DNA of 62,787 nt from Clostridiales bacterium. Its GTDB lineage: Bacteria; Bacillota; Clostridia; Oscillospirales; CAG-382. Within the stretch, counting starts at the first letter, position 1. Every line of letters begins with the position of its first letter. Of this stretch, positions 1-62,787 are shown one piece after another. The stretch spans positions 1 through 62,787 of the forward strand of contig JAEESG010000003.1 of the NCBI GenBank assembly GCA_016286245.1. Reading direction: 5' to 3'. The position numbers were made by a program, and so were the translations under genes. The notes under the pieces are model-generated. The model made no database searches, was not told the origin of the DNA, and worked only from the letters and a program-made list of their open reading frames with translations.

Positions 1-43
1 CAAGGTCCGACTGCTGTCCTTCCTTTTTTTCGACAGCCTATTC

Positions 44-72
44 AGTATATCACTTCTTCTCCGCTTTGTCAA
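44..72 (-). promoter_or_regulatory. sigma-A promoter P2 of a tandem pair (probable rRNA operon promoter)
   Basis: Minus strand TTGACA (72-67), 17 bp, TATACT (49-44), with extended -10 TG and an upstream A-tract; transcribes off the left edge. Confidence 0.75.
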
Positions 73-277
73 GTACTTTTTTTATCTTTTTCGGACTTTT
101 TTCAATCTTTTTTCAAGATCGCTTCCCGTCCTTTTACCTGACACGTTTCGGTCCGGCTTATCCGGCGTCCTTCCGCTTTCTTAATCAGCGTCTTTCCGCC
201 TTCTTTTTCCGGCCCCTTTTTTCGGCGCCTTTTTTCGGCGCCTCTGCGCCTACTCCTTTTTCCCGCGGAGCCCTTCT

Positions 278-306
278 ATATTATCACATCTACTCTCTCT
301 TGTCAA
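278..306 (-). promoter_or_regulatory. sigma-A promoter P1 of a tandem pair (probable rRNA operon promoter)
   Basis: Minus strand TTGACA (306-301), 17 bp, TAATAT (283-278), with TG; shares AAAAAGTACTTGACAA with P2. Confidence 0.7.
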
Positions 307-352
307 GTACTTTTTGATGATTTTTTGATTATTTTTCCAATTTTTTTGTTTA

Positions 353-1075
353 TTACCCGCTATTCAGCATTTTCTTTAATTTTTCCACTATTTTCTTCTC
401 GCTTCTCGATATTTTTACCTGATTTACGCCCATTATTTTCGCCGTATTTGCCTGCGTAAGCCCCTTATAGTATCTGAGAAACACGATTTTCCTTTCTTTT
501 TCTTCAAGTTTTTTCAACGCCTCCTTAAGCGCGATTTTTTCGGTTATATCGGAAATATTGTTATCAGCGAAAGTTTCCTCATACGAGAGTCCGTCCTCGT
601 CCCATATTTTTTCCTGCAGCGACACCGACGGAACACAGGCGTTTACGGCGTAAACGGCATCGTCCTCGCTTATTTTACATATTTCGCAAAGTTCAGACAT
701 ACGCGGTTCCCTGCCGTATTCGGAAAGAAATTTTTCCTTTGCCCTCATGAGAATTCCGTTGTTTCTTTTGGCCTCTCTGCTTACCTTTATAAGCCCGTCA
801 TCGCGCAGAAACCTTTTTATTTCGCCTATTATCAAAGGAAAAGCGTAGGTTGAAAATACCGTTTTGTATTCTTTTCTGTATCCCCTTACCGCCTTAAGAA
901 CGCCTAAGTTTCCTATCTGCACGAGGTCTTCCACATCCTGTCCTCTGCCCGCAAATCGTTGCGCGATGCTCTTTACGAGGGGAGCGTTCAGTTTCACGAG
1001 TTCTTCTTCAGCGTTTTTATCACCGTTTGCGTATCTTTCAAGCAGTTTTGAGTTTTCGTCGCTCTTTGTCATCAC
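353..1075 (-). CDS. sigF: forespore sigma factor SigF
   Basis: Sigma-70 regions 2-4 (DLVQIG, FSTYA..IIGEIKRFLRDDGLIKVSR, C-terminal HTH); third gene of the spoIIA operon. Confidence 0.93.
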   Translation of the reverse strand: MMTKSDENSKLLERYANGDKNAEEELVKLNAPLVKSIAQRFAGRGQDVEDLVQIGNLGVLKAVRGYRKEYKTVFSTYAFPLIIGEIKRFLRDDGLIKVSREAKRNNGILMRAKEKFLSEYGREPRMSELCEICKISEDDAVYAVNACVPSVSLQEKIWDEDGLSYEETFADNNISDITEKIALKEALKKLEEKERKIVFLRYYKGLTQANTAKIMGVNQVKISRSEKKIVEKLKKMLNSG

Positions 1076-1530
1076 TTATTTGCTTTTCCTATGTATTTTT
1101 TCAGTATAACAGTCGTACCGGCGCCTTTTTTGGATTTTACGGAAAGCTTGTCCGTGAAGCACTTCATTATGGAAAATCCCATTCCGCTTCTTTCCTCGCC
1201 GCCCTCGGTATACATCGGTTCCATTGCTTTTTCGACGTTTTCCATGCCGCAGCCGTTATCCTTTACGCTGATTTTCAAGCAGCCGTTTTCGGTGTATTCG
1301 CCTTTTATGACTATTTTTTTCTTTCTCTCGTCGGTTTCATATTTATACGCGTGCACAATGCAGTTTGTAACGGCTTCGGAAACTGCGGTTTTCACGTCGC
1401 ACAGTTCTTCGACCGTCGGGTCGAGCTGCGAGCAGAACGACGAAACGATGCCTCTTGAAAAGCCCTCGTTTACCGATTTTGCGGGAAACGTACAGGAAAA
1501 TGAATTCAATTTTTTGTTTTCTTTTTTCAT
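1072..1530 (-). CDS. spoIIAB: anti-sigma F factor, serine kinase
   Basis: QLDPTVEEL.DVKTAVSEAVTNCIVHAY, D.G.G and ERSGMGF motifs (HATPase_c). Confidence 0.96.
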   Translation of the reverse strand: MKKENKKLNSFSCTFPAKSVNEGFSRGIVSSFCSQLDPTVEELCDVKTAVSEAVTNCIVHAYKYETDERKKKIVIKGEYTENGCLKISVKDNGCGMENVEKAMEPMYTEGGEERSGMGFSIMKCFTDKLSVKSKKGAGTTVILKKYIGKANK

Positions 1531-1551
1531 GATCTCACCCCATCCTTTATT

Positions 1552-1872
1552 TTATGCGTCTTTTTGGTTTATTATTTTGATAAGCTTGTCCACGCCTGCC
1601 ATTTTAAGTATTCTTTCCGTCTCGCGCGTGGGATTTTTAATGAGCATTTCCGAGCCCGTTTCGGAAAGTTTTCTGTACCTTCCCAGAACAAGTCCGAGTC
1701 CCGAACTGTCCATAAAATCTATTCCCGAAAGCTCGAGTATCATCGTTTTCGGACGCGACGCGCCTATAATATCATCCAGCTCCTCGCGCACTCCCTTTAT
1801 GGAATGATGGTCTATTTCGCCGTCAAGTTTTACTATGAGATTTCCTTCGGAAAAATACGTTTTCATCTTCAT
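1552..1872 (-). CDS. spoIIAA: anti-sigma F factor antagonist
   Basis: STAS domain with GEIDHH and FMDSSGLGLVLGRY (phosphorylatable Ser). Confidence 0.96.
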   Translation of the reverse strand: MKMKTYFSEGNLIVKLDGEIDHHSIKGVREELDDIIGASRPKTMILELSGIDFMDSSGLGLVLGRYRKLSETGSEMLIKNPTRETERILKMAGVDKLIKIINQKDA

Positions 1873-1940
1873 TTCATCATATCCTTTCTTATTTAATTAT
1901 AATATCCTCAACACGCAAAATTTGTCGCAATACGGCGTCT

Positions 1941-2963
1941 TTATCCGTTTTCGCGCTTTATTGCAAAGCACAGCGCCGCGCAGACAACCGCGCTTATTAT
2001 TTGCGCGTATCCGAAAATTGCGCTTTGTGAAAAAAGCAAAAGCAAAGCCGACAGGGAAACAAAAACAGCCGTCGTTTTCTTATCGTTATATTTTTCTTTT
2101 TTTATTTCTTTTATTGCGAAAAGCGCGGCGCACGCAGACACGCAAATCTTTATTATACATGCGAAAGCGCTTACAATCACGCATATTTCCGGCAAATCGA
2201 AAAGCGGAATCATTCTTATTGCAGTAAAATTCGGGTTTTGTGCGTCGTCTGACAGCTTATCCCCGAACAAAAGCAGATTTTTAAGCACGTTTATTCCGCT
2301 TACGGCGATAAATGCGAAAACGCCTGCCGGGATTGCTTTTTTCAGCGTTTGCCTGCGCTCTTTGCTTTCGTTTTTGCTCAGCACGAACGCAAGCACCGCA
2401 AGGTCTGCGTTAAGGTACAGTATGTCTTTTATTATGCCCGAAAATCTCGTTTTTTCGAGTAAAGAAAGCGGAGATGAAACCGAAAGTGCGTTTTCGGCGG
2501 TGAAAAACGCGAAAAGACCGAAAAAAGTCCATGCGGCAAACAGCGCCGACGAAAGTATGCAGAAAGACGTTACCGCGTTTTTCCCTCGCCGTGCGAGATG
2601 CGCTCCGCAAAGCAGCGCAGCGCCCGCCGAAAACGCCATGCACCACGTTTGCGAATAATAGTCGTCAAACAGCCTTATCGAATAAGCGAAAAAGCAAACG
2701 TCGGACGCGGTATACAGAGCGCAGAATGCGAACAGCAATACCGGAAAAATTTTCTTGATTTTGTTTCCGTTTTCAAAATCCGACGTAAAAAATACAGATA
2801 CCGCAAAAGCAAAAACCGCGGCGCAGGCGGACACGAAAAAATAAGTAAGAAGCGCGTTTGCGTTATAGTCGGGATATTTTCCGACTACGCCCGAATACGT
2901 ATACACAAACACCGCAAGCGCATAATACAGGAACAGATTGACGTTTTTTATTCTCTTTATCAC
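1941..2963 (-). CDS. spore germination protein, GerAB/KB-type membrane subunit
   Basis: Polytopic membrane protein, third gene after GerA and GerC-like genes; start uncertain (GTG at 2963 chosen, ORF open to 3038). Confidence 0.6.
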   Translation of the reverse strand: MIKRIKNVNLFLYYALAVFVYTYSGVVGKYPDYNANALLTYFFVSACAAVFAFAVSVFFTSDFENGNKIKKIFPVLLFAFCALYTASDVCFFAYSIRLFDDYYSQTWCMAFSAGAALLCGAHLARRGKNAVTSFCILSSALFAAWTFFGLFAFFTAENALSVSSPLSLLEKTRFSGIIKDILYLNADLAVLAFVLSKNESKERRQTLKKAIPAGVFAFIAVSGINVLKNLLLFGDKLSDDAQNPNFTAIRMIPLFDLPEICVIVSAFACIIKICVSACAALFAIKEIKKEKYNDKKTTAVFVSLSALLLLFSQSAIFGYAQIISAVVCAALCFAIKRENG

Positions 2964-2967
2964 GTTT

Positions 2968-3585
2968 TTATTTTTCTTTCCTTTTAACTTTAATTTTTCC
3001 GTCGGAAAAATACACTTCTTTAATATCAACCTTCTCATTTTGAGCCGACGCTGACAAAAAATATACGATATTTACGGTTTCGCCGACCTCGGCGTACGAC
3101 TTTTCGAATTTCTGGGAATCGAATTCCTTTGCGCACCGTTCGAAAAAGGCGCTCGGGTTTTCGCAAAGCACGGCTCCTCTTTTGAGCGGCAGTTTATTTG
3201 AATTTACAAGATACTTTGCAAAATCGTACAGATTTTCACCGTCAAAATCAGGTGAAAAAGCGTAAAAATTTGCGGAATTGATATAAACGTCGCTGTGTTT
3301 TTCATAAAACTCATCAAACGCTTCATTTACGTCTTTTCCGAATACTTCCTCATATTCGAGTTTTATTGTTCTCTTATCCTTTACGCTTTCGTTTTCAGAC
3401 GCGCCGCCGTTATCGTTTCCGTCCGGTGCGGATTTCAAAAATCCGACCGCAACGCCGCTTTTCGCGTTTTCAAGCGATATTGCGTATACGAACGCAACGT
3501 CCCTCTTTTCCCCGTAATACGAGCAGGAATGAAGAAAAAGCGAAAATATTACCGTAAATGCCGCGCAAAAACAACGTTTTTTCAA
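2968..3585 (-). CDS. short Ger(x)C-like germination lipoprotein
   Basis: Lipobox LFLHSC followed by E.RDVAFVYAISLE, like GerC N-termini; overlaps the GerA stop; only 205 aa. Confidence 0.55.
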   Translation of the reverse strand: MKKRCFCAAFTVIFSLFLHSCSYYGEKRDVAFVYAISLENAKSGVAVGFLKSAPDGNDNGGASENESVKDKRTIKLEYEEVFGKDVNEAFDEFYEKHSDVYINSANFYAFSPDFDGENLYDFAKYLVNSNKLPLKRGAVLCENPSAFFERCAKEFDSQKFEKSYAEVGETVNIVYFLSASAQNEKVDIKEVYFSDGKIKVKRKEK

Positions 3586-5000
3586 TATTTCAGTTCCTTA
3601 TCCGAGTTTTTTATCGCTTTTTTCGGCAAAACGAAAAGCGAGTCGTATATTCCGTCTTTGCTTACCGGCGAAAAAGGAAGCATATACGGCACTCCGAAGG
3701 ACGTTTTGCATGAAAGGACCGTGAGAATCACCGCAAGGGACGCCGCAATGCCAAGCGCTCCGAAAAGGTACGCCGCCGCCGTGTTCAAAAGCCGTATCAA
3801 AAGCGTGCTGTTCATATAAGTGGGCAGTATAAACGTGCATATTGCGGTAAGCGACGCAACCATTATTATGGGAGGGCTTGAAATTCCCGCCGCTATCGCG
3901 GCGTCTCCGAGAATAAGACCTCCGACTATGCTAACCGCATCCCCGACCGCGCCAGGCATCCTTATTCCGACCTCTCTTATGAGTTCGAATATGAGAAGTA
4001 TCACTATCAGTTCCCCGAATATTCCGAACGGCACGTCGGCTCTCGATTCCGTCATTTTCATATAGAGTTTTGCCGGCACGGCGTTTTTATGGTGCTCCAT
4101 GACGGCGACGTAAAACGCGGGCAGATAAAGCGACAAAATGAGGCTTATAAATCTGAGAATTCTTATAAAAGTCGCGTAATACGGCGTTTTGAGGTAGTCC
4201 TCCGCCGACTGCAGGCTCTCGGCAAACAGATACGGCACGGTCAGCACAACGGGGCTTGCGTCGGAAATAACCGCTATTCTCCCTTCCGTAATTTTGGACG
4301 CGACCTTATCGGGCTTTTCGCTGTTGCCGATTTCGGTAAAAAGTTTACTTTTCCCGCCGGCAAGGTACTGTTCGATATACCCGGAGTCCATTACAGACGG
4401 AATATCCATTTGTTCGATTCTGCTCTTTACGTCGCGTACGAGTCTTTCATCGGCTACGCCTTTGAGATACATGATTTTTATATTCGTATCCGTATATTTT
4501 CCTGCGTTTACGGTAATAACCTTCAGGTTTTCGCTTTTTATGCGCTTTCTTATAAGCGCGACGTTATCCTCCGACTTTTCGATAAAGCCCTCTCGCGGGC
4601 CTCTTATTACGACCTCGCTTTCGGGCTCGTTTACGCTTCTCGAGGGTTCGTTTCTTGCCATAAACGAATAGGCGGAAACGCCATCTGTCGTTTGCGCAAA
4701 AACGACGGCGCCGCCCGAGAGAAGCTGCTTTTTTATATCATTTACGCTTGAAAGTTCCTTTGCCTCCGCGGCGCTTACTATCCCGAGAAAATCCTCGTTT
4801 TTTTCTATTGTTCCCTTATTCATCACAAGCGGTTTTATTATATTTTCGGAAATATAGTCTCTTCCCGTAAAGTTTCCGAAATTTACGACGTACACCGTTT
4901 TTCCGCCCGAAAAAACGGTTCTTATATTTAAATCGCCGCAGTTTTCAAAGATATTTTCGATTTGTGCCTTCACTTCTTCGGCGTTTATATTTTTTATCAT
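3582..5000 (-). CDS. spore germination protein GerA/KA family
   Basis: EPESEVVIRGPREGFIE, SEKPDKVA, ELIREVGIRMP and SIVGGLILGDAAI motifs; start placed at MIKNIN (5000), downstream of a terminator/promoter. Confidence 0.93.
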   Translation of the reverse strand: MIKNINAEEVKAQIENIFENCGDLNIRTVFSGGKTVYVVNFGNFTGRDYISENIIKPLVMNKGTIEKNEDFLGIVSAAEAKELSSVNDIKKQLLSGGAVVFAQTTDGVSAYSFMARNEPSRSVNEPESEVVIRGPREGFIEKSEDNVALIRKRIKSENLKVITVNAGKYTDTNIKIMYLKGVADERLVRDVKSRIEQMDIPSVMDSGYIEQYLAGGKSKLFTEIGNSEKPDKVASKITEGRIAVISDASPVVLTVPYLFAESLQSAEDYLKTPYYATFIRILRFISLILSLYLPAFYVAVMEHHKNAVPAKLYMKMTESRADVPFGIFGELIVILLIFELIREVGIRMPGAVGDAVSIVGGLILGDAAIAAGISSPPIIMVASLTAICTFILPTYMNSTLLIRLLNTAAAYLFGALGIAASLAVILTVLSCKTSFGVPYMLPFSPVSKDGIYDSLFVLPKKAIKNSDKELKY

Positions 5001-5027
5001 TTTTTCACCGCTTTTTACGTTTTTAAC

Positions 5028-5057
5028 TATTTTTTCCTCAAAATAAAAAAAATATGC
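5028..5057 (-). promoter_or_regulatory. putative SigF/SigG-type promoter of the ger operon
   Basis: Minus strand GCATA-N15-GGAAAAAATA fits the B. subtilis SigF consensus GYATA-N15-GGnnAnAHTR; overlaps hairpin 5050-5077. Confidence 0.55.
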
Positions 5058-5095
5058 GGAAAAATTCCGCATATTTCCTTTATTTATTATTTTTT

Positions 5096-7450
5096 TCAAT
5101 CTATGCTCATAATGAGCTTCAGCACCCTTTTGACCGATTCGTTCATCGCTTCTCTGTCAAGCTTTCCGTCTTTTAACGCCTGCAGCGTGAGTTCGGGCGA
5201 GCCGTTGCCCATTTTTAAGTCGTTTCCGGCGTTGATTTCCTCCCACTGAGGAGCGTGAGTCCACCAGTCCGACGTTACAAGCCCTTCAAAGCCCCACTCT
5301 TTTCTGAGAATGTCGGTAAGCAGCTCTCTGCACGTGCTTGCGCGCGTGCCGTTTATTATGTTATACGAGCTCATCACGGTTTTCGGGTGCGCTTCCTTTA
5401 CGCATATTTCAAACGCTTTGAGATATATTTCTCTCATCGCCCTCTCGCTTAGCCTCGAATCGGAGTCCTTTCTGTTGGTCTCCTTATTGTTGCACGCAAA
5501 GTGTTTTACGGAGCACGCAATTCCGTTTTCCTGAATTCCGCAGATAACGGCGGACGCCATTTTTCCCGTAAGGAACGGGTCTTCGGAATAATATTCGAAG
5601 TTTCTGCCGCAAAGAGGCGTTCTGTGTATGTTTATTGCGGGCGTAAGCCATATACCCATGCCGTTTTCGTAAACCTCTTGTCCGCCGGCAAACGCAGCTT
5701 CCCTTGCAAGAGAAGTGTTCCACATGCAAGCCATGAGAGTTGCGCACGGGAACGCCGTCGTATTCACGCCCTTATATTGCGGCACGCGCAGTCCCGCAGG
5801 TCCGTCCGCCGTCATGATATTCGGGATTCCGTAATATTCGAGATTTCCCACTCCGAACGTCTCCGCAACGCCGCGGTTGGGCTGTCCGCAAAGAAGATGT
5901 ATTTTCTGCTCGTCATCCAGCACTCCCAAAAACTCGTCAAGGCTCATTTTGCCCTTGAATACCCGAAGCAGCGTCGGATGTCCGTCTTCTCCCCACGCTC
6001 TCCACGGCATATACCATTTTGACGATTCTTCCGGATTTCCGTATTCGAGCGGCAGCAGGCTTTCGTCGTAAACGGGTTTGGGATACGAGTCGTCCGCTTT
6101 TACTGTAATATAACTTCCGTCTGACAGCATCCTTTTATGCAGTCCGTGCGGAGCGCATTTTTCGGACAACCGGTATAAAACCGTATCTTCCTTTATTTCG
6201 TACTCGAAAGACGCCCTGCAGTCCCTTACGTCAAAGCCTGCTTTGAGCGTATATTTTCCCGCTTCAAGCACGTACGCCGATTTACACACCTTTCCGGTAT
6301 CGTCGTACGACGAATAAAAATACGGATTTATTTCGATTTTTACGGTTTCAGACCTTCCGGGCTCAAGAACTTCCGTCTTGCAAAAGCCGACGAGCACTTT
6401 TTTCGGTTTTCCGAGCTTTCCCTGCGGCGCTTCGCAATATACCTGCAAAACCTGTTTTCCCGCGCGTTTTCCTATGTTTTTAATATCGCACGAAAACTCG
6501 ATTTTTTCGTCTTTCTTTTCAAATTTTGCGTTTTCGACCTCGAAAGCGGTATACGAAAGTCCGAATCCGAACGGATAAGCGACCTTCTCCGACGCGCCGG
6601 GCACCGTTTCGAAATATCTGTATCCGACGTATATATCCTCGGTATATTCGACGTAGTCCTCCGATTCAAAGAAGTTTTCAGAACTCGGATAAGCGTCAAA
6701 ATTCACGGCAAACGTATCGGCAAGTCTTCCCGACGGGCACACGTCGCCGACAAGCACGTCGGCTGTCGCAAGTCCGCCCTCCATGCCGCCCTGCCATGCG
6801 AGCAGCGCCGCTTTTACGCGCGCGTCGTTCCGAAACCAGAGCGTATCGGTAACGCCCCCTGTATTGAGGACGGCGATTACGTTTTTGAAATTATTCTTTA
6901 CCGCTTCGACCATTGCCGTCTCCTCGCGGCTCAGATAAAAATCGCCGTCGAAGGCCTCTCCCGTGCGGTCCTTTTCCTCGCCCGAAAAGCGGCAGATCGT
7001 AATTATCGCCGTATCGCAGAAATTTTTGGCGTCATCAAGCAGATTTTGGGGCAGCTGCGGCTCCTTTACAAAGCCCACGCCAACGCCTTTCTGATATTCG
7101 CCCTTCACGTATTCGCGGTAATAATCGGAAACAGGCTTGAAAATCTCGATTTTGCCCTCTTTTTCCTTTATTTCGAGTCCCTCGATAATCGAGCGCACGT
7201 ATGCGGTCGTGGTATCTCCGCTTCCGCCGCCGCCTTTTACGTAATCGGCCTGCGCTTTACCGAAAACGGCGATTTTTCTTCCGTTTTCAAGCGGAAGCGT
7301 GTTTTGCTCGTTTTTGAGAAGCACCATTCCCTCCGACGCCGCTCTTCTTGAAAGGTTTATATGTTGTTCGGAGCCGGTTATGCGCTCCCTTTGGTTATAA
7401 AGTCCCGTGCCCGGCATATACCGCACGCGCGCCCATTTTTCCTTTTGCAT
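5096..7450 (-). CDS. GH3 beta-glucosidase with inverted domain order
   Basis: N-terminal GH3_C (AASEGMVLLKNE, LLAWQGGMEGG, YPFGFGLSYT) and Fn3-like domain; C-terminal barrel (GRNFEYYSEDP, KHF, VTSDW nucleophile); start at MQKEK after AGGAG. Confidence 0.93.
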   Translation of the reverse strand: MQKEKWARVRYMPGTGLYNQRERITGSEQHINLSRRAASEGMVLLKNEQNTLPLENGRKIAVFGKAQADYVKGGGGSGDTTTAYVRSIIEGLEIKEKEGKIEIFKPVSDYYREYVKGEYQKGVGVGFVKEPQLPQNLLDDAKNFCDTAIITICRFSGEEKDRTGEAFDGDFYLSREETAMVEAVKNNFKNVIAVLNTGGVTDTLWFRNDARVKAALLAWQGGMEGGLATADVLVGDVCPSGRLADTFAVNFDAYPSSENFFESEDYVEYTEDIYVGYRYFETVPGASEKVAYPFGFGLSYTAFEVENAKFEKKDEKIEFSCDIKNIGKRAGKQVLQVYCEAPQGKLGKPKKVLVGFCKTEVLEPGRSETVKIEINPYFYSSYDDTGKVCKSAYVLEAGKYTLKAGFDVRDCRASFEYEIKEDTVLYRLSEKCAPHGLHKRMLSDGSYITVKADDSYPKPVYDESLLPLEYGNPEESSKWYMPWRAWGEDGHPTLLRVFKGKMSLDEFLGVLDDEQKIHLLCGQPNRGVAETFGVGNLEYYGIPNIMTADGPAGLRVPQYKGVNTTAFPCATLMACMWNTSLAREAAFAGGQEVYENGMGIWLTPAINIHRTPLCGRNFEYYSEDPFLTGKMASAVICGIQENGIACSVKHFACNNKETNRKDSDSRLSERAMREIYLKAFEICVKEAHPKTVMSSYNIINGTRASTCRELLTDILRKEWGFEGLVTSDWWTHAPQWEEINAGNDLKMGNGSPELTLQALKDGKLDREAMNESVKRVLKLIMSID

Positions 7451-7525
7451 GATTTTTCTCCTATGTGCCGATATATTCAAAGCGGGATACGGAATTAATT
7501 CCGCATCCCGCTTTCTCTTTATTTA

Positions 7526-10500
7526 TCAGTTATAAAGATTACTGAGTTTAACAAGTCTTTCGTACTTTGCCTTCGCCGCGGCGTCCGCTTTCGCAAACAG
7601 AACCTGTGCTCTTTCGGGGAACTGCTGAGCAAGTCTGCTGTAACGCGTTTCGCTCGTGATGAATTCGATATAATCAGCGGTAGGTTCTTTCGAATCTATC
7701 GTAAGCGGATTCTTGCCCTCCGCCTTGAGTGCGGGATTATATCTGAACGTCTGCCAGTAGCCCGCTTCAACGGCGCGCTTCATTTCGCTCTGGCAGTTGG
7801 TCATACCGCCCTTTACGCCGTGCATTTCACAAGGTGCGTATCCTATTACTATCGACGGTCCGTGATATGCTTCCGCTTCGCAAAGCGCCTTTATCGTCTG
7901 ATTCATATCGGCGCCCATTGCTACCTGCGCTACGTACACGTATCCGTAAGACATTGCGATTTCGGCGAGGTTCTTCTTGCCTATCGCTTTACCTGCGGCA
8001 GCAAACTGTGCAACCTGTCCGATGTTCGACGCCTTGGACGCCTGTCCGCCCGTATTCGAATATACTTCCGTATCGAATACCATGATATTTACGTCTTCGC
8101 CCGACGCGATTACGTGGTCAAGACCGCCGAAGCCTATATCGTATGCCCAGCCGTCGCCGCCGAATATCCATACCGACTTCTTGCTGAGATATTCTTTTTC
8201 GGCAAGTATCTTCTTTCCGTCTTCACATCCGCATTTTTCGAGCATTGCAACGAGTTTATCGGTTGCTTCGCCGTTCTTGCTTCCGTCGTCAACGGTTGAA
8301 AGATATTCGTCGATTACAGCCTTCTTTTCCGCGTCTTCGACCTTTTCGCCGAGTTCCTTTACGTAGTTTATAAGCTTTTCTCTTATCGTCTTCTGACCGA
8401 GATAAATACCGAGACCGTGTTCCGCGTTGTCTTCAAACAGCGAGTTTGCCCAAGCCGGACCCTTGCCGCTTTCGCGGTTTACCGTATAAGGCGTGGAGGG
8501 TGCCGAGCCGCCCCAGATGGACGAGCATCCCGTTGCGTTGGAGATATACATTCTTTCGCCGAACAGCTGTGTTACGAGTCTTGCGTAAGACGTTTCCGCG
8601 CAGCCTGCGCACGAGCCTGAGAATTCAAGCAGCGGCTGGTTGAACTGGCTTCCCTTTACGGAATTCGGCGCAAACGGAGTTTCCTTCTTTGTTACGTTTG
8701 CAACGGCATAATCGAATACCGCCTGCTGTTCGCTCTGCGATTCCTGAGGAACCATCTTGAGCGCTCTCTTTTCGGGTTTTGTCGGGCATACGCCTACGCA
8801 TACGCCGCAGCCCATACAGTCGAGCGGAGATATTGCCATTGTGAATTTATAGTTTTCGCAGCCTTTTCCTATCATCTTTGCCGCAAATTTTGTAGCCGCC
8901 GGCGCTTTTGCCGCTTCTTCCTCGCTCATTGCGAACGGTCTTATCGTTGCGTGCGGGCAAACGTATGCGCACTGGTTACACTGGATACAGTTTTCTGCGT
9001 TCCATTCGGGAACGTCAACCGCAACGCCTCTCTTTTCGTATGCTGCCGCGCCCTGCGGGAACGAACCGTCCGCCATATCTTCAAACGTCGATACGGGAAG
9101 CGAGTCGCCCTGCATTGCCGCTACGGGAAGCACGATATCTTTTACGAATTTTACAAGCTCGGGGCGTGTTCCCGTGATTTCTTTCTTTTCTTCTTTTACT
9201 TCGAGGTTTGCCCACGAAGAAGGTACTTCTATCTTCACAAGCGCTTCAACGCCTGCGTCGATTGCCTTATAGTTCATTTCAACTACGGCTTCGCCCTTCT
9301 TGAGATACGACTTCTTTGCCATATACTTCATATACTCTACCGCTTCGGCGATGGGCATGATATTTGCAAGTGCGAAGAACGCCGACTGAAGTATCGTGTT
9401 GGTTCTCTTGCCCATTCCTATTTCGCGAGCCTTATCTATTGCGTTTACGGTATAGAATTCTATATTGTTTTCGGCAATATATTTCTTTACTCTTGCCGGA
9501 AGATGCTTTTCAAGCTCTTCGGGAGTCCACTGGCAGTTAAGAAGGAATTTTCCGCCCGGCTTTACGTCGTTTACTATCTTATAATCCTTAAGTATATATG
9601 AAGGATTGTGGCATGCGACGAAGTCCGCCTTTGTGATATAATACGACGACTTGATGGGCTTATCGCCGAATCTCAAGTGAGAAATGGTAACGCCGCCCGT
9701 CTTCTTTGAGTCGTACTGGAAATATGCCTGTATGAATTTATCGGTATGGTCGCCGATAATCTTTATGGAGTTCTTGTTTGCGCCGACAGTACCGTCTCCG
9801 CCGAGTCCCCAGAACTTACAGCTTATCGTTCCTGCGGGAACCGTGTCGGGAGCCGGCTTTTCCTCGAGCGAATGATGCGTTACGTCGTCGTTTATGCCGA
9901 TCGTAAAGCCGTTCTTGGGCTTGTCCGCACTCAGATTTTCAAATACCGCGAACATCGACGCGGGAGTCGTATCCTTCGAACCGAGTCCGTAACGTCCGCC
10001 GACAATATCAACGTCCTTTACGCCCATAACGTTAAGAGCCGTTACAACGTCGAGATAAAGAGGTTCGCCGAGCGAGCCGGGCTCTTTAGTTCTGTCGAGA
10101 ACGGCTATTTTCTTTACCGTCTTGGGAAGAACCGCAACGAGTTTTTCCGGCACGAAAGGTCTGTAAAGTCTTACTTTGATAAGTCCTACTTTTTCGCCCT
10201 TGGACATGAGGTAATCTATAACTTCCTCCGCAACGTCGCATACCGAGCCCATAGCTACGATCACTCTGTCTGCGTCGGGTGCGCCGTAATAGTTGAACAG
10301 TTTATAATCCGTTCCTATTTTAGCGTTTACCTTATCCATATATTCTTCAACGATTGCGGGAAGCGCTTCGTAATACTTATTGCACGCTTCTCTGTGCTGG
10401 AAGAATATATCGCCGTTTTCCGCGGAGCCCTTGAGTTTCGGGTTTGCGGGATTGAGCGCCCTTGCGCGGAATTTTGCAACGGCGTCTTCATCTATCATGG

Positions 10501-11080
10501 ATTTGAGATCGTCATAATCCCAAACTTCGATTTTCTGAATTTCATGAGACGTGCGGAAGCCGTCGAAGAAGTTGAGGAACGGAACGCTTCCCTTTATCGT
10601 AGCAAGGTGTGCTACCGCGCCGAGGTCCATAACTTCCTGCGGATTCGATTCCGCAAGCATTGCATAACCGGTCTGACGGCATGCGTACACGTCGGAATGG
10701 TCTCCGAAAATGTTGAGTGCGTGGGACGCAACGCAGCGCGCCGAAACGTGTATAACGTTGGGAAGAAGTTCTCCCGCTATCTTATACATGTTAGGTATCA
10801 TAAGAAGAAGTCCCTGCGACGCCGTATACGTCGTCGTAAGCGCGCCTGCCGACAGCGAACCGTGTACGGTTCCCGCAGCGCCCGCTTCGGACTGCATTTC
10901 CATTACCTTTACTTTCTCACCGAAAATGTTCTTCAAGCCCGTTGCGGACCATGAGTCCGTAAGTTCGGCCATTACGCTTGAAGGCGTTATCGGATAAATT
11001 GCCGCGACTTCCGTAAAAGCGTACGAGACGTGCGCTGCCGCGGTATTTCCGTCCATAGATACTTTGTTTCTCTGGGACAT
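7526..11080 (-). CDS. nifJ: pyruvate:ferredoxin (flavodoxin) oxidoreductase
   Basis: YPITPS, MQSEAGAAG, two CxxCxxCxxxCP ferredoxin motifs, GGDGWAYDIG TPP motif; 1184 aa. Confidence 0.97.
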   Translation of the reverse strand: MSQRNKVSMDGNTAAAHVSYAFTEVAAIYPITPSSVMAELTDSWSATGLKNIFGEKVKVMEMQSEAGAAGTVHGSLSAGALTTTYTASQGLLLMIPNMYKIAGELLPNVIHVSARCVASHALNIFGDHSDVYACRQTGYAMLAESNPQEVMDLGAVAHLATIKGSVPFLNFFDGFRTSHEIQKIEVWDYDDLKSMIDEDAVAKFRARALNPANPKLKGSAENGDIFFQHREACNKYYEALPAIVEEYMDKVNAKIGTDYKLFNYYGAPDADRVIVAMGSVCDVAEEVIDYLMSKGEKVGLIKVRLYRPFVPEKLVAVLPKTVKKIAVLDRTKEPGSLGEPLYLDVVTALNVMGVKDVDIVGGRYGLGSKDTTPASMFAVFENLSADKPKNGFTIGINDDVTHHSLEEKPAPDTVPAGTISCKFWGLGGDGTVGANKNSIKIIGDHTDKFIQAYFQYDSKKTGGVTISHLRFGDKPIKSSYYITKADFVACHNPSYILKDYKIVNDVKPGGKFLLNCQWTPEELEKHLPARVKKYIAENNIEFYTVNAIDKAREIGMGKRTNTILQSAFFALANIMPIAEAVEYMKYMAKKSYLKKGEAVVEMNYKAIDAGVEALVKIEVPSSWANLEVKEEKKEITGTRPELVKFVKDIVLPVAAMQGDSLPVSTFEDMADGSFPQGAAAYEKRGVAVDVPEWNAENCIQCNQCAYVCPHATIRPFAMSEEEAAKAPAATKFAAKMIGKGCENYKFTMAISPLDCMGCGVCVGVCPTKPEKRALKMVPQESQSEQQAVFDYAVANVTKKETPFAPNSVKGSQFNQPLLEFSGSCAGCAETSYARLVTQLFGERMYISNATGCSSIWGGSAPSTPYTVNRESGKGPAWANSLFEDNAEHGLGIYLGQKTIREKLINYVKELGEKVEDAEKKAVIDEYLSTVDDGSKNGEATDKLVAMLEKCGCEDGKKILAEKEYLSKKSVWIFGGDGWAYDIGFGGLDHVIASGEDVNIMVFDTEVYSNTGGQASKASNIGQVAQFAAAGKAIGKKNLAEIAMSYGYVYVAQVAMGADMNQTIKALCEAEAYHGPSIVIGYAPCEMHGVKGGMTNCQSEMKRAVEAGYWQTFRYNPALKAEGKNPLTIDSKEPTADYIEFITSETRYSRLAQQFPERAQVLFAKADAAAKAKYERLVKLSNLYN

Positions 11081-11259
11081 TTTTATTTCCTCCTGTTTAT
11101 TGAATATAATTAATATTTAAAAACTAAATCATTGTATATTTTATCACTTTTTTTCGCGCTTGTAAATAAGTTTTTCAATAAAATTTCTGTTATTTCTTTA
11201 ACGTTCTTGAAATTTCTTGTAAATACTTGTTATTTTTTTGGTTTTTTGCATTTTTTTAC

Positions 11260-11293
11260 AAAAAAATTGCGTCCGCCTTTTCAGGCGGACGCA
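11260..11293 (-). terminator. intrinsic terminator of the secreted-protein cluster
   Basis: TGCGTCCGCCT/AGGCGGACGCA stem with a minus-strand U tract. Confidence 0.8.
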
Positions 11294-11307
11294 TTATTAA
11301 ATGAGAA

Positions 11308-12621
11308 TCAGTCAAATTTGAAGAGTTCTCCGAGGTCAACGTATGCTTCGGATTCTTCTGAAGGAACGAGCGCTATAATGCTGTCGATATAATCTTTATA
11401 TGCATTATAAGTCGTTGCGTCGGTGTTCTTTATTGCGCGTGCAACTTCAAATACCTGTCTTGTCGTCGTTTCGCCGTAAATAATCTTGTCGTTTTCGAGA
11501 ATGTAGTACGGACGAACCGTCATATTTGCGGTTACGGCTTCTTTCGTAAGCGGAATGCCTACTGCCACAAGCGTTACAACTATTCTTTCGCCGTCGAGGC
11601 TGTAGAATATATCCGTTCCGCTTGCCTGGTTATATGCAACGCCGCTCTTTGCCTTGCCCTGAGCAACGAGGTCCATTGTGAGCTCGTGATCTGCAGGCAT
11701 GCCGACTGTAAGTAAGAATCCGTATTCTTTTACGAGGGGCTTGAGCGCCGCCGCGAAGGTCGACTTGAATCTGAGACCGGTTGCTTTGGCGTCGTCTCTG
11801 AGCGAGGATTCGTCGGTTCCGAGAGTACCGTCTCTGTAGTCTTCGCATTCGCTTATGGTTCCAGCCTGAACGAGGTATACCTTCTGCGAGGTGTATCCCT
11901 TGTTTACAACAACGTATCCGTTTTCGGAAGGAATATCAAAATCTCCCGCTGCGGCTGCCGTTGCAACCGTACCGTCCTGAAGGTAAACTCTGTCGCCTGC
12001 TTCAACCGGAACGGAAAGGTCAACTATAATCATCGGAATAACGTTATTGTTAACCGTAAGGGTATTCGTTTCGGTGGGATGATTGAAGGTTTCTTCGTGC
12101 GTTACTAAATCCGCGTACTTAACGTAGTCAACTACAAAGTCTCCCGCCTTAAGATCGGTAATGCCTTTTCCGTCAGCGAACTTGAAGGACATTTCCATCA
12201 TCATAAGGCCTTCTCCAACGTCGTGTCCGCCGGGAAGTCCCTGCTCAACAACGAGCGTTGCGGTGCTTTCGTTAACCGTCCACTGCGGGTTCTGCGGCTG
12301 AACAGCCGTTACGGTTTCGTCGTCGTCCGGGTTATAGTAATTCGTAACCTGTACGGGAGCCTTCGACGTGGTGCTCGTTGCAATATTCGTGAGCGCGCCC
12401 GTCGATTTATTCGCGGGTTTGATAATATCATAATTAAAGGTCAGGTCAGCCTTGAACGCGGTATATTTACCGCCTTCGTTTACGGCTGTCGCAACTATCT
12501 TGTAAAGTCCGTCGTCGTTAACTTTAACGATGTCAAAGTTAATCGTTGCCGTGGCAAACGCGCTTATTGCCAGAGCGCACGCAATGGCAAGCGCCGCGAT
12601 TGCAAATTTGAAGTTTTTCAT
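11308..12621 (-). CDS. secreted protein with cohesin-like N-terminal domain and uncharacterised C-terminal domain
   Basis: Signal peptide (ISAFA); beta-rich N domain with cohesin-like TAFKADLTFNYDIIKP and MEMSFKF; C domain with GLRF..EYG..GIP..VRPY..YG. Confidence 0.5.
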   Translation of the reverse strand: MKNFKFAIAALAIACALAISAFATATINFDIVKVNDDGLYKIVATAVNEGGKYTAFKADLTFNYDIIKPANKSTGALTNIATSTTSKAPVQVTNYYNPDDDETVTAVQPQNPQWTVNESTATLVVEQGLPGGHDVGEGLMMMEMSFKFADGKGITDLKAGDFVVDYVKYADLVTHEETFNHPTETNTLTVNNNVIPMIIVDLSVPVEAGDRVYLQDGTVATAAAAGDFDIPSENGYVVVNKGYTSQKVYLVQAGTISECEDYRDGTLGTDESSLRDDAKATGLRFKSTFAAALKPLVKEYGFLLTVGMPADHELTMDLVAQGKAKSGVAYNQASGTDIFYSLDGERIVVTLVAVGIPLTKEAVTANMTVRPYYILENDKIIYGETTTRQVFEVARAIKNTDATTYNAYKDYIDSIIALVPSEESEAYVDLGELFKFD

Positions 12622-12640
12622 GATTTTTTCCTCCGATTTA

Positions 12641-14224
12641 TTATTCCGTTACGCTTGCCGCGTTATAGTTCATAAGGAGCGTCGAGAAGTCGTCGAAGTT
12701 TACGACTCCGTCGCCGTTTATATCATAATCTGCGGAAGTTGTGCCGTATACCATGAGCATGCCCGAGAAGTCGTCGAAATTAACAACTCCGTCGCCGCCA
12801 AAATCGCCGCCCTTGATGGTTGCGTTCTTTACAACGTCGGCGTCAACCGTAAATCCGGTCTTGGTATAGGAAGTATGAGCCTTCTTGGTTACCGTGAACG
12901 TATATACGTCTTCGGGAACGGAGATTTCATAACTGCCTGCCGCCGTGCTTACTTCGAAGCTCTTTGACGAATCCGTTTCGCTTACGAGTTTAACCTTTGC
13001 GGGAAGCGCAGAATCGGAGGTAATATTACCGCTTACAACGAAATTCGTTCCGGAAGCGTTATTGTTAACGTATCCGAGAAGAACCGCCTTCTGCAGATTT
13101 CCGCCGCCTATGTAAACCGAGCCGGGACGTCCGTCTTCCTTGAGAAGCACGTCTGAGAACGTTACAACGCCCTGATCGTTCGCGGTTTTCTGGTCTATGA
13201 ACAGTACCGAGCTTTCCGTAACTACGGGAGCCGCGTCGGGAGCTGCTATACCGTCGAGAATAACGAGTGCGTAATAGCTTCCGGGAAGTCCCGTATATTC
13301 TATTTCAAAAGTATTGTTCGAGGATGCAACGTAGTTTGTAAGGTCGCCTGCGGGAGGTTCCGTTCCGCCTCCGCCGCTTCCGGTCGCATAAAAGCTCTTG
13401 CCGTAAAGCGTTGCGGCGCTGACAACGTCGTTTGCGTCGTAAACGTCCGTTCCGTCCGTCCACTGTGTTGCGCTTGAAAGCGGATACAGCGAGAATACCG
13501 TCGGGAAGGTATACGTTTCGTCGGCGCACGTAATCATGTTGCCGTCCGTTGCGGTTTCCGCGGATTTAAGAATAAATCCGTTGCTCGGGTATACCCAGAT
13601 TTCGATATCGTCTATAAGTTCCTGCGTATAACTTGCATCCGCATCATTCCAATGGAAGAAATTCCAGTTTGCGGAAGCGACTGCCGTACGCGAATAATCT
13701 CTCCAGGTGTCTCTGTTTGCGTTTGCACCGCTGGTTGCGCTGCCGGAAAGAGGAGCGTCCGCCTGATATGCATAAGTACCGTCGCCGTTATAATACGTAC
13801 GCGTTCCACCGCCGTTTGTTTCGCTTCTTACCATAACTTTGAGTTTTATGGTCTGCTTACCGTCCGGCCATGCGGGCAGTTCGGAGCTTACGTTTTTCAC
13901 AACGGCAAGCGGGCTTGAAAAGCCGTTTATCTGAGACTGAACGCCTGTCAGTTTTGAAACGTCAATACACATTGAAGGGAATCTCGCGTCATCGGAAGGA
14001 CCTACGAGAGCTTCATTGTTGACTTCATCTGCGATCTTAACAGCGTATGCTGCATAAGTCGGGGTCTTAAACGCTGCGTTGTCAAAATTGAAGAACGCTG
14101 CGAGTACGCCGAGATCGTCGTCAACCTTAACCTCCGGCGTGGGCGTTCCCGCCGCCGATACCGCAAAGATGAGCGACATGCTTACGAGCAGTGCTGCAAG
14201 TACGATAAATACTACTCTTTTCAT
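12641..14224 (-). CDS. secreted modular protein with C-terminal X-module and dockerin
   Basis: Signal peptide; unknown N domain; GSGGGG linker; Ig-like module (GSYEISVP..YTFTVTK); duplicated Ca-binding loops GDFGGDGVVNFDDF and YDINGDGVVNFDDF. Confidence 0.75.
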   Translation of the reverse strand: MKRVVFIVLAALLVSMSLIFAVSAAGTPTPEVKVDDDLGVLAAFFNFDNAAFKTPTYAAYAVKIADEVNNEALVGPSDDARFPSMCIDVSKLTGVQSQINGFSSPLAVVKNVSSELPAWPDGKQTIKLKVMVRSETNGGGTRTYYNGDGTYAYQADAPLSGSATSGANANRDTWRDYSRTAVASANWNFFHWNDADASYTQELIDDIEIWVYPSNGFILKSAETATDGNMITCADETYTFPTVFSLYPLSSATQWTDGTDVYDANDVVSAATLYGKSFYATGSGGGGTEPPAGDLTNYVASSNNTFEIEYTGLPGSYYALVILDGIAAPDAAPVVTESSVLFIDQKTANDQGVVTFSDVLLKEDGRPGSVYIGGGNLQKAVLLGYVNNNASGTNFVVSGNITSDSALPAKVKLVSETDSSKSFEVSTAAGSYEISVPEDVYTFTVTKKAHTSYTKTGFTVDADVVKNATIKGGDFGGDGVVNFDDFSGMLMVYGTTSADYDINGDGVVNFDDFSTLLMNYNAASVTE

Positions 14225-14277
14225 TGGTGATTCTCCTTAAAATTTATTATAACAAAACTTCTGAAAAGCCGTTTTAA

Positions 14278-15381
14278 TTATTTCTTTTTCTTTGAAACAG
14301 CGATTATTATTGCAACAACCGCAACCACAACTGCCGCAAGTATAACCCAAAGCCAGGGCGAAATGCCGGAAGCCGCCGGAGCTGCTGTATCTGCCGCTTT
14401 ATCTTCTGCTTTATCTTCTGCTTTATCTTCTGCCGCGGTGTCTGTAACTTCAGGTTCGCCGTCTGCTTCAGCGCCGTCTTCTTCAACCTCTTCGGGAGCC
14501 GCAGCCTCTTCGGCGCTCTGTTCCGTTGCGTAGAAGCTCTTGCCGTAAATATCGGCGGTGTTTACGCTTTCGCCTTCAGCGTAAATATCCGTTCCGTCCG
14601 TCCAGTTAACGAACGTGGAGGAAGGATCAACAGATGCAACAGCCGGGAAAGTATACGTTTCGTCAGCGCATACTATCATGGTTCTGTCGTCGGAATCTTC
14701 AGCCGGTTTGAGAATGAAGCCCTGATCCGGATATACCCAGATTTCGATATCGTCGATCAATTCGTGAACGTAGCTGTCCGTAACGCCTGTATTATCGTTC
14801 CAGTGGTAGAACTGCCATGCTGCGGAAACGCCTGCTGCCGTCGTGCGGGAATATTCTCTCCATTCGTCTCTGTTTGCGTTTGCGCCGCTGTTTGCCTGAG
14901 CGGGAATAGGACCTGCGGGCGAATATGCAAGAGATTCATCACCGTCATAGTATGTACGCGACGAGGAAGCGTTTCTGTCGGATCTTGACAAAACCTTGAG
15001 TTTGATGGTCTGCTTACCTTTCGGCCACTCGGGAAGGTCGGAGTCGGGATCTTTTACTATTGCGAAAGGACTGTTAAAGCCTTCAACCTGGTCATGTACG
15101 CCCGGCAGTTTTTCAAAGTCGAGGCAGTTTGAAGGATATCTTTCGTCTTCCGAAGCGTCTGCTATAATCTCATCGGTAAGACCGTCGGCTATTTTTATAC
15201 CGTATGCCGCATACGTCGGTGTAAGGGGGTCTTCGTTATCAAAGTTGAAGAACGCCACGAGTACACCAAGCTTATCTTTCACCTTTACTTCCGGTACGGG
15301 AGTTACGTCTGCCGAAACCGCAAAGATGAGCGACATACTTACGAGCATTGCTGCAAGTAAAATAAATACGACTTTTTTCAT
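14278..15381 (-). CDS. membrane-anchored surface protein, paralog of the N domain of 12641-14224
   Basis: Signal peptide; about 285-aa domain collinear with the neighbour; acidic stalk with AEDK x3; C-terminal TM helix plus KKKK. Confidence 0.75.
   Translation of the reverse strand: MKKVVFILLAAMLVSMSLIFAVSADVTPVPEVKVKDKLGVLVAFFNFDNEDPLTPTYAAYGIKIADGLTDEIIADASEDERYPSNCLDFEKLPGVHDQVEGFNSPFAIVKDPDSDLPEWPKGKQTIKLKVLSRSDRNASSSRTYYDGDESLAYSPAGPIPAQANSGANANRDEWREYSRTTAAGVSAAWQFYHWNDNTGVTDSYVHELIDDIEIWVYPDQGFILKPAEDSDDRTMIVCADETYTFPAVASVDPSSTFVNWTDGTDIYAEGESVNTADIYGKSFYATEQSAEEAAAPEEVEEDGAEADGEPEVTDTAAEDKAEDKAEDKAADTAAPAASGISPWLWVILAAVVVAVVAIIIAVSKKKK
14398..14433. repeat. 12-bp coding tandem repeat x3 (AEDK)
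   Basis: TTTATCTTCTGC repeated three times. Confidence 0.9.
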
Positions 15382-15435
15382 GATGATTCTCCTTTAAAAA
15401 TTATTAATTTATTTTCCCCTTTTTAATTTTCCTTG

Positions 15436-16569
15436 TTAAATAAAGCTTCGGAACAGCGGCATCATAACGTATCTCATGGCGTCGAGCGCATCTTTTTCCG
15501 CCTGTCTGTCCTCTTTCCACGGCACTATTCCGCCGTAAAGCACGCATTCCTTCGTATTATTTGCGTTTTTATAGATATTCGCGTCGAGAATTTCCGCAAT
15601 CAGTTCCTCGGGAAGCATCGTTCTTGAAAATTCGAGTCTTACGTCGGCGCTTACCGTCTTTTCTCCGATTTCGACAAGGCCTTCGTCAATTCTTATTTTC
15701 GCCGTCTTTCCGGACGCCGTTTTAACTTTCGCCGTTCTCGTTCCGTCGTCCCAGCCCACGTTTGCGCCAAAGCGCTCGCACGCAAATCTCAGAGGCAGAA
15801 ATCTTGTTCCCGATTCATCGGTGTACGGCTTTACGTTTTTGTCGGAGTCTATCGCCGTAAGTTCTCCCTCAAACGCGCAAGCGTAATCGCCGTCAACGAA
15901 GTACAGCGTGTTTTTGAGTCTGTCTTCTTTTGAAAAATCCGGGGGATTTATCTGCGAATAAAGGTATTTTACGCTCTGCGTTTCTTTAATTTTATCGGGA
16001 CCTTCGATTATGATTATCTTTACGGGCAGGTTTCCGTTTTTATCCGTAAACGCCGCTCCGTCGACGAACGTTTCGTCGTAAACGTCTCCGTTATATATGC
16101 TTGCTATCTCAAAGTTCGCTTCTTTATCGGAGATTTTCTTGAATCTGAACGTCGCAGCGTGCGTTTTTCCGGTTATCTGCGCTTCTCCGCTCTTTATGTT
16201 TTCGTTTTCCGCGTTAGGCGTGATAAACGAGGTATACGAGAAATATCCCTTCTGCGCGTCGAGCTTTTCACCGATGAAATTGAAATCCTCGTACCTGTCG
16301 AACTTTGAAAACGCGCCGAAGCTTTCCGTTTCGCTTCCGTCGCTCGATACGGGCGCGACAGCCTCTTTGTCATACTTGAAAGCAAGTCCGTAAGCGATAA
16401 AGTTTACGTTTTCAAGGCTTATATTCAGTTCGATTACGCCGTTTTCCGACGGAGAAGACACCTCCGCATAAAGCGTCGGAGTGCCGTCCGCAAAGGCGCA
16501 AAGCGTCAGAACGCATGAAATAGCGAAAATCAATATGGTAATCAACGCTGTTTTACGGTTCCTTTTCAT
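15436..16569 (-). CDS. secreted cohesin-like plus copper-amine-oxidase-N-terminal (stalk) domain protein
   Basis: Signal peptide; IELNISLENVNFIAYGLAFKYDKEAV and ATFRFKK (cohesin-like); FLPLRFACERFGANVGWDDGTRTA (Cu_amine_oxidN1-like). Confidence 0.65.
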   Translation of the reverse strand: MKRNRKTALITILIFAISCVLTLCAFADGTPTLYAEVSSPSENGVIELNISLENVNFIAYGLAFKYDKEAVAPVSSDGSETESFGAFSKFDRYEDFNFIGEKLDAQKGYFSYTSFITPNAENENIKSGEAQITGKTHAATFRFKKISDKEANFEIASIYNGDVYDETFVDGAAFTDKNGNLPVKIIIIEGPDKIKETQSVKYLYSQINPPDFSKEDRLKNTLYFVDGDYACAFEGELTAIDSDKNVKPYTDESGTRFLPLRFACERFGANVGWDDGTRTAKVKTASGKTAKIRIDEGLVEIGEKTVSADVRLEFSRTMLPEELIAEILDANIYKNANNTKECVLYGGIVPWKEDRQAEKDALDAMRYVMMPLFRSFI

Positions 16570-16842
16570 ATGACACCCCTGCTTGTAAAGATACTCCTAT
16601 ACACTATGAATAATACCATACAAAAGGCAAAAAGTCAATAGTTTTTTACGTCAAAATGCGCTCCCTGAAAAAGTATTTTGTAAACTTTTTTCGCATATTT
16701 ATCAAAAAAAACATCCAAAAAAGTATTTTTACGGTACAGGCGGTATTTCGGATTTTTTGAAAAAAGGATATTTACGGTTGATTTTGAAAAAATATTATTG
16801 TATAATTAATTAAAGAAAATTACAGCAAAGAGGTGTAAAAAC

Positions 16843-17148
16843 ATGGAAATAAAACTGACACGCGATAATTTTGAAAAGGTTATATCCGAAAACAAAACCG
16901 TTCTTATCGATTTCTGGGCTTCATGGTGCGGGCCGTGCAAAATGATTGCTCCGCACGTTGAAAAGCTTTCCGAAGAGCTTTCCGACGTTGCCGTCTGCAA
17001 GGCAAACGTCGATGAGGAGGGCGAGCTTGCGGCGTCTTTCGGCATAAACTCCATTCCGACGCTCGTGCTCATAAAAGACGGCGAAGAGGCGGACAGAATC
17101 ATAGGCTACCGCGAATACGACGCGCTCAAAAGCTTCGTTACGGACTGA
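16843..17148 (+). CDS. trxA: thioredoxin
   Basis: DFWASWCGPCK; RBS GAGGTG; upstream TTGATT-17-TATAAT (16778-16806). Confidence 0.96.
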   Translation: MEIKLTRDNFEKVISENKTVLIDFWASWCGPCKMIAPHVEKLSEELSDVAVCKANVDEEGELAASFGINSIPTLVLIKDGEEADRIIGYREYDALKSFVTD

Positions 17149-17163
17149 AAGGCTTCAAAAATG

Positions 17164-17195
17164 AAAAAAATCACGGTTTTTACCGTGATTTTTTT
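17164..17195. terminator. bidirectional terminator trxA/rsmA
   Basis: A7-TCACGGT/ACCGTGA-T7 between convergent genes. Confidence 0.8.
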
Positions 17196-18063
17196 ATTCT
17201 TTTATAATTCTTTCGGCAAGCTTTACAAACTGCGTTTCGTCGAGTTCTTCTCCCCTGACGTTTGCGTCTTTGCCGAGCGTTTCAAAAATTATTTCCTTCA
17301 GCTCTTCCTTGTTGTAATCGCAGACCTGCGAAAGTGCGTTTATCAGCGTTTTCCGTCTTACCGAAAACGCCGCTTTGATGACTTTTTTCGCCTTTTCTAT
17401 CTGTTCGTCCGTAAATTTTGCGGGTTTATACATGGAAATTCTCACGACGGCGCTGTCAACCTTCGGTTTCGGCACAAAGCAGCCCGCCGGCACCGAAAAC
17501 AGCTTTTTTACACTTCCGTAAAGATTAAGAGATGCGGTAATGCTTCCGTAATCCGCGCTTTTCGGTGCGGCGGTAAGCCGCAGCGCAACTTCCTTCTGCA
17601 CCATTACGGTAACGTAGTCGAAACCGTGATACGTTTCGGCAAGCTTCATGAGTATCGGCGTCGTTATATAATACGGCAGGTTTGCGCAGACCGAAACGTG
17701 AAGCCTTTTTCCGTCTTTTTCCCTCTCGCTTTCGAGCAGTTCGGGAAGATTTATCTTCATAATATCCCCGAAAATCACCTTTACGTTCGGGTATTCCGCG
17801 AGCGTTTCCGCAAGCACGCCCTTTAATTTTTCGTCTATTTCGACGGCAAGTACCTTTTCAAATCTTTCGGCAAGCTCCTTTGTCAGAATTCCCGCGCCCG
17901 GCCCTATTTCGAGAACGAGCGCGGGTATTTTTCCGTCGCCGTTTCTTTCTCCGTATTCCGTGCAAGCGTCCGCTATTCTTTTCGGAACCTTCGGATCGCG
18001 CAGAAAATTCTGTCCGTATTTTTTCTGAAAGGTAAAGCCGTGTCTGTTAAGTATTTCCGACAT
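17194..18063 (-). CDS. rsmA: 16S rRNA m6,2A dimethyltransferase
   Basis: KKYGQNFL, LEIGPGAG, ANLPYYITT, MVQKEVA, PKPKVDSAV. Confidence 0.96.
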   Translation of the reverse strand: MSEILNRHGFTFQKKYGQNFLRDPKVPKRIADACTEYGERNGDGKIPALVLEIGPGAGILTKELAERFEKVLAVEIDEKLKGVLAETLAEYPNVKVIFGDIMKINLPELLESEREKDGKRLHVSVCANLPYYITTPILMKLAETYHGFDYVTVMVQKEVALRLTAAPKSADYGSITASLNLYGSVKKLFSVPAGCFVPKPKVDSAVVRISMYKPAKFTDEQIEKAKKVIKAAFSVRRKTLINALSQVCDYNKEELKEIIFETLGKDANVRGEELDETQFVKLAERIIKE

Positions 18064-18134
18064 TTTCCCGTCTTTCCCGTTATTTTTTCTTTATGCAAAA
18101 ACATACCTGCATTCGCAGGTATGTTTTTTATTTT

Positions 18135-19919
18135 TTACCCTTCGTTTGCCGCGGGAAGATGTTTCTGATAATTTTTCATCTTCATTTTCGTGAAATTCTT
18201 TGCTCCGAAGAAGTCCGCGTCGATTTTGCTGAGCTCCTTGCTTGCGTAAACGTCCGCGTTATTGAACAGCGGAATTACCGGGGAATCCTCGATGAGTTTT
18301 TCTTCCGCCGTATGCATTGCCTCGGCTCTCTTTTCGTTATTTGCCGCGTAAACTATCGCGTCGCAGATTATATCGTATTCCTCGCTGTCATAACCGGTAA
18401 TATTGAGCTTCGTATATACGGGCTCATCTGCCTCCGCGTCTGCCCTGCCGCCCGCATACTTCTTTGAAAAGCCCACGAGCACGGAATATGCGTCGGGAGT
18501 CGTGCACTGGAAGTCAAGACCTATGATTTTTGCGTCTCCCTCGGCAAATTTTGTATTTTCGGACGTTATGCCGTAGAAATATTTGGAGTTTTTGCCCGAA
18601 AGCGTAACGGAAAATCCGAGTTCCTTCCATACCGATTTTGCGTATTCGGCTATCTTTTCCTCGTATTCCCTGTCCTTATTGTATTCTATCGTGAACGAGC
18701 CGCTCTTTACGTTTGCCTCGGCAAGCAGTTCCTTTGCCTTTTCGATATCGCCCTTCGGCGCGAACATATTGCCTGCGGCTTTGCGGAATTCCGTATTTTT
18801 CATGGTATCCTCAACGCCGAACGGAATTATGCCTTCCGCCGCTTTTGTGCCTCTTCCGGTAAGCGAGTTGATATGTTCTCTGTCAAGCGCAATCGAAAGC
18901 GCCTGTCTTACGCGGGCGTCGCCGAACAGTCTGCTCGTCGTGTCAAAGAAATATGTATACGTCGACGGAATAAGCGTGCTCTGCGTCTTGCCGGCTTTCT
19001 TTATCGTTTCCTCGTCTGCTTCGCTGAGGTTTATATAGAAAATTTCGCCGTTTAAAAACTTATCTATCTGTTCGTCGGCGGTTGCTCCGTCGGAATAAAC
19101 GGTTATGAGCTGATACGGCTTTACGGCCTTATCGACGGGATTATCCTTGAGCTCGCTTACGTTATTGTAATGCAGGCTTCTTTCAAGAACAATCTCTTTA
19201 TCGTTTACGTTCTTATACTTGAAGGGTCCGTTCGTAAGCGGAATCGCCTTTGCGGACGACGTCTGCCACGAATAATCGCTGTTGTCCTTATCGTCGAATT
19301 TCGACGCGTTTTCCTCTCTGAGCGGTACGAGCACCGGGCTTGCAAGGCGGCGGATGAAGTATTCAACGTTGGTAAAGTCTTTTTCAAACGTTATCTGCAG
19401 CACGTTATCCTTTATCGCGCACACGCCGAGGTCGTTTATCGAGCACTGTCCCTCTTTTACCTTTCTTGCGTTCTTTATCGGATAAAGCAGCGCCGCGGCG
19501 GTATTATCCGTCTCGCTGTTCAGCAGTCTCTGCCATGCGTACACGAAATCCTCCGCGTCAACCGCGATTCCGTCGCTCCAGTTTGTCGCCTTGAGCTTTA
19601 TTTCAAGCTTTAAGGTATTATCTCTTGCATCGGCAAAGTATTTATATTCATCGGCAACGCCTTTTTCAAGCTTGCCTTTGCTGTTTATCCTGAAAAGTCC
19701 CTCGTAAAGAAGTCCGAACAGCTTTGCGTTATCGGCGGAGCCGTAATTTACCGCCGTCGGGTCGAGATTCGACGGAAACGCCGAAATATACATCTTTACA
19801 ACGGCTCCCTTATCATCTGGGCTTTTTCCGCAGCCCGCAAAAAGAAGCGCGGAGCATATCATAAGTATTGCAAGCACAAGGGCCGACGCTTTTTTCATAA
19901 TTTTTATCATACCTTTCAT
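18135..19919 (-). CDS. oligopeptide ABC transporter substrate-binding lipoprotein (OppA family)
   Basis: Lipobox LFAGC; LYEGL, WSDG..V.AEDFVYAWQR, TNGPF, RVRQALSIALDR; exact start uncertain. Confidence 0.9.
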   Translation of the reverse strand: MKGMIKIMKKASALVLAILMICSALLFAGCGKSPDDKGAVVKMYISAFPSNLDPTAVNYGSADNAKLFGLLYEGLFRINSKGKLEKGVADEYKYFADARDNTLKLEIKLKATNWSDGIAVDAEDFVYAWQRLLNSETDNTAAALLYPIKNARKVKEGQCSINDLGVCAIKDNVLQITFEKDFTNVEYFIRRLASPVLVPLREENASKFDDKDNSDYSWQTSSAKAIPLTNGPFKYKNVNDKEIVLERSLHYNNVSELKDNPVDKAVKPYQLITVYSDGATADEQIDKFLNGEIFYINLSEADEETIKKAGKTQSTLIPSTYTYFFDTTSRLFGDARVRQALSIALDREHINSLTGRGTKAAEGIIPFGVEDTMKNTEFRKAAGNMFAPKGDIEKAKELLAEANVKSGSFTIEYNKDREYEEKIAEYAKSVWKELGFSVTLSGKNSKYFYGITSENTKFAEGDAKIIGLDFQCTTPDAYSVLVGFSKKYAGGRADAEADEPVYTKLNITGYDSEEYDIICDAIVYAANNEKRAEAMHTAEEKLIEDSPVIPLFNNADVYASKELSKIDADFFGAKNFTKMKMKNYQKHLPAANEG

Positions 19920-20143
19920 ATTACTGTTAAACCATTAAATGTCAAACTATATTATATCATCAAAATACCGTTTTAGCAATTATATTTTACCGTTTTTCAT
20001 CACTTTTTTCAATTTGCACAATTTTATGACTTATTTTTGTGTCTGTTGCACAAAATCATATTACGGCAGGCGCCTTTCGCATATATTTTTTGGCGGCGGA
20101 ATATTATTTAACGACCGAATTTCTTTAAAACGGAGGAACAAAA

Positions 20144-21085
20144 ATGACAGAAAAATACAAACCCGAAGGATATCTCGTCGACCTGCCCGAAAACAAAGAA
20201 CAGATTTCAAGCCTTTCGGGGCTTGAATATGCGATGAGCGCGGGCTCCATTCTTGAGGCGAGGGCCGTTTTATGCGACGCAAACCACAATCTTTCAGTCG
20301 AGCTCGGAAAATACAAGGGCGTAATCCCGCGCGAAGAGGCATCTTACAGCATAGACGGCAGCGAAACGCGCGATATTGCAATAATTACGAGAGTCGGAAA
20401 GCCGGTATGCTTCAAAATATTGTCGATAGACAAATCATCGGTTGAGCCGCGCATTATTCTTTCACGAAGAGCTGCGCAGTCCGAGTGCTTTGAAAATTAC
20501 GTCTCGCATCTCTCCCCCGGCGACGTCATCGACGCGCGCGTTACGCACATTGAGTCTTTCGGCTGTTTCTGCGACATAGGCTGCGGAATAATCTCGCTTC
20601 TCCCAGTCGACTGCATTTCCGTTTCGAGAATAAGCAATCCGAAAGAGCGCTTTTGCGGCGGAGATTTCATAAAATGCGCCGTAAAAACAAACGACCGCAC
20701 GACCGGGCGCGTATCGCTGACGCACAAGGAGCTTCTCGGCACGTGGGAGGAAAACGCGTCTCTTTTCAGTCCCGGAGAAACCGCCGCAGGTATAATAAGG
20801 AGCATTGAGCCGTACGGAATTTTCGTGGAGCTGGCGCCAAACCTCGCGGGGCTTGCCGAATGGTGCGAGGGCGCCGAAGCGGGACACGTCGCCGCCGTCT
20901 ACATAAAAAGCATAGTACCGTCGAAAATGAAAATAAAGCTCGTAATAATAGACAGCAACATGCCCTCTTTTTCCGCCGTAAAGAAGCCGCAATACATGAT
21001 AGAATCGGGGCACATAGACAAATGGGTTTATTCCCCCGAAAACTGCGAAAAATACATTTTTACCGATTTTTCGGACGGCATATAA
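20144..21085 (+). CDS. S1 RNA-binding domain protein (three S1-like repeats)
   Basis: Repeated S1 patterns (ARVTHIESFGCFCDIG, GIIRSIEPYGIFVEL); RBS GGAGG. Confidence 0.85.
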   Translation: MTEKYKPEGYLVDLPENKEQISSLSGLEYAMSAGSILEARAVLCDANHNLSVELGKYKGVIPREEASYSIDGSETRDIAIITRVGKPVCFKILSIDKSSVEPRIILSRRAAQSECFENYVSHLSPGDVIDARVTHIESFGCFCDIGCGIISLLPVDCISVSRISNPKERFCGGDFIKCAVKTNDRTTGRVSLTHKELLGTWEENASLFSPGETAAGIIRSIEPYGIFVELAPNLAGLAEWCEGAEAGHVAAVYIKSIVPSKMKIKLVIIDSNMPSFSAVKKPQYMIESGHIDKWVYSPENCEKYIFTDFSDGI

Positions 21086-21116
21086 AAAAACAATCGGATT
21101 TCTCCGATTGTTTTTT
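21084..21116. terminator. bidirectional terminator
   Basis: A7-CAATCGGA/TCCGATTG-T6. Confidence 0.8.
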
Positions 21117-21465
21117 AAAATCCGGCGTTTACCGTAAGTTTTATTATCAGATCGACGTCGTCGTACTGCTCTTTTTCAAGTTTTGATTTCGCATCGTACA
21201 GCGCCGCCTTGTTATTCCCGACAAAACCGCATTTTTCGCATTTCTGCGTTATCACGTACCCTCTTTTCGCGTCGGGAAACGCAAAAACGGGTCTCATTAT
21301 TCCTCCGCAAGCGCACGCCCTGTCTCCAGGAAGCACGTCGACGTGTTTTGAACAAAGGCATCTCGGGCAGTGGTTTCTGCTTGTCTTTCCCAGAGGTTTT
21401 ACTTCAAAACCGCAGTTTTCGCATACAAAGCCGCTGTCGTTTTTGGTAAAGCGTTTCTGTTCCAT
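21115..21465 (-). CDS. RNHCP domain protein
   Basis: F.CENCG, RNHCPRCLCSKHVD..PGDRAC.CGG.M.P, C..CG. Confidence 0.92.
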   Translation of the reverse strand: MEQKRFTKNDSGFVCENCGFEVKPLGKTSRNHCPRCLCSKHVDVLPGDRACACGGIMRPVFAFPDAKRGYVITQKCEKCGFVGNNKAALYDAKSKLEKEQYDDVDLIIKLTVNAGF

Positions 21466-21474
21466 TTTTATTCC

Positions 21475-22488
21475 TTATTTCTGCGCTTTTCTGGCGTTTT
21501 TTCTTGCTTTTTTGAGCCTTATGTCATCGCCGTAAAACTTGAATGTCCTGAAGTTGCCTATAAGTCTCGAATTTATTCTGTCGTCGTACTGTTTTTGGAA
21601 TTCCTTTGCGTCGTCGAGGTTCGTGTTGATAATCATCGGCTTTCCCGACATAATTCTCGTGTTGAGAATATTATACAGCACATTCTGCGAAAATCTGCTT
21701 TTAAGTTCTGTCCCGAGGTCGTCGATTATGAGAAGCGAGCTTTGCGTATACCTTTCGGCGTCCTGCGACGCGGACTCGTCCTTTGGAAAGGTGCTGAGTT
21801 CGAAAATGTGCATAATATTCTGCATGGTGTCGTAAACGACGTCGTAGCCCTTATCTATCACGCCTTTTGCTATCGCCGTCGACAAATGCGTTTTTCCGAG
21901 CCCCGTGCTTCCGACGAACAGCAGATTCTGAGAATTTCCCGGCTTTCCGAACTTCTTTACGTAGTCCTTCGCCTCCGAAAGAACGTATGTCATATTGTCT
22001 CTCGGGCTTATTCCGCCGTCTTTCTTTTCGTCAGAATAAAAAGAAAGATCAAAGTTATCAAATCCCTGCTCCGCAAGCGCTTCTCCCAGTCCCGAAGATT
22101 CGTACGCGCATTTTGCGAGCGCCTTTTTCATGCAGGTGCACATATTTATGCCTATATATCCCGTATCGCCGCATTTTTCGCACGAATAGTTTACGTCGAG
22201 GTAGTTTTCGGGCTTGCCCATGAGTTTAAGTATTCTCTTTTTATCGTCGAGAAGCTCGCGGCTCTCCTTCCGGAGCGCCTTTATTCTCTTTTCGAGTCCG
22301 TCCTTGCCTTCGAGCGAGCTTGAAAAAATTTTCATGCCCGTCATCGACAGCGCCTTGTCGATTTCTTTCAGCTGCGGGCAGATTCTGTCCATTTCCTCTT
22401 TTCTTTCCTGTGCCGTATTAACCGCGTTTTGTCTTTTTTTCGCAAACTCGTCGAGAACTTTTTCGACTATTTGTCTTGAATATTCCAT
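21475..22488 (-). CDS. DnaC/IstB-like ATPase (clostridial helicase-loader type)
   Basis: CxxC..CxC zinc motif, Walker A GSTGLGKT, Walker B LLIIDDLGTE, INTNL, RINSRL. Confidence 0.88.
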   Translation of the reverse strand: MEYSRQIVEKVLDEFAKKRQNAVNTAQERKEEMDRICPQLKEIDKALSMTGMKIFSSSLEGKDGLEKRIKALRKESRELLDDKKRILKLMGKPENYLDVNYSCEKCGDTGYIGINMCTCMKKALAKCAYESSGLGEALAEQGFDNFDLSFYSDEKKDGGISPRDNMTYVLSEAKDYVKKFGKPGNSQNLLFVGSTGLGKTHLSTAIAKGVIDKGYDVVYDTMQNIMHIFELSTFPKDESASQDAERYTQSSLLIIDDLGTELKSRFSQNVLYNILNTRIMSGKPMIINTNLDDAKEFQKQYDDRINSRLIGNFRTFKFYGDDIRLKKARKNARKAQK

Positions 22489-22609
22489 ATTTATTCCTCA
22501 CTGCCGTTTTATTTGAAACGTCCTTAAATTTATAGTATCACAATTTTTTTTCAAAGTCAACATAGCAAAAAAGATACCCTTTTATATTTCAAAAGGGTAT
22601 CTTTGATTT

Positions 22610-23392
22610 TTATCCGAGCGCAACGTCGAGCGCCATCATGAGCGTAAATCCCAGCGCGAACATCACAACGCCTATATTCGAGTGCTCGCCCTCCGACATT
22701 TCGGGAATGAGCTCCTCCACCACGACGTATATCATCGCTCCCGCGGCAAAGGAAAGAAGATACGGCATTGCGGGGACAAAAAGTCCCGCGAAAAGCACCG
22801 TAAGCAGTGCGCCTACCGGCTCAACGGCGCCCGAAAGCATTCCGTCGAGAAACGCCCCCGTTTTCGTTTTTCCTTGCGCGTGCAGCGGCATTGAAATAAT
22901 CGCTCCCTCGGGAAAATTCTGTATCGCAATTCCCAGCGCGAGCGCAAGCGCGCCTCCCGCCGTGATATTTGCGGAGCCCGAAAGCAGTCCCGCGTAAACC
23001 ACGCCGACCGCCATTCCCTCTGGTATGTTGTGAAGCGTTACGGCAAGCACCATCATCGTCGTCTTCTTTGCGCGGCTCTTCGGGCCCTCCGCTTTTTGTG
23101 CGTTCATGTGCAGGTGCGGAATCACGCGGTCCAGAAGCAGCAGAAACAGTATGCCGAGCCAGAAGCCCGCCGCGGCGGGCGCAAACGCCCACCTGCCTTT
23201 ATCTTCGCTCTGATTCATTGCGGGTATAAGTAAGCTCCATATCGACGCCGCGACCATTACTCCGCCCGCAAAGCCCGTAAGCGCGCGCTGAACGTTCCTT
23301 CCCAGCTCCCTTTTCATAAAGAACACGCAGGCCGCGCCGAGCGCCGTGCCTAAAAACGGAATCGTTATTCCTTCAAATACGTTAAGCCACAT
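22610..23392 (-). CDS. ZIP family divalent metal transporter
   Basis: VTLHNIPEGMAVGV, IAIQNFPEG, AAGAMIYVVVEELIPE. Confidence 0.95.
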   Translation of the reverse strand: MWLNVFEGITIPFLGTALGAACVFFMKRELGRNVQRALTGFAGGVMVAASIWSLLIPAMNQSEDKGRWAFAPAAAGFWLGILFLLLLDRVIPHLHMNAQKAEGPKSRAKKTTMMVLAVTLHNIPEGMAVGVVYAGLLSGSANITAGGALALALGIAIQNFPEGAIISMPLHAQGKTKTGAFLDGMLSGAVEPVGALLTVLFAGLFVPAMPYLLSFAAGAMIYVVVEELIPEMSEGEHSNIGVVMFALGFTLMMALDVALG

Positions 23393-23447
23393 ATTTTACC
23401 TCTTTTATTTTAAAAATAATTCCGCTCCGCAGTCAACCGTTTTTTCG

Positions 23448-23493
23448 GTTAGCCTTTGCTAACTATAATAGCATATTTTTTCGGTTTTGTCAA
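23448..23493 (-). promoter_or_regulatory. sigma-A promoter with DtxR/MntR-like palindromic operator
   Basis: TTGACA-17-TATTAT followed directly by GTTAGCAAAGGCTAAC (TTAG-N6-CTAA). Confidence 0.6.
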
Positions 23494-23507
23494 TGCTCCG
23501 GAAAATC

Positions 23508-23541
23508 AAAAAGTGCGCCGCGGCTTTTGCCGCGGCGCTTT
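23508..23541 (-). terminator. terminator of the pur-fhs operon
   Basis: GCGCCGCGGC/GCCGCGGCGC stem with U tract. Confidence 0.8.
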
Positions 23542-23561
23542 GAAGTTTCAATTATCCTTCA

Positions 23562-25238
23562 TTAAAACAGTCCCACAATTTTTCCGTCTTCGGTAACGTC
23601 TATCTTTTCAGCGGCGGGAACCTTGGGAAGTCCCGGCATTGTCATTATGTCGCCCATCAGAACGACGATAAAGCCTGCGCCCGCCGAAACCTTTACGTTC
23701 TTTACGGTTACCTTGAAGTCCTTGGGCGCGCCGAGCTTGGACGCGTCATCGGAAAAGCTGTACTGCGTTTTGGCAACGCATATCGGGCATTTCCCGAAGC
23801 CGAGTTCTTCGAGGCGGTCTATCTGCTTTTCGGCTGCGGGCATATAAATTATTCCCGAGCCGTGATATATTTTCGTTACTACCTTTTCGATTTTTTCCTT
23901 AATTGTCAGGTCGTCCTCATAGCTGAACGTAAAGTCGCCCTTTTCCTCCTCGCAGAGTCTTACGACTTCTCTTGCAAGCGCCTCTCCGCCTTTGCCGCCT
24001 TCCGCCCATACCGTCGAGAGAACGGTGTTCACGCCGAGTTCCTTACACTTTGCGATAATGAAGTCTATTTCGGCGTCGGTATCCGTCGGGAAGCGGTTTA
24101 CGGCTACCACGCAGGGAAGCTTGTAAACGTTCTTTATGTTCGAGACGTGCTGCAAAAGATTCGGAAGTCCCTTTTCGAGCGCGTCGAGATTTTCCGCCGC
24201 GAGCTCCTTTTTATCGAGTCCGCCGTGCATTTTCAGCGCTCTTACCGTTGCGACTATTACAACGGCGTTCGGCACAAGTCCCGTCATACGGCATTTTATG
24301 TCGAGGAATTTTTCAGCTCCGAGATCTGCGCCGAATCCCGCTTCCGTAACGGTATATTCGCTCATTTTGAGCGCCGTTCTCGTTGCGATTACGGAATTGC
24401 ATCCGTGCGCGATATTTGCAAACGGACCGCCGTGAACGAATGCGGGCGTTCCCTCAAGCGTCTGAACGAGGTTGGGCTTGAGCGCGTCTTTAAGAAGCGC
24501 CGTCATTGCGCCCTGCGCCTTTAAGTCCCCCGCCGTTACGGGTTTATCGTCGTAGGTATAGCCAACGATTATTTTTGACAGGCGCGTTTTCAAATCGGAA
24601 AGCGAGTCGGCAAGGCAGAGCACCGCCATGATTTCGCTTGCGACGGTTATATCAAAGCCGTCCTCTCTCGGCGTGCCGTTCGCCTTTCCGCCCAGTCCGT
24701 CCACTATGTTTCTGAGCTGGCGGTCGTTCATATCGACGCATCTCTTCCAGGTTATCTTTCTTACGTCGATGCCGAGCGAATTGCCCTGCTGAATATGGTT
24801 ATCAAGCATTGCGGCAAGCAGGTTGTTCGCCGCGCCTATTGCATGAAAATCTCCCGTAAAGTGAAGATTTATGTCCTCCATCGGTATTACCTGCGCGTAT
24901 CCGCCTCCGGCGGCTCCGCCTTTAATGCCGAACACCGGGCCGAGCGACGGCTCTCTGAGCGCAACGACCGATTTTTTGCCGATTTTGCGAAGTCCGTCCG
25001 CAAGTCCTATCGTCGTGGTCGTCTTTCCCTCTCCCGCGGGTGTGGGGGTTATTGCCGTTACTAGCACGAGCTTTCCGTTTTCTCCTTTGTTTTCGTCAAG
25101 AAAAGCGAGGTCGATTTTCGCCTTATTGTTTCCGTACTGCTCGACGTACTTACGGTCGATGCCTATACTGTCCGCTATTTCCGTTATGTGCTGCGGTTTA
25201 CATGCCTGTGCGATTTCAATGTCCGATAAGTAACTCAT
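23562..25238 (-). CDS. fhs: formate--tetrahydrofolate ligase
   Basis: [46 protein letters not shown]. Confidence 0.98.
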
Positions 25239-25250
25239 TTTTTCTTCTCC

Positions 25251-28200
25251 TTATTTCTTAAAATATTCTACCGCCGACTCAAACATGAAGCTGTTATAAT
25301 CGCCGGGAACGTTTTTGTAAAGACCTTTTCCCGTTCTCTCGCTGTGTCCCATCTTTCCGAACACTCTTCCGTCGGGAGACGTGATTCCTTCTATTGCAAA
25401 CGCAGAGCCGTTCGGATTATACCTTATATCCATCGACGCGTTTCCGGAAAGGTCGACGTACTGCGTCGCTATCTGTCCGTTCTGCGCAAGTTCGCGTATA
25501 AGCTTTTCGTCTGCCGTAAATCTTCCTTCACCGTGAGAAATCGGAACGTATATTACGTCGCCTACCTTTCTCTTTGAAAGCCACGGGGATTTATCCGACG
25601 CGATTCTCGTGCGCACTATTTTCGACTGGTGCCTTGCTATCGTATTGAACGTCAGCGTCGGGCAGTTTTCATCGGTGTCGATTATTTTTCCGTACGGAAC
25701 GAGTCCCAGTTTGATTAACGCCTGGAAGCCGTTGCATATTCCGCACATGAGGCCGCCGCGGTTGTCGAGAAAATCGTGCACTCCGTCTTTGATTTCGGGA
25801 TTTCTGAAAAACGCCGTTATGAATTTTCCGCTTCCGTCCGGCTCGTCGCCTCCCGAAAAACCGCCAGGGATAAAGACTATCTGCGCCTCAACGAGAGATT
25901 TTGCGAATTTTTCGACGCTTTCTTCAACCCCCTTTGCAGAAAGGTTGTTTATGACGATTATTTCGGGCTGCGCTCCCGCGCTTGACAGCGCCTTTGCGCT
26001 GTCGTACTCGCAGTTTGTTCCGGGAAACACGGGAATAAGCGCCTTGGGCTTGAGATTACATCTTATCGCGGGCGTAATGCGCGTTTTTTCAAAGTAAGAG
26101 ACGTTCTGCGCCCCGCCTTTTGCCTGAGCTTTGCTCGGATACACGCTTTCAAGCTTGTTTTCATATAAGTCGAGCAGTTTCTGAAGGTCTATTTCCTCTG
26201 AGCCGTATTTTACGCACGTTTTTTCGGTGATTTTTCCGATTACCTTTCCGAAATCGGTTTCTTCCGTGATTTCGAGCAGGAACGCGCCGTAGGAATATCC
26301 GAAAATCTCGCTTATTTTTACGTTTTCGTCGAATTCAAATCCAAAGCCGTTGCCGAAGCACATCTTCATGACCGCCTCCGCGATTCCGCCCATGCCGGGG
26401 GTATAGCAGGAAACGGCTTTGCCGCTTCTCAGAAGTCCGTTTACCTTTGCAAACGTCTTTATGAGCGAATCCGCTTTCGGAAGTCCGTCCGAACCGTATT
26501 CGGGTGCGATTAAAATCACCTTGTCGCCCGCTTTTTTGAATTCATTTGAAACTATATTTTCCGTTTTTTCGGCCTTTACCGCAAACGACACGAGCGTCGG
26601 CGGAACGTCGAGGTCCTCGAACGAGCCGCTCATGGAGTCTTTGCCGCCTATTGCGGCGACTCCGAGCTCGATCTGCGCCCTGTACGCACCGAGAAGAGAA
26701 GCAAGCGGTTTGCCCCAGCGTTTTTCGTCCTTGCCGAGCTTTTCAAAATACTCCTGGAACGTGAGGTATACGTCCTCGAACTCTGCACCCGTCGCGACAA
26801 GCTTGCTTACCGATTCGACCACGGCAAGATACGCGCCGTGATACGGGCTTTTCTCCGAAACGAACGGGTTATATCCGAACGACATGAGAGTGCAGGTATC
26901 GGTATGTTTCTTTTCGCACGACACCTTCTGCACCATCGCCTGAACGGGCGTGAGCTGATACTTTCCGCCAAAGGGCATAAGCACTGTTCCCGCGCCTATC
27001 GTGGAGTCAAAGCGTTCCGAAAGTCCGCGCTTCGAGCAGGTATTAAGGTCGGTCGCTGTCTTTATCATATTTTCGCAAAAAGTACCGTCAACCGTCTTCG
27101 AAAAGTCATGGGGCTTTTCGGAAACTACCGAAATATGCTTTTTTGCGCCGTTGGAATTTAAGAATTCGCGGCTTATATCGACGATTTTCTTTCCGTTCCA
27201 GCTCATTGTGAGCCGCTTTTCCTCTTTTACCGTTGCAACGGATGTTGCCTGCAGGTTTTCGGTTTCGGCAAGCTCCAGAAATCTCTCTACGTCCTTTGCT
27301 TCCACAACGACCGCCATTCTCTCCTGGCTTTCGCTTATGGCAAGCTCCGTTCCGTCAAGTCCCTCGTACTTTTTCGGGACGGCGTCGAGGTTTATTTCAA
27401 GTCCGTCGGCAAGTTCTCCTATCGCAACCGACACGCCGCCCGCGCCGAAATCGTTGCACCTCTTTATCATGAGGCACGCTTCCTTGTTTCTGAAGAGTCT
27501 TTGCAGTTTTCTCTCCTCGGGTGCGTTTCCTTTCTGCACCTCCGCACCGCAGGTGTCGATAGATTCGACGGTATGCGATTTTGATGAGCCCGTCGCTCCT
27601 CCGCAGCCGTCTCTGCCCGTTTTTCCGCCAAGCAGTATTACGACGTCCCCGGGAGCGGGCGTTTCGCGTCTTACGTTTTCCGCGGGGGCTGCCGCGATTA
27701 CCGCGCCTATTTCCATGCGCTTTGCCTCGTATCCGGGATGGTATATTTCATCGACGATTCCCGTCGCAAGTCCTATCTGGTTTCCGTATGATGAATATCC
27801 CGCCGCGGCGGTCGTTACTATCTTTCTTTGCGGAAGCTTTCCTTTTCTCGTCTTTTCGACGCCTGCAAGCGGGCTTGACGCGCCCGTAACCCTCATTGCG
27901 CCGTAAACGTATGATCTTCCCGAAAGCGGGTCTCTTATCGCGCCGCCGATACACGTTGCGGCGCCGCCGAAAGGCTCGATTTCCGTCGGGTGATTATGCG
28001 TTTCGTTTTTGAAAAGAAGCAGAAAATCCTCGTCTTTGCCGTCAATGCTTACCTTTATTTTCACGGTGCAGGCGTTTATTTCGTCGCTCTCGTCGAGATT
28101 TTTCAGTTTTCCCTCTTTTTTGAGCGCCTTTGCCGCGATTGTCGCGACGTCCATAAGGCAGACGGGCTTTTTTATGCCGAGTTTTTCGCGTGTTTTCACG

Positions 28201-28943
28201 TAATCCCCGTAGGTTTTCTGTAAAAGCTCATCCTCAAATTTTACGCCGTCTATTACCGTAAGAAAGGTCGTATGTCTGCAATGGTCCGACCAATAGGTAT
28301 CTATCATGCGTATTTCGGTTATCGTCGGGTCCCTTTTTTCCGACTCGAAATACTCTTTGCAAAAGCTTATATCGTCTATATCCATTGCGAGTTTATATTC
28401 TTTTATGAAATTTTCAAGTCCCGCTTTGTCGAGCTTCGTAAATCCGTGAAGCGTCTTTACCTGCGTCGGTATTTCATACTTCGTCTCAAGCGTTTCAGGC
28501 ATATCGAACGACGCTTCTCTCGACTCGACGGGGTTTATTACGTATTTTTTGACCTTTTCGACGTCCTCTTTCGAAATACCGCCGTAAAGGGCGTAAATTT
28601 TAGCCGTTTTTATTATCGGTCTTTGGCCTTTTGATATTATCTGTATGCACTGGGACGCGCTGTCGGCTCTCTGGTCGAACTGTCCCGGCAGGAATTCCGC
28701 CGCAAAGCAGAATGCGTCCCCCGTTTCAAGCGTGTCCGACACGATATCGAGCTGCGGCTCGGAAAAAACGGTCTTTTTTGCGTATTCGAACAGCTCTTCC
28801 GATATGTTTTCGGCGTCGTATCTGTTGATTATGCGAAGATCTGTAAGATTCTTTATTCCGAGAAACGAAACAAGCTCGGAATACAGCGATTTTGCTTCGA
28901 TTGCGTGTTCTTTTTTCTTTTCGACGAAAACTCTGTAAATCAA
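25251..28943 (-). CDS. purL: phosphoribosylformylglycinamidine synthase (single-chain large form)
   Basis: DTYWSDHCRH, KNETHNHPT, DFGAGG, glutaminase GICNGFQ and GHSER. Confidence 0.96.
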   Translation of the reverse strand: MIYRVFVEKKKEHAIEAKSLYSELVSFLGIKNLTDLRIINRYDAENISEELFEYAKKTVFSEPQLDIVSDTLETGDAFCFAAEFLPGQFDQRADSASQCIQIISKGQRPIIKTAKIYALYGGISKEDVEKVKKYVINPVESREASFDMPETLETKYEIPTQVKTLHGFTKLDKAGLENFIKEYKLAMDIDDISFCKEYFESEKRDPTITEIRMIDTYWSDHCRHTTFLTVIDGVKFEDELLQKTYGDYVKTREKLGIKKPVCLMDVATIAAKALKKEGKLKNLDESDEINACTVKIKVSIDGKDEDFLLLFKNETHNHPTEIEPFGGAATCIGGAIRDPLSGRSYVYGAMRVTGASSPLAGVEKTRKGKLPQRKIVTTAAAGYSSYGNQIGLATGIVDEIYHPGYEAKRMEIGAVIAAAPAENVRRETPAPGDVVILLGGKTGRDGCGGATGSSKSHTVESIDTCGAEVQKGNAPEERKLQRLFRNKEACLMIKRCNDFGAGGVSVAIGELADGLEINLDAVPKKYEGLDGTELAISESQERMAVVVEAKDVERFLELAETENLQATSVATVKEEKRLTMSWNGKKIVDISREFLNSNGAKKHISVVSEKPHDFSKTVDGTFCENMIKTATDLNTCSKRGLSERFDSTIGAGTVLMPFGGKYQLTPVQAMVQKVSCEKKHTDTCTLMSFGYNPFVSEKSPYHGAYLAVVESVSKLVATGAEFEDVYLTFQEYFEKLGKDEKRWGKPLASLLGAYRAQIELGVAAIGGKDSMSGSFEDLDVPPTLVSFAVKAEKTENIVSNEFKKAGDKVILIAPEYGSDGLPKADSLIKTFAKVNGLLRSGKAVSCYTPGMGGIAEAVMKMCFGNGFGFEFDENVKISEIFGYSYGAFLLEITEETDFGKVIGKITEKTCVKYGSEEIDLQKLLDLYENKLESVYPSKAQAKGGAQNVSYFEKTRITPAIRCNLKPKALIPVFPGTNCEYDSAKALSSAGAQPEIIVINNLSAKGVEESVEKFAKSLVEAQIVFIPGGFSGGDEPDGSGKFITAFFRNPEIKDGVHDFLDNRGGLMCGICNGFQALIKLGLVPYGKIIDTDENCPTLTFNTIARHQSKIVRTRIASDKSPWLSKRKVGDVIYVPISHGEGRFTADEKLIRELAQNGQIATQYVDLSGNASMDIRYNPNGSAFAIEGITSPDGRVFGKMGHSERTGKGLYKNVPGDYNSFMFESAVEYFKK

Positions 28944-28955
28944 AGTTTATCCCCC

Positions 28956-30221
28956 TTATTTTTTTGCTTCCAGCGCTCTTTTGCCTATGTCTTTTCTGTA
29001 GTACGCGTTTGCAAAATGAATTTTTTCCACGGCTTTATACGATTCCTCAATCGCCTTTTCAAGCGTTTCGCACACCGACGCAACACCGAGCACTCTGCCG
29101 CCGTTTGTATAAAGTTTTCCGTCCTTTTGCTTTGCTCCCGCGACGTACACTCTGTCGGAAAGTTCGTCGGGAATATCTATTTCAAAGCCCTTTTGGTAGC
29201 TCTGCGGATAGCCGTCTGACGCCATTATCACGCAGCAGGCGCTTGCGTCCTTGAACTTAACCTCGGTATTTTCAAGGTTTCCGTCCGTTACGGCCCTCAT
29301 CACCTCAAAAAGATCGCTTTCCAGCAGCGGAAGCACCACCTGAGTTTCGGGGTCTCCGAAACGGCAGTTGTATTCGATTACCTTCGGACCGTCTTTCGTT
29401 ATCATAAGTCCGAAATACAGACAGCCCTTGAAGGTGCGTCCCTCTTTATTCATCGCGTCTACCGTCGGAAGAAAGATTTCCTTCATGCATACGTCTGCGA
29501 TTTCCTTTGTATAATACGGGTTGGGCGCTATCGTTCCCATACCGCCCGTATTGAGTCCCGTATCTCCGTCGTGCGCCCTTTTATGGTCCATGGACGACAC
29601 CATGGGTTTTACCGTTTTTCCGTCGGTAAAGGCGAGCACCGACACCTCGGGACCCGAAAGGAATTCCTCGATGACTATGCGCTCTCCGCTTTTGCCGAAT
29701 TTCTTATCCCTCATCATTTCACAAACGGCTTTTTTCGCTTCTTCAAGCGTTTCCGCAATAACCACGCCCTTTCCGAGCGCAAGGCCGTCCGCCTTTATTA
29801 CCGCAGGCATCGGCGCGCTTTCGAGATATTCAAGCGCCGCTTCAATATTATCGAACGTTTCGTATTTTGCCGTGGGGATTCCGTATTTTTTCATGAGATT
29901 TTTCGAAAAAACCTTGCTTCCCTCGATTATTGCCGCTTTTTTCTCGGGTCCGAAGCATGCGATTCCGGCGCTTTGCAGTTCGTCAACGCAGCCCGCGACA
30001 AGCGGGTCGTCGGGTGCGACGACCGCGTATTCTATTTTATTTTCTATCGCGAATTTTTTTATTTTTTCGATTTCCGTCGCGCCTATGTCGACGCAAACCG
30101 CGTCCTTTGCAATTCCGCCGTTTCCGGGAAGCGCGTAAATCTTTCCGATTTCACGGCTTTCTTTTAATTTCTTGATTATCGCGTGTTCGCGTCCGCCGCC
30201 GCCTACTACCAGAACGTCCAT
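28956..30221 (-). CDS. purD: phosphoribosylamine--glycine ligase
   Basis: GGGGREHA, KADGLALGKGV, NTGGMG, EYNCRFGDPE. Confidence 0.97.
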   Translation of the reverse strand: MDVLVVGGGGREHAIIKKLKESREIGKIYALPGNGGIAKDAVCVDIGATEIEKIKKFAIENKIEYAVVAPDDPLVAGCVDELQSAGIACFGPEKKAAIIEGSKVFSKNLMKKYGIPTAKYETFDNIEAALEYLESAPMPAVIKADGLALGKGVVIAETLEEAKKAVCEMMRDKKFGKSGERIVIEEFLSGPEVSVLAFTDGKTVKPMVSSMDHKRAHDGDTGLNTGGMGTIAPNPYYTKEIADVCMKEIFLPTVDAMNKEGRTFKGCLYFGLMITKDGPKVIEYNCRFGDPETQVVLPLLESDLFEVMRAVTDGNLENTEVKFKDASACCVIMASDGYPQSYQKGFEIDIPDELSDRVYVAGAKQKDGKLYTNGGRVLGVASVCETLEKAIEESYKAVEKIHFANAYYRKDIGKRALEAKK

Positions 30222-30240
30222 TTTTATTCCCCGCTTTATT

Positions 30241-31425
30241 TTAATGATGGAAAAGTCTCATTCCCGTAAACGCCATCGCAATACCGTATTTGTTGCAGCA
30301 TTCGATAACCAGGTCGTCTCTTATCGAGCCGCCGGGTTCCGCGATATATTTTACGCCGCTTCTCTTTGCTCTTTCGATATTGTCGTCAAACGGGAAGAAC
30401 GCGTCGGAGCCCAGAGATACTCCGTCTATCGAAGAAAGATATTCTTTCTTTTCGCTTTCCGTAAGCGGCTCGGGCTGAGTCTTGAAATATTTCTGCCAGT
30501 TGCCGTTCTCGCACACGTCTTCCTCATTATTGTTTATATATCCGTCTATTACGTTATCCCTCTCGGGTCTGCCGAGCTCATCGAGGAACGGAAGAGACAG
30601 CACCTTATCGTGCTGGCGTAAGAACCACGTGTCCGCTTTTGAGCCCGCAAGTCTTGTGCAGTGAATTCTCGACTGCTGTCCCGCGCCCACGCCGATTGCC
30701 TGTCCGTCGTATGCGAAACAAACCGAGTTGGACTGGGTGTATTTAAGCGTGATGAGCGAAATAATGAGGTCGCGTACCGCGCTTTCGGGGAGATTTTTAT
30801 TTGCGGTTACGACGTTCGACAAAAGTTCTTTATTTATTTTGAAATTATTTCTTCCCTGCTCGAACGTGATTCCGAACACCTCTTTATGTTCCTTTTCTTC
30901 GGGCACGTAGTTTTCGTCGATTTTTACGATATTGTACGCGCCTTTTCTCTTGGATTTGAGGATTTCAAGCGCTTCGGGCTCGTATCCGGGAGCGATTATT
31001 CCGTCGGAAACCTCTCTTTTTATGAGGCGCGCCGTTGCGACGTCGCACACGTCCGAAAGCGCAACCCAGTCGCCGAAGGAGCACATACGGTCGGTACCCC
31101 TTGCTCTCGTGTAGGCGCATGCGAGAGGTGAAGCGTCAATGCCGTCCTTTTCATCTATAAAGCACGCCTTTTTGAGCTTTTCGGGAAGCGGTATTCCGAC
31201 TGCCGCCGACGTCGGGCTTACGTGCTTGAAGGACGTTACGGCGGGAAGTCCCGTCGCTTCTTTAAGCTCCTTTACGAGCTGCCACGAATTGAACGCGTCG
31301 AGAAAGTTTATATATCCGGGTTTTCCGTTAAGTATTTCTATCGGAAGGTCGCTTCCGTTTCCCATATATATTTTTGCGGGCTTCTGATTCGGGTTGCATC
31401 CGTATTTGAGTTCAAATTCTTTCAT
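30241..31425 (-). CDS. purH: AICAR formyltransferase (PurH transformylase domain only)
   Basis: Begins at LKYGCNPNQ; SFKHVSP, GAGQQSR, SDAFFPF, PGGSIRD; lacks the N-terminal IMP cyclohydrolase domain. Confidence 0.92.
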   Translation of the reverse strand: MKEFELKYGCNPNQKPAKIYMGNGSDLPIEILNGKPGYINFLDAFNSWQLVKELKEATGLPAVTSFKHVSPTSAAVGIPLPEKLKKACFIDEKDGIDASPLACAYTRARGTDRMCSFGDWVALSDVCDVATARLIKREVSDGIIAPGYEPEALEILKSKRKGAYNIVKIDENYVPEEKEHKEVFGITFEQGRNNFKINKELLSNVVTANKNLPESAVRDLIISLITLKYTQSNSVCFAYDGQAIGVGAGQQSRIHCTRLAGSKADTWFLRQHDKVLSLPFLDELGRPERDNVIDGYINNNEEDVCENGNWQKYFKTQPEPLTESEKKEYLSSIDGVSLGSDAFFPFDDNIERAKRSGVKYIAEPGGSIRDDLVIECCNKYGIAMAFTGMRLFHH

Positions 31426-31438
31426 TTTCCGTTCTCCT

Positions 31439-32158
31439 CTATGCGTTTTTATTTATTATTCTTATTTGTTCTTCTTTTGTCTTTATATCGGTATAGCTTA
31501 CGAACAGCGAGATTTTATTGTTTTCGTCGAGAGAATTCCATATTTTATCCGCAAACTCGTCTATGCCGTCGGGAATTTCCACCCTCTCGGGTTCTCCGGT
31601 AAACGTCGGGATGGGGTTTCCGTCGCAGTTATAGGTATGTATGAAATGTCCGAGTCCCGCAAGCGGCGGATATGAAAAAGTAAATCTTGCGCATGCGCTT
31701 CCGTTTTCGTCGGCGCTTTTGAGGATGCTCATCTCATAGTTGAAATCGCCGTTTTCAAACGTTATTTCGGCGCTTATTCTCGGTGTGAAATTTGGAGAAT
31801 CCGGTTCAAACTCGCGTGTTTTAAGCGATTCGTAAAAGTTTTTGCCGCATTTGTGTCCTTCATATATTGTATCGGTCTGGTTGCCGTTGGTTACGATAAT
31901 TTTATTCTCATATTTTCTGAGCGCCGCGTAAATAATCAAGCTCGGGTCCTTTACCTTTGATTCGTCGAACGGCTCGGTATACAAAACGCCGTCTTTGAGC
32001 GAAAAAATTCTGTTTCTGCTGTTTTCGCTTCTTCCCATTATGAAATAAGCGGCAACCGCGTTTTTTCCGTCCTTCGTTTTTCCGACGACAATTCCTCTGC
32101 CTACGTACGAATTGCCTTTTACAAGCTCCTCAAAATCGTTTATTTTATAAATACTCAT
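31439..32158 (-). CDS. stand-alone IMP cyclohydrolase (PurO-like)
   Basis: YVGRGI, YFIMGRS.NSRNR, TNG.QTD, TPRIS; adjacent to the IMPCH-less PurH. Confidence 0.85.
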   Translation of the reverse strand: MSIYKINDFEELVKGNSYVGRGIVVGKTKDGKNAVAAYFIMGRSENSRNRIFSLKDGVLYTEPFDESKVKDPSLIIYAALRKYENKIIVTNGNQTDTIYEGHKCGKNFYESLKTREFEPDSPNFTPRISAEITFENGDFNYEMSILKSADENGSACARFTFSYPPLAGLGHFIHTYNCDGNPIPTFTGEPERVEIPDGIDEFADKIWNSLDENNKISLFVSYTDIKTKEEQIRIINKNA

Positions 32159-32778
32159 TGTTTTCCTCCGTTTTCCGTCATTTCCTTTGCAATTTTTTCA
32201 ACCGACAGCGGAAGTATCTTCCATTCCGCCTGTTTCATTACCCTTTTCTGCAGTTTTTCGGGCGTGTCGGACTCATATACCTTTACCGCCTTCTGCATAA
32301 TTATTTCCCCGCCGTCGGGAATCTCGTTCACGAAGTGCGTCGTCGCGCCCGTAACCTTTACTCCCTTTTTCAGCGCCTCCTCGTGCACTTTAAGTCCGTA
32401 ATATCCCTTTCCGCAAAACGACGGTATGAGCGAGGGGTGGACGTTTATTATGCGGCGGCCGTATTTTTTCGTGAATTTTTCGCTCAAAATCGACAAAAAG
32501 CCTGCGAGAACTATCAAGTCTATATTATTTTCTTCAAGCGTCTTTATCATCGCTTTTTCGGCGTTCTCGGCGGTCTTATATTCGTCTTTCGTTATCACCG
32601 CCGTCTTTATTTTCGCGTTTTTCGCACGTGTCAGCGCGTACGCGTCGGGCTTATTTGAAATAACAAGCTTTATTTTCGCGCTTTTTATTATTCCGCTCTT
32701 CTGTGCGTCGATAAGCGCCTGAAGATTCGTTCCTCCGCCCGAAACCAGCACCGCGGCGTTTATTTTTTTCTTACTCAT
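32155..32778 (-). CDS. purN: phosphoribosylglycinamide formyltransferase
   Basis: SGGGTNLQA, LAGF, INVHPSL, GATTHFV..DGGEII. Confidence 0.96.
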   Translation of the reverse strand: MSKKKINAAVLVSGGGTNLQALIDAQKSGIIKSAKIKLVISNKPDAYALTRAKNAKIKTAVITKDEYKTAENAEKAMIKTLEENNIDLIVLAGFLSILSEKFTKKYGRRIINVHPSLIPSFCGKGYYGLKVHEEALKKGVKVTGATTHFVNEIPDGGEIIMQKAVKVYESDTPEKLQKRVMKQAEWKILPLSVEKIAKEMTENGGKQ

Positions 32779-33376
32779 CTTTTTTCCACGCTCCGCCAAG
32801 CAGCGGCAAAAGCATTCCTCCCAAAGAATTTCCCGCGATTACCGCAAGCATGAAATATACAACCTTTACGTCGAAAATTCCCGACGCACCGAAATAGAAC
32901 ATATCGGCAATCGAGTGCTCAAAGCCCGCAAGTATGAATACCGGCACGCAGAACAGTATTGCGACCACCGTATTCTTTTCCTTATAGATGCTTACCGCAA
33001 GATACATGAGTATTCCGCAGAAAAACGCCCTTATAAGCGTGCTTATTATCTGCTGTTCGAGTTTTGATGCGCAAAGCACGCCTGCCGTCTCGCCCATCGC
33101 GGGAATCGCAAACCGCAGAAGCATTCCCAAAAGAAACGTTGCAAGAAGGTTGCCGAAAAGACAGATTACAAGGTTTTTTACGTTTTTTGCGGTATGGTCT
33201 TTCACAAAATATCCTATTCTTCCCGTAAACAGCGCGTATCCCTTATAGCATATACAGAGCAGCGCCACCGAGAAGAACACGGCTCCCATATATCTGTTAT
33301 CGCACGCCAGAAAAACCGCGCCGCCGATGGTTATCAGCACGCCTGCGCTGATGCTTTCCAAAAAAGTCTTCATCAC
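32771..33376 (-). CDS. formate/nitrite transporter family protein (short form)
   Basis: Hydrophobic protein with LFTG, GNLL and GFEHSIADM motifs; overlaps purM and purN. Confidence 0.85.
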
Positions 33377-34416
33377 ACCACCAGAACCTTTTCTTCATTT
33401 TTTATTATTTTTCCTATCGTATAAGCGTCTTCGCCGAAAGAGCGAAGCACATCCAGCGCCTCTTTTTCATCTTTTTCCGGCACGACGACGGTCATTCCGA
33501 CTCCCATATTGAAGGTGTTGAACATATCTCTCTCGGAAATACCGCCTTTTTTTGCGATGAGGTCGAAAATCGGGAGGATTTTTATCTTATCCTTCTCTAT
33601 TCTTGCGCAAAGTCCGTCGGGTATGCTTCTCGGGACGTTTTCGTAAAATCCGCCGCCCGTTATATGCGAAATTCCCTTTACTTTTACCTTTTTCTGCAGT
33701 GCAAGCACGGGTTTTACGTATATTTTCGTAGGCGCAAGGAGCGTTTCTCCGAGTGTTTTTCCGCAAAGTTCGTCGTATTTTTCATTCAGATCCGCGTTTT
33801 CGACGTCGAAAACCTTTCTGACGAGCGAAAAGCCGTTTGAATGCACGCCGCTTGACGCAAGCGCGATGATGACATCTCCCTCTTCCATTTCCTTATTATC
33901 GATTATCTTTTTCTTATCCGCGATTCCCACGCAAAAGCCTGCAAGGTCGTATTCGTTTTCGGGATAAAAGCCCGGCATTTCCGCCGTCTCGCCGCCGATA
34001 AGCGCCGCTCCCGACTGAACGCAGCCCTCGCACACGCCGCTTACGATTTTTTCGATTTTTTCCGGAAAATTCTTTCCGCACGCTATATAATCGAGGAAGA
34101 AAAGCGGTTTTGCACCGCAGCATATAACGTCGTTTACGCACATGGCTACGCAGTCGATTCCGACCGTGTCGTGCTTATCGAGCAAAAACGCGAGTTTAAG
34201 CTTTGTTCCGACGCCGTCTGTTCCGCTTACGAGCACCGGCTGCTCCATACCTTCAAAATCCGGCTCAAAAAGACCTCCGAAGCCTCCCACGTCGGAGCAA
34301 ACGCCGTTTGTTTTCGTCCTTGCGATATGTTTTTTCATGAGCTCCACCGCTTTATATCCCGCGGTTATATCAACTCCCGCCGACGCGTAAATATCGGATT
34401 TTGAGTTCTCAATCAT
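33373..34416 (-). CDS. purM: phosphoribosylformylglycinamidine cyclo-ligase
   Basis: [38 protein letters not shown]; start at MIENSK. Confidence 0.97.
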
Positions 34417-34417
34417 C

Positions 34418-35845
34418 TTAATCTTCCTTTCCGGTCCAGCAATACGTACAAATCTTTGAAGTATCAAGTCCTATCGCTTCAGAGAGTCCCTCTACCGTCT
34501 GATATTCGAGCGACGCGAGGTGAAGCTCTTCGCATATCGTTTCTCTCAGTTTCTTTCCGCGCTCCGTCGTCGGGTCGCTGTATTCGTCGAGGTGTTTGAA
34601 TCCATTTTCGCCTTCAAGTTTCAAAATCGTGGCTCTCGTTATGAGCTCGTTATCGCTCGTAGCCCTCGAAAAATTCAAAAATTTACATCCGTACATTATC
34701 GGCGGGCAGGCTGAGCGCATATGCACCTTTTTTGCTCCGCTTTCGTACAGGAATTCGACCGTTTCTCTCAGCTGTGTGCCCCTTACTATCGAGTCGTCGA
34801 CAAAAAGCAGTTCTTTATCCTTTATGAGTTCGTCGACGGGTATCTGTTTCATTTTCGCGATTCTGTTGCGTTCCTTCTGATTTGCCGGCATAAAGCTTCT
34901 CGGCCACGTCGGTGTATATTTTATGAACGGTCTTGCAAACGGCAGTTTACTTCCGTTTGCGTATCCTATCGCGTGCGGAGTTCCCGAATCGGGCACGCCC
35001 GCAACGCAGTCCGCCTGCGGCAGTTTTCCCGATTTTATGTCGTTTTTCGCCATGATTTCTCCGTTGCGGTATCTCATGAGTTCAACGTTTACGCCTTCGT
35101 ACGTCGACGTCGGAAATCCGTAATACGACCACAAAAACGAGCATATCCTCATTTTTTCCTTTCCTTTTTTAAGGACGGTCATGTTTTCCGCGCCGATTTC
35201 GACTATTTCCCCGGGTTTCAGCTCGTATGCGTTTTTATATCCGAGTTTCTCATACGCGAAATGTTCGAACGAAACGCACATTCCCTTTTTACTCTTTCCA
35301 ACGTGTACCGGCAGTCTTCCGGCAAGGTCTCTTGCCGCGATTATGGTATTTTTTTCGGTAAGTACAAGTATTACCGCCGTGCCGTCAATGCGCTCCTGTG
35401 CGTATCTTATACCCTGCGCAAACGTCTTTTTTCGGTTGATAAGCGCCGCAAGCAGTTCCGTGGAGTTTACTCCGCCTCTCGTCATTGCGGTAAGCTGTCC
35501 CGCGCCTTCATTTATATATTCCTTTATAAGCTCCTCGGCGTTATTTATCACGCCGACCATACATATCGCGTATCTTCCGAGGTTTGAACGCATGAGCAGC
35601 GGCTGCGGGTCGCTGTCGTTTATACAGCCTATCGCCGCACTTCCCTTCATCTGCTCCAAAATTCCCTCGAACTTCGTTCTGAACGGAGAGTTTCCTATAT
35701 TATGTATCTTTCTCTGCAGTCCGATACTGCTTTCAAACGCCGCCATTCCCGCGCTTTTCGTTCCGAGATGCGAATGGTAGTCGGTTCCGAAAAACACGTC
35801 TGACAAAACGTCCGTTTTGCCTACAACGCCAAAAAATCCTCCCAT
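34418..35845 (-). CDS. purF: amidophosphoribosyltransferase (N-terminal Cys absent)
   Basis: [19 protein letters not shown] loop, RSACPP, CTYCW; N-terminus is MGGFFG. Confidence 0.92.
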
Positions 35846-35857
35846 GACAAGTCTCCT

Positions 35858-36544
35858 TTAATTTTTTTCAAAGAAAAGCTTTGAAAGCGTCATGGGATCT
35901 ATATATTTTCCGTCCTTATAAACGCGCATATTTCCCGATGCGATTTCGTCGATGAGCATTACTTCGCCGCAAGCGTCGTATCCGAACTCGAACTTTATAT
36001 CGTAAAGGTCAAGTCCCTTTGCTTTTAAATCGTCGGCAACTATTTTCGTTATTTTGCGCGTCATTTCCTTTATATCGTCGTACTGCTTTTCGGTCATTAC
36101 TCCGAGCATAACGAGTCCGTCCTTTGTTACGAGGGGATCGCCCTTTTCGTCGTTCTTGAACGTCATCTCAACGTATGCGTCGAGATCCTGTCCTTCGGTT
36201 ACGTAATCGCTGTAACGTCTGAAAAAGCTGCCTACCGCTTTATAACGGCATATTACTTCAAGCCCTTTTCCGAAAACCTTTGCGGGAAGAACTTCCATGG
36301 TGGTATCGTCAAAATTTGCGTTTACAAAATGCGTCTTTATTCCCGACGCGTTTATTTTTTCAAAGAAATATACCGACATACGAAGATTTACGTCGCCGAC
36401 GCCCTCGATAGTAAGGCCTATCGAATTTTCTCCGGGATCAAACACGCCGTCTTTTCCCGTGCAGTCGTCCTTGAACTTCAAAAGGTAATTTCCGTTGTCG
36501 AGTGCGAATACGTTTTTTGTCTTTCCTGTGTAAACGAGTTTCAT
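35858..36544 (-). CDS. purC: SAICAR synthetase
   Basis: [33 protein letters not shown]. Confidence 0.93.
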
Positions 36545-36570
36545 AAAAGTTTTCCTCCCAAAAATTTATA

Positions 36571-37062
36571 TTATTTATTATTTTCCGATATTTTTTTATC
36601 TTTTTCCAGAACTTTTTCCCTGTCTTTTGCGCGCTGTTCCTTTAATTTATTTTTGAGTCCCTCGTCGCTTATCGAAAGCATCTGTACAGCAAGAATCGCG
36701 GCATTTGTGCCTCCGTTTATGGCAACTGTCGCTACGGGTACTCCGGACGGCATCTGAACGACCGATAAAAGCGCGTCCATTCCGTCGAGCGACGCCGATT
36801 TACACGGTATTCCTATTACGGGAAGAACAGTATTCGCGGCGATAACACCCGCAAGGTGCGCCGCCATGCCTGCCGCCGCAATAATTACGCCGAAACCGTT
36901 TTCCTCGGCGTGAATTGCAAAATCCGTCGCCTCACACGGTGTTCTGTGTGCGGAATATACGTGCATTTCATATTCAACTCCGAAATTTTCAAGCGTTTGC
37001 GCCGCTTTTTCAACGATCGGAAGGTCGCTGTCGCTTCCCATGATTATTGCAACTTTTTTCAT
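36571..37062 (-). CDS. purE: N5-CAIR mutase / AIR carboxylase
   Basis: IMGSDSD, SAHRTP, AGMAAHLAG, QMPSGVPVATV. Confidence 0.97.
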   Translation of the reverse strand: MKKVAIIMGSDSDLPIVEKAAQTLENFGVEYEMHVYSAHRTPCEATDFAIHAEENGFGVIIAAAGMAAHLAGVIAANTVLPVIGIPCKSASLDGMDALLSVVQMPSGVPVATVAINGGTNAAILAVQMLSISDEGLKNKLKEQRAKDREKVLEKDKKISENNK

Positions 37063-37086
37063 ATCGATTCTCCTTTTGAAATTAAT

Positions 37087-37207
37087 AAAAAAAGAGCATA
37101 ACAGAGCCCGAAAACTGCTCTGTTATGCCCAGACGGTCGGCATTAAGAATCATTTTAATCTTTGCTCCCCAGCAGTGCTCTGCATTTCTCCGTCAGTAAC
37201 AAAGATT
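37087..37207 (-). ncRNA. ZMP/ZTP riboswitch (pfl motif) with expression-platform terminator
   Basis: Minus strand P1 AATCTTTGTT/AGCAAAGATT, ACTGACGGA junction, 3' GCCGACCGTCTGGGC hairpin, overlapping terminator GCATAACAGAGC/GCTCTGTTATGC-U tract; directly upstream of purE. Confidence 0.93.
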
Positions 37208-37323
37208 ATAATTTATTTTAGCATTATTCCGTCAAAAAGTCAACCGATTTACACCTGTTTTTACATTTTTTCCTTTTTGTTTATATATCGGTAAATTTTT
37301 ACGTTTTTTTGCACGTTTTTTAC

Positions 37324-37352
37324 AAAAAAGGACCGGGCTTTTCGCCCGGTCC
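37324..37352 (-). terminator. terminator of the first SLH gene
   Basis: GGACCGGGC/GCCCGGTCC stem with U tract. Confidence 0.8.
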
Positions 37353-37369
37353 CTGATTTTATTTGATTA

Positions 37370-40300
37370 TCAGTCCCACTTATCTTCGTTTGCTTCAACG
37401 TCGAGGAAATCATAAGGTTCGTCGCCGTTTACAACTACGATGATGTTGTCGATTACGGGATATTCATCCTTCGACTTCTTTTCGTGCGTGAAGAATACCT
37501 TTACGTACTTGCCCTTTTCGGTCGAGTAGGAATCCTCGTCCTTTTCGGCGTACTGCTCGTTGAATGCGAGTACGTTTTCGCCTGCTTCCTTGATATCTTC
37601 AAGCGTTACCTTCGAAATCTCAGCCGTCGTGATGTCTTCCTTATCGGCAAACTTGAGAATAGCTATGTTTGCGTCGCTTGCAACTTCAAATACGTCATAT
37701 ACGTATCCTTCATAGTAGAAGTAGGTCGTATCTGCGTCGTTTACGGGCATCGTTTCAAGAAGCGTTTCGTCGCCGTCGAATATTACGTCCTTTACGAACG
37801 CCATATACTTATTCGTTGCGGGAGATACGGTATTTACGTTATCAACGTCGATCTTCTTATCGTCGATTGCGCCGCTTGCGTCAAGTTTTACGACTGCTCC
37901 GCCGGGAACGGGGTTCGAAAGCGATTTTGCGTCTTTCGTCGTCTTTGTTCCGAGGACGCCCTCAACAACCGTACCGGTTGCAAGGTCAAATACGTCGTAT
38001 GCGTAAGCGAACTTTTCTTCGCTGAGCATCTTGGGCGTGCTGGACTTAACTACAACGTACGAGGATGCAACTGCAGCTGCGTTTGCAAATACTACGTGGT
38101 CGTCTTCAACCTCAGCGTAGAGGAATGCGAGTCTTGCCTGAGTCTTGCTGTCGCCGATGTTTTCGTAAACGTACTGAACGTTTCCGAGTACCGAGTCAAT
38201 CGTGCCCGGGAAGTCGGCGCCGGTATAAGTTTCAAGTTTCGAGGTCATTTCGCCGTCCGTGCCTTCATAGATGCATCTGAACATGAATTCGGTCTTATCG
38301 TCGATTATAACGTCGTTGAACCAGTGCGAAGACTGCGGCGAAGTACCGTCGGTACCGAACATCGAGTATCTGTCGTCAGCTGCGTCAACAAGCGCGTATT
38401 TCTTTCCTGTACGCTTCTTGAAGATTACCTTCTGGTCGTTGCCCTTTTCACCGAGGTCATATGCTGCCTGGCGGGTTCTCGTCGTATCAAAGAACATATC
38501 CGGAAGCAGATAGCTTATGTGCTTGATGTTTCCGTTCTTTGCCTGTTCGTGGAACATGCTCTTCAAGATATACTTATCGTCGTCGTCGTAATCGTACTTA
38601 CACGGTTTGCCGTAATATGCGTAGTACGTCTTACCGTTTTCTTCCGTTACCGTTACGTCGAATCTGTACGTTCCGTTAACCGTCTTTGTGGGTTTCGGAT
38701 AGCATTCGTCAACGCTTACGGGTACGTACGTTTCTTCGCCGTCCATAAGAACTTTAAGATACTGGTCGTATCTGTTGGTTCTCGTGTTGAACGAGGAGAT
38801 CGTTTCTTCTTCAAGCGGAATGATTATATCGTCCGCGTTTGCGAATTTCGAATTGTTCTCGATTAATTCATAATATACAACCTTGCCGTTCAGCGAGTAA
38901 ACTATAGCCGCCTTATTGAGGTTGCCGTAGTCAAGGATTGACGTTGCAAGATTGGATGATGCATAGAAGTTCGTAAATGCTCTGTCGAGCTGGAGAGCCG
39001 AGATCTGCGTCGAGTTACCTATTCTTACATAATAGCTCTGCATCTTACCCGAAATATAGGTGATCGTGCCGTAATATGCAGCTGCAACGCTCTGAACTTC
39101 AATGAAGTTTGCTTTCTGGTTGATGTATGCTGCAACGAAGTCGCCGTCGTTATATGCAACGCCGTATACGTTTGCGCCGTTCGTATAAATTACGGGGAGG
39201 TTCTGGAATGCGTCGGGGTTGGAAGGAGTAATAACAACCGGCTTATTTTCTCTGTATTCTGTGAACTTCGAGAAGTTATAATCCTTGCTTGCTACTATCT
39301 TACCTACAGTTGCGGGTCTGAACCAAACGTATTCTATTCTTCCGTCGCCGTCGTTATCGTATGCGTCTATCTTGAAAATACCGCCGTAGTAAATAGCTCT
39401 GAATGCGTTGAGGAATGCACTGTCGCCGTCAGGTGTGCCTGTTTCTTCATTGCTCTGCCATTTATCGTTTACTATATAGAATGAATACAGACCTGCCGCT
39501 TTATCAAGGCAAAGCATATCGATTCTCTTTGCGTTATCTGCGTTTCTTGCTTCATAATCGCTTACGCCTTCTATGTGCTTGGGCGTAAAGTACGAGTACG
39601 GAGCGTCGTAGAAGTAACATGTCTGACCGGATACCGTCAGCGCGCCCGTTGCTCTCGGGAATTCGCTGTTGCCTTCATAATATTTTCTGCTCCATCTGCC
39701 AAGCTTTGCGCTGTTGTTGGAGTACATTATCATCTTGCATTCCGCAAGAAGTATTTCTTCAACCTTATTATCTTTTTCGTTATATTTGCAGAATACTTTT
39801 ACTTCCGCCATGATATACGAGTCAGCGTCGCCTTCGAGTCCGAGTTCGGCGGTTGTCGTATAGAAGCCGGGAATCTTGTCGCCTTCTTTTGCTGCGAGGA
39901 ACACGGTTCCTTCTCCGTTTGCATCTTCCGTAGGCTTGAATTCCGTGCTTTCTTCGCTATCGTTAAATGCGTAATGAGTCGTTTCTCTTATCACAAACGT
40001 CTGCTCTTCGACTTCATAAATCTTTTCGCAGAGAGTCTTGTTCGCTTCTTCGCTCATAAGCGTCCATTTTCCGTTCGAAAGACGATAAGGTGTTTCTTTG
40101 AGTTCCTTTTCGTTCAGTTCGGCGTAGAACGCGTTATAGAGGATTATTGCGATATCGCCTCTCGTAAGTTCCGATTCATAGTCTTCCATCAAGCTTGCGG
40201 GAAGTCCCTTATTGAGATTTACTCCCTTGCTTTCGGCAATCGTTATGTAATCGAAAGGATATGAAAGAACGGCGTCCTTTTCATAGCCGAGAGCTCTGAC

Positions 40301-40720
40301 TACCATCGTGTATGCGTCCTGAAGCATTATCGTGCCTTCGGGATCAAATTCGGTAGCGGATACGCCCTTTATTATTCCCATGGAATTTGCCCATGAAATC
40401 ATTCCGAAGAACGTCGGGTCTGTAAGGTCGGTAAACGGACTTGTGTTTTCTCCGCCCTCAAGCGACGAACCTTTTTTCATGAGTCTGTAAATAAACGCGG
40501 CCATCTGCTCACGTGTTACAAAGCCGGATGTGCCGTATGCAGTCTCTGTTACACCCTTCGTTACGCCGATACCTTCAAGCAGGGTTACCGCGTTTGTAAG
40601 GATTTCATTATTCGGGTCTACGTCAGTAAATTTTGAAACGGCACTTGCGCTGATCACAAATACCGACATTACAAAAATTACTGCAAGAACGAGTGTAAGA
40701 GTTCGCTTAAAATTTCTCAT
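37370..40720 (-). CDS. large S-layer homology (SLH) surface protein
   Basis: Signal peptide, N-terminal SLH repeats (VTREQMAAFIYR, LTRGDIAIILYN); start MRNFKR after GGAGG. Confidence 0.88.
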   Translation of the reverse strand: MRNFKRTLTLVLAVIFVMSVFVISASAVSKFTDVDPNNEILTNAVTLLEGIGVTKGVTETAYGTSGFVTREQMAAFIYRLMKKGSSLEGGENTSPFTDLTDPTFFGMISWANSMGIIKGVSATEFDPEGTIMLQDAYTMVVRALGYEKDAVLSYPFDYITIAESKGVNLNKGLPASLMEDYESELTRGDIAIILYNAFYAELNEKELKETPYRLSNGKWTLMSEEANKTLCEKIYEVEEQTFVIRETTHYAFNDSEESTEFKPTEDANGEGTVFLAAKEGDKIPGFYTTTAELGLEGDADSYIMAEVKVFCKYNEKDNKVEEILLAECKMIMYSNNSAKLGRWSRKYYEGNSEFPRATGALTVSGQTCYFYDAPYSYFTPKHIEGVSDYEARNADNAKRIDMLCLDKAAGLYSFYIVNDKWQSNEETGTPDGDSAFLNAFRAIYYGGIFKIDAYDNDGDGRIEYVWFRPATVGKIVASKDYNFSKFTEYRENKPVVITPSNPDAFQNLPVIYTNGANVYGVAYNDGDFVAAYINQKANFIEVQSVAAAYYGTITYISGKMQSYYVRIGNSTQISALQLDRAFTNFYASSNLATSILDYGNLNKAAIVYSLNGKVVYYELIENNSKFANADDIIIPLEEETISSFNTRTNRYDQYLKVLMDGEETYVPVSVDECYPKPTKTVNGTYRFDVTVTEENGKTYYAYYGKPCKYDYDDDDKYILKSMFHEQAKNGNIKHISYLLPDMFFDTTRTRQAAYDLGEKGNDQKVIFKKRTGKKYALVDAADDRYSMFGTDGTSPQSSHWFNDVIIDDKTEFMFRCIYEGTDGEMTSKLETYTGADFPGTIDSVLGNVQYVYENIGDSKTQARLAFLYAEVEDDHVVFANAAAVASSYVVVKSSTPKMLSEEKFAYAYDVFDLATGTVVEGVLGTKTTKDAKSLSNPVPGGAVVKLDASGAIDDKKIDVDNVNTVSPATNKYMAFVKDVIFDGDETLLETMPVNDADTTYFYYEGYVYDVFEVASDANIAILKFADKEDITTAEISKVTLEDIKEAGENVLAFNEQYAEKDEDSYSTEKGKYVKVFFTHEKKSKDEYPVIDNIIVVVNGDEPYDFLDVEANEDKWD

Positions 40721-40780
40721 TTGGATTTCCTCCCGCATTAATTTTATATGTCTACTCTGTTAGACTTATATACACAATAT

Positions 40781-40841
40781 ATTTTATATCACTATTACGC
40801 ATTTTGCAAGTGTTTTTTTACTTTGTAACACAAAAGTAACA
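40781..40841 (-). promoter_or_regulatory. promoter with upstream OmpR/WalR-like direct repeat
   Basis: TGTTAC-N5-TGTTAC (40841-40825) just upstream of TTGCAA-17-TAAAAT. Confidence 0.55.
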
Positions 40842-41000
40842 ATATTTTTTGCACTATTTTTTTCTTTTTGTTTAATCTCACAAATTTATTTTTGATTTTT
40901 ATACATTTTTTACAAAACTAATTAACTATTATTATTTTATTTTACATTATAGAACATTTTTCTTTTTTGTTTTTTCGGGAAAAGCGCGCCAAAAATGCGC

Positions 41001-41033
41001 AAAAAAAGGTCCCGGTCTTTCGACCGGGACCTT
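41001..41033 (-). terminator. terminator of the second SLH gene
   Basis: AAGGTCCCGGTC/GACCGGGACCTT stem with U tract. Confidence 0.8.
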
Positions 41034-41069
41034 ATGTTTAACTAATCAGATTCTGTTTATAAGATTCAA

Positions 41070-44000
41070 TTAGTCAACGTCGAGTTCCTGAGTTTCGCCG
41101 TCCATTACCCAAACTACTGCGAAGAGTACGTCGCCGTTGAAGCCGTCTTCATCTTTTGCGAAGAAGTTATTATCATCTTCCCAATCGATGAGCATCGTAG
41201 CTTTTACGTACTTAGCATATTTTGTCGAGTAGGTCTGTCCGTCGTCTTCTGTGTACGACTTGTTGTAGCATCTGATGGAATCGTTGTCGTCGTCTGCAAG
41301 GTCAGCCTTGTTGAGAGCGGACATCGAGCCCCACGTAATAACGTCTTCAATCCACTTCGTGTCGGATCCGAGTCTTACGATCGATGCTTTGTCAGCGTTT
41401 ACATAGTATACAGAGGTGAGGTCGCCGTACGGGCAGATTTCAAGGGTATCATCATCAGCGTCGTACGAGAGGATCCAGTACTTCTGCATATCCTTGAACT
41501 GCTGCGACTTAGCGTTTTCATCAACCTTACCGGTCGAGGTTACGGTTACCATGTCGCCGTATGCCTTAACCTTAACATTCGCTGCCTTTGCAGCCGTCGT
41601 CGAACCGTAGAGGGTTTCAACTGCGCCTGTGTAAGGATTGTATACCTGATACTTAGCCATGTATTCGTCGTCATCCGTAGGAACTACGTCAACGAGTTTA
41701 ACTATTCTTTCTGCCTTCTTCTTGGAAGCGGAGTCTTCAACGTCGAGGTCTTCACCTTCAGCGTAGAGAACTACGAGTTTAAGAGCGTTCGAATGATCAG
41801 GATCGTTCTTTACTACGAGCTGAACATTGTTGAGTCCCTTAAGTTCGCCTGTGAGATCAGAGAGTGCGAGTTCTTCGAATTTAACTTCGCCGTTCTTTAT
41901 GTTCTTAAGAACAACTTTCGTCGTGTCGTCGAGGTAAAGCTTCTGATCAACACCGGTGAGAGTGAATCTCTTGCCGAGGTCTTTCTTAAGCGTTGCTTCT
42001 ACGTCAACTTCGATAAGTCCGAAGAGTGTTTCGTCTTTGTCAGCTGCGAGAACTTTTGCGATGTCTTTTTCAAGACCTACATAGTCTGCATCTGTCATTT
42101 CTTCGTCGTCATATGCGTTGCCAAGGAGCTTGATCGAGTAGTTGCCGTTTCCGTCTACTGCGAAGGAAGCGATCTTGTTAACGTATGTGTTTTCGCCTGT
42201 CTTGATTTCGGGATAGTAAGCGTCCGTTATTACCGGAACGTATACGAGTTCGCCGTTAACCCAAGCGTGAACGTACGTCGTCTTCTTGCCTGTCTTGTTG
42301 TTGAAGTTCGAGTCATACCACTTGCCGTCGTTTTCTTCGTCTTCAGTGATTACGAGAAGCGTTCCGTCGTAATCGTTAACCGATTCAACGCCTGTCGAGA
42401 AGAGAACTACGCCGTTGTATACATAGTATTCAGCGTCTTTCGAGTCGTATGCTGCCGGCTTCGTGAGGTTTGCAAAGAGTGCGTTCTTGAAGTCAGCCTT
42501 GGATACGAGGTATCCTTTTGCTTCGAGTTCATCAGTGTTGTCATAGTTTTCAACGAGCTTCCAAACGTCGCTTGTCGAAACTTTTTCGCCGTTGCTGAGA
42601 ACGATCGTCTTGTTTGCGTCAGAGATGTCTTTTACTGCGCCTACTACGGGCTTAACAACTGCTGCGATTTCGATGAGGTTAGCCTTCTTGTTGAAGTAAC
42701 CGATTACGAAATCTTCGTCAGCGAATTTTTCGCCTGAAACAACTGCTTTATTGGTGTAAACGATAGGAGCTTCATCAGCTGCGCCGTTCTTTATATAGTC
42801 CTTGTAGAACGTCTTCTTGGTAGTAGCGTCTACTACTGCGAATCTGTAAGGTCTGTAATTCATGTAATCATAGATTCCGTCGCCGTCTACGTCGTAGATG
42901 TCTGCGCTGTAGAGACCGCCGGTGTAAACCTGTGTGAGAGCGTCGATAAGTGCTGTGGAATCATCTGTGAAGAATTCATCGTCGTTCGTTGCGCTGAACG
43001 GATTAGCCTGAACGGTTACTTTGTATCCGCTGTCGGTCTTGTTAGCTTCGTAAAGTTCGATTTCGATGAAGTTGATGTTCTTTTCGTTTCTTGCAGCATA
43101 TTTCTGAGCGTCAGTGTAGCCTGCTGCGTACGTCGGCTGCGTGTAGGAGTACGGAGCGTTGTAGAAGTAAACTGCTTCGCCGTCCATCAAAGCTTTACCG
43201 GAAAGGTGCTTTGCGCCGTTGTAGTCTTCGCCGTTGTAATTATATGTGTAGTAGCTGCCCTTCTTGTTCGAGGAGAGCGATTCAAGTTTGATGTCCTTAA
43301 CGGTCTTCTTCGTGAGAAGAGGTTCTGCGTAAAGGATTTCGTCAATCGCGTCGTCCTTGTCAAGAGTTACGTACATTCTGAAGTAGGACATGATGTATTC
43401 GTCTGCTGCGCCGTCGATTGCGAGATCTTTAACGTCTGCATAGAATTCGTTTGTCTTTACTTCTGTGGGATTTTCGTTGTCATCGGGTGCTCTGAAGAGA
43501 ATTGCGTCGTATCCGAGGTCGTTCGTTGTTTCGCCGTCTTCGAATGCGCAGTTCGGTGTACCGATTGCCTGGTATTCAACTTCGAGTACGTCAAAGTACT
43601 TTTCGCAGAATGTCGGGTAGTCAGTTACTGTCTGAAGTACGAATGAATAACCGTCTTCAGCATTACCGAGTCTCTTTTCTTCCTGTTTCGTTTCTGCAAC
43701 GCCGGTCTTTGCAAAGAATGCGTTGTAGAGAAGGATTGCGATGTCGCCTCTTGTGAGTGCGTCGGTGTAGTTGATCGTGGACGGAAGTCCCTTGTTGAGT
43801 TCTACGCCCTTGCTTTCAGCAACTTCTATGTAGCCGAAAGGATAAGGAAGCGACTCTTCTGTTTCATAACCGAGTGCACGAACGATCATCGTGTATGCAT
43901 CCTGGAGTATGATCGAACCCTTGGGTTCAAACGTGGTAGCCGATGTTCCTTTGATGATGCCCTGGTTGTTTGCCCAGGAAATCATGAAGAAGAATGTCGG

Positions 44001-44300
44001 GTCTTCGAGGTCCGTGAAGGTCGAGGTGTTTGCTCCGTTTTCTACGGAATTACCTTTCTTCATGAATCTGTAGATAAATGCTGCCATCTGTTCACGCGTA
44101 ACAAGTTCTGTTGTTCCGAATGTTGTTTCGGATGTACCCTTTGTTACGTTGAGATAGCTGAGAAGGTTTACTGCTTTCGTAAGATACTCGTTATTAGCAT
44201 CTACGTCAGTAAACGCTGCAGCCGATGCTGTGAACGCGAACGTTCCGACAACCATCAGTACTGCGAGTGCCAGAGTAAGAAACTTCTTAAAATTTCTCAT
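41070..44300 (-). CDS. large SLH surface protein, candidate major S-layer protein
   Basis: Paralog of 37370-40720 with the same SLH motifs; start MRNFKK after GGAGG; visibly biased codon use (TAC, AAC, GAC, TTC, GCT). Confidence 0.88.
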   Translation of the reverse strand: MRNFKKFLTLALAVLMVVGTFAFTASAAAFTDVDANNEYLTKAVNLLSYLNVTKGTSETTFGTTELVTREQMAAFIYRFMKKGNSVENGANTSTFTDLEDPTFFFMISWANNQGIIKGTSATTFEPKGSIILQDAYTMIVRALGYETEESLPYPFGYIEVAESKGVELNKGLPSTINYTDALTRGDIAILLYNAFFAKTGVAETKQEEKRLGNAEDGYSFVLQTVTDYPTFCEKYFDVLEVEYQAIGTPNCAFEDGETTNDLGYDAILFRAPDDNENPTEVKTNEFYADVKDLAIDGAADEYIMSYFRMYVTLDKDDAIDEILYAEPLLTKKTVKDIKLESLSSNKKGSYYTYNYNGEDYNGAKHLSGKALMDGEAVYFYNAPYSYTQPTYAAGYTDAQKYAARNEKNINFIEIELYEANKTDSGYKVTVQANPFSATNDDEFFTDDSTALIDALTQVYTGGLYSADIYDVDGDGIYDYMNYRPYRFAVVDATTKKTFYKDYIKNGAADEAPIVYTNKAVVSGEKFADEDFVIGYFNKKANLIEIAAVVKPVVGAVKDISDANKTIVLSNGEKVSTSDVWKLVENYDNTDELEAKGYLVSKADFKNALFANLTKPAAYDSKDAEYYVYNGVVLFSTGVESVNDYDGTLLVITEDEENDGKWYDSNFNNKTGKKTTYVHAWVNGELVYVPVITDAYYPEIKTGENTYVNKIASFAVDGNGNYSIKLLGNAYDDEEMTDADYVGLEKDIAKVLAADKDETLFGLIEVDVEATLKKDLGKRFTLTGVDQKLYLDDTTKVVLKNIKNGEVKFEELALSDLTGELKGLNNVQLVVKNDPDHSNALKLVVLYAEGEDLDVEDSASKKKAERIVKLVDVVPTDDDEYMAKYQVYNPYTGAVETLYGSTTAAKAANVKVKAYGDMVTVTSTGKVDENAKSQQFKDMQKYWILSYDADDDTLEICPYGDLTSVYYVNADKASIVRLGSDTKWIEDVITWGSMSALNKADLADDDNDSIRCYNKSYTEDDGQTYSTKYAKYVKATMLIDWEDDNNFFAKDEDGFNGDVLFAVVWVMDGETQELDVD

Positions 44301-44364
44301 TTCAAGATCCTCCTGTAAAAAATTTTTTGTACTCCAAAACATTTTTAGTTTTGTTTACGCTACT

Positions 44365-44426
44365 ATGATATATCACCCTTTGTTTTTTTGCAATAAGTTT
44401 TTTCAAACTGTAACGCAACGTTAACA
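44365..44426 (-). promoter_or_regulatory. promoter with upstream OmpR/WalR-like direct repeat
   Basis: TGTTAA-N5-CGTTAC (44426-44410) just upstream of TTGCAA-17-TATCAT. Confidence 0.5.
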
Positions 44427-44587
44427 TTACTTTTTCCCTTACCTTTTTATATATACGGGGAGGGGGTCGCTCAAAAGCCGTCTTTCGCTTTGCTTGTCCG
44501 CTTTTTTCGCGGCTATGCATTGACACGATTTTTGTGATGTGATAAAATAGGAGTGTAGAAATTCAAAACCAAAAAGGCTGTGATTTT

Positions 44588-44773
44588 TTGAAGAAACTCG
44601 TCATCAACAACGACAATATAATATATAAGGAAGTTTTTATCCGCTGCTGTCCCTTTGACGCGCTGGAAATAAAAGACGAAAAGGTATTTGCAAACGCTAA
44701 ATGCAGGCTTTGCGGCGCGTGCGTCAAAAAATCCAGAAACAACGAATGTGTTCTTGTCGATACCGACGACTGA
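44588..44773 (+). CDS. small ferredoxin-like protein (single predicted 4Fe-4S site)
   Basis: CPFDAL..CRLCGAC; own promoter TTGACA-17-TAAAAT (44520-44548) and a downstream terminator; TTG start. Confidence 0.65.
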   Translation: MKKLVINNDNIIYKEVFIRCCPFDALEIKDEKVFANAKCRLCGACVKKSRNNECVLVDTDD

Positions 44774-44825
44774 TTTCTTTCGTACAATAAGACTTTCGTT
44801 TTTCGTCAAAGGTTCCGTATAAAGC

Positions 44826-44863
44826 AAAAAAGAAAATTCCGCCGTGTCCGGCGGAATTTTTTC
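44826..44863. terminator. bidirectional terminator
   Basis: AAAATTCCGCCG/CGGCGGAATTTT stem flanked by A and T tracts. Confidence 0.8.
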
Positions 44864-44881
44864 TTCCTTATATATAATATG

Positions 44882-45817
44882 CTATTCTGCAAGCCCCTCT
44901 TCCACTCCGAGTACGATTATTCCGGCAAAAACCACGGCTATCGACGCATAATGTTTAAAGGAAAGCTTTTCCTTCAAGAAAATTCTGCTCCACAGCACGG
45001 ATACCGCGCAGTACGCCGAAATTACGGGCGCCGCGCCCACGGGATTTGCCGAAAGCGCGTATATATACGCAAACTGGCCGAGCGTTTCGCACACGGCGCC
45101 TATCCCCTTCGGATATTCGCGTGAAAATTCAAATTTCTGCTTCTTTATTATTACAACGTACACGAACGCGACGACCGCCATAAACAAAAACGTAAGCTCG
45201 TACGCCACGTTTGCGACGTCTTCCTCGAGATAGTGGAATATATTGGGAAGAAACGTGTTTTCCTCCTCGAGAATAACGCTGTCAAAAAACGTGCCGAGCG
45301 CGTCGATTATGCAGTAAAGTATCGGAAGCAGGAACGCAAGCACGCTTTTTGAGTACTTTACGTTTGATTTCTGCTGCCGCAGCATTTTCGCTTCGTCGTT
45401 TTCGGTGTATTCCGAAATTCCCAGAAACAGTACGCCCACGCTTACGAGTATTACGCCGATTATCGAAAGGCCTCCGAGCTCCGAACCGAGCACGAAAAAG
45501 CAAAGAACCGCCGCAAGAGCGCCCGACGTGTTGCATATCGGCGAGGACACCGAAAGTTCTATGTATCTGAGCGCCACGTAGCCGAATATCATAGAAAGTA
45601 TGTACATAAACGACGCGGGCAGATAATAAATTATATCCTGAAACGTGATTTTTGTTCCCGTCATTATCTCGAAAGCCGCGTGAATACCCATCACGACGCC
45701 GACCGCCATAACCATCTTCCAATGGCTGTATTTATCGTCGGGTTTTGAGCCTATTTTGCTGAAAAGGTCGGATCCGCTCCAACACAAAAGCGCCGCAAGC
45801 GCCAGAATCAACCACAT
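44882..45817 (-). CDS. DMT/EamA family transporter
   Basis: About 10 TM helices in two repeats; ends SRIFLKEKL; start MWLIL after GGAGG. Confidence 0.85.
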   Translation of the reverse strand: MWLILALAALLCWSGSDLFSKIGSKPDDKYSHWKMVMAVGVVMGIHAAFEIMTGTKITFQDIIYYLPASFMYILSMIFGYVALRYIELSVSSPICNTSGALAAVLCFFVLGSELGGLSIIGVILVSVGVLFLGISEYTENDEAKMLRQQKSNVKYSKSVLAFLLPILYCIIDALGTFFDSVILEEENTFLPNIFHYLEEDVANVAYELTFLFMAVVAFVYVVIIKKQKFEFSREYPKGIGAVCETLGQFAYIYALSANPVGAAPVISAYCAVSVLWSRIFLKEKLSFKHYASIAVVFAGIIVLGVEEGLAE

Positions 45818-45929
45818 AATATAAATCCTCCAAACAAGCTGTATTATAACACACGCGCGCCCAAAAATCAACACAAAAATGCGCGAAAAAAGAGAAAAAA
45901 CTTCCGTTTTTTCTCTTTTTTGTCATATT

Positions 45930-48128
45930 TTACATTGAAATCAGGTTTGCTTTTCCGAGGAGTGCTTCTTTTTCCCTGTCAACGCAGGAAAGAATTATTA
46001 TCTGATATTCTTTCGACAGTTTTTCCATAAGCCCGAGCGCCTTTTTAAGCCTTGTATCGTCAAGTTTGGAAAACGCGTCGTCAAAAACGAGCACCGGCTT
46101 TTCTTTATAGAGGTATTCGCAAAGCGCAAGTCTTAAGCACAAATACGCCGCGTCGAGCGCGCCGGAGCTCAAAAATTCTATGCTTCTGTACTCGGCGCTT
46201 CCCTTTTCGAAGCACCCGAGTTTAAGTCCGCTGTCGACGCACAGTCTTTCATATTTGTCGTCGGTCATCGCTTCAAACATTTTCGACGCGTTTTCGGTTA
46301 GTATCGGGGAGACGTTTTTCTGCATTTCCTCATACGATTCCTTTATTGCGCCGTACGCCGTGTCGAGTGCGTCGTGCTTTATTTTCAGGCTTTCGATTTC
46401 AGACGTAAGCGCGCCGTATTTTTCGTCGAGCTCGTCGGAATCCCTTGTATTTTCGGAAATCACCGCCGCTTTTTTGTCGTATTCGCGCTTCTGTTCGCAA
46501 AGCGTATCTATCGCGCGCAGATAAAAATCGAGTTCCTTTTCGATTTTAGCCTGTTCCCTTACGGGAAGGCTTTCATCGTATGAAAGCGAGAGTTTTTCAA
46601 GCTTTTCAAGGTCGGCAACGCCTTCAAGTGCGCCCTCGAGCTGCGCTCTCTGCGCAGCCTCGTTTTTTTCGAGCTCCTCAAGCTCCGAAATATCAAGGCT
46701 TACCTTCCTTATATGCTCCTTTGCCGTTTCCGCGAGAAGCGACGTGTCGGTAAACGACGTCTTTTTTCCCGTTTTATCGAGAAGCGTGCAAAGCGCCTGC
46801 GCCGCTTTCATTCTCTTTTCGGTCTTTTCCTCGAGGAGAATTTCCGCGTTCTTTGAAATTTCCTTTGCTTCTTTTACGTTATCCGACGACTCTCTGCTTG
46901 CGTCGAGCAGCTTTTCGAATTCCCCGAAATCCTCGCATTCAAAGCTTTTTGCGAGTTCCTCAAGCTTCTGCTTTGCCTTTTTCGCCTTTGAGAAGAAAAT
47001 TGCCGAAAAAGGAAGCGTAACAACGAGGCAGGCAAGGATTATTGCGATTTTCTTTTTCTTTTTCGCCTCGGTTTTAAGTATTTCGACGTCTTCTTTCAGT
47101 TCTTCCGGCGTTTTTGACGATTCCTCAAGCAAAGAATTGAATTTCATCTGCTTTTCGTTGCGGTAAAGGGCCGCTTCCTCGGTTTGCGCAAGGCTTCTTT
47201 TGTGTCTTGCGGTATTTAGCTCCTCTTCGGAGGCTATAAGCGCGATTACCGCCTCGTTCACGTCGGAAAGATAGCTTCTGCCCGGCAGAAAACCGTTCGT
47301 TGAAATTTCAAGGCTCTTATTTTCGAGCGCCTTTTTCGCGGAATTTGCGCTTTGTCTTATTTCCTCAATTCTTTCGCACTTTTCATGCGCCTGTTTTGCC
47401 TTAAGGTTCGCGTATTCCTTTTTGAGTTTTTCGGCAATTCCGGTATCTTCTTCGATTTTGCTGTTTATACGCGCAAGCCGCGCGTTCACGTCTGAAAGTT
47501 CGGCGCGCCTTTGCTCGATAACCTTTCTTTTCTGCTCGAGTTCGGCTTTTTCAAGCCGCAGTTCGTACAGTATGCCGCTTCTCTGCGTTTTACCGAGGAT
47601 TTCCTTTTTGAGATTATCTATTTTCTTGAGAACCGATTCCGAATCTACCGCGCTGTCCGCCGAAAAGACCATATTCTTTATTGCGCCCGACAGCGTTTCG
47701 GGGTCGGAATAAAAAACGTCCCCCGCGCTTATCATCGCGGTTCTGTCATACGTTTCCGCGTCGACTCCGAAAAAAACCTCTCCCGCCGATTTTCCCGAAA
47801 AAACGGGGTTTCCCGATTCGTCGAGAATGCAAAAAGGCGCGTTTTTCTCATGCTGTTCGCGGCGCAGAAGGTAGTTTCCGCTTTCGGTGTGTATTTCCAT
47901 CTCGCCCTTTATGTCAAGGCTGCTCCACGGAGAATACCTCTTTTTATCGTTTTTGAAAAGGTCGGACGCCCTCGACGTAAAGCCGAAAAGCATATATCTT
48001 ATGAATCTCGTAACCGAGCTTTTTCCGCTCTCGTTATTCCCCGTTATCACGTTTATTCCGGGCGAAAAATCCATATTCAGTTTCTCAAGCTTTCCGAAAT
48101 TTTCGGCGTTTATCGATTTTATTATCAT
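45930..48128 (-). CDS. YhaN/Rad50-like coiled-coil ATPase with a central TM segment
   Basis: NFGKL, Walker A GNNESGKS, long coiled coil, LSSG signature, Walker B VFDDAF. Confidence 0.85.
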   Translation of the reverse strand: MIIKSINAENFGKLEKLNMDFSPGINVITGNNESGKSSVTRFIRYMLFGFTSRASDLFKNDKKRYSPWSSLDIKGEMEIHTESGNYLLRREQHEKNAPFCILDESGNPVFSGKSAGEVFFGVDAETYDRTAMISAGDVFYSDPETLSGAIKNMVFSADSAVDSESVLKKIDNLKKEILGKTQRSGILYELRLEKAELEQKRKVIEQRRAELSDVNARLARINSKIEEDTGIAEKLKKEYANLKAKQAHEKCERIEEIRQSANSAKKALENKSLEISTNGFLPGRSYLSDVNEAVIALIASEEELNTARHKRSLAQTEEAALYRNEKQMKFNSLLEESSKTPEELKEDVEILKTEAKKKKKIAIILACLVVTLPFSAIFFSKAKKAKQKLEELAKSFECEDFGEFEKLLDASRESSDNVKEAKEISKNAEILLEEKTEKRMKAAQALCTLLDKTGKKTSFTDTSLLAETAKEHIRKVSLDISELEELEKNEAAQRAQLEGALEGVADLEKLEKLSLSYDESLPVREQAKIEKELDFYLRAIDTLCEQKREYDKKAAVISENTRDSDELDEKYGALTSEIESLKIKHDALDTAYGAIKESYEEMQKNVSPILTENASKMFEAMTDDKYERLCVDSGLKLGCFEKGSAEYRSIEFLSSGALDAAYLCLRLALCEYLYKEKPVLVFDDAFSKLDDTRLKKALGLMEKLSKEYQIIILSCVDREKEALLGKANLISM

Positions 48129-48143
48129 AATTTCTCCGCGCTT

Positions 48144-49097
48144 CTATGTACGGTCGGGTTTCTCAAAGAAATCGTTCATATCGAAATCCAGTTTTCCGTC
48201 GCCGCTTTTTTTGTTTTTCTTTTCGTCTTCGTTTTCCTTATAATATCCGTCAACCTCTTCGGGTGTTTCAAGTCCGTTTTCATGCCAGGACTCAAGTATT
48301 TTCGACATATACGAAATCTGCGGTTTGTTGATTTTGGAGATGGTTTTGTCGTACGCGTACGAAACGAGCTCCATGCTTGAATTAAACTTTTCCTCCCAAA
48401 GAGCGATATGCGTTTTTTCGGATTTTGTGAGCGCTCTGTCGGAGGCGCCGATTATCTTTTTTACCTTTTCCTCGTAATCATTACGTCTTTTTTCGGCGCC
48501 GAGGTAGTTTTCAAGCTCGGCGTAGGTCGTAATTCCCTTTTCGTTTATGTTTTCCGCCGTGCGCTCTATGTATCTTACCGACGTCTTTCCGAGCGAGGCG
48601 CAGTACTGCGCGACTCCCATTATCACGTCGTAATTCATGCCGAGCGTGTCGTAAAGGTACATGATTATTCCCTGCTCCGCCGAATTATACAGGTGTCCCG
48701 TAAGCTTTTCAAAATACGAAACAAGGCTTGAAAAGTTTTTGTCGTTTTCCCTCGCAAAAGCAAGCTCTTTTACGGTATAAGACGTGCGTCCCAAGGCTCC
48801 CGAGCCGTTTTTTACGTCTTTCGGGGTTATGACGACTCCTTTTTTCGTCTTTTTCTCGTTCTTTTCTTCCTCTTCGTCGTTTATTATCCCCGCGCCGCGC
48901 AGAAACGCAAGCGAAGACAGTATGCTCTGTTCTGTTTCCTCAAGGTCGGACGCCGCGGATTTAACGTCGATTTCCCCGCCGTTCTGGAAAATATAGTACA
49001 GCAGTTTGAGCTCCGCCTTTTTTGCTCGGTTAAGGTACTGATATTCGATTTTTGGCATTACAAACACTTTTTTTGTGTTTTTATCCGTAATTTTCAT
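48144..49097 (-). CDS. DnaD domain protein
   Basis: Two DnaB_2-like repeats (RYIERTA..GI.T; SYMSKILESWHENGL). Confidence 0.85.
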   Translation of the reverse strand: MKITDKNTKKVFVMPKIEYQYLNRAKKAELKLLYYIFQNGGEIDVKSAASDLEETEQSILSSLAFLRGAGIINDEEEEKNEKKTKKGVVITPKDVKNGSGALGRTSYTVKELAFARENDKNFSSLVSYFEKLTGHLYNSAEQGIIMYLYDTLGMNYDVIMGVAQYCASLGKTSVRYIERTAENINEKGITTYAELENYLGAEKRRNDYEEKVKKIIGASDRALTKSEKTHIALWEEKFNSSMELVSYAYDKTISKINKPQISYMSKILESWHENGLETPEEVDGYYKENEDEKKNKKSGDGKLDFDMNDFFEKPDRT

Positions 49098-49116
49098 CTT
49101 TTTCTCCGAAAATTCT

Positions 49117-50820
49117 TTACACGTCCATTATAACCGGCAGAATCATGGGCTTGCGTTTTGTTATGTTATATATGTTCGTGGTGAGCGAATCCTTTATTTT
49201 TCCCTTTATTATATTCCAGTCGTCGACGTTTTCGTCAAAACACTTCTGTATCGTATCGTACGCTATTGCTTTAAGGCTTTCCATAAGCTCCTCGTTTTCC
49301 TTTACGTACACAAATCCTCTCGAAACGATGTCCGGTCCCGAAATTATTTCTCTCGTTTCAAGGCTTACCGCCGCAACGACGACGATAAGTCCGTCCTGCG
49401 CGAGATGTCTTCTGTCGCGAAGCACCACGCTTCCGACGTCGCCTATTCCGAGTCCGTCTATGAGCACCTTGCCCGACGCAACCTTTTCCGTCGTTTTCGC
49501 CGTTTTTTCGGTAAGTTCGATTACCATGCCCAACTCCGGAATTATGACGTTAGACGGCTTCATGCCCATTTCCAAAGCAAGGGAAGCGTTCGCTTTCAAG
49601 TGCCTGTATTCGCCGTGTACGGGAATGAAATATTTGGGTTTCAGGAGCGACTGCATTATTTTAAGCTCCTCCTGGCAGGCGTGTCCCGACACGTGAACGT
49701 CGGCTACCGCGTCGTTAAGCAGCGTTACGCCCTTTTTGAGAAGCTCGTTTATTATTTTTGTTACGAGTTTTTCGTTTCCGGGGATTGTCGTTGCGGATAT
49801 AATCACAAGGTCCGACGACGACAGCGAAACCTTATCGTGCTCCGAAAACGCCATCTTGTAAAGCGCGCTCATGGGCTCGCCCTGCGAGCCTGTCGTTACT
49901 ATCGTGAGTTCCTCGGGCTTGAATCTGCTTATTTCGTTTATGTCGATAAGCGTGCCTTTGGGTATATCCATATAGTTGAACTTCTGCGCCGCGTTTATTA
50001 CGTTTATCATGCTTCTTCCGGTAAGCGCGACTTTTCTGCCGTACTTATGGGAATAGTTTATTATCTGCTGCACGCGGTGCACGTTTGACGAAAACGTCGA
50101 GATGACAATTCTCTTGTCGCAGCCTCTTATTATTGTATCGAGCGATTTTCCGACCTTGCGCTCCGACATGGTAAAGCCGGGACGCTCGGCGTTGGTCGAC
50201 TCGCACAGCAGCGCAAGCACGCCTTCTTTTCCTATTTCGCCGAATCTCGTAAGATTTATGGGCTCGCCCTGTATGGGAGTGAGGTCTATCTTGAAATCTC
50301 CCGTAAAAACTATCGTTCCCGCGGGGCATTTGAGCGCAATCGCGCAGGAATCGGCTATCGAGTGGTTTACCCTTATGAATTCCGCCGTAAAGTTTTTGCC
50401 GAGCTTTATCGTATCGCCCGAATTCACCTGCTTCAACGTCGCTTCCGCGTCAAGTCCGTGTTCCTCGAGCTTTCCTTCAAGTATTCCGAGCGTGAGAAGC
50501 GTCCCGTAAATGGGGGCGTTTACAAATCTGAACATATACGGAATCGCTCCGATATGGTCCTCGTGTCCGTGCGTGAGAAGTATTCCCTTTATTTTATCCG
50601 TATTTTCCTCGAGATACTGCGTGTCGGGTATTACGAGGTCCACGCCGAGCATGCTCTCGTCGGGGAATCCTATTCCCGCGTCGACGACTATCATCTCGCC
50701 GCCGTATTCCACGACCGTCATGTTTCTTCCTATCTCGCCGAGTCCGCCCAAAGGAATAATCTTGACAGACTCTGTCTTTTTTCTGCCGTCAGTGTTTGCA
50801 TATTTGTTTTTTTTCGGCAT
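49117..50820 (-). CDS. rnj: ribonuclease J
   Basis: PLGGLGEIGRNM, THGHEDHIG, GSQGEP, HVSGHA, PVHGE, SRGFVY. Confidence 0.96.
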   Translation of the reverse strand: MPKKNKYANTDGRKKTESVKIIPLGGLGEIGRNMTVVEYGGEMIVVDAGIGFPDESMLGVDLVIPDTQYLEENTDKIKGILLTHGHEDHIGAIPYMFRFVNAPIYGTLLTLGILEGKLEEHGLDAEATLKQVNSGDTIKLGKNFTAEFIRVNHSIADSCAIALKCPAGTIVFTGDFKIDLTPIQGEPINLTRFGEIGKEGVLALLCESTNAERPGFTMSERKVGKSLDTIIRGCDKRIVISTFSSNVHRVQQIINYSHKYGRKVALTGRSMINVINAAQKFNYMDIPKGTLIDINEISRFKPEELTIVTTGSQGEPMSALYKMAFSEHDKVSLSSSDLVIISATTIPGNEKLVTKIINELLKKGVTLLNDAVADVHVSGHACQEELKIMQSLLKPKYFIPVHGEYRHLKANASLALEMGMKPSNVIIPELGMVIELTEKTAKTTEKVASGKVLIDGLGIGDVGSVVLRDRRHLAQDGLIVVVAAVSLETREIISGPDIVSRGFVYVKENEELMESLKAIAYDTIQKCFDENVDDWNIIKGKIKDSLTTNIYNITKRKPMILPVIMDV

Positions 50821-50909
50821 TTAATTACCTGCCTTTCGTTATTTATTGTATTCGTTATATTTTCGCAGTGATGTCCGACTGCTTATTTTCAGTTTTTTGG
50901 TGTGTTTTA

Positions 50910-51872
50910 TCAAAACGACGCTATGTCGTTTTCGGGAGATTCGGTTTTGCGCGCCGTGTTTGCGTAAAGCACGGGTCCCGTCTGTCCGTGATACAGTCTG
51001 TGCGGCTCAAACTCGATTCTCGCCGTAAGCACAATCCAGTCCTTCGTCTTGTATTTTGCCGCGTTGTCGCAGATGCATATTATCCCCTTGTACTGCACGT
51101 CCTCGATACAGCAGGTCATAATCCTTCTGCCAACGACTATTTCGTTGTCGCGAAGCGCCTTGTTCTTTGCGACCATAACCTTTATTCTTACCGTTTTGCC
51201 CTTATAGTTTTCGGGCTTATCCGAAAAATCCGCGTACCAGAACGCGTAGTCCTCGTCCTTTACCTCGATTATCGGCGCGTTCATGTCGTAAGGCGGCGGG
51301 TCCTCGATTTCGTCGTATTCCACTTCGCCGTTTTTATATTCGTACGCGATATTCGTCCTTCTTGAAACCGCGCGCACGATTTTATGCGCCGCCATCTTGT
51401 CGAAATCCTTGTCGGCGCGGTTGAAGACGACAAGCTCGCAGCTTTTGAGCTTATCGACGACAAGGCTCCTCATGTTCGTATTGTACGCAAAAAACGTTCC
51501 GGCCTCGGCAAACATGATTTCCTGATAAACCATCCATCCGGGAGGCAGCGCGGCGTACAGAGCGTCTATCGTCCACATTCCGTTATATTCGACAACCGCC
51601 CTGTCAATATCGTATTTTTTCTGTAATGACGCAAGAAATTCGGGCGTCAGGTCCGCCTCGCTTTCAATTTTTTCGATATGAAAGCTTCCCATTACCCCTT
51701 TGAATTTCGAGCGGTCATAATCCTCCTCTCCCTCCTCGCAAACGAGAAGAAGAGTGTTTTCTCCGTTGTTGAACCTCTCGTCCTCGAAGGTTTCCTGAAT
51801 GAATTTTGTCTTTCCCGCTTCGAGAAAGCCCGTGAACAAATATACGGGTATTTCACGTATTCCGCCGTTCAT
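50910..51872 (-). CDS. CobW-like GTPase domain fused to a TIGR03943/DUF1980-like C-terminal domain
   Basis: TGFLEAGKT, EYNG, VVFNR; C-terminal RRIMTCCIED. Confidence 0.75.
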   Translation of the reverse strand: MNGGIREIPVYLFTGFLEAGKTKFIQETFEDERFNNGENTLLLVCEEGEEDYDRSKFKGVMGSFHIEKIESEADLTPEFLASLQKKYDIDRAVVEYNGMWTIDALYAALPPGWMVYQEIMFAEAGTFFAYNTNMRSLVVDKLKSCELVVFNRADKDFDKMAAHKIVRAVSRRTNIAYEYKNGEVEYDEIEDPPPYDMNAPIIEVKDEDYAFWYADFSDKPENYKGKTVRIKVMVAKNKALRDNEIVVGRRIMTCCIEDVQYKGIICICDNAAKYKTKDWIVLTARIEFEPHRLYHGQTGPVLYANTARKTESPENDIASF

Positions 51873-51895
51873 TTTAGTCCTCTTTTTGCCGTTTT

Positions 51896-52936
51896 TTATA
51901 TTCCGAATGCGCCCGCAAGCTTATCCTCTTTCATTTCCGAGCCGATAACGCAGATTTTGCCCGTAACGTCGGACGAGCCTTTTCTCACGTTTCTTTCGCC
52001 CGGCACGTAGTCAAAATGCGCCCATGAGCCGTCGGCAAGCTCGACGATTCCCTTTGCTCTCAGCACGAATCCGTACTCTTTTTCGTCTTCCAGCTTATCA
52101 AGCGCGCTTTCTATTTCTTCCAAAGTAAATTTGTGCGCTGTTTCAACTCCCCAGCTTGAGAAAACCTCGTCCGCATGATGATGGTCGTGGTCGTGGCAGC
52201 CGCACGTACAGTCGTCGGGGTGTTCGTGTTCATGCTCATGGTCGTGATGATGTTCGTGCTCGTGGTCGTGATGATGTTCGTGCTCGTGTTCATGCTCATG
52301 CTCATGCTCGTGCAGCATCTCTTTAAGTTCATCCTCGAGGGTTTTGGCATTTTCCATCGTCGAGAGAATCTGCGCGCCGGAAAGCTTATCCCACGCCGTG
52401 GTTATAATCGCGGCGTCCTTATTGTGCTCCCTTAAAATCTCGACGCATTTATTCAGCTTGTCCTCGGAAATATCGGACGTTCTGCTTAAAATTATCGTTT
52501 TTGCGAATTCCACCTGGTCCGAGAAAAATTCGCCGAAGTTTTTCATGTACATTCTGCATTTATTCGCGTCGACGACGACCACCGCGGAGTTCAGCGCCGA
52601 TTTTCCGTTTTCCGCGCCCATTACCGCCCTTATCACGTCGCTGAGTTTTCCCACGCCCGACGGCTCTATAAGTATTCTGTCGGGAGAAAACTTTTCAAGC
52701 ACCTCAGACAGCGCTTTTTTGAAGTCTCCGACGAGGCTGCAGCATATACAGCCCGAATTCATCTCGTTTATCTGTATGCCCGATTCCTTCAAGAACCCGC
52801 CGTCAATGCCCGTCTCTCCGAATTCGTTTTCTATAAGCACGAGCTTTTCGCCCTTATACGCTTCCGAAATGAGTTTCTTTATGAGCGTCGTCTTGCCCGC
52901 TCCCAGAAATCCCGAAAACACGTCTATCTTTGTCAT
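51896..52936 (-). CDS. CobW/COG0523 metallochaperone GTPase
   Basis: SGFLGAGKTT, ENEFG, GCICC, IEPSG, His-rich insert; start MTKID. Confidence 0.92.
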   Translation of the reverse strand: MTKIDVFSGFLGAGKTTLIKKLISEAYKGEKLVLIENEFGETGIDGGFLKESGIQINEMNSGCICCSLVGDFKKALSEVLEKFSPDRILIEPSGVGKLSDVIRAVMGAENGKSALNSAVVVVDANKCRMYMKNFGEFFSDQVEFAKTIILSRTSDISEDKLNKCVEILREHNKDAAIITTAWDKLSGAQILSTMENAKTLEDELKEMLHEHEHEHEHEHEHHHDHEHEHHHDHEHEHEHPDDCTCGCHDHDHHHADEVFSSWGVETAHKFTLEEIESALDKLEDEKEYGFVLRAKGIVELADGSWAHFDYVPGERNVRKGSSDVTGKICVIGSEMKEDKLAGAFGI

Positions 52937-53147
52937 TTGTTTTTGTCCTTTCAGTTTTGCAATTTTATTATATATAACTATACATAGTATATTATATATC
53001 ATCGCGTTCAAAAAAGCAAGAATATTATCTTTTATGCACCCGAAGTTTTTTCCGACAGGTCTTCTCATTTTTCCCCGAAAACCGCCGTATTGTGCCGAAA
53101 TCCCCCTTTTCCGTCCCAGTTATGAATATTCATTTTACATTTTTGCA

Positions 53148-53176
53148 TTGAAAAAATCGAACATTTGTGCTATAAT
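53148..53176 (+). promoter_or_regulatory. sigma-A promoter with a LexA-like SOS box in the spacer
   Basis: TTGAAA-17-TATAAT with TG; GAAC-ATTT-GTGC (53159-53170), one mismatch from GAAC-N4-GTTC. Confidence 0.6.
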
Positions 53177-53208
53177 TATGACAGTAAACGGTAAAGGAGG
53201 AAGAAAAA

Positions 53209-53469
53209 ATATTCAGCGAAATCATCGTTGCCCTCATAGGACTTGCGGGCAGCGCGGCAGGCTCGCTTTGCGGCATTATCGTTTCGGGAAAGCTTACCGA
53301 ATACAGGCTTAAACAGCTCGAACTGAAAGTCGAAAAGCACAACAGCCTTATTGAAAGAACGTACGCGCTTGAACAAAAGGCGGGCGTCTGCGTCGAGAAG
53401 ATAAAATCGGCGGAACGCAGAATAGACAGTCTTGAGCGCAAGTGCGAAATATCAAATAAACAGTTTTAA
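53209..53469 (+). CDS. phage lysis-module-type membrane protein (N-terminal TM plus coiled coil); ATA start; absent from the ORF track
   Basis: AGGAGG, 8 nt, ATA; translates (M)FSEIIVALIGLAGSAAGSLCGIIVSGKLTEYRLKQLELKVEKHNSLIERTYALE..RIDSLE..F, 86 aa; resembles holin-adjacent proteins of Bacillota phages as I recall them. Confidence 0.7.
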   Translation: MFSEIIVALIGLAGSAAGSLCGIIVSGKLTEYRLKQLELKVEKHNSLIERTYALEQKAGVCVEKIKSAERRIDSLERKCEISNKQF

Positions 53470-53478
53470 GGAGATTTT

Positions 53479-53679
53479 ATGAGAAAAATATTGAAAAAAT
53501 TCACAAGCAGAAAGTTTTTGGCGGCGTTCGCGGGTGTCTCCGCGGGAATTTACATGATTTCCTGCGGCAGCGTCTCCGAGGGAACGACGGCGATCGTCGC
53601 TTCCGTCGTATCGTATCTTGCGGCGGAGGGGATTATTGACGCGAAAAGCGCCGGCGCGTCCGCTGACGAAAAAGAATAA
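53479..53679 (+). CDS. putative phage-type holin
   Basis: 66 aa, basic N-terminus KFTSRKF, two hydrophobic segments, Y..AEG..DA, charged tail; RBS AAGGAG. Confidence 0.6.
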   Translation: MRKILKKFTSRKFLAAFAGVSAGIYMISCGSVSEGTTAIVASVVSYLAAEGIIDAKSAGASADEKE

Positions 53680-53714
53680 AAAATAACGGCGGGTTTTCCC
53701 GCCGTTATTTTTTT
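53678..53714. terminator. bidirectional terminator
   Basis: AAAAAATAACGGCGGG/CCCGCCGTTATTTTTT. Confidence 0.85.
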
Positions 53715-53717
53715 GTT

Positions 53718-54365
53718 TTACAAATCGAGTTTTTCAAAATTTTTCTGCGCCTTAAAGCAGGATGCCGCCGTCGCGGCGGCGTAAACCGCAAACGCAAAAA
53801 GCAGTATAAGAAACTGCGTCGGCAGACGCTCCGACGTATTCAGAAATTCGAGTCCCGGAATATGATGCGCAATTTCGGAAACGCCTACCGTCAGCATGGA
53901 CAGAACGATAAAAACGATGAACGGTTTTCCGAACTTATACGCCGTCTTATAAAACGGTCCTGCGAAAAATACGTTGAAAAGCGAAAAGACGACAAGAATC
54001 CATGCCAGAAACACGGGGTTGGAATTCATCATGGGGTTTTCCGCATAAGGCGGCGCGCTTCCGAGAAGCGTCATCCGAATAAATGTGAACGCTCCGGCAA
54101 GCAGAAACGCGGCAAATTGTATAACGCACACGAAAATAAACCTTGCTTTGACGACGTCTTTCTTATCTATCGGCAGCAACACTGAATACAGCACGTCGTT
54201 TGTCTCTCTGCCGTTCTGAAAGGTATGAAAAATTCCGAAGCAGACAAAAAACGCGCACACCAGTATCGGATAACCGGGTATGAACGCCATCGCCGAAAAC
54301 AATATGAAAATAAAACTCAAAACGTGCGCTGAAAGCTTCAATTCCTTAATCAGCAAATTTTTCAT
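53718..54365 (-). CDS. ABC-2 type transporter permease
   Basis: MKNLLIKE, LPI.KKDVVKARF, about six TM helices; overlaps the ATPase gene. Confidence 0.85.
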   Translation of the reverse strand: MKNLLIKELKLSAHVLSFIFILFSAMAFIPGYPILVCAFFVCFGIFHTFQNGRETNDVLYSVLLPIDKKDVVKARFIFVCVIQFAAFLLAGAFTFIRMTLLGSAPPYAENPMMNSNPVFLAWILVVFSLFNVFFAGPFYKTAYKFGKPFIVFIVLSMLTVGVSEIAHHIPGLEFLNTSERLPTQFLILLFAFAVYAAATAASCFKAQKNFEKLDL

Positions 54366-55089
54366 GAAAATCCTCCTTTTCGTATCTCAGCATTATCTCT
54401 TCGAGATTGTTTCCCTGCGAGCGCAAGGAGTGCTCGGAAAGGAAGGTTTCCTTCTTTTCGGAGGCAACAAGTTTTCCTTTGCGGATATAAGTTATACGGT
54501 CGGCGCATTTGTCGAGGTCGGACGTGATGTGCGTCGAAAAGAGAATCGCAACGCCGCGGTTTTTCAGCTCAGAAAAAATTTCAAGCAGTTCTTCGCGCGA
54601 AACCGGATCGAGTCCCGACGTCGGCTCGTCCAGGATAAGCAGTTTTGCTCCGTGAGAAAGGGCGATTGCAAGATTCAGTTTGACCTTCATGCCTTCCGAC
54701 AGTTCAAGCGGCGTTTTTTTCGGGTCTATGGAGAATATATCCGTATATTTCCGATACGCTCCGTCGTCCCAGTTATCGTAAAATCTGCGCGTTACCGCAA
54801 TTATATCGGCAATTTTCTTTCGCGGATAATAGTTCACGGCACCCCCCGCAAAGCCGATGCTCTGTTTTATTTCCCTCTCGTTTCCGGAAAACGTTTTTCC
54901 GAAATAGCGGATGCTTCCCGAGTCGGGGTGTACTATATTAAGTATCGATTTGAGGGTCGTCGTCTTTCCGGCTCCGTTGCGGCCGATAAAGCCCGTTATA
55001 CTGCTCTCTTCAACAGTGAATGACAGCGGTCCCAGGCAAAAAGACGGATACTTTTTGACAAGGTCTTCAACCTCCAGAATCGGCGTCAT
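54346..55089 (-). CDS. ABC transporter ATP-binding protein
   Basis: GRNGAGKTT, LSEGM, ILDEPTSGLDP, STH. Confidence 0.95.
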   Translation of the reverse strand: MTPILEVEDLVKKYPSFCLGPLSFTVEESSITGFIGRNGAGKTTTLKSILNIVHPDSGSIRYFGKTFSGNEREIKQSIGFAGGAVNYYPRKKIADIIAVTRRFYDNWDDGAYRKYTDIFSIDPKKTPLELSEGMKVKLNLAIALSHGAKLLILDEPTSGLDPVSREELLEIFSELKNRGVAILFSTHITSDLDKCADRITYIRKGKLVASEKKETFLSEHSLRSQGNNLEEIMLRYEKEDFHEKFAD

Positions 55090-55295
55090 TTGTCATCCTC
55101 CTTAAAGATGCGTTTCATAAACGTTTCAAAGGTGTTTTTCGGCGGAATGGCAATTCCCCGCTTCTCGTCGCCCAAAAGAATAAGCGTGTCTCCCGGATTT
55201 ATGGAAAACGCCTCCCGCGCTTCTTTGGGAATGACTATCTGCCCCTTTTCACCCACTTTTACGGTCCAGGCATATTTGCCTTTCGGCGTATTCAT
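55086..55295 (-). CDS. AbrB/MazE/SpoVT family DNA-binding protein
   Basis: VKVGEKGQIVIPKEARE.F.I.PGD; start MNTPK after AAGGAGG. Confidence 0.92.
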   Translation of the reverse strand: MNTPKGKYAWTVKVGEKGQIVIPKEAREAFSINPGDTLILLGDEKRGIAIPPKNTFETFMKRIFKEDDK

Positions 55296-55312
55296 CGTAC
55301 GCGCCTCCTTTA

Positions 55313-55360
55313 AGTATGATTTGTTATACAAATCATACTACCGTTTTTTGAAAAAGTCAA
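55313..55360 (-). promoter_or_regulatory. promoter with a perfect palindromic operator over the -10
   Basis: AGTATGATTTGT-TAT-ACAAATCATACT (55313-55339) overlapping TTGACT-17-TATGAT. Confidence 0.7.
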
Positions 55361-55393
55361 TAGCGGATAATAAAAAAGCACGCCGAAATCAAT

Positions 55394-55682
55394 CTGTTCT
55401 AAAGGACAGTATATAAAAACCCGGCTGAAGTAAGGAGTCGAATCCTTATTTCAGCCGGTTTTTTGTCGCAAACCTCTGTAAGCAGGACGTTTGTGTGCCA
55501 AACGTCAAAGAAACGATTACGGTTATAAGTTATGATTTACGGCAAAAGCCGCAAAGTTATGATATGAGCTCCGCCAACGTGCCGCAGGCACTCATAACCT
55601 GCAGAGCAATCATAACGCGCGTCAGCGCTCATAACGTTCCGCATCAGCGGAACTCATAACTGCCGACTGTCCTTTGGAACAG
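55394..55682. repeat. MITE/REP-like structured element (hairpin ladder 1)
   Basis: 17-bp inverted ends CTGTTCTAAAGGACAGT / ACTGTCCTTTGGAACAG (1 mismatch); AGTTATGA x2 and TCATAAC x4 separated by short GC hairpins. Confidence 0.7.
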
Positions 55683-55712
55683 TCGGCGTACGGCGGCTTT
55701 TTTTAAATTTAA

Positions 55713-57056
55713 TTACGAAAGCAGTCCGAACAGGTTCAGCAGATTTTTACTGCTTTTTTTCGCAGTTGAAAACGCGCTTACGGAATAATTTTCGATATTG
55801 CAGAGAATTTCGGCGCTTTCGGCTCTTGTGAGCAGGTTTTCGGGCAGGATTTCACCGTATCCCGTGCCGTTCATGATTTCCGCCGAGGCAAGATTGGAAA
55901 ACGCGTTCTTCGCCCAGTCGGGACATTCCGAAAAGTCGGAAAATCCCTCGCAGCCGCCGTCTCCGTCGGGAAGCTTTAAAATTCTGTCGACAATCACCGC
56001 GCATTCCGCTCTCGATATTGGTTCGGCGCTCTTGAAAACGGTCTTTCCGTCTTCAATATAGCCGGTAACTATGCCTTTTTTTCTCGCGTATTCGGCATAG
56101 CTCTTTATATTTACGGGAATATCCCCGTCGTCGTCAAATCCCGTCTCGTTCACGAAATTTATTTCGGGCTCGTACCCCGCCGTAATGAGCGCAAGCGCGA
56201 GAAAATCGCCTCTCGTTACCGTTTCGTCGGGATAAAAATTGCTTTCCCCCGTTTCCTCGTCAACCTTTACGTTCATAAGGCCGGCGGACACGGTTTTTCT
56301 GACGGAATTGCACGCCCAGTGCTCATTCATATCGTCGATTTTCACGTCGAGCGCGGGTTTTGACACGTTTATGCTGATTTTCGAGCACTTGCCTCTGTTT
56401 CCGTAGCAGTCGACGGCAAGATACTCAAAGCTGTCCTTTCCGGTATAGCCTGCGGCGGGAATATAGCAGAAATATCCGCTTGCGTCGCCCGCAAGGCAGA
56501 GGTACCCGTGTTCGGGATAGGAAACGACTTCAAACGTCATCTCGTCGTATTCGGGGTCTGACGCGGGCAGGAATTTATAAACGGAAGTCTCCTTGAACGT
56601 TGAAATTTCTTTTTCTTTGCACACGGGCGCGAGATTCACTCCGTCAAGAACACAAAGCACGACTTTCGCTCCGGTATCCCCGTTTTCCGAAACGTTCACG
56701 ATATCGAAAACCGTCTTTCCGGTGGCGTTTTCCACGGGCAGAAATTCAAGTTTTCCGAAATCCCTTCTCGAAATAACCTGATTTGCTTTTACCTTTTCGC
56801 CCGAAAGGTAAAGCGTTCCCGCGCTTTGTTCGGGCAGCGAAACGATTCCGACGTACTCGGTTTTTTCACGGAACGTATCGTCAAAATCGGCTTTCGTAAA
56901 GGAAATCGCGTTATTTGCAACGCCGCACTTTTTCATCTCGATTTCTTTCTCAAGCTTATCGAACGCCGGGCTGAGCGGAGTTTTTCCCGCGGCGGCGACA
57001 AGTCCCAAAAGCGACGCGCACAGCACGCAGGTAACTATTTTTACGATTTTATTCAT
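55713..57056 (-). CDS. secreted protein with cadherin/Ig-like repeats and C-terminal SLH domains
   Basis: Y.PAAGYTGKDSFEY.A.D; SLH motifs VTRGDF, ISRAEC, LTRAES. Confidence 0.85.
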   Translation of the reverse strand: MNKIVKIVTCVLCASLLGLVAAAGKTPLSPAFDKLEKEIEMKKCGVANNAISFTKADFDDTFREKTEYVGIVSLPEQSAGTLYLSGEKVKANQVISRRDFGKLEFLPVENATGKTVFDIVNVSENGDTGAKVVLCVLDGVNLAPVCKEKEISTFKETSVYKFLPASDPEYDEMTFEVVSYPEHGYLCLAGDASGYFCYIPAAGYTGKDSFEYLAVDCYGNRGKCSKISINVSKPALDVKIDDMNEHWACNSVRKTVSAGLMNVKVDEETGESNFYPDETVTRGDFLALALITAGYEPEINFVNETGFDDDGDIPVNIKSYAEYARKKGIVTGYIEDGKTVFKSAEPISRAECAVIVDRILKLPDGDGGCEGFSDFSECPDWAKNAFSNLASAEIMNGTGYGEILPENLLTRAESAEILCNIENYSVSAFSTAKKSSKNLLNLFGLLS

Positions 57057-57191
57057 TTCCGTCTTCCTTTCTTTTATAAAGAAATTTTATTATGATATTC
57101 GCTTTCGGGTTTATTGTTTGCCGCAAGTGCATAATTTATGCAAAAAAGCGGTTATGATAAATGCGGTTTTCAAATATTTTCTCAAAAAGGC

Positions 57192-57220
57192 TTGACAAAA
57201 TTATTTATGTATGTTATTAT
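57192..57220 (+). promoter_or_regulatory. sigma-A promoter of tRNA-Val
   Basis: TTGACA-17-TATTAT with TG. Confidence 0.75.
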
Positions 57221-57240
57221 ATCGGTGTTCCGAAAATTAC

Positions 57241-57316
57241 GGGGGGTTAGCTCAGCTGGGAGAGCATCTGCCTTACAAGCAGAGGGTCATAGGTTCGAGC
57301 CCTATACCCCCCACCA
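57241..57316 (+). tRNA. tRNA-Val (anticodon TAC)
   Basis: Cloverleaf: GGGGGGT/ACCCCCC acceptor stem, GCTC/GAGC D arm, TCTGC-CTTACAA-GCAGA, ATAGG-TTCGAGC-CCTAT, encoded CCA. Confidence 0.98.
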
Positions 57317-57584
57317 TGAAAAAGGCAAGTCGAAAGACTTGCCTTTTTCAATGATATCCGTTCCTTACGGAACGGGTGATATATGCTTTGCATATGATAT
57401 ACCCTTCGGGTATGATATACGCCTGCGGCGTATTGAGGAACGGATATTATTTCATGTTGCGACGAAGGAGCAATATATCATACGGCTTTCGCCGTATATC
57501 ATATCGCTTTGCGATATATCATTAAAATGCAAGGCAAGTCTTTCGACTTGCCTTTTTCAATGATATCCGTTCCTTTCGGAACGG
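57317..57584. repeat. structured element bounded by 54-bp direct repeats (hairpin ladder 2); includes the tRNA terminator
   Basis: Direct repeats 57322-57375 and 57531-57584; TGATATA x3 and TATATCA x3, interleaved with mini-hairpins. Confidence 0.8.
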
Positions 57585-57856
57585 TCGGGAGCCCCGACGG
57601 GCAATTCCGCGCACAAATTGCGCTTAAAATATCTGCTCTTGTGCTCGCGGAGAGGTTTTTACTTAAAAATCGGCAAAAGGGTGCGCCTGCGGGCGCAATC
57701 GGGAGCCCCGACGGGCAATTCCGCGCACAAATTGCGCTTAAAATATCTGCTCTTGTGCTCGCGGCGAGGCTTTTACTTAAAAATCGGCAAAAGGGAGCGC
57801 CTGCGGGCGCAATCGGGAGCCCCGACGGGCAATTCCGCGCACAAATTGCGCTTAAA
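57585..57856. repeat. 114-bp tandem repeat, about 2.4 copies
   Basis: Units start at 57585, 57699 and 57813 (TCGGGAGCCCCGACGGGCAATT...), near-identical and containing palindromes. Confidence 0.92.
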
Positions 57857-57911
57857 TTATTGGTTTTTTATGCACGCGGAGAAGCTATTTATATAAAAGA
57901 GCAAACAAATT

Positions 57912-57943
57912 AAAAAGAACCGTAATTTCATTACGGTTCTTTT
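57912..57943. terminator. serS terminator (bidirectional shape)
   Basis: AAAAAGAACCGTAAT/ATTACGGTTCTTTTT. Confidence 0.8.
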
Positions 57944-57957
57944 CTTTATTATTCTGA

Positions 57958-59244
57958 TTATTTTTTCTTTTCAACAAGCGCCTGTCCGCCCATATAAGGA
58001 CGAAGCGCAACGGGAATGCGCACGCTTCCGTCGGCGTTTATATTGTTTTCAAGAAACGCGATAAGGCCTCTCGGCGTTGCAAGCACGGTGTTATTGAGCG
58101 TTGCGACGAGATACGTTCCTTTTTCGCCTTTGGCACGTATCGAAAGGCGTCTTGCCTGCGCGTCGCCGAGCGTCGAGCATGAGCCGACCTCGAAATACTT
58201 CTTTTGTCTCGGGCTCCAAGCCTCTACGTCGCAGCTCTTCACCTTAAGGTCCGCAAGGTCGCCGCTGCAGCATTCGAGCGTTCTTACCGGAATATCGAGG
58301 CTTCTGAAAAATTCAACGGTATAGCTCCACATCTTATTATACCAGTCCATTGCGTCCTCAGGCTTGCAAAGCACTACCATTTCCTGCTTTTCAAACTGGT
58401 GAACCCTATATATTCCGCGTTCCTCTATGCCGTGCGAGCCGACTTCCTTTCTGAAGCACGGCGAATACGACGTGAGCGTGAGCGGAAGCTCGGATTCCTT
58501 TATAATCTGTCCCTTGAATCTTCCTATCATGGAGTGCTCGCTCGTTCCGATAAGGAACAGGTCCTCGCCCTCGATTTTATACATCATGGCGTCCATTTCC
58601 GCAAACGACATAACGCCCGTTACGACGTCGCTTCTTATCATAAACGGCGGAACGCAGTAGGTAAAGCCTTTTCCTATCATAAAATCTCTTGCGTAGCTTA
58701 TCATTGCGGAATGAATTCTCGCAACGTCGCCCATGAGGTAGTAAAAGCCGTTGCCGCTCGTTCTTCCCGCGCTGTCCTTATCAAGTCCGCAAAGCGACTC
58801 GCATATATCAGCGTGATACGGGACCTCGAAATCGGGAACGTTAGGCTCGCCGAATCTTTCGACCTCGACGTTTTCGCTGTCGTCCTTTCCTATCGGAACG
58901 GAGTCGTCGATTATATTCGGAATAATCATCATTTTCTGTCTTAACACGTCCGAAAGCTCCGCTTCCTCTTTTTCGATGAAAGCAAGTCTGTCGTTTATCT
59001 CTCCGACGCGCTTTTTCTTTTCATTTGCCTCTTCGGTTTTCTTTTCCTTCATGAGCGCGCCGATTGCCTGGCTTGTGGTGTTCTTTTCGGCTCTGAGGGC
59101 GTCTCCCTCGCTTTTGAGAGCCCTTACCTTCACGTCAAGCTCTATGCACTCGTCCACGAGAGGCAGTTTTTCGTCCTGAAATTTCTTTTTGATGTTTTCC
59201 TTTACCTTTTCGGGATTTTCTCTTACAAATCTGATGTCCAGCAT
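57958..59244 (-). CDS. serS: serine--tRNA ligase
   Basis: MLDIRFVREN, GTSEH, CFRKE, RVHQFEKQE, EVGSCS, TLNNT. Confidence 0.97.
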   Translation of the reverse strand: MLDIRFVRENPEKVKENIKKKFQDEKLPLVDECIELDVKVRALKSEGDALRAEKNTTSQAIGALMKEKKTEEANEKKKRVGEINDRLAFIEKEEAELSDVLRQKMMIIPNIIDDSVPIGKDDSENVEVERFGEPNVPDFEVPYHADICESLCGLDKDSAGRTSGNGFYYLMGDVARIHSAMISYARDFMIGKGFTYCVPPFMIRSDVVTGVMSFAEMDAMMYKIEGEDLFLIGTSEHSMIGRFKGQIIKESELPLTLTSYSPCFRKEVGSHGIEERGIYRVHQFEKQEMVVLCKPEDAMDWYNKMWSYTVEFFRSLDIPVRTLECCSGDLADLKVKSCDVEAWSPRQKKYFEVGSCSTLGDAQARRLSIRAKGEKGTYLVATLNNTVLATPRGLIAFLENNINADGSVRIPVALRPYMGGQALVEKKK

Positions 59245-59318
59245 TTTTATTTCCTTTCATCCGCCAATTTATTAAATATATTTTATCACAATTTTTTTCA
59301 TATTACAATACTTAAAGA

Positions 59319-59990
59319 CTATTTTTCAAACGACGCGAAAAGTCCGCCCTCGGGGAGCGCCTCAAACGAAACCTCTTTTTTCGAAAACGGGTCGAAAAAC
59401 TCTATTTTCTGCGAAAAAAGCGCGATACCCTGCGGATATTCCGTTTTGCTTCCGTATTTTGAGTCCCCCGCGACGGGATACCCTCTTGACGAAAACTGCA
59501 CCCTTATCTGATGCGTTCTGCCCGTCAGAAGCTTTATTTTTACGAGCGAAAACGGTTTATTTTCAATTTCTTTTTCGTCTGAAACTTCATATTCGAGTAT
59601 TGCCTTTTTTACGCCTTTTCTTTCTTTTTTTACGACGAAGCTCTTGTTTTTTGACGAGTCCTTAAACAGAAAATCCTCCATTTTTCCCGACTTTTCGGGC
59701 AGAATTCCCTCGACTACGGCAAGATATGTCTTTGAAAGCTTTCCGTCCGAGACGATTTTTCCGAGTGATGCGGCGCCCTTTTTACCCGCCGCGTAAATCA
59801 TAACTCCCGACGTTTCGCGGTCCAGTCTGTGAACGGGAAAAACTTCCTTTCCGAGCGCCTTTTCGAGCTCGTTTACCATGCTTTTCGTCTTTTTTTCGTC
59901 CTTTGCCCTCTCGCAAAGCATGCCCGCTTTTTTGACTGCGCAGACGTATTCTTTTTCGGTTTTCAGTATTTTTATATTTTCGTTTTCCAT
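59319..59990 (-). CDS. RluA family pseudouridine synthase
   Basis: VHRLDRETSG, K.YLAVV, LLTGRTHQIRVQ, GD.KYG. Confidence 0.93.
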   Translation of the reverse strand: MENENIKILKTEKEYVCAVKKAGMLCERAKDEKKTKSMVNELEKALGKEVFPVHRLDRETSGVMIYAAGKKGAASLGKIVSDGKLSKTYLAVVEGILPEKSGKMEDFLFKDSSKNKSFVVKKERKGVKKAILEYEVSDEKEIENKPFSLVKIKLLTGRTHQIRVQFSSRGYPVAGDSKYGSKTEYPQGIALFSQKIEFFDPFSKKEVSFEALPEGGLFASFEK

Positions 59991-60120
59991 ATTTTTTCCT
60001 TTGTTTTAATGTAATTATTATAGTTTTACAAAAGGCAAATGTCAAGTAACCGATAATTCTTGAATTATAAAAATCTTTATGTTATAATATTTTTGAAATA
60101 CGAAAAAAGGAGGTGCGGAC

Positions 60121-60741
60121 ATGTGGTTTTCGTGGCTTTTATCGGTTGAAAACGATACCGAAAATGCTCCGGAGGATTTTGCTCTTGCGCAAAAAGCATC
60201 AGGCGGCGACGTTTCGGCTTTTGAAAAAATCGTAAGAAAATACGAAAAATACGTCTGCGCCGTCGTCTTTTCGGTTCTGAAAAACAGAGAGGACGCCTTT
60301 GACGCATCCCAGGAGGTTTTCCTCAAATTATACCACAGCATAGGCACCTTCAAGGGCGAAAGCAGTTTTTCAAGCTGGCTTTACAGAATCGCCAGAAACT
60401 GTGCGCTCGATTTTGTGCGTAAAAATAAAAACAAGCCTTTAAGCCTTACCGTAGGCGAAGACGAAAACGATGCAAAGGAGCTCGACGTGTCCGACACGTC
60501 TGACAAAAACAGCCCCGAAAAATCACTTATAAACAAGGAGCGTCGGGAAATTCTCTACGACGCGATAGAATCTCTTTCCGACGAGCACCGCGAAATTATA
60601 ATTCTGCGGGACATAAACGGATATACATATTCGGAAATTTCGGATATGCTTTCCATCGAGGAAGGCACGGTAAAATCAAGGCTTTTCAGGGCGAGAAGGG
60701 CGCTTAAAGAAATTCTCTCTTCAAAAAAATATTTTCAGTAA
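60121..60741 (+). CDS. ECF RNA polymerase sigma factor
   Basis: DASQEVFLK, FSSWLYRIARN, GTVKSRLFRAR; RBS AGGAGGTG. Confidence 0.93.
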   Translation: MWFSWLLSVENDTENAPEDFALAQKASGGDVSAFEKIVRKYEKYVCAVVFSVLKNREDAFDASQEVFLKLYHSIGTFKGESSFSSWLYRIARNCALDFVRKNKNKPLSLTVGEDENDAKELDVSDTSDKNSPEKSLINKERREILYDAIESLSDEHREIIILRDINGYTYSEISDMLSIEEGTVKSRLFRARRALKEILSSKKYFQ

Positions 60742-60742
60742 A

Positions 60743-60767
60743 GGAACATTTTATAAATATTTCCGTC
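60743..60767 (+). promoter_or_regulatory. putative ECF-type promoter for the anti-sigma gene
   Basis: GGAAC-N16-CGTC immediately after the sigma stop codon. Confidence 0.55.
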
Positions 60768-60804
60768 AAAAGAACGAAAGCTAAAAAAAGGGGGGTGTGC
60801 GGCG

Positions 60805-61788
60805 ATGGGCACGGAAAGACCTGAAACGGGCGCGGATTTTACGTGTGAAAGCGTTAAGGAAAAACTGCTTTGCGGCGAAGAACTGAACAAAGACGAACAA
60901 AATCACCTTTTATCGTGCGAAAGCTGCCGCACGTATTCCGAAGAAATAAAAACAATGCTTGCCGACCTTGAAAATATCGGAAAAGAGTCGGAAAACCTTG
61001 AAAAAGACGGCGTTTCGCTCGCCGACTCGGTCATGAAAGAGGTAAACGTGCGCAAATTTTTCGGAAATACCGAAAAAAAAGGCGGCTTTTCGGCGTGGAC
61101 AAAACATTTCGGGCTCGTTGCGGCGTGTATAGTTCTTCTCATAATGGCGCTGCCGTTCATAAGAAATCAAAAGCTTGAAAACCGCGCCGACACGGCGTCC
61201 GTCGTTTCGGACGGCGATATAAGTCCTTCTCCCGACGCAGATTTGCAATACGACGGCGTGCAAAACGACGCGTCCGAAAGCGATATTGTCGAATACTCCG
61301 TATCGGAAAGCGCTTCCGGCGAATCGGCAGACGAAGAAGAATCCGATAAGACGGCGGAAAGCAAGCCGATTTACGAAATAAAATCCGTTAAAGTCATTCC
61401 TCCTGCCGCAAAAGGCGCTGCCGAAAGTGAAAACGATATTTTATCGGACGGCGCCCAGGTTCCCGAAACGAATTTTGCCGCAGATGAGGGCGCGGATAAA
61501 GAGTCTTTATCCGACGGCGGCGTAAAAATTTCAAACTCATCGATAAACGTCCGCACGACGCCGACGAAAGGCACGGACGAATATAAGGCGATAAAGAAAG
61601 AAGCTATTGAAAGATGCGCCGAAGCGGGCATACAAGTTGTGATAATTATGTTCGAGGAGACGGGCGAAAACGAAGTAACCGCTTTTCTCAAAACGCAAAA
61701 CGGCGAAGTTACGATGATTTTCGAGCTCAATGAAAGCGGAGAATGGCAGTATTCAGACAAAAATCCCGAAGTTATTTCGGAAAAATAA
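60805..61788 (+). CDS. zinc-binding (ZAS) transmembrane anti-sigma factor
   Basis: HLLSCESC (HxxxCxxC), a single TM helix, acidic extracytoplasmic region; follows the ECF sigma. Confidence 0.82.
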   Translation: MGTERPETGADFTCESVKEKLLCGEELNKDEQNHLLSCESCRTYSEEIKTMLADLENIGKESENLEKDGVSLADSVMKEVNVRKFFGNTEKKGGFSAWTKHFGLVAACIVLLIMALPFIRNQKLENRADTASVVSDGDISPSPDADLQYDGVQNDASESDIVEYSVSESASGESADEEESDKTAESKPIYEIKSVKVIPPAAKGAAESENDILSDGAQVPETNFAADEGADKESLSDGGVKISNSSINVRTTPTKGTDEYKAIKKEAIERCAEAGIQVVIIMFEETGENEVTAFLKTQNGEVTMIFELNESGEWQYSDKNPEVISEK

Positions 61789-61810
61789 GTGTTTCTTTCC
61801 ACAAGTCAAG

Positions 61811-61840
61811 AAAAAAGCAGGTCGCAAGACCTGCTTTTTT
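61811..61840. terminator. bidirectional terminator
   Basis: A6-GCAGGTC/GACCTGC-T6. Confidence 0.8.
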
Positions 61841-61853
61841 CTTTATTTTCAAT

Positions 61854-62651
61854 TTACAGTTTTGCCGTTCTCACAAACGCGTACAGTCCAAACGAGACGA
61901 GAAGCATATTTCTTAAAAATTCCGCGCCGTAGTTTTTTTCGCAAACAAGCTGCGGCACGCACACGGCGATGATTACCGAAAAGGTCATCACGCCCGCCGC
62001 AAAAAATCTTCTCTCTCTTGCGTTTAAGTACTTTGCGTTTTTTTCGTCGTTACGGAGCATTACGGAATATTCCGCCTCGCAGATAAAGAAATACATGGCA
62101 AGCACCATGGCAAGCATCGTAAACGAGCGGTCGGACGCGTTTATCTGCGTATTTACGTCGAGAAACGCCGAAATTACGGCGCACGCCGTATAAATTGCGG
62201 GAAACGTCGGAAACAGGCTGTTTTCGGGAGAAAACCTCTCTTTTCCGAAAGCCGCGAAAGCAAAGTAAAGCGCCGAAAGCAGTGAGAAAACCATGCACGC
62301 CGTCGGCAAAAGTTCGAGTTTCATGGTCTTTACGGTGTTCAAGATATAATATACCGTAAGCGCCGAAAACGCAAGCGCGCACACGAATGCGCCTATTCGC
62401 ACCGCCGTCGTTTTAAACAGCGGTTTTCTGTCTTTCTCGTTCCATTTGAGTGCAAAAGATATTATTACGGGAATTATCACAAGTACCGCAGCAGCGCAAA
62501 GAAACAGATTTCCCGCCGTTGCGCTGGTATAAAGTCCGTTTGATTCCTCAACGTAATTTTTCAGTATAAAAATTCTGAAAACCGCGGCAAGCGCCGAAAG
62601 AACCGCGAATACAACGCAGATTATTCTTATCTTTTTTATTTCGTCATACAT
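61854..62651 (-). CDS. hypothetical polytopic membrane protein
   Basis: About eight hydrophobic segments; RBS GGAG; no family recognised. Confidence 0.75.
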   Translation of the reverse strand: MYDEIKKIRIICVVFAVLSALAAVFRIFILKNYVEESNGLYTSATAGNLFLCAAAVLVIIPVIISFALKWNEKDRKPLFKTTAVRIGAFVCALAFSALTVYYILNTVKTMKLELLPTACMVFSLLSALYFAFAAFGKERFSPENSLFPTFPAIYTACAVISAFLDVNTQINASDRSFTMLAMVLAMYFFICEAEYSVMLRNDEKNAKYLNARERRFFAAGVMTFSVIIAVCVPQLVCEKNYGAEFLRNMLLVSFGLYAFVRTAKL

Positions 62652-62667
62652 AATTTTTCTCCCGAAT

Positions 62668-62787
62668 TTATTTTTTTGTATTCTTATTGTTTCTCAGTTC
62701 CCGAAAGAAGTCGGAAAGAAGCGACGCGCACTCCTTTTCGAGTATTCCGCCGAAAACGTTCGGCTTATGGTTATATCCTATTTCGTT
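62668..62787 (-). CDS. tadA: tRNA adenosine(34) deaminase, 3' end only (cut by the window edge)
   Basis: Manual translation NEIGYNHKPNVFGGILEKECASLLSDFFRELRNNKNTKK-stop matches the TadA C-terminal pattern. Confidence 0.75.
   Translation of the reverse strand, partial: NEIGYNHKPNVFGGILEKECASLLSDFFRELRNNKNTKK

Follow-up and report, generated by a model that had tools for sequence, protein, structure and literature searches.

A putative holin gene pair under a LexA-type operator as the probable lysis arm of a multi-locus, gene-transfer-agent-like system in a bacterium of the Clostridia

In this study, we undertook a computational analysis of two small membrane-protein genes at positions 53148..53714 of a 62,787-nt stretch of bacterial DNA (the window), together with the 146-contig, 1.59-Mb draft genome to which it belongs and the genomes of relatives. 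Comparison of the loci revealed that the pair has the same operator type as phage-derived endolysin, tail-fibre and head genes elsewhere in the genome. The host is an uncultured ruminant-gut bacterium, and the pair is most likely the switch that bursts the cell for a phage-derived particle with genes at four chromosomal places; we consider, with a probability of about 0.65, that it serves lysis in a multi-locus system that is under LexA control, is inherited vertically and resembles a gene transfer agent (GTA). A preliminary description of the locus had proposed a domesticated, DNA-damage-inducible module for lysis or export in trans, with a dispersed gene-transfer agent as one example of what it might serve, and the operator type shared by lysis, fibre and head loci supports that proposal.

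The locus is a compact unit of a promoter, two small membrane-protein genes and a terminator, whose features are as follows:

53148–53176, plus strand: sigma-A-type promoter, with −35 TTGAAA (53148–53153), a 17-nt spacer and an extended −10 TGcTATAAT (TATAAT at 53171–53176)
53159–53170, plus strand: predicted LexA-type operator GAACATTTGTGC, between −35 and −10, with 7/8 core positions of GAAC-N4-GTTC
53193–53200, plus strand: Shine-Dalgarno sequence of ORF1, AAAGGAGG, 8 nt 5′ of the ATA at 53209
53209–53469, plus strand: ORF1, 86 codons, start ATA, with an N-terminal transmembrane helix and a coiled-coil-like tail
53467–53473, plus strand: Shine-Dalgarno sequence of ORF2, TAAGGAG, overlapping the ORF1 stop codon
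53479–53679, plus strand: ORF2, putative holin, 66 aa, ATG start, two hydrophobic segments
53678–53713, both strands: bidirectional intrinsic terminator; its stem has 16 pairs, 7 of them G-C, and each strand has a T run

Every element of the complete unit reported in the preliminary description was thus recovered, including its near-consensus promoter enclosing GAAC-N4-GTGC, which scores 11/12 and has a TG extension. In this and the other satellite promoters, the imperfect GTGC half-site of the operator is the source of the TG in the extended −10. Translational coupling of ORF1 and ORF2 is possible through the overlap of Shine-Dalgarno sequence and stop codon. Four sequencing runs (X1, X2, X3 and X10) were compared with the locus; X3, an independent metagenome run that covers 52900–53190, is identical to the window across 53148–53176, and X2 and X10 reach inner parts of the unit only. 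A search for RNA runs over 51500–55500 gave none. None of the other 46 predicted genes of the window has a phage-related Pfam match (E ≤ 1e-5), in keeping with the housekeeping surroundings described earlier. Those neighbours with a Pfam match are housekeeping genes, such as those for RNase J, CobW GTPases, an ABC transporter, a purine operon and SerRS, and several of the 46 have no Pfam match of any kind.

Both genes and their ribosome-binding sites are present as previously described, but ORF1 has no ATG, GTG or TTG start in its frame, the ATA at 53209 being the sole table-11 start codon. The corresponding position in close relatives is TTG or ATG. The ATA may be a defect or an assembly error; the only one of the four runs that covers 53209, X1, is near-identical to the window and perhaps its source. 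A longer, frameshifted ORF1 starting from an ATG at 53178 was considered and rejected, as that ATG lies directly after the −10 hexamer and in another frame. The hydropathy profile of ORF1 has a single hydrophobic segment, at the N-terminus, and then a charged tail with a heptad-like pattern, and the protein is matched over its full length by the profile of phrog_1863, a phage protein family of unknown function (E 3.7e-11; residues 4–78 on profile positions 2–94 of 97). With the Pfam XhlA family (PF10779) it scored 17.3 bits, under the 34.7-bit cut-off and for the coiled-coil part only, and two of the 120 ORF1 homologues listed have a precomputed PF10779 match. Homologues of ORF1 lie 3′ of tail or hyaluronidase genes in three phage records, two of which have an annotated holin and/or lysin gene after the homologue, the genes of the third record being unnamed. 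Judged by its family and these gene neighbourhoods, ORF1 is a lysis-cassette accessory protein (phrog_1863) that is weakly XhlA-like and is not a recognised holin.

ORF2 has hydrophobic segments at approximately residues 13–30 and 36–55, and eight K/R residues, mostly near the N-terminus, with an acidic C-terminus; in being small, with transmembrane segments and charged termini, it has the size and topology expected of a holin. No curated holin family was matched by ORF2 itself (Pfam at E ≤ 1; NCBIfam), the holin family phrog_9987 being found at E 0.46 only, and a tblastn search of 50,697 phage records gave no match; ORF1 likewise has no NCBIfam match. Links to holins were identified in a set of 150 sequences comprising ORF2 and 149 profile relatives (E ≤ 1.6e-8 to the ORF2-family profile), of which 20 match phrog_297, five phrog_9987, one phrog_962 and one phrog_2879, all annotated as holin, and among which Pfam matches were found to Phage_holin_10 (three sequences) and Phage_holin_1 (one sequence). 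In a genome of another genus, G016, the ORF2 homologue matches phrog_9987 at E 0.0049 and stops 13 nt 5′ of an M23 endolysin gene. ORF2 is therefore best described as a putative holin, linked to that class only through weak or transitive homology and through the order of genes in another genus. The earlier designation of the genes as a holin pair, after the HMM search that was proposed for it, is retained in this qualified form for ORF2 and replaced by that of an accessory protein for ORF1. Both genes are under purifying selection, with dN/dS values of 0.09–0.19 for ORF1 (three species) and 0.15–0.21 for ORF2.

Within the window alone the box is not significant, as GAACWWWWGTKC has one match and at least one match was obtained in 18 of 100 shuffles. 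The significance of the operator instead comes from the genome-wide count of the 18-mer GAACATTTGTGCTATAAT, which comprises the box and the −10 and of which there are exactly three copies in the 1.59-Mb genome, versus 8.6e-5 expected from base composition. These copies are located 5′ of the holin pair, an M23 endolysin gene and a tail-fibre gene. Five of the seven genome sites matching GAACWWWWGTKC are at the four particle loci. Against our main reading, the loose motif is not enriched genome-wide, with 9 strand hits compared to an expected ~7.5.

The fourth particle locus is a nine-gene head, packaging and short-tail cluster between pgi and rplJ, which includes genes for TerS, TerL, a P22/SU10-type portal, a scaffold, a major capsid protein (MCP) and a tail-appendage-like protein, and at which no integrase or replication genes were found. 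Its first gene product is a 73-aa Cys-rich protein with two CxxC-type motifs, and a small protein opens every such cluster. The promoter of the cluster (TTGACT-17-TGgTATAAT) is flanked by two perfect GAAC-N4-GTTC boxes, CGAACAAAAGTTCG and GAACATTTGTTC. A scan of the genome for the box before endolysin, capsid and tail genes, as had been suggested, yielded an identical operator-promoter before the M23 and tail-fibre genes and two perfect boxes at the head cluster. No close phage relative of the cluster was present in the 50,697 phage records, in which the top MCP match covers 45% of the query at 32% identity and the top matches to the portal are at 20–24%, and the MCP has no NCBIfam match at E ≤ 0.01. 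The M23 endolysin matches Pfam Peptidase_M23 (E 5e-23) and several endolysin PHROGs, and by eye has no N-terminal hydrophobic segment; an impression, also by eye, of an SLH domain in its C-terminus was set aside, the Pfam match being not significant (E 0.084). The earlier statement that there is no endolysin thus holds for the window but not for the genome. The tail-fibre-like gene encodes 755 aa.

The endolysin and fibre contigs span only 5.5 and 4.9 kb, respectively, and the holin pair and the endolysin gene are separate transcription units, each with its own terminator. Housekeeping genes flank the loci (pgi and rplJ; thrS; a D-Ala-D-Ala carboxypeptidase-like gene; cobW and an ABC transporter). 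Four loci on four contigs have one operator type, as fits a multi-locus system under common control, and since the assembly is a draft, their description as dispersed rests on the housekeeping neighbours on each contig and on a 65-kb separation in G016 described below. The head and packaging genes are chromosomally fixed and are without replication, integration or lysogeny modules, as fits a gene transfer agent.

The genome encodes LexA (208.5 bits), its lexA promoter carries GAACTTTTGTTT, and a similar box was found at lexA in 12 of 12 genus relatives. Upstream of recA, uvrA and uvrB in this genome, no box was identified with up to one core mismatch allowed, and therefore the tie between the operator and LexA consists of the lexA promoter and the published consensus only. 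Clostridial LexA motifs (GAACnnnnGTTT/GTTC) agree with the lexA-promoter box here, and the particle boxes are nearly identical to the core of the C. difficile recA operator, GAACAAATGTTT (PMC4234289). The lysis genes have a single weak operator and the head genes two perfect ones, and under the usual SOS logic (PMC4234289) the lysis genes would be freed first. With respect to timing, that predicted lysis-first order counts against the main reading.

The portal of the head cluster is present in all 12 same-genus species genomes and in 5/12 other genera of the family, and was found in none of 16 single genomes from other families. Gene order is the same in all 11 head cluster loci fetched, nearly every genome has one copy, and the chromosomal position is common to the nearest species only. 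The more similar the RecA proteins, the more similar the portals (Spearman 0.75, n = 16, the kin not being independent). In 12/12 loci, the 700 nt preceding terS contain at least one box, and in 10 of these loci there are two or more. Among 39 ORFs flanking the cluster in seven relatives, no integrase, replication or repressor family was identified, and the 17 with a Pfam match are all housekeeping. MCP relatives are patchy, occurring in 7/30 families of the order, and six more distant loci have no boxes upstream of the cluster and a different gene order. The N-terminus of the tail fibre is kept in 10/12 genus genomes and its C-terminus is variable; all 10 tail-fibre promoters that were read have GAACWWWTGTGC immediately 5′ of the −10, and seven have a second box upstream.

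The arrangement of the holin pair is also kept in relatives, in line with the expectation that the locus would be conserved: 5/5 species retain the promoter and operator as well as both ribosome-binding sites and the terminator, GAAC(ATTT/AAAT)GTGCTATAAT occurs at 5/5 loci, and in two species the pair adjoins the same cobW gene as in the window. No decaying prophage, which the preliminary description considered as a contrary outcome, was found at the locus here or in relatives. Against the main reading, the pair was detected, with ORF1 as query, in only 4/12 same-genus genomes, and a box was found within 200 nt upstream in only five of the 13 M23-orthologue loci read, the M23 orthologues of six same-genus species having none in that interval. 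At one M23 locus of another genus, the gene is preceded by a different holin-like gene. The endolysin start is ACG where ATG stands otherwise, in three species. In G016, a single cassette comprises a TM-coil protein gene, the gene for the ORF2 homologue and that for the M23 enzyme; its promoter (TTGACT-17-TATAAT) has the identical GAACATTTGTGC, and the cassette lies 65 kb from the head cluster on one contig. The 104-aa product of the first gene of this cassette has no significant similarity to ORF1 (E 0.078) and is regarded as its analogue rather than its homologue. DUF6291 genes were also observed behind the same promoter in G016, and have no homologue in the genome studied here.

In the model that follows, the action of ORF2 as a holin, the binding of LexA, the induction of the loci and the packaging of DNA are all inferred. 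The particle would be a domesticated derivative of a short-tailed phage whose genes reside at at least four separate chromosomal loci (head cluster, tail fibre, M23 endolysin and, in the window, the holin pair), each with a strong sigma-A-type promoter and a predicted LexA operator of Bacillota type. In the undamaged cell, LexA would occupy these operators and all loci would be silent; DNA damage would activate RecA, causing self-cleavage of LexA and joint transcription of all the loci. Once capsids had assembled, the terminase would fill them, and their cargo would most probably be host DNA, as it is in gene transfer agents. ORF2, as the putative holin, and ORF1, as an XhlA-like accessory, would constitute the membrane-permeabilising part of the lysis system, opening of the membrane by the holin enabling the cytoplasmic M23 endolysin to reach the wall, with ensuing burst and particle release. 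The non-canonical starts, ATA on ORF1 and ACG on the endolysin, may be a translational brake on lethal genes. A more tentative extension, which we view as possible rather than probable, is that the LexA switch has largely been handed to the domesticated capsid system, such that damage mainly leads to altruistic lysis and export of host DNA. The weak starts (ACG, ATA) would then be a second check that makes lysis dependent on the translation-initiation state, and the domestication would have been independent of that of the FpGTA of Faecalibacterium prausnitzii. In this lineage recA, uvrA and uvrB are without the operator, while lexA and every particle locus carry one.

Other explanations were weighed against the GTA-like reading. 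One possibility is that capsids play no part and that the pair, as an SOS-induced module for autolysis or export, serves programmed lysis or the release of eDNA or other cargo together with the M23 enzyme, the regulator being shared with the capsid genes only because both respond to DNA damage. Holin-like proteins release some clostridial toxins and bacteriocins, and such a module would be consistent with the pair and endolysin being separate units with their own terminators, with the presence of the pair in only four of 12 genus genomes that all have the head cluster, and with the six M23 orthologues that have no box within 200 nt upstream. However, we regard this as unlikely, based on the identical operator-promoter 18-mer at the holin, endolysin and tail-fibre loci, the G016 holin/M23 cassette having the operator of the genus fibre promoters, and the ORF1 family being a phage lysis-cassette protein; in addition, inspection of the genes next to the particle loci revealed neither toxin nor bacteriocin genes. 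A similarly low probability is given to the box being the operator of another dedicated repressor or activator (e.g., the 73-aa Cys-rich protein) rather than of LexA, with expression uncoupled from DNA damage. The box-free recA, uvrA and uvrB genes, the identity of the satellite boxes over 18 nt, which extends beyond the LexA core, and the conserved small protein with two CxxC-type motifs encoded first in every cluster would all fit such a regulator. They are opposed by the motif in the lexA promoter here and the similar box in 12/12 genus relatives, by the fit of the boxes to published Bacillus and clostridial LexA operators (PMC4234289), and by the near-consensus satellite promoters, for which no activator is needed.

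It is very unlikely, in our estimation, that the loci are a still-mobile element, either an unusual phage or a capsid-forming satellite, with its other genes on unassembled contigs and with the pair as an ordinary lysis cassette split by draft assembly or rearrangement. The 146-contig assembly with its short endolysin and fibre contigs leaves room for this, as do the patchy MCP relatives in 7/30 families and the six distant loci without upstream boxes and with differing gene order, but housekeeping genes adjoin each locus on its contig, there is no integrase or replication gene beside the cluster in seven relatives, nearly every genome has a single copy, with 12/12 species represented and identity following that of RecA, and the head and lysis loci of G016 are 65 kb apart on one contig. 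A PICI-like capsid-forming satellite was considered separately and set aside, there being no integrase, primase or regulator genes beside the cluster. The least probable of the explanations, which we would hardly entertain, is that the pair is a functionless remnant of a decayed prophage: the canonical start of ORF1 has been lost in this genome, but both frames are intact with dN/dS values of 0.09–0.21, the regulatory elements and terminator are kept in 5/5 species, and no further phage remnants occur in the window.

Capsid-mediated export of bacterial DNA was recently reported to be common in gut Clostridia, although in few taxa have the genes behind it and their regulation been traced (PMC12946183; bioRxiv 10.64898/2026.07.08.737213). 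The LexA-type operator fused to the extended −10 represents a simple, searchable signature that joins head, fibre, endolysin and holin genes of one such system in uncultured ruminant-gut bacteria. If our reading is correct, DNA-damaging conditions, including some antibiotics, should set off lysis and gene export, the full gene set of such elements could be found by operator search instead of synteny, and direct assays would be possible, with LexA protein for the operators and by expression for the lysis genes. The ACG and ATA starts on lethal genes would, if real, be an unusual safety device.

The control of the system described here has counterparts in the LexA operators of Bacillota, including clostridia, which are of the form GAAC-N4-GTT(C/T) with an A/T-rich spacer and overlap promoter elements, lexA itself being autoregulated (PMC4234289). 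The boxes here share that layout and the motif at the lexA promoter, and differ in that PMC4234289 lists no motif whose half-site is GTGC and fused to the −10. In addition, the classical SOS genes recA, uvrA and uvrB are without a box in this genome.

With respect to its dispersed organization, the system resembles RcGTA of Rhodobacter capsulatus, in which a head-tail cluster is complemented by tail-fibre and endolysin/holin genes elsewhere in the chromosome, the loci being co-regulated and vertically inherited. RcGTA is siphovirus-like and alphaproteobacterial, and its expression depends on CtrA, GafA and quorum sensing, the influence of LexA being indirect only. Unlike the system here, it is not known to have an operator shared by each promoter. 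RcGTA has been described as having a multi-locus "genome" (PMC5026251). For the lysis genes, a counterpart is found in the defective phage PBSX of Bacillus subtilis, which is SOS-inducible and packages host DNA. Its xhlA-xhlB-xlyA genes include one for a small membrane-associated coiled-coil protein just 5′ of a small holin gene, and both the XhlA-type protein and the holin are needed together with a cytoplasmic wall hydrolase. The order of ORF1 and ORF2 resembles that of xhlA and the holin gene, although the membrane segment of ORF1 is N-terminal and its score is under the XhlA cut-off. The PBSX genes are contiguous in one prophage-like region under control of the Xre repressor, and are not known to be controlled by LexA boxes at individual genes.

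The closest known case is FpGTA of F. prausnitzii, a short-tailed GTA-like particle with a core operon and a separate fibre/holin/endolysin operon (Borodovich et al., Nat Commun 2026; PMC12946183), which we liken to the system here by its organization. FpGTA particles and their packaged DNA have been demonstrated (PMC12946183), whereas the particle here is predicted. An indirect test of homology, by annotated families, was negative: the FpGTA MCP is of the "N4-gp56 family" and its endolysin a "peptidase M15" (PMC12946183), compared to an MCP without an NCBIfam match and an M23 endolysin here. No Faecalibacterium label occurred among the 64 loci from an exact-peptide-word scan of named genome contigs, or in the best 120 of 772 MCP homologues, all of which have >70% identity. 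Both systems are nevertheless short-tailed, phage-like and chromosomally fixed in gut Oscillospirales-type Clostridia, and both have a core operon of ~10 kb (TerS, TerL, portal, scaffold, MCP and conserved unknowns) and are devoid of replication and integration genes. In both, the fibre and lysis genes are away from the core, at a distance of 125 kb in FpGTA, and the accessory genes here are split further than in FpGTA, into three single units. "LexA" does not appear in the main text of the FpGTA paper (PMC12946183), whereas in the system described here all the loci, from the head cluster to the holin pair, have LexA-type operators.

The best explanation of the unit at 53148–53713, to which we give a probability of roughly 0.65, is that it serves as the lysis arm of a short-tailed system resembling a gene transfer agent (GTA), spread over several loci and wired to LexA. 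The parts named in the preliminary description, a promoter with a box (a GAAC-N4-GTTC-like operator), two small membrane-protein genes, ribosome-binding sites and a terminator, are all present where it had placed them.

Features of the unit
53148–53176, sigma-A-type promoter, TTGAAA / 17-nt spacer / TATAAT, scoring 11/12, with TG extension
53159–53170, box GAACATTTGTGC, between the -35 and -10 hexamers
53209–53469, ORF1, starting 8 nt past AAAGGAGG
53479–53679, ORF2, with an ATG start and a ribosome-binding site overlapping the ORF1 stop codon
53678–53713, bidirectional terminator of 16 pairs, ending the unit

By hydropathy, ORF1 has a charged tail behind a single hydrophobic segment at its N-terminus, and ORF2 has two such segments. 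The surroundings, described as housekeeping, are so as far as Pfam matches go: every Pfam-matched gene among the other 46 predicted in the window is a housekeeping gene, and none of the 46 has a phage-related Pfam match at E <= 1e-5, several being without any match. RNase J, two CobW-type GTPases, an ABC transporter and SerRS are encoded near the unit, with the purine operon more distant; the window is the entire contig C23 of a 1.59-Mb draft (146 contigs, 95% complete). The adjoining CobW-type GTPase (51896–53068, minus strand) is ordinary and has a long His/Glu/Asp-rich tract, HEHEHEH...HHDHEHEHHHD, of the kind typical of metal chaperones; its gene is a handy synteny marker of the holin locus.

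Taken alone, the box in the window is not significant (at least one match in 18 of 100 shuffles), and the loose motif is not enriched genome-wide (9 strand hits versus ~7.5 expected). The 18-mer GAACATTTGTGCTATAAT, however, occurs in exactly three copies in the genome versus 8.6e-5 expected. The second copy (contig C125) is upstream of an M23 peptidase gene (Pfam E 5e-23, several endolysin PHROGs), which is followed by thrS and whose product lacks, by eye, an N-terminal hydrophobic segment, and the third (C135) is upstream of a gene whose 755-aa product hits tail-fibre PHROGs. Seven sites in the genome match GAACWWWWGTKC, five of them at the holin, endolysin, fibre and head loci. The search proposed earlier, for the same box before endolysin, capsid or tail genes, was therefore positive at the M23 endolysin, the tail fibre and a nine-gene head cluster on contig C10, which lies between pgi and rplJ.

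The nine genes of the head cluster
Gene 1, 73-aa Cys-rich protein
Gene 2, TerS (GP3_package)
Gene 3, TerL
Gene 4, portal, P22/SU10-type
Gene 5, protein of scaffold size
Gene 6, 214-aa protein
Gene 7, major capsid protein (MCP; Phage_capsid_4)
Gene 8, 224-aa protein
Gene 9, 616-aa protein with tail-appendage hits

These genes are served by the promoter TTGACT-17-TGgTATAAT, with CGAACAAAAGTTCG and GAACATTTGTTC on its two flanks. Boxes within 700 nt upstream of terS number at least one in 12 of 12 loci (the window's own genome counted) and at least two in ten, and where there are several they typically surround a strong promoter. The portal was detected in every one of the 12 genomes from other species of the genus. 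Of 12 further genera in the family, five have it, and it was absent from all 16 single genomes representing other families. Gene order is identical in all 11 loci fetched (MCP identity 72–94%), and portal identity climbs with RecA identity (rho 0.75, n = 16, the relatives not being independent). In seven relatives, 39 ORFs on either side of the cluster were examined, and none belongs to an integrase, replication or repressor family. Even the nearest phage matches are remote (MCP 32% identity over 45% of its length; portal 20–24%), and the named records that carry close MCPs come without exception from uncultured Clostridia of gut or rumen. Of 301 genomes of the order searched with an MCP profile, 19 have the family, spread over 7 of 30 families, with gene order and boxes kept at two loci of one further family and not at six more distant loci. 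A short GC-rich hairpin, with TAATTTTT after it, separates the head-cluster promoter from the second box (L003 2620–2650, contig C10). Several relatives have a counterpart in that position, and the hairpin may be an attenuator or an anti-termination target. In one genus relative (L030), a hairpin-rich stretch of ~90 nt stands in two tandem copies upstream of the cluster.

The fibre and lysis loci were also traced in relatives. The N-terminal 150–200 residues of the tail fibre are conserved in 10 of the 12 genus genomes and the remainder is variable, which is the usual pattern of receptor-binding proteins; all ten fibre promoters read have GAACWWWTGTGC immediately before the -10, and seven have a second upstream box. 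With ORF1 as query, the holin pair was detected in 4 of the 12 genomes, in two species beside the same cobW neighbour as in the window, and all five holin-pair loci, counting the window's, read GAAC(ATTT/AAAT)GTGCTATAAT. Full-length M23 orthologues occur in nine of the 12, and a box lies within 200 nt upstream at 5 of 13 loci read, with none in six same-genus species. In G016, a genome from another genus, a single cassette encodes a TM-coil protein of 104 aa, an ORF2 homologue of 66 aa and the M23 enzyme. Its promoter (TTGACT-17-TATAAT) carries an identical GAACATTTGTGC, and 65 kb separate it from the head cluster, which is on the same contig. This cassette is the strongest evidence for ORF2 working with the M23 enzyme, and suggests a derived origin for the split arrangement in the window's genome.

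A conserved small protein of 65–71 aa ending in PVQDADDL (L005 1093–1308 and L052 2680–2877, both minus strand) is encoded beside the tail-fibre gene in the window's genome and, in G016, beside the lysis cassette, a position hinting that fibre and lysis genes once shared a neighbourhood. G016 also encodes two DUF6291 paralogues of ~245 aa (E 6e-16 and 6e-15; L159 725–1465 and L160 735–1460, both minus strand), which have no homologue in the window's genome. Both have a double-box promoter ending in the lysis cassette's 18-mer, and they may be further regulon members in that genus.

ORF1 aligns from end to end with phrog_1863 (E 3.7e-11), a phage family whose function is unknown, and weakly with Pfam XhlA (17.3 bits; cut-off 34.7 bits). 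Uncultured Clostridia encode more than 200 homologues of ORF1. Its homologue is downstream of tail genes in all three phage genomes read, and is followed by an annotated holin and/or lysin gene in Blautia phage Montmirail and Streptococcus phage Javan74; in the third, Streptococcus phage 858, genes are unnamed. ORF2 has no match in the phage collection and no curated family, its top match being holin family phrog_9987 at E 0.46. A profile built on the 19 relatives nearest to ORF2 picked up 688 proteins (E <= 0.001); among the 150 scanned (ORF2 and the best 149 of the 688), 20 matched holin phrog_297 (best E 8.4e-11), five phrog_9987, three Pfam Phage_holin_10 and one Phage_holin_1. The earlier holin assignment thus survives for ORF2 as a candidate, because its relatives match holin families and its architecture fits, although ORF2 itself falls in no curated holin family. 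ORF1 is assigned as an accessory protein of the lysis cassette. A protein-language look-up, taken as a lead only, placed both nearest small viral proteins, and dN/dS values of 0.09–0.21 among three species indicate purifying selection on both.

One detail escaped the preliminary description: none of ATG, GTG and TTG occurs in the open frame of ORF1, where the sole table 11 start codon is the ATA at 53209. Relatives have TTG or ATG at this position; 53209–53214 reads ATA TTC versus ATT TTG or AAA TTG in the nearest relatives, so that the TTG start is lost. The ATA comes from one assembly, the site being covered only by a run near-identical to the window. The M23 gene (L004 4016–4035; also L043 and L044) likewise has no canonical start in the window's genome and its two nearest relatives. 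Its ACG (L004 4030–4032), 8 nt past AGGAGG and with an ATA two codons upstream, stands exactly where six other species have ATG and one has GTG, and its occurrence in three species makes a sequencing error unlikely. Possibly, ACG and ATA starts on lethal genes act as a translational brake on lysis.

The genome encodes LexA, whose own promoter contains GAACTTTTGTTT, and a box is conserved at that position in all 12 genus relatives. According to PMC4234289, LexA motifs are GAACN4GTTC in Bacillus and GAACnnnnGTTT/GTTC in clostridia, with GAACAAATGTTT as the C. difficile recA operator core. Speaking against a LexA site, no box (<=1 mismatch) was found upstream of recA (C26), uvrA (C143) or uvrB (C107) in the window's genome; this small genome may have a strongly reduced LexA regulon. 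The GTGC half-site can be read as a compromise that keeps most of the operator and supplies the TG of the extended -10. Elsewhere, at ~18046–18057 of contig C86, GAACGTATGTGC lies 5 nt past the -10 of a strong promoter (TTGACA-17-TAAAAT) preceding a 483-aa gene, dnaA-like by eye.

The proposal of a DNA-damage-inducible lysis module acting in trans for a dispersed GTA is supported by the shared operators, gene content and conservation. LexA would bind at all four loci and hold them repressed; DNA damage would lead to its self-cleavage and to their joint transcription. Capsids would then form and package DNA, presumably in the manner of a GTA, after which the putative holin, with the help of ORF1, would open the membrane, and the cytoplasmic M23 enzyme would break down the wall and release the particles. 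By the usual SOS logic, the lysis genes (a single imperfect operator) would be released before the head genes (two perfect operators), a timing that is unexplained.

This kind of system has only recently been described. A full-text literature search turned up no account of clostridial GTA loci under LexA operators; 'LexA' is absent from the main text on FpGTA, the GTA of Faecalibacterium (PMC12946183), and the available part of a 2026 preprint proposing core and lysis clusters in other gut Clostridia (10.64898/2026.07.08.737213) mentions neither LexA nor SOS. New here are the shared operator connecting dispersed parts, the apparent lack of boxes at classical repair genes, and the non-canonical start codons on lethal genes. 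FpGTA is the nearest described system: according to PMC12946183 its particle is short-tailed, ~40 nm, with ~8.5–9 kb of host DNA, and its genes make up a core operon of ten ORFs and, 125 kb off, a second operon for fibre, holin and endolysin. The paper also reports GTA-like packaging in Oscillospiraceae and other families, naming no genes for it. The family names in the FpGTA supplement, N4-gp56 for the MCP and M15 for the endolysin, are not reproduced in the window's genome; the present system may therefore represent a domestication independent of FpGTA.
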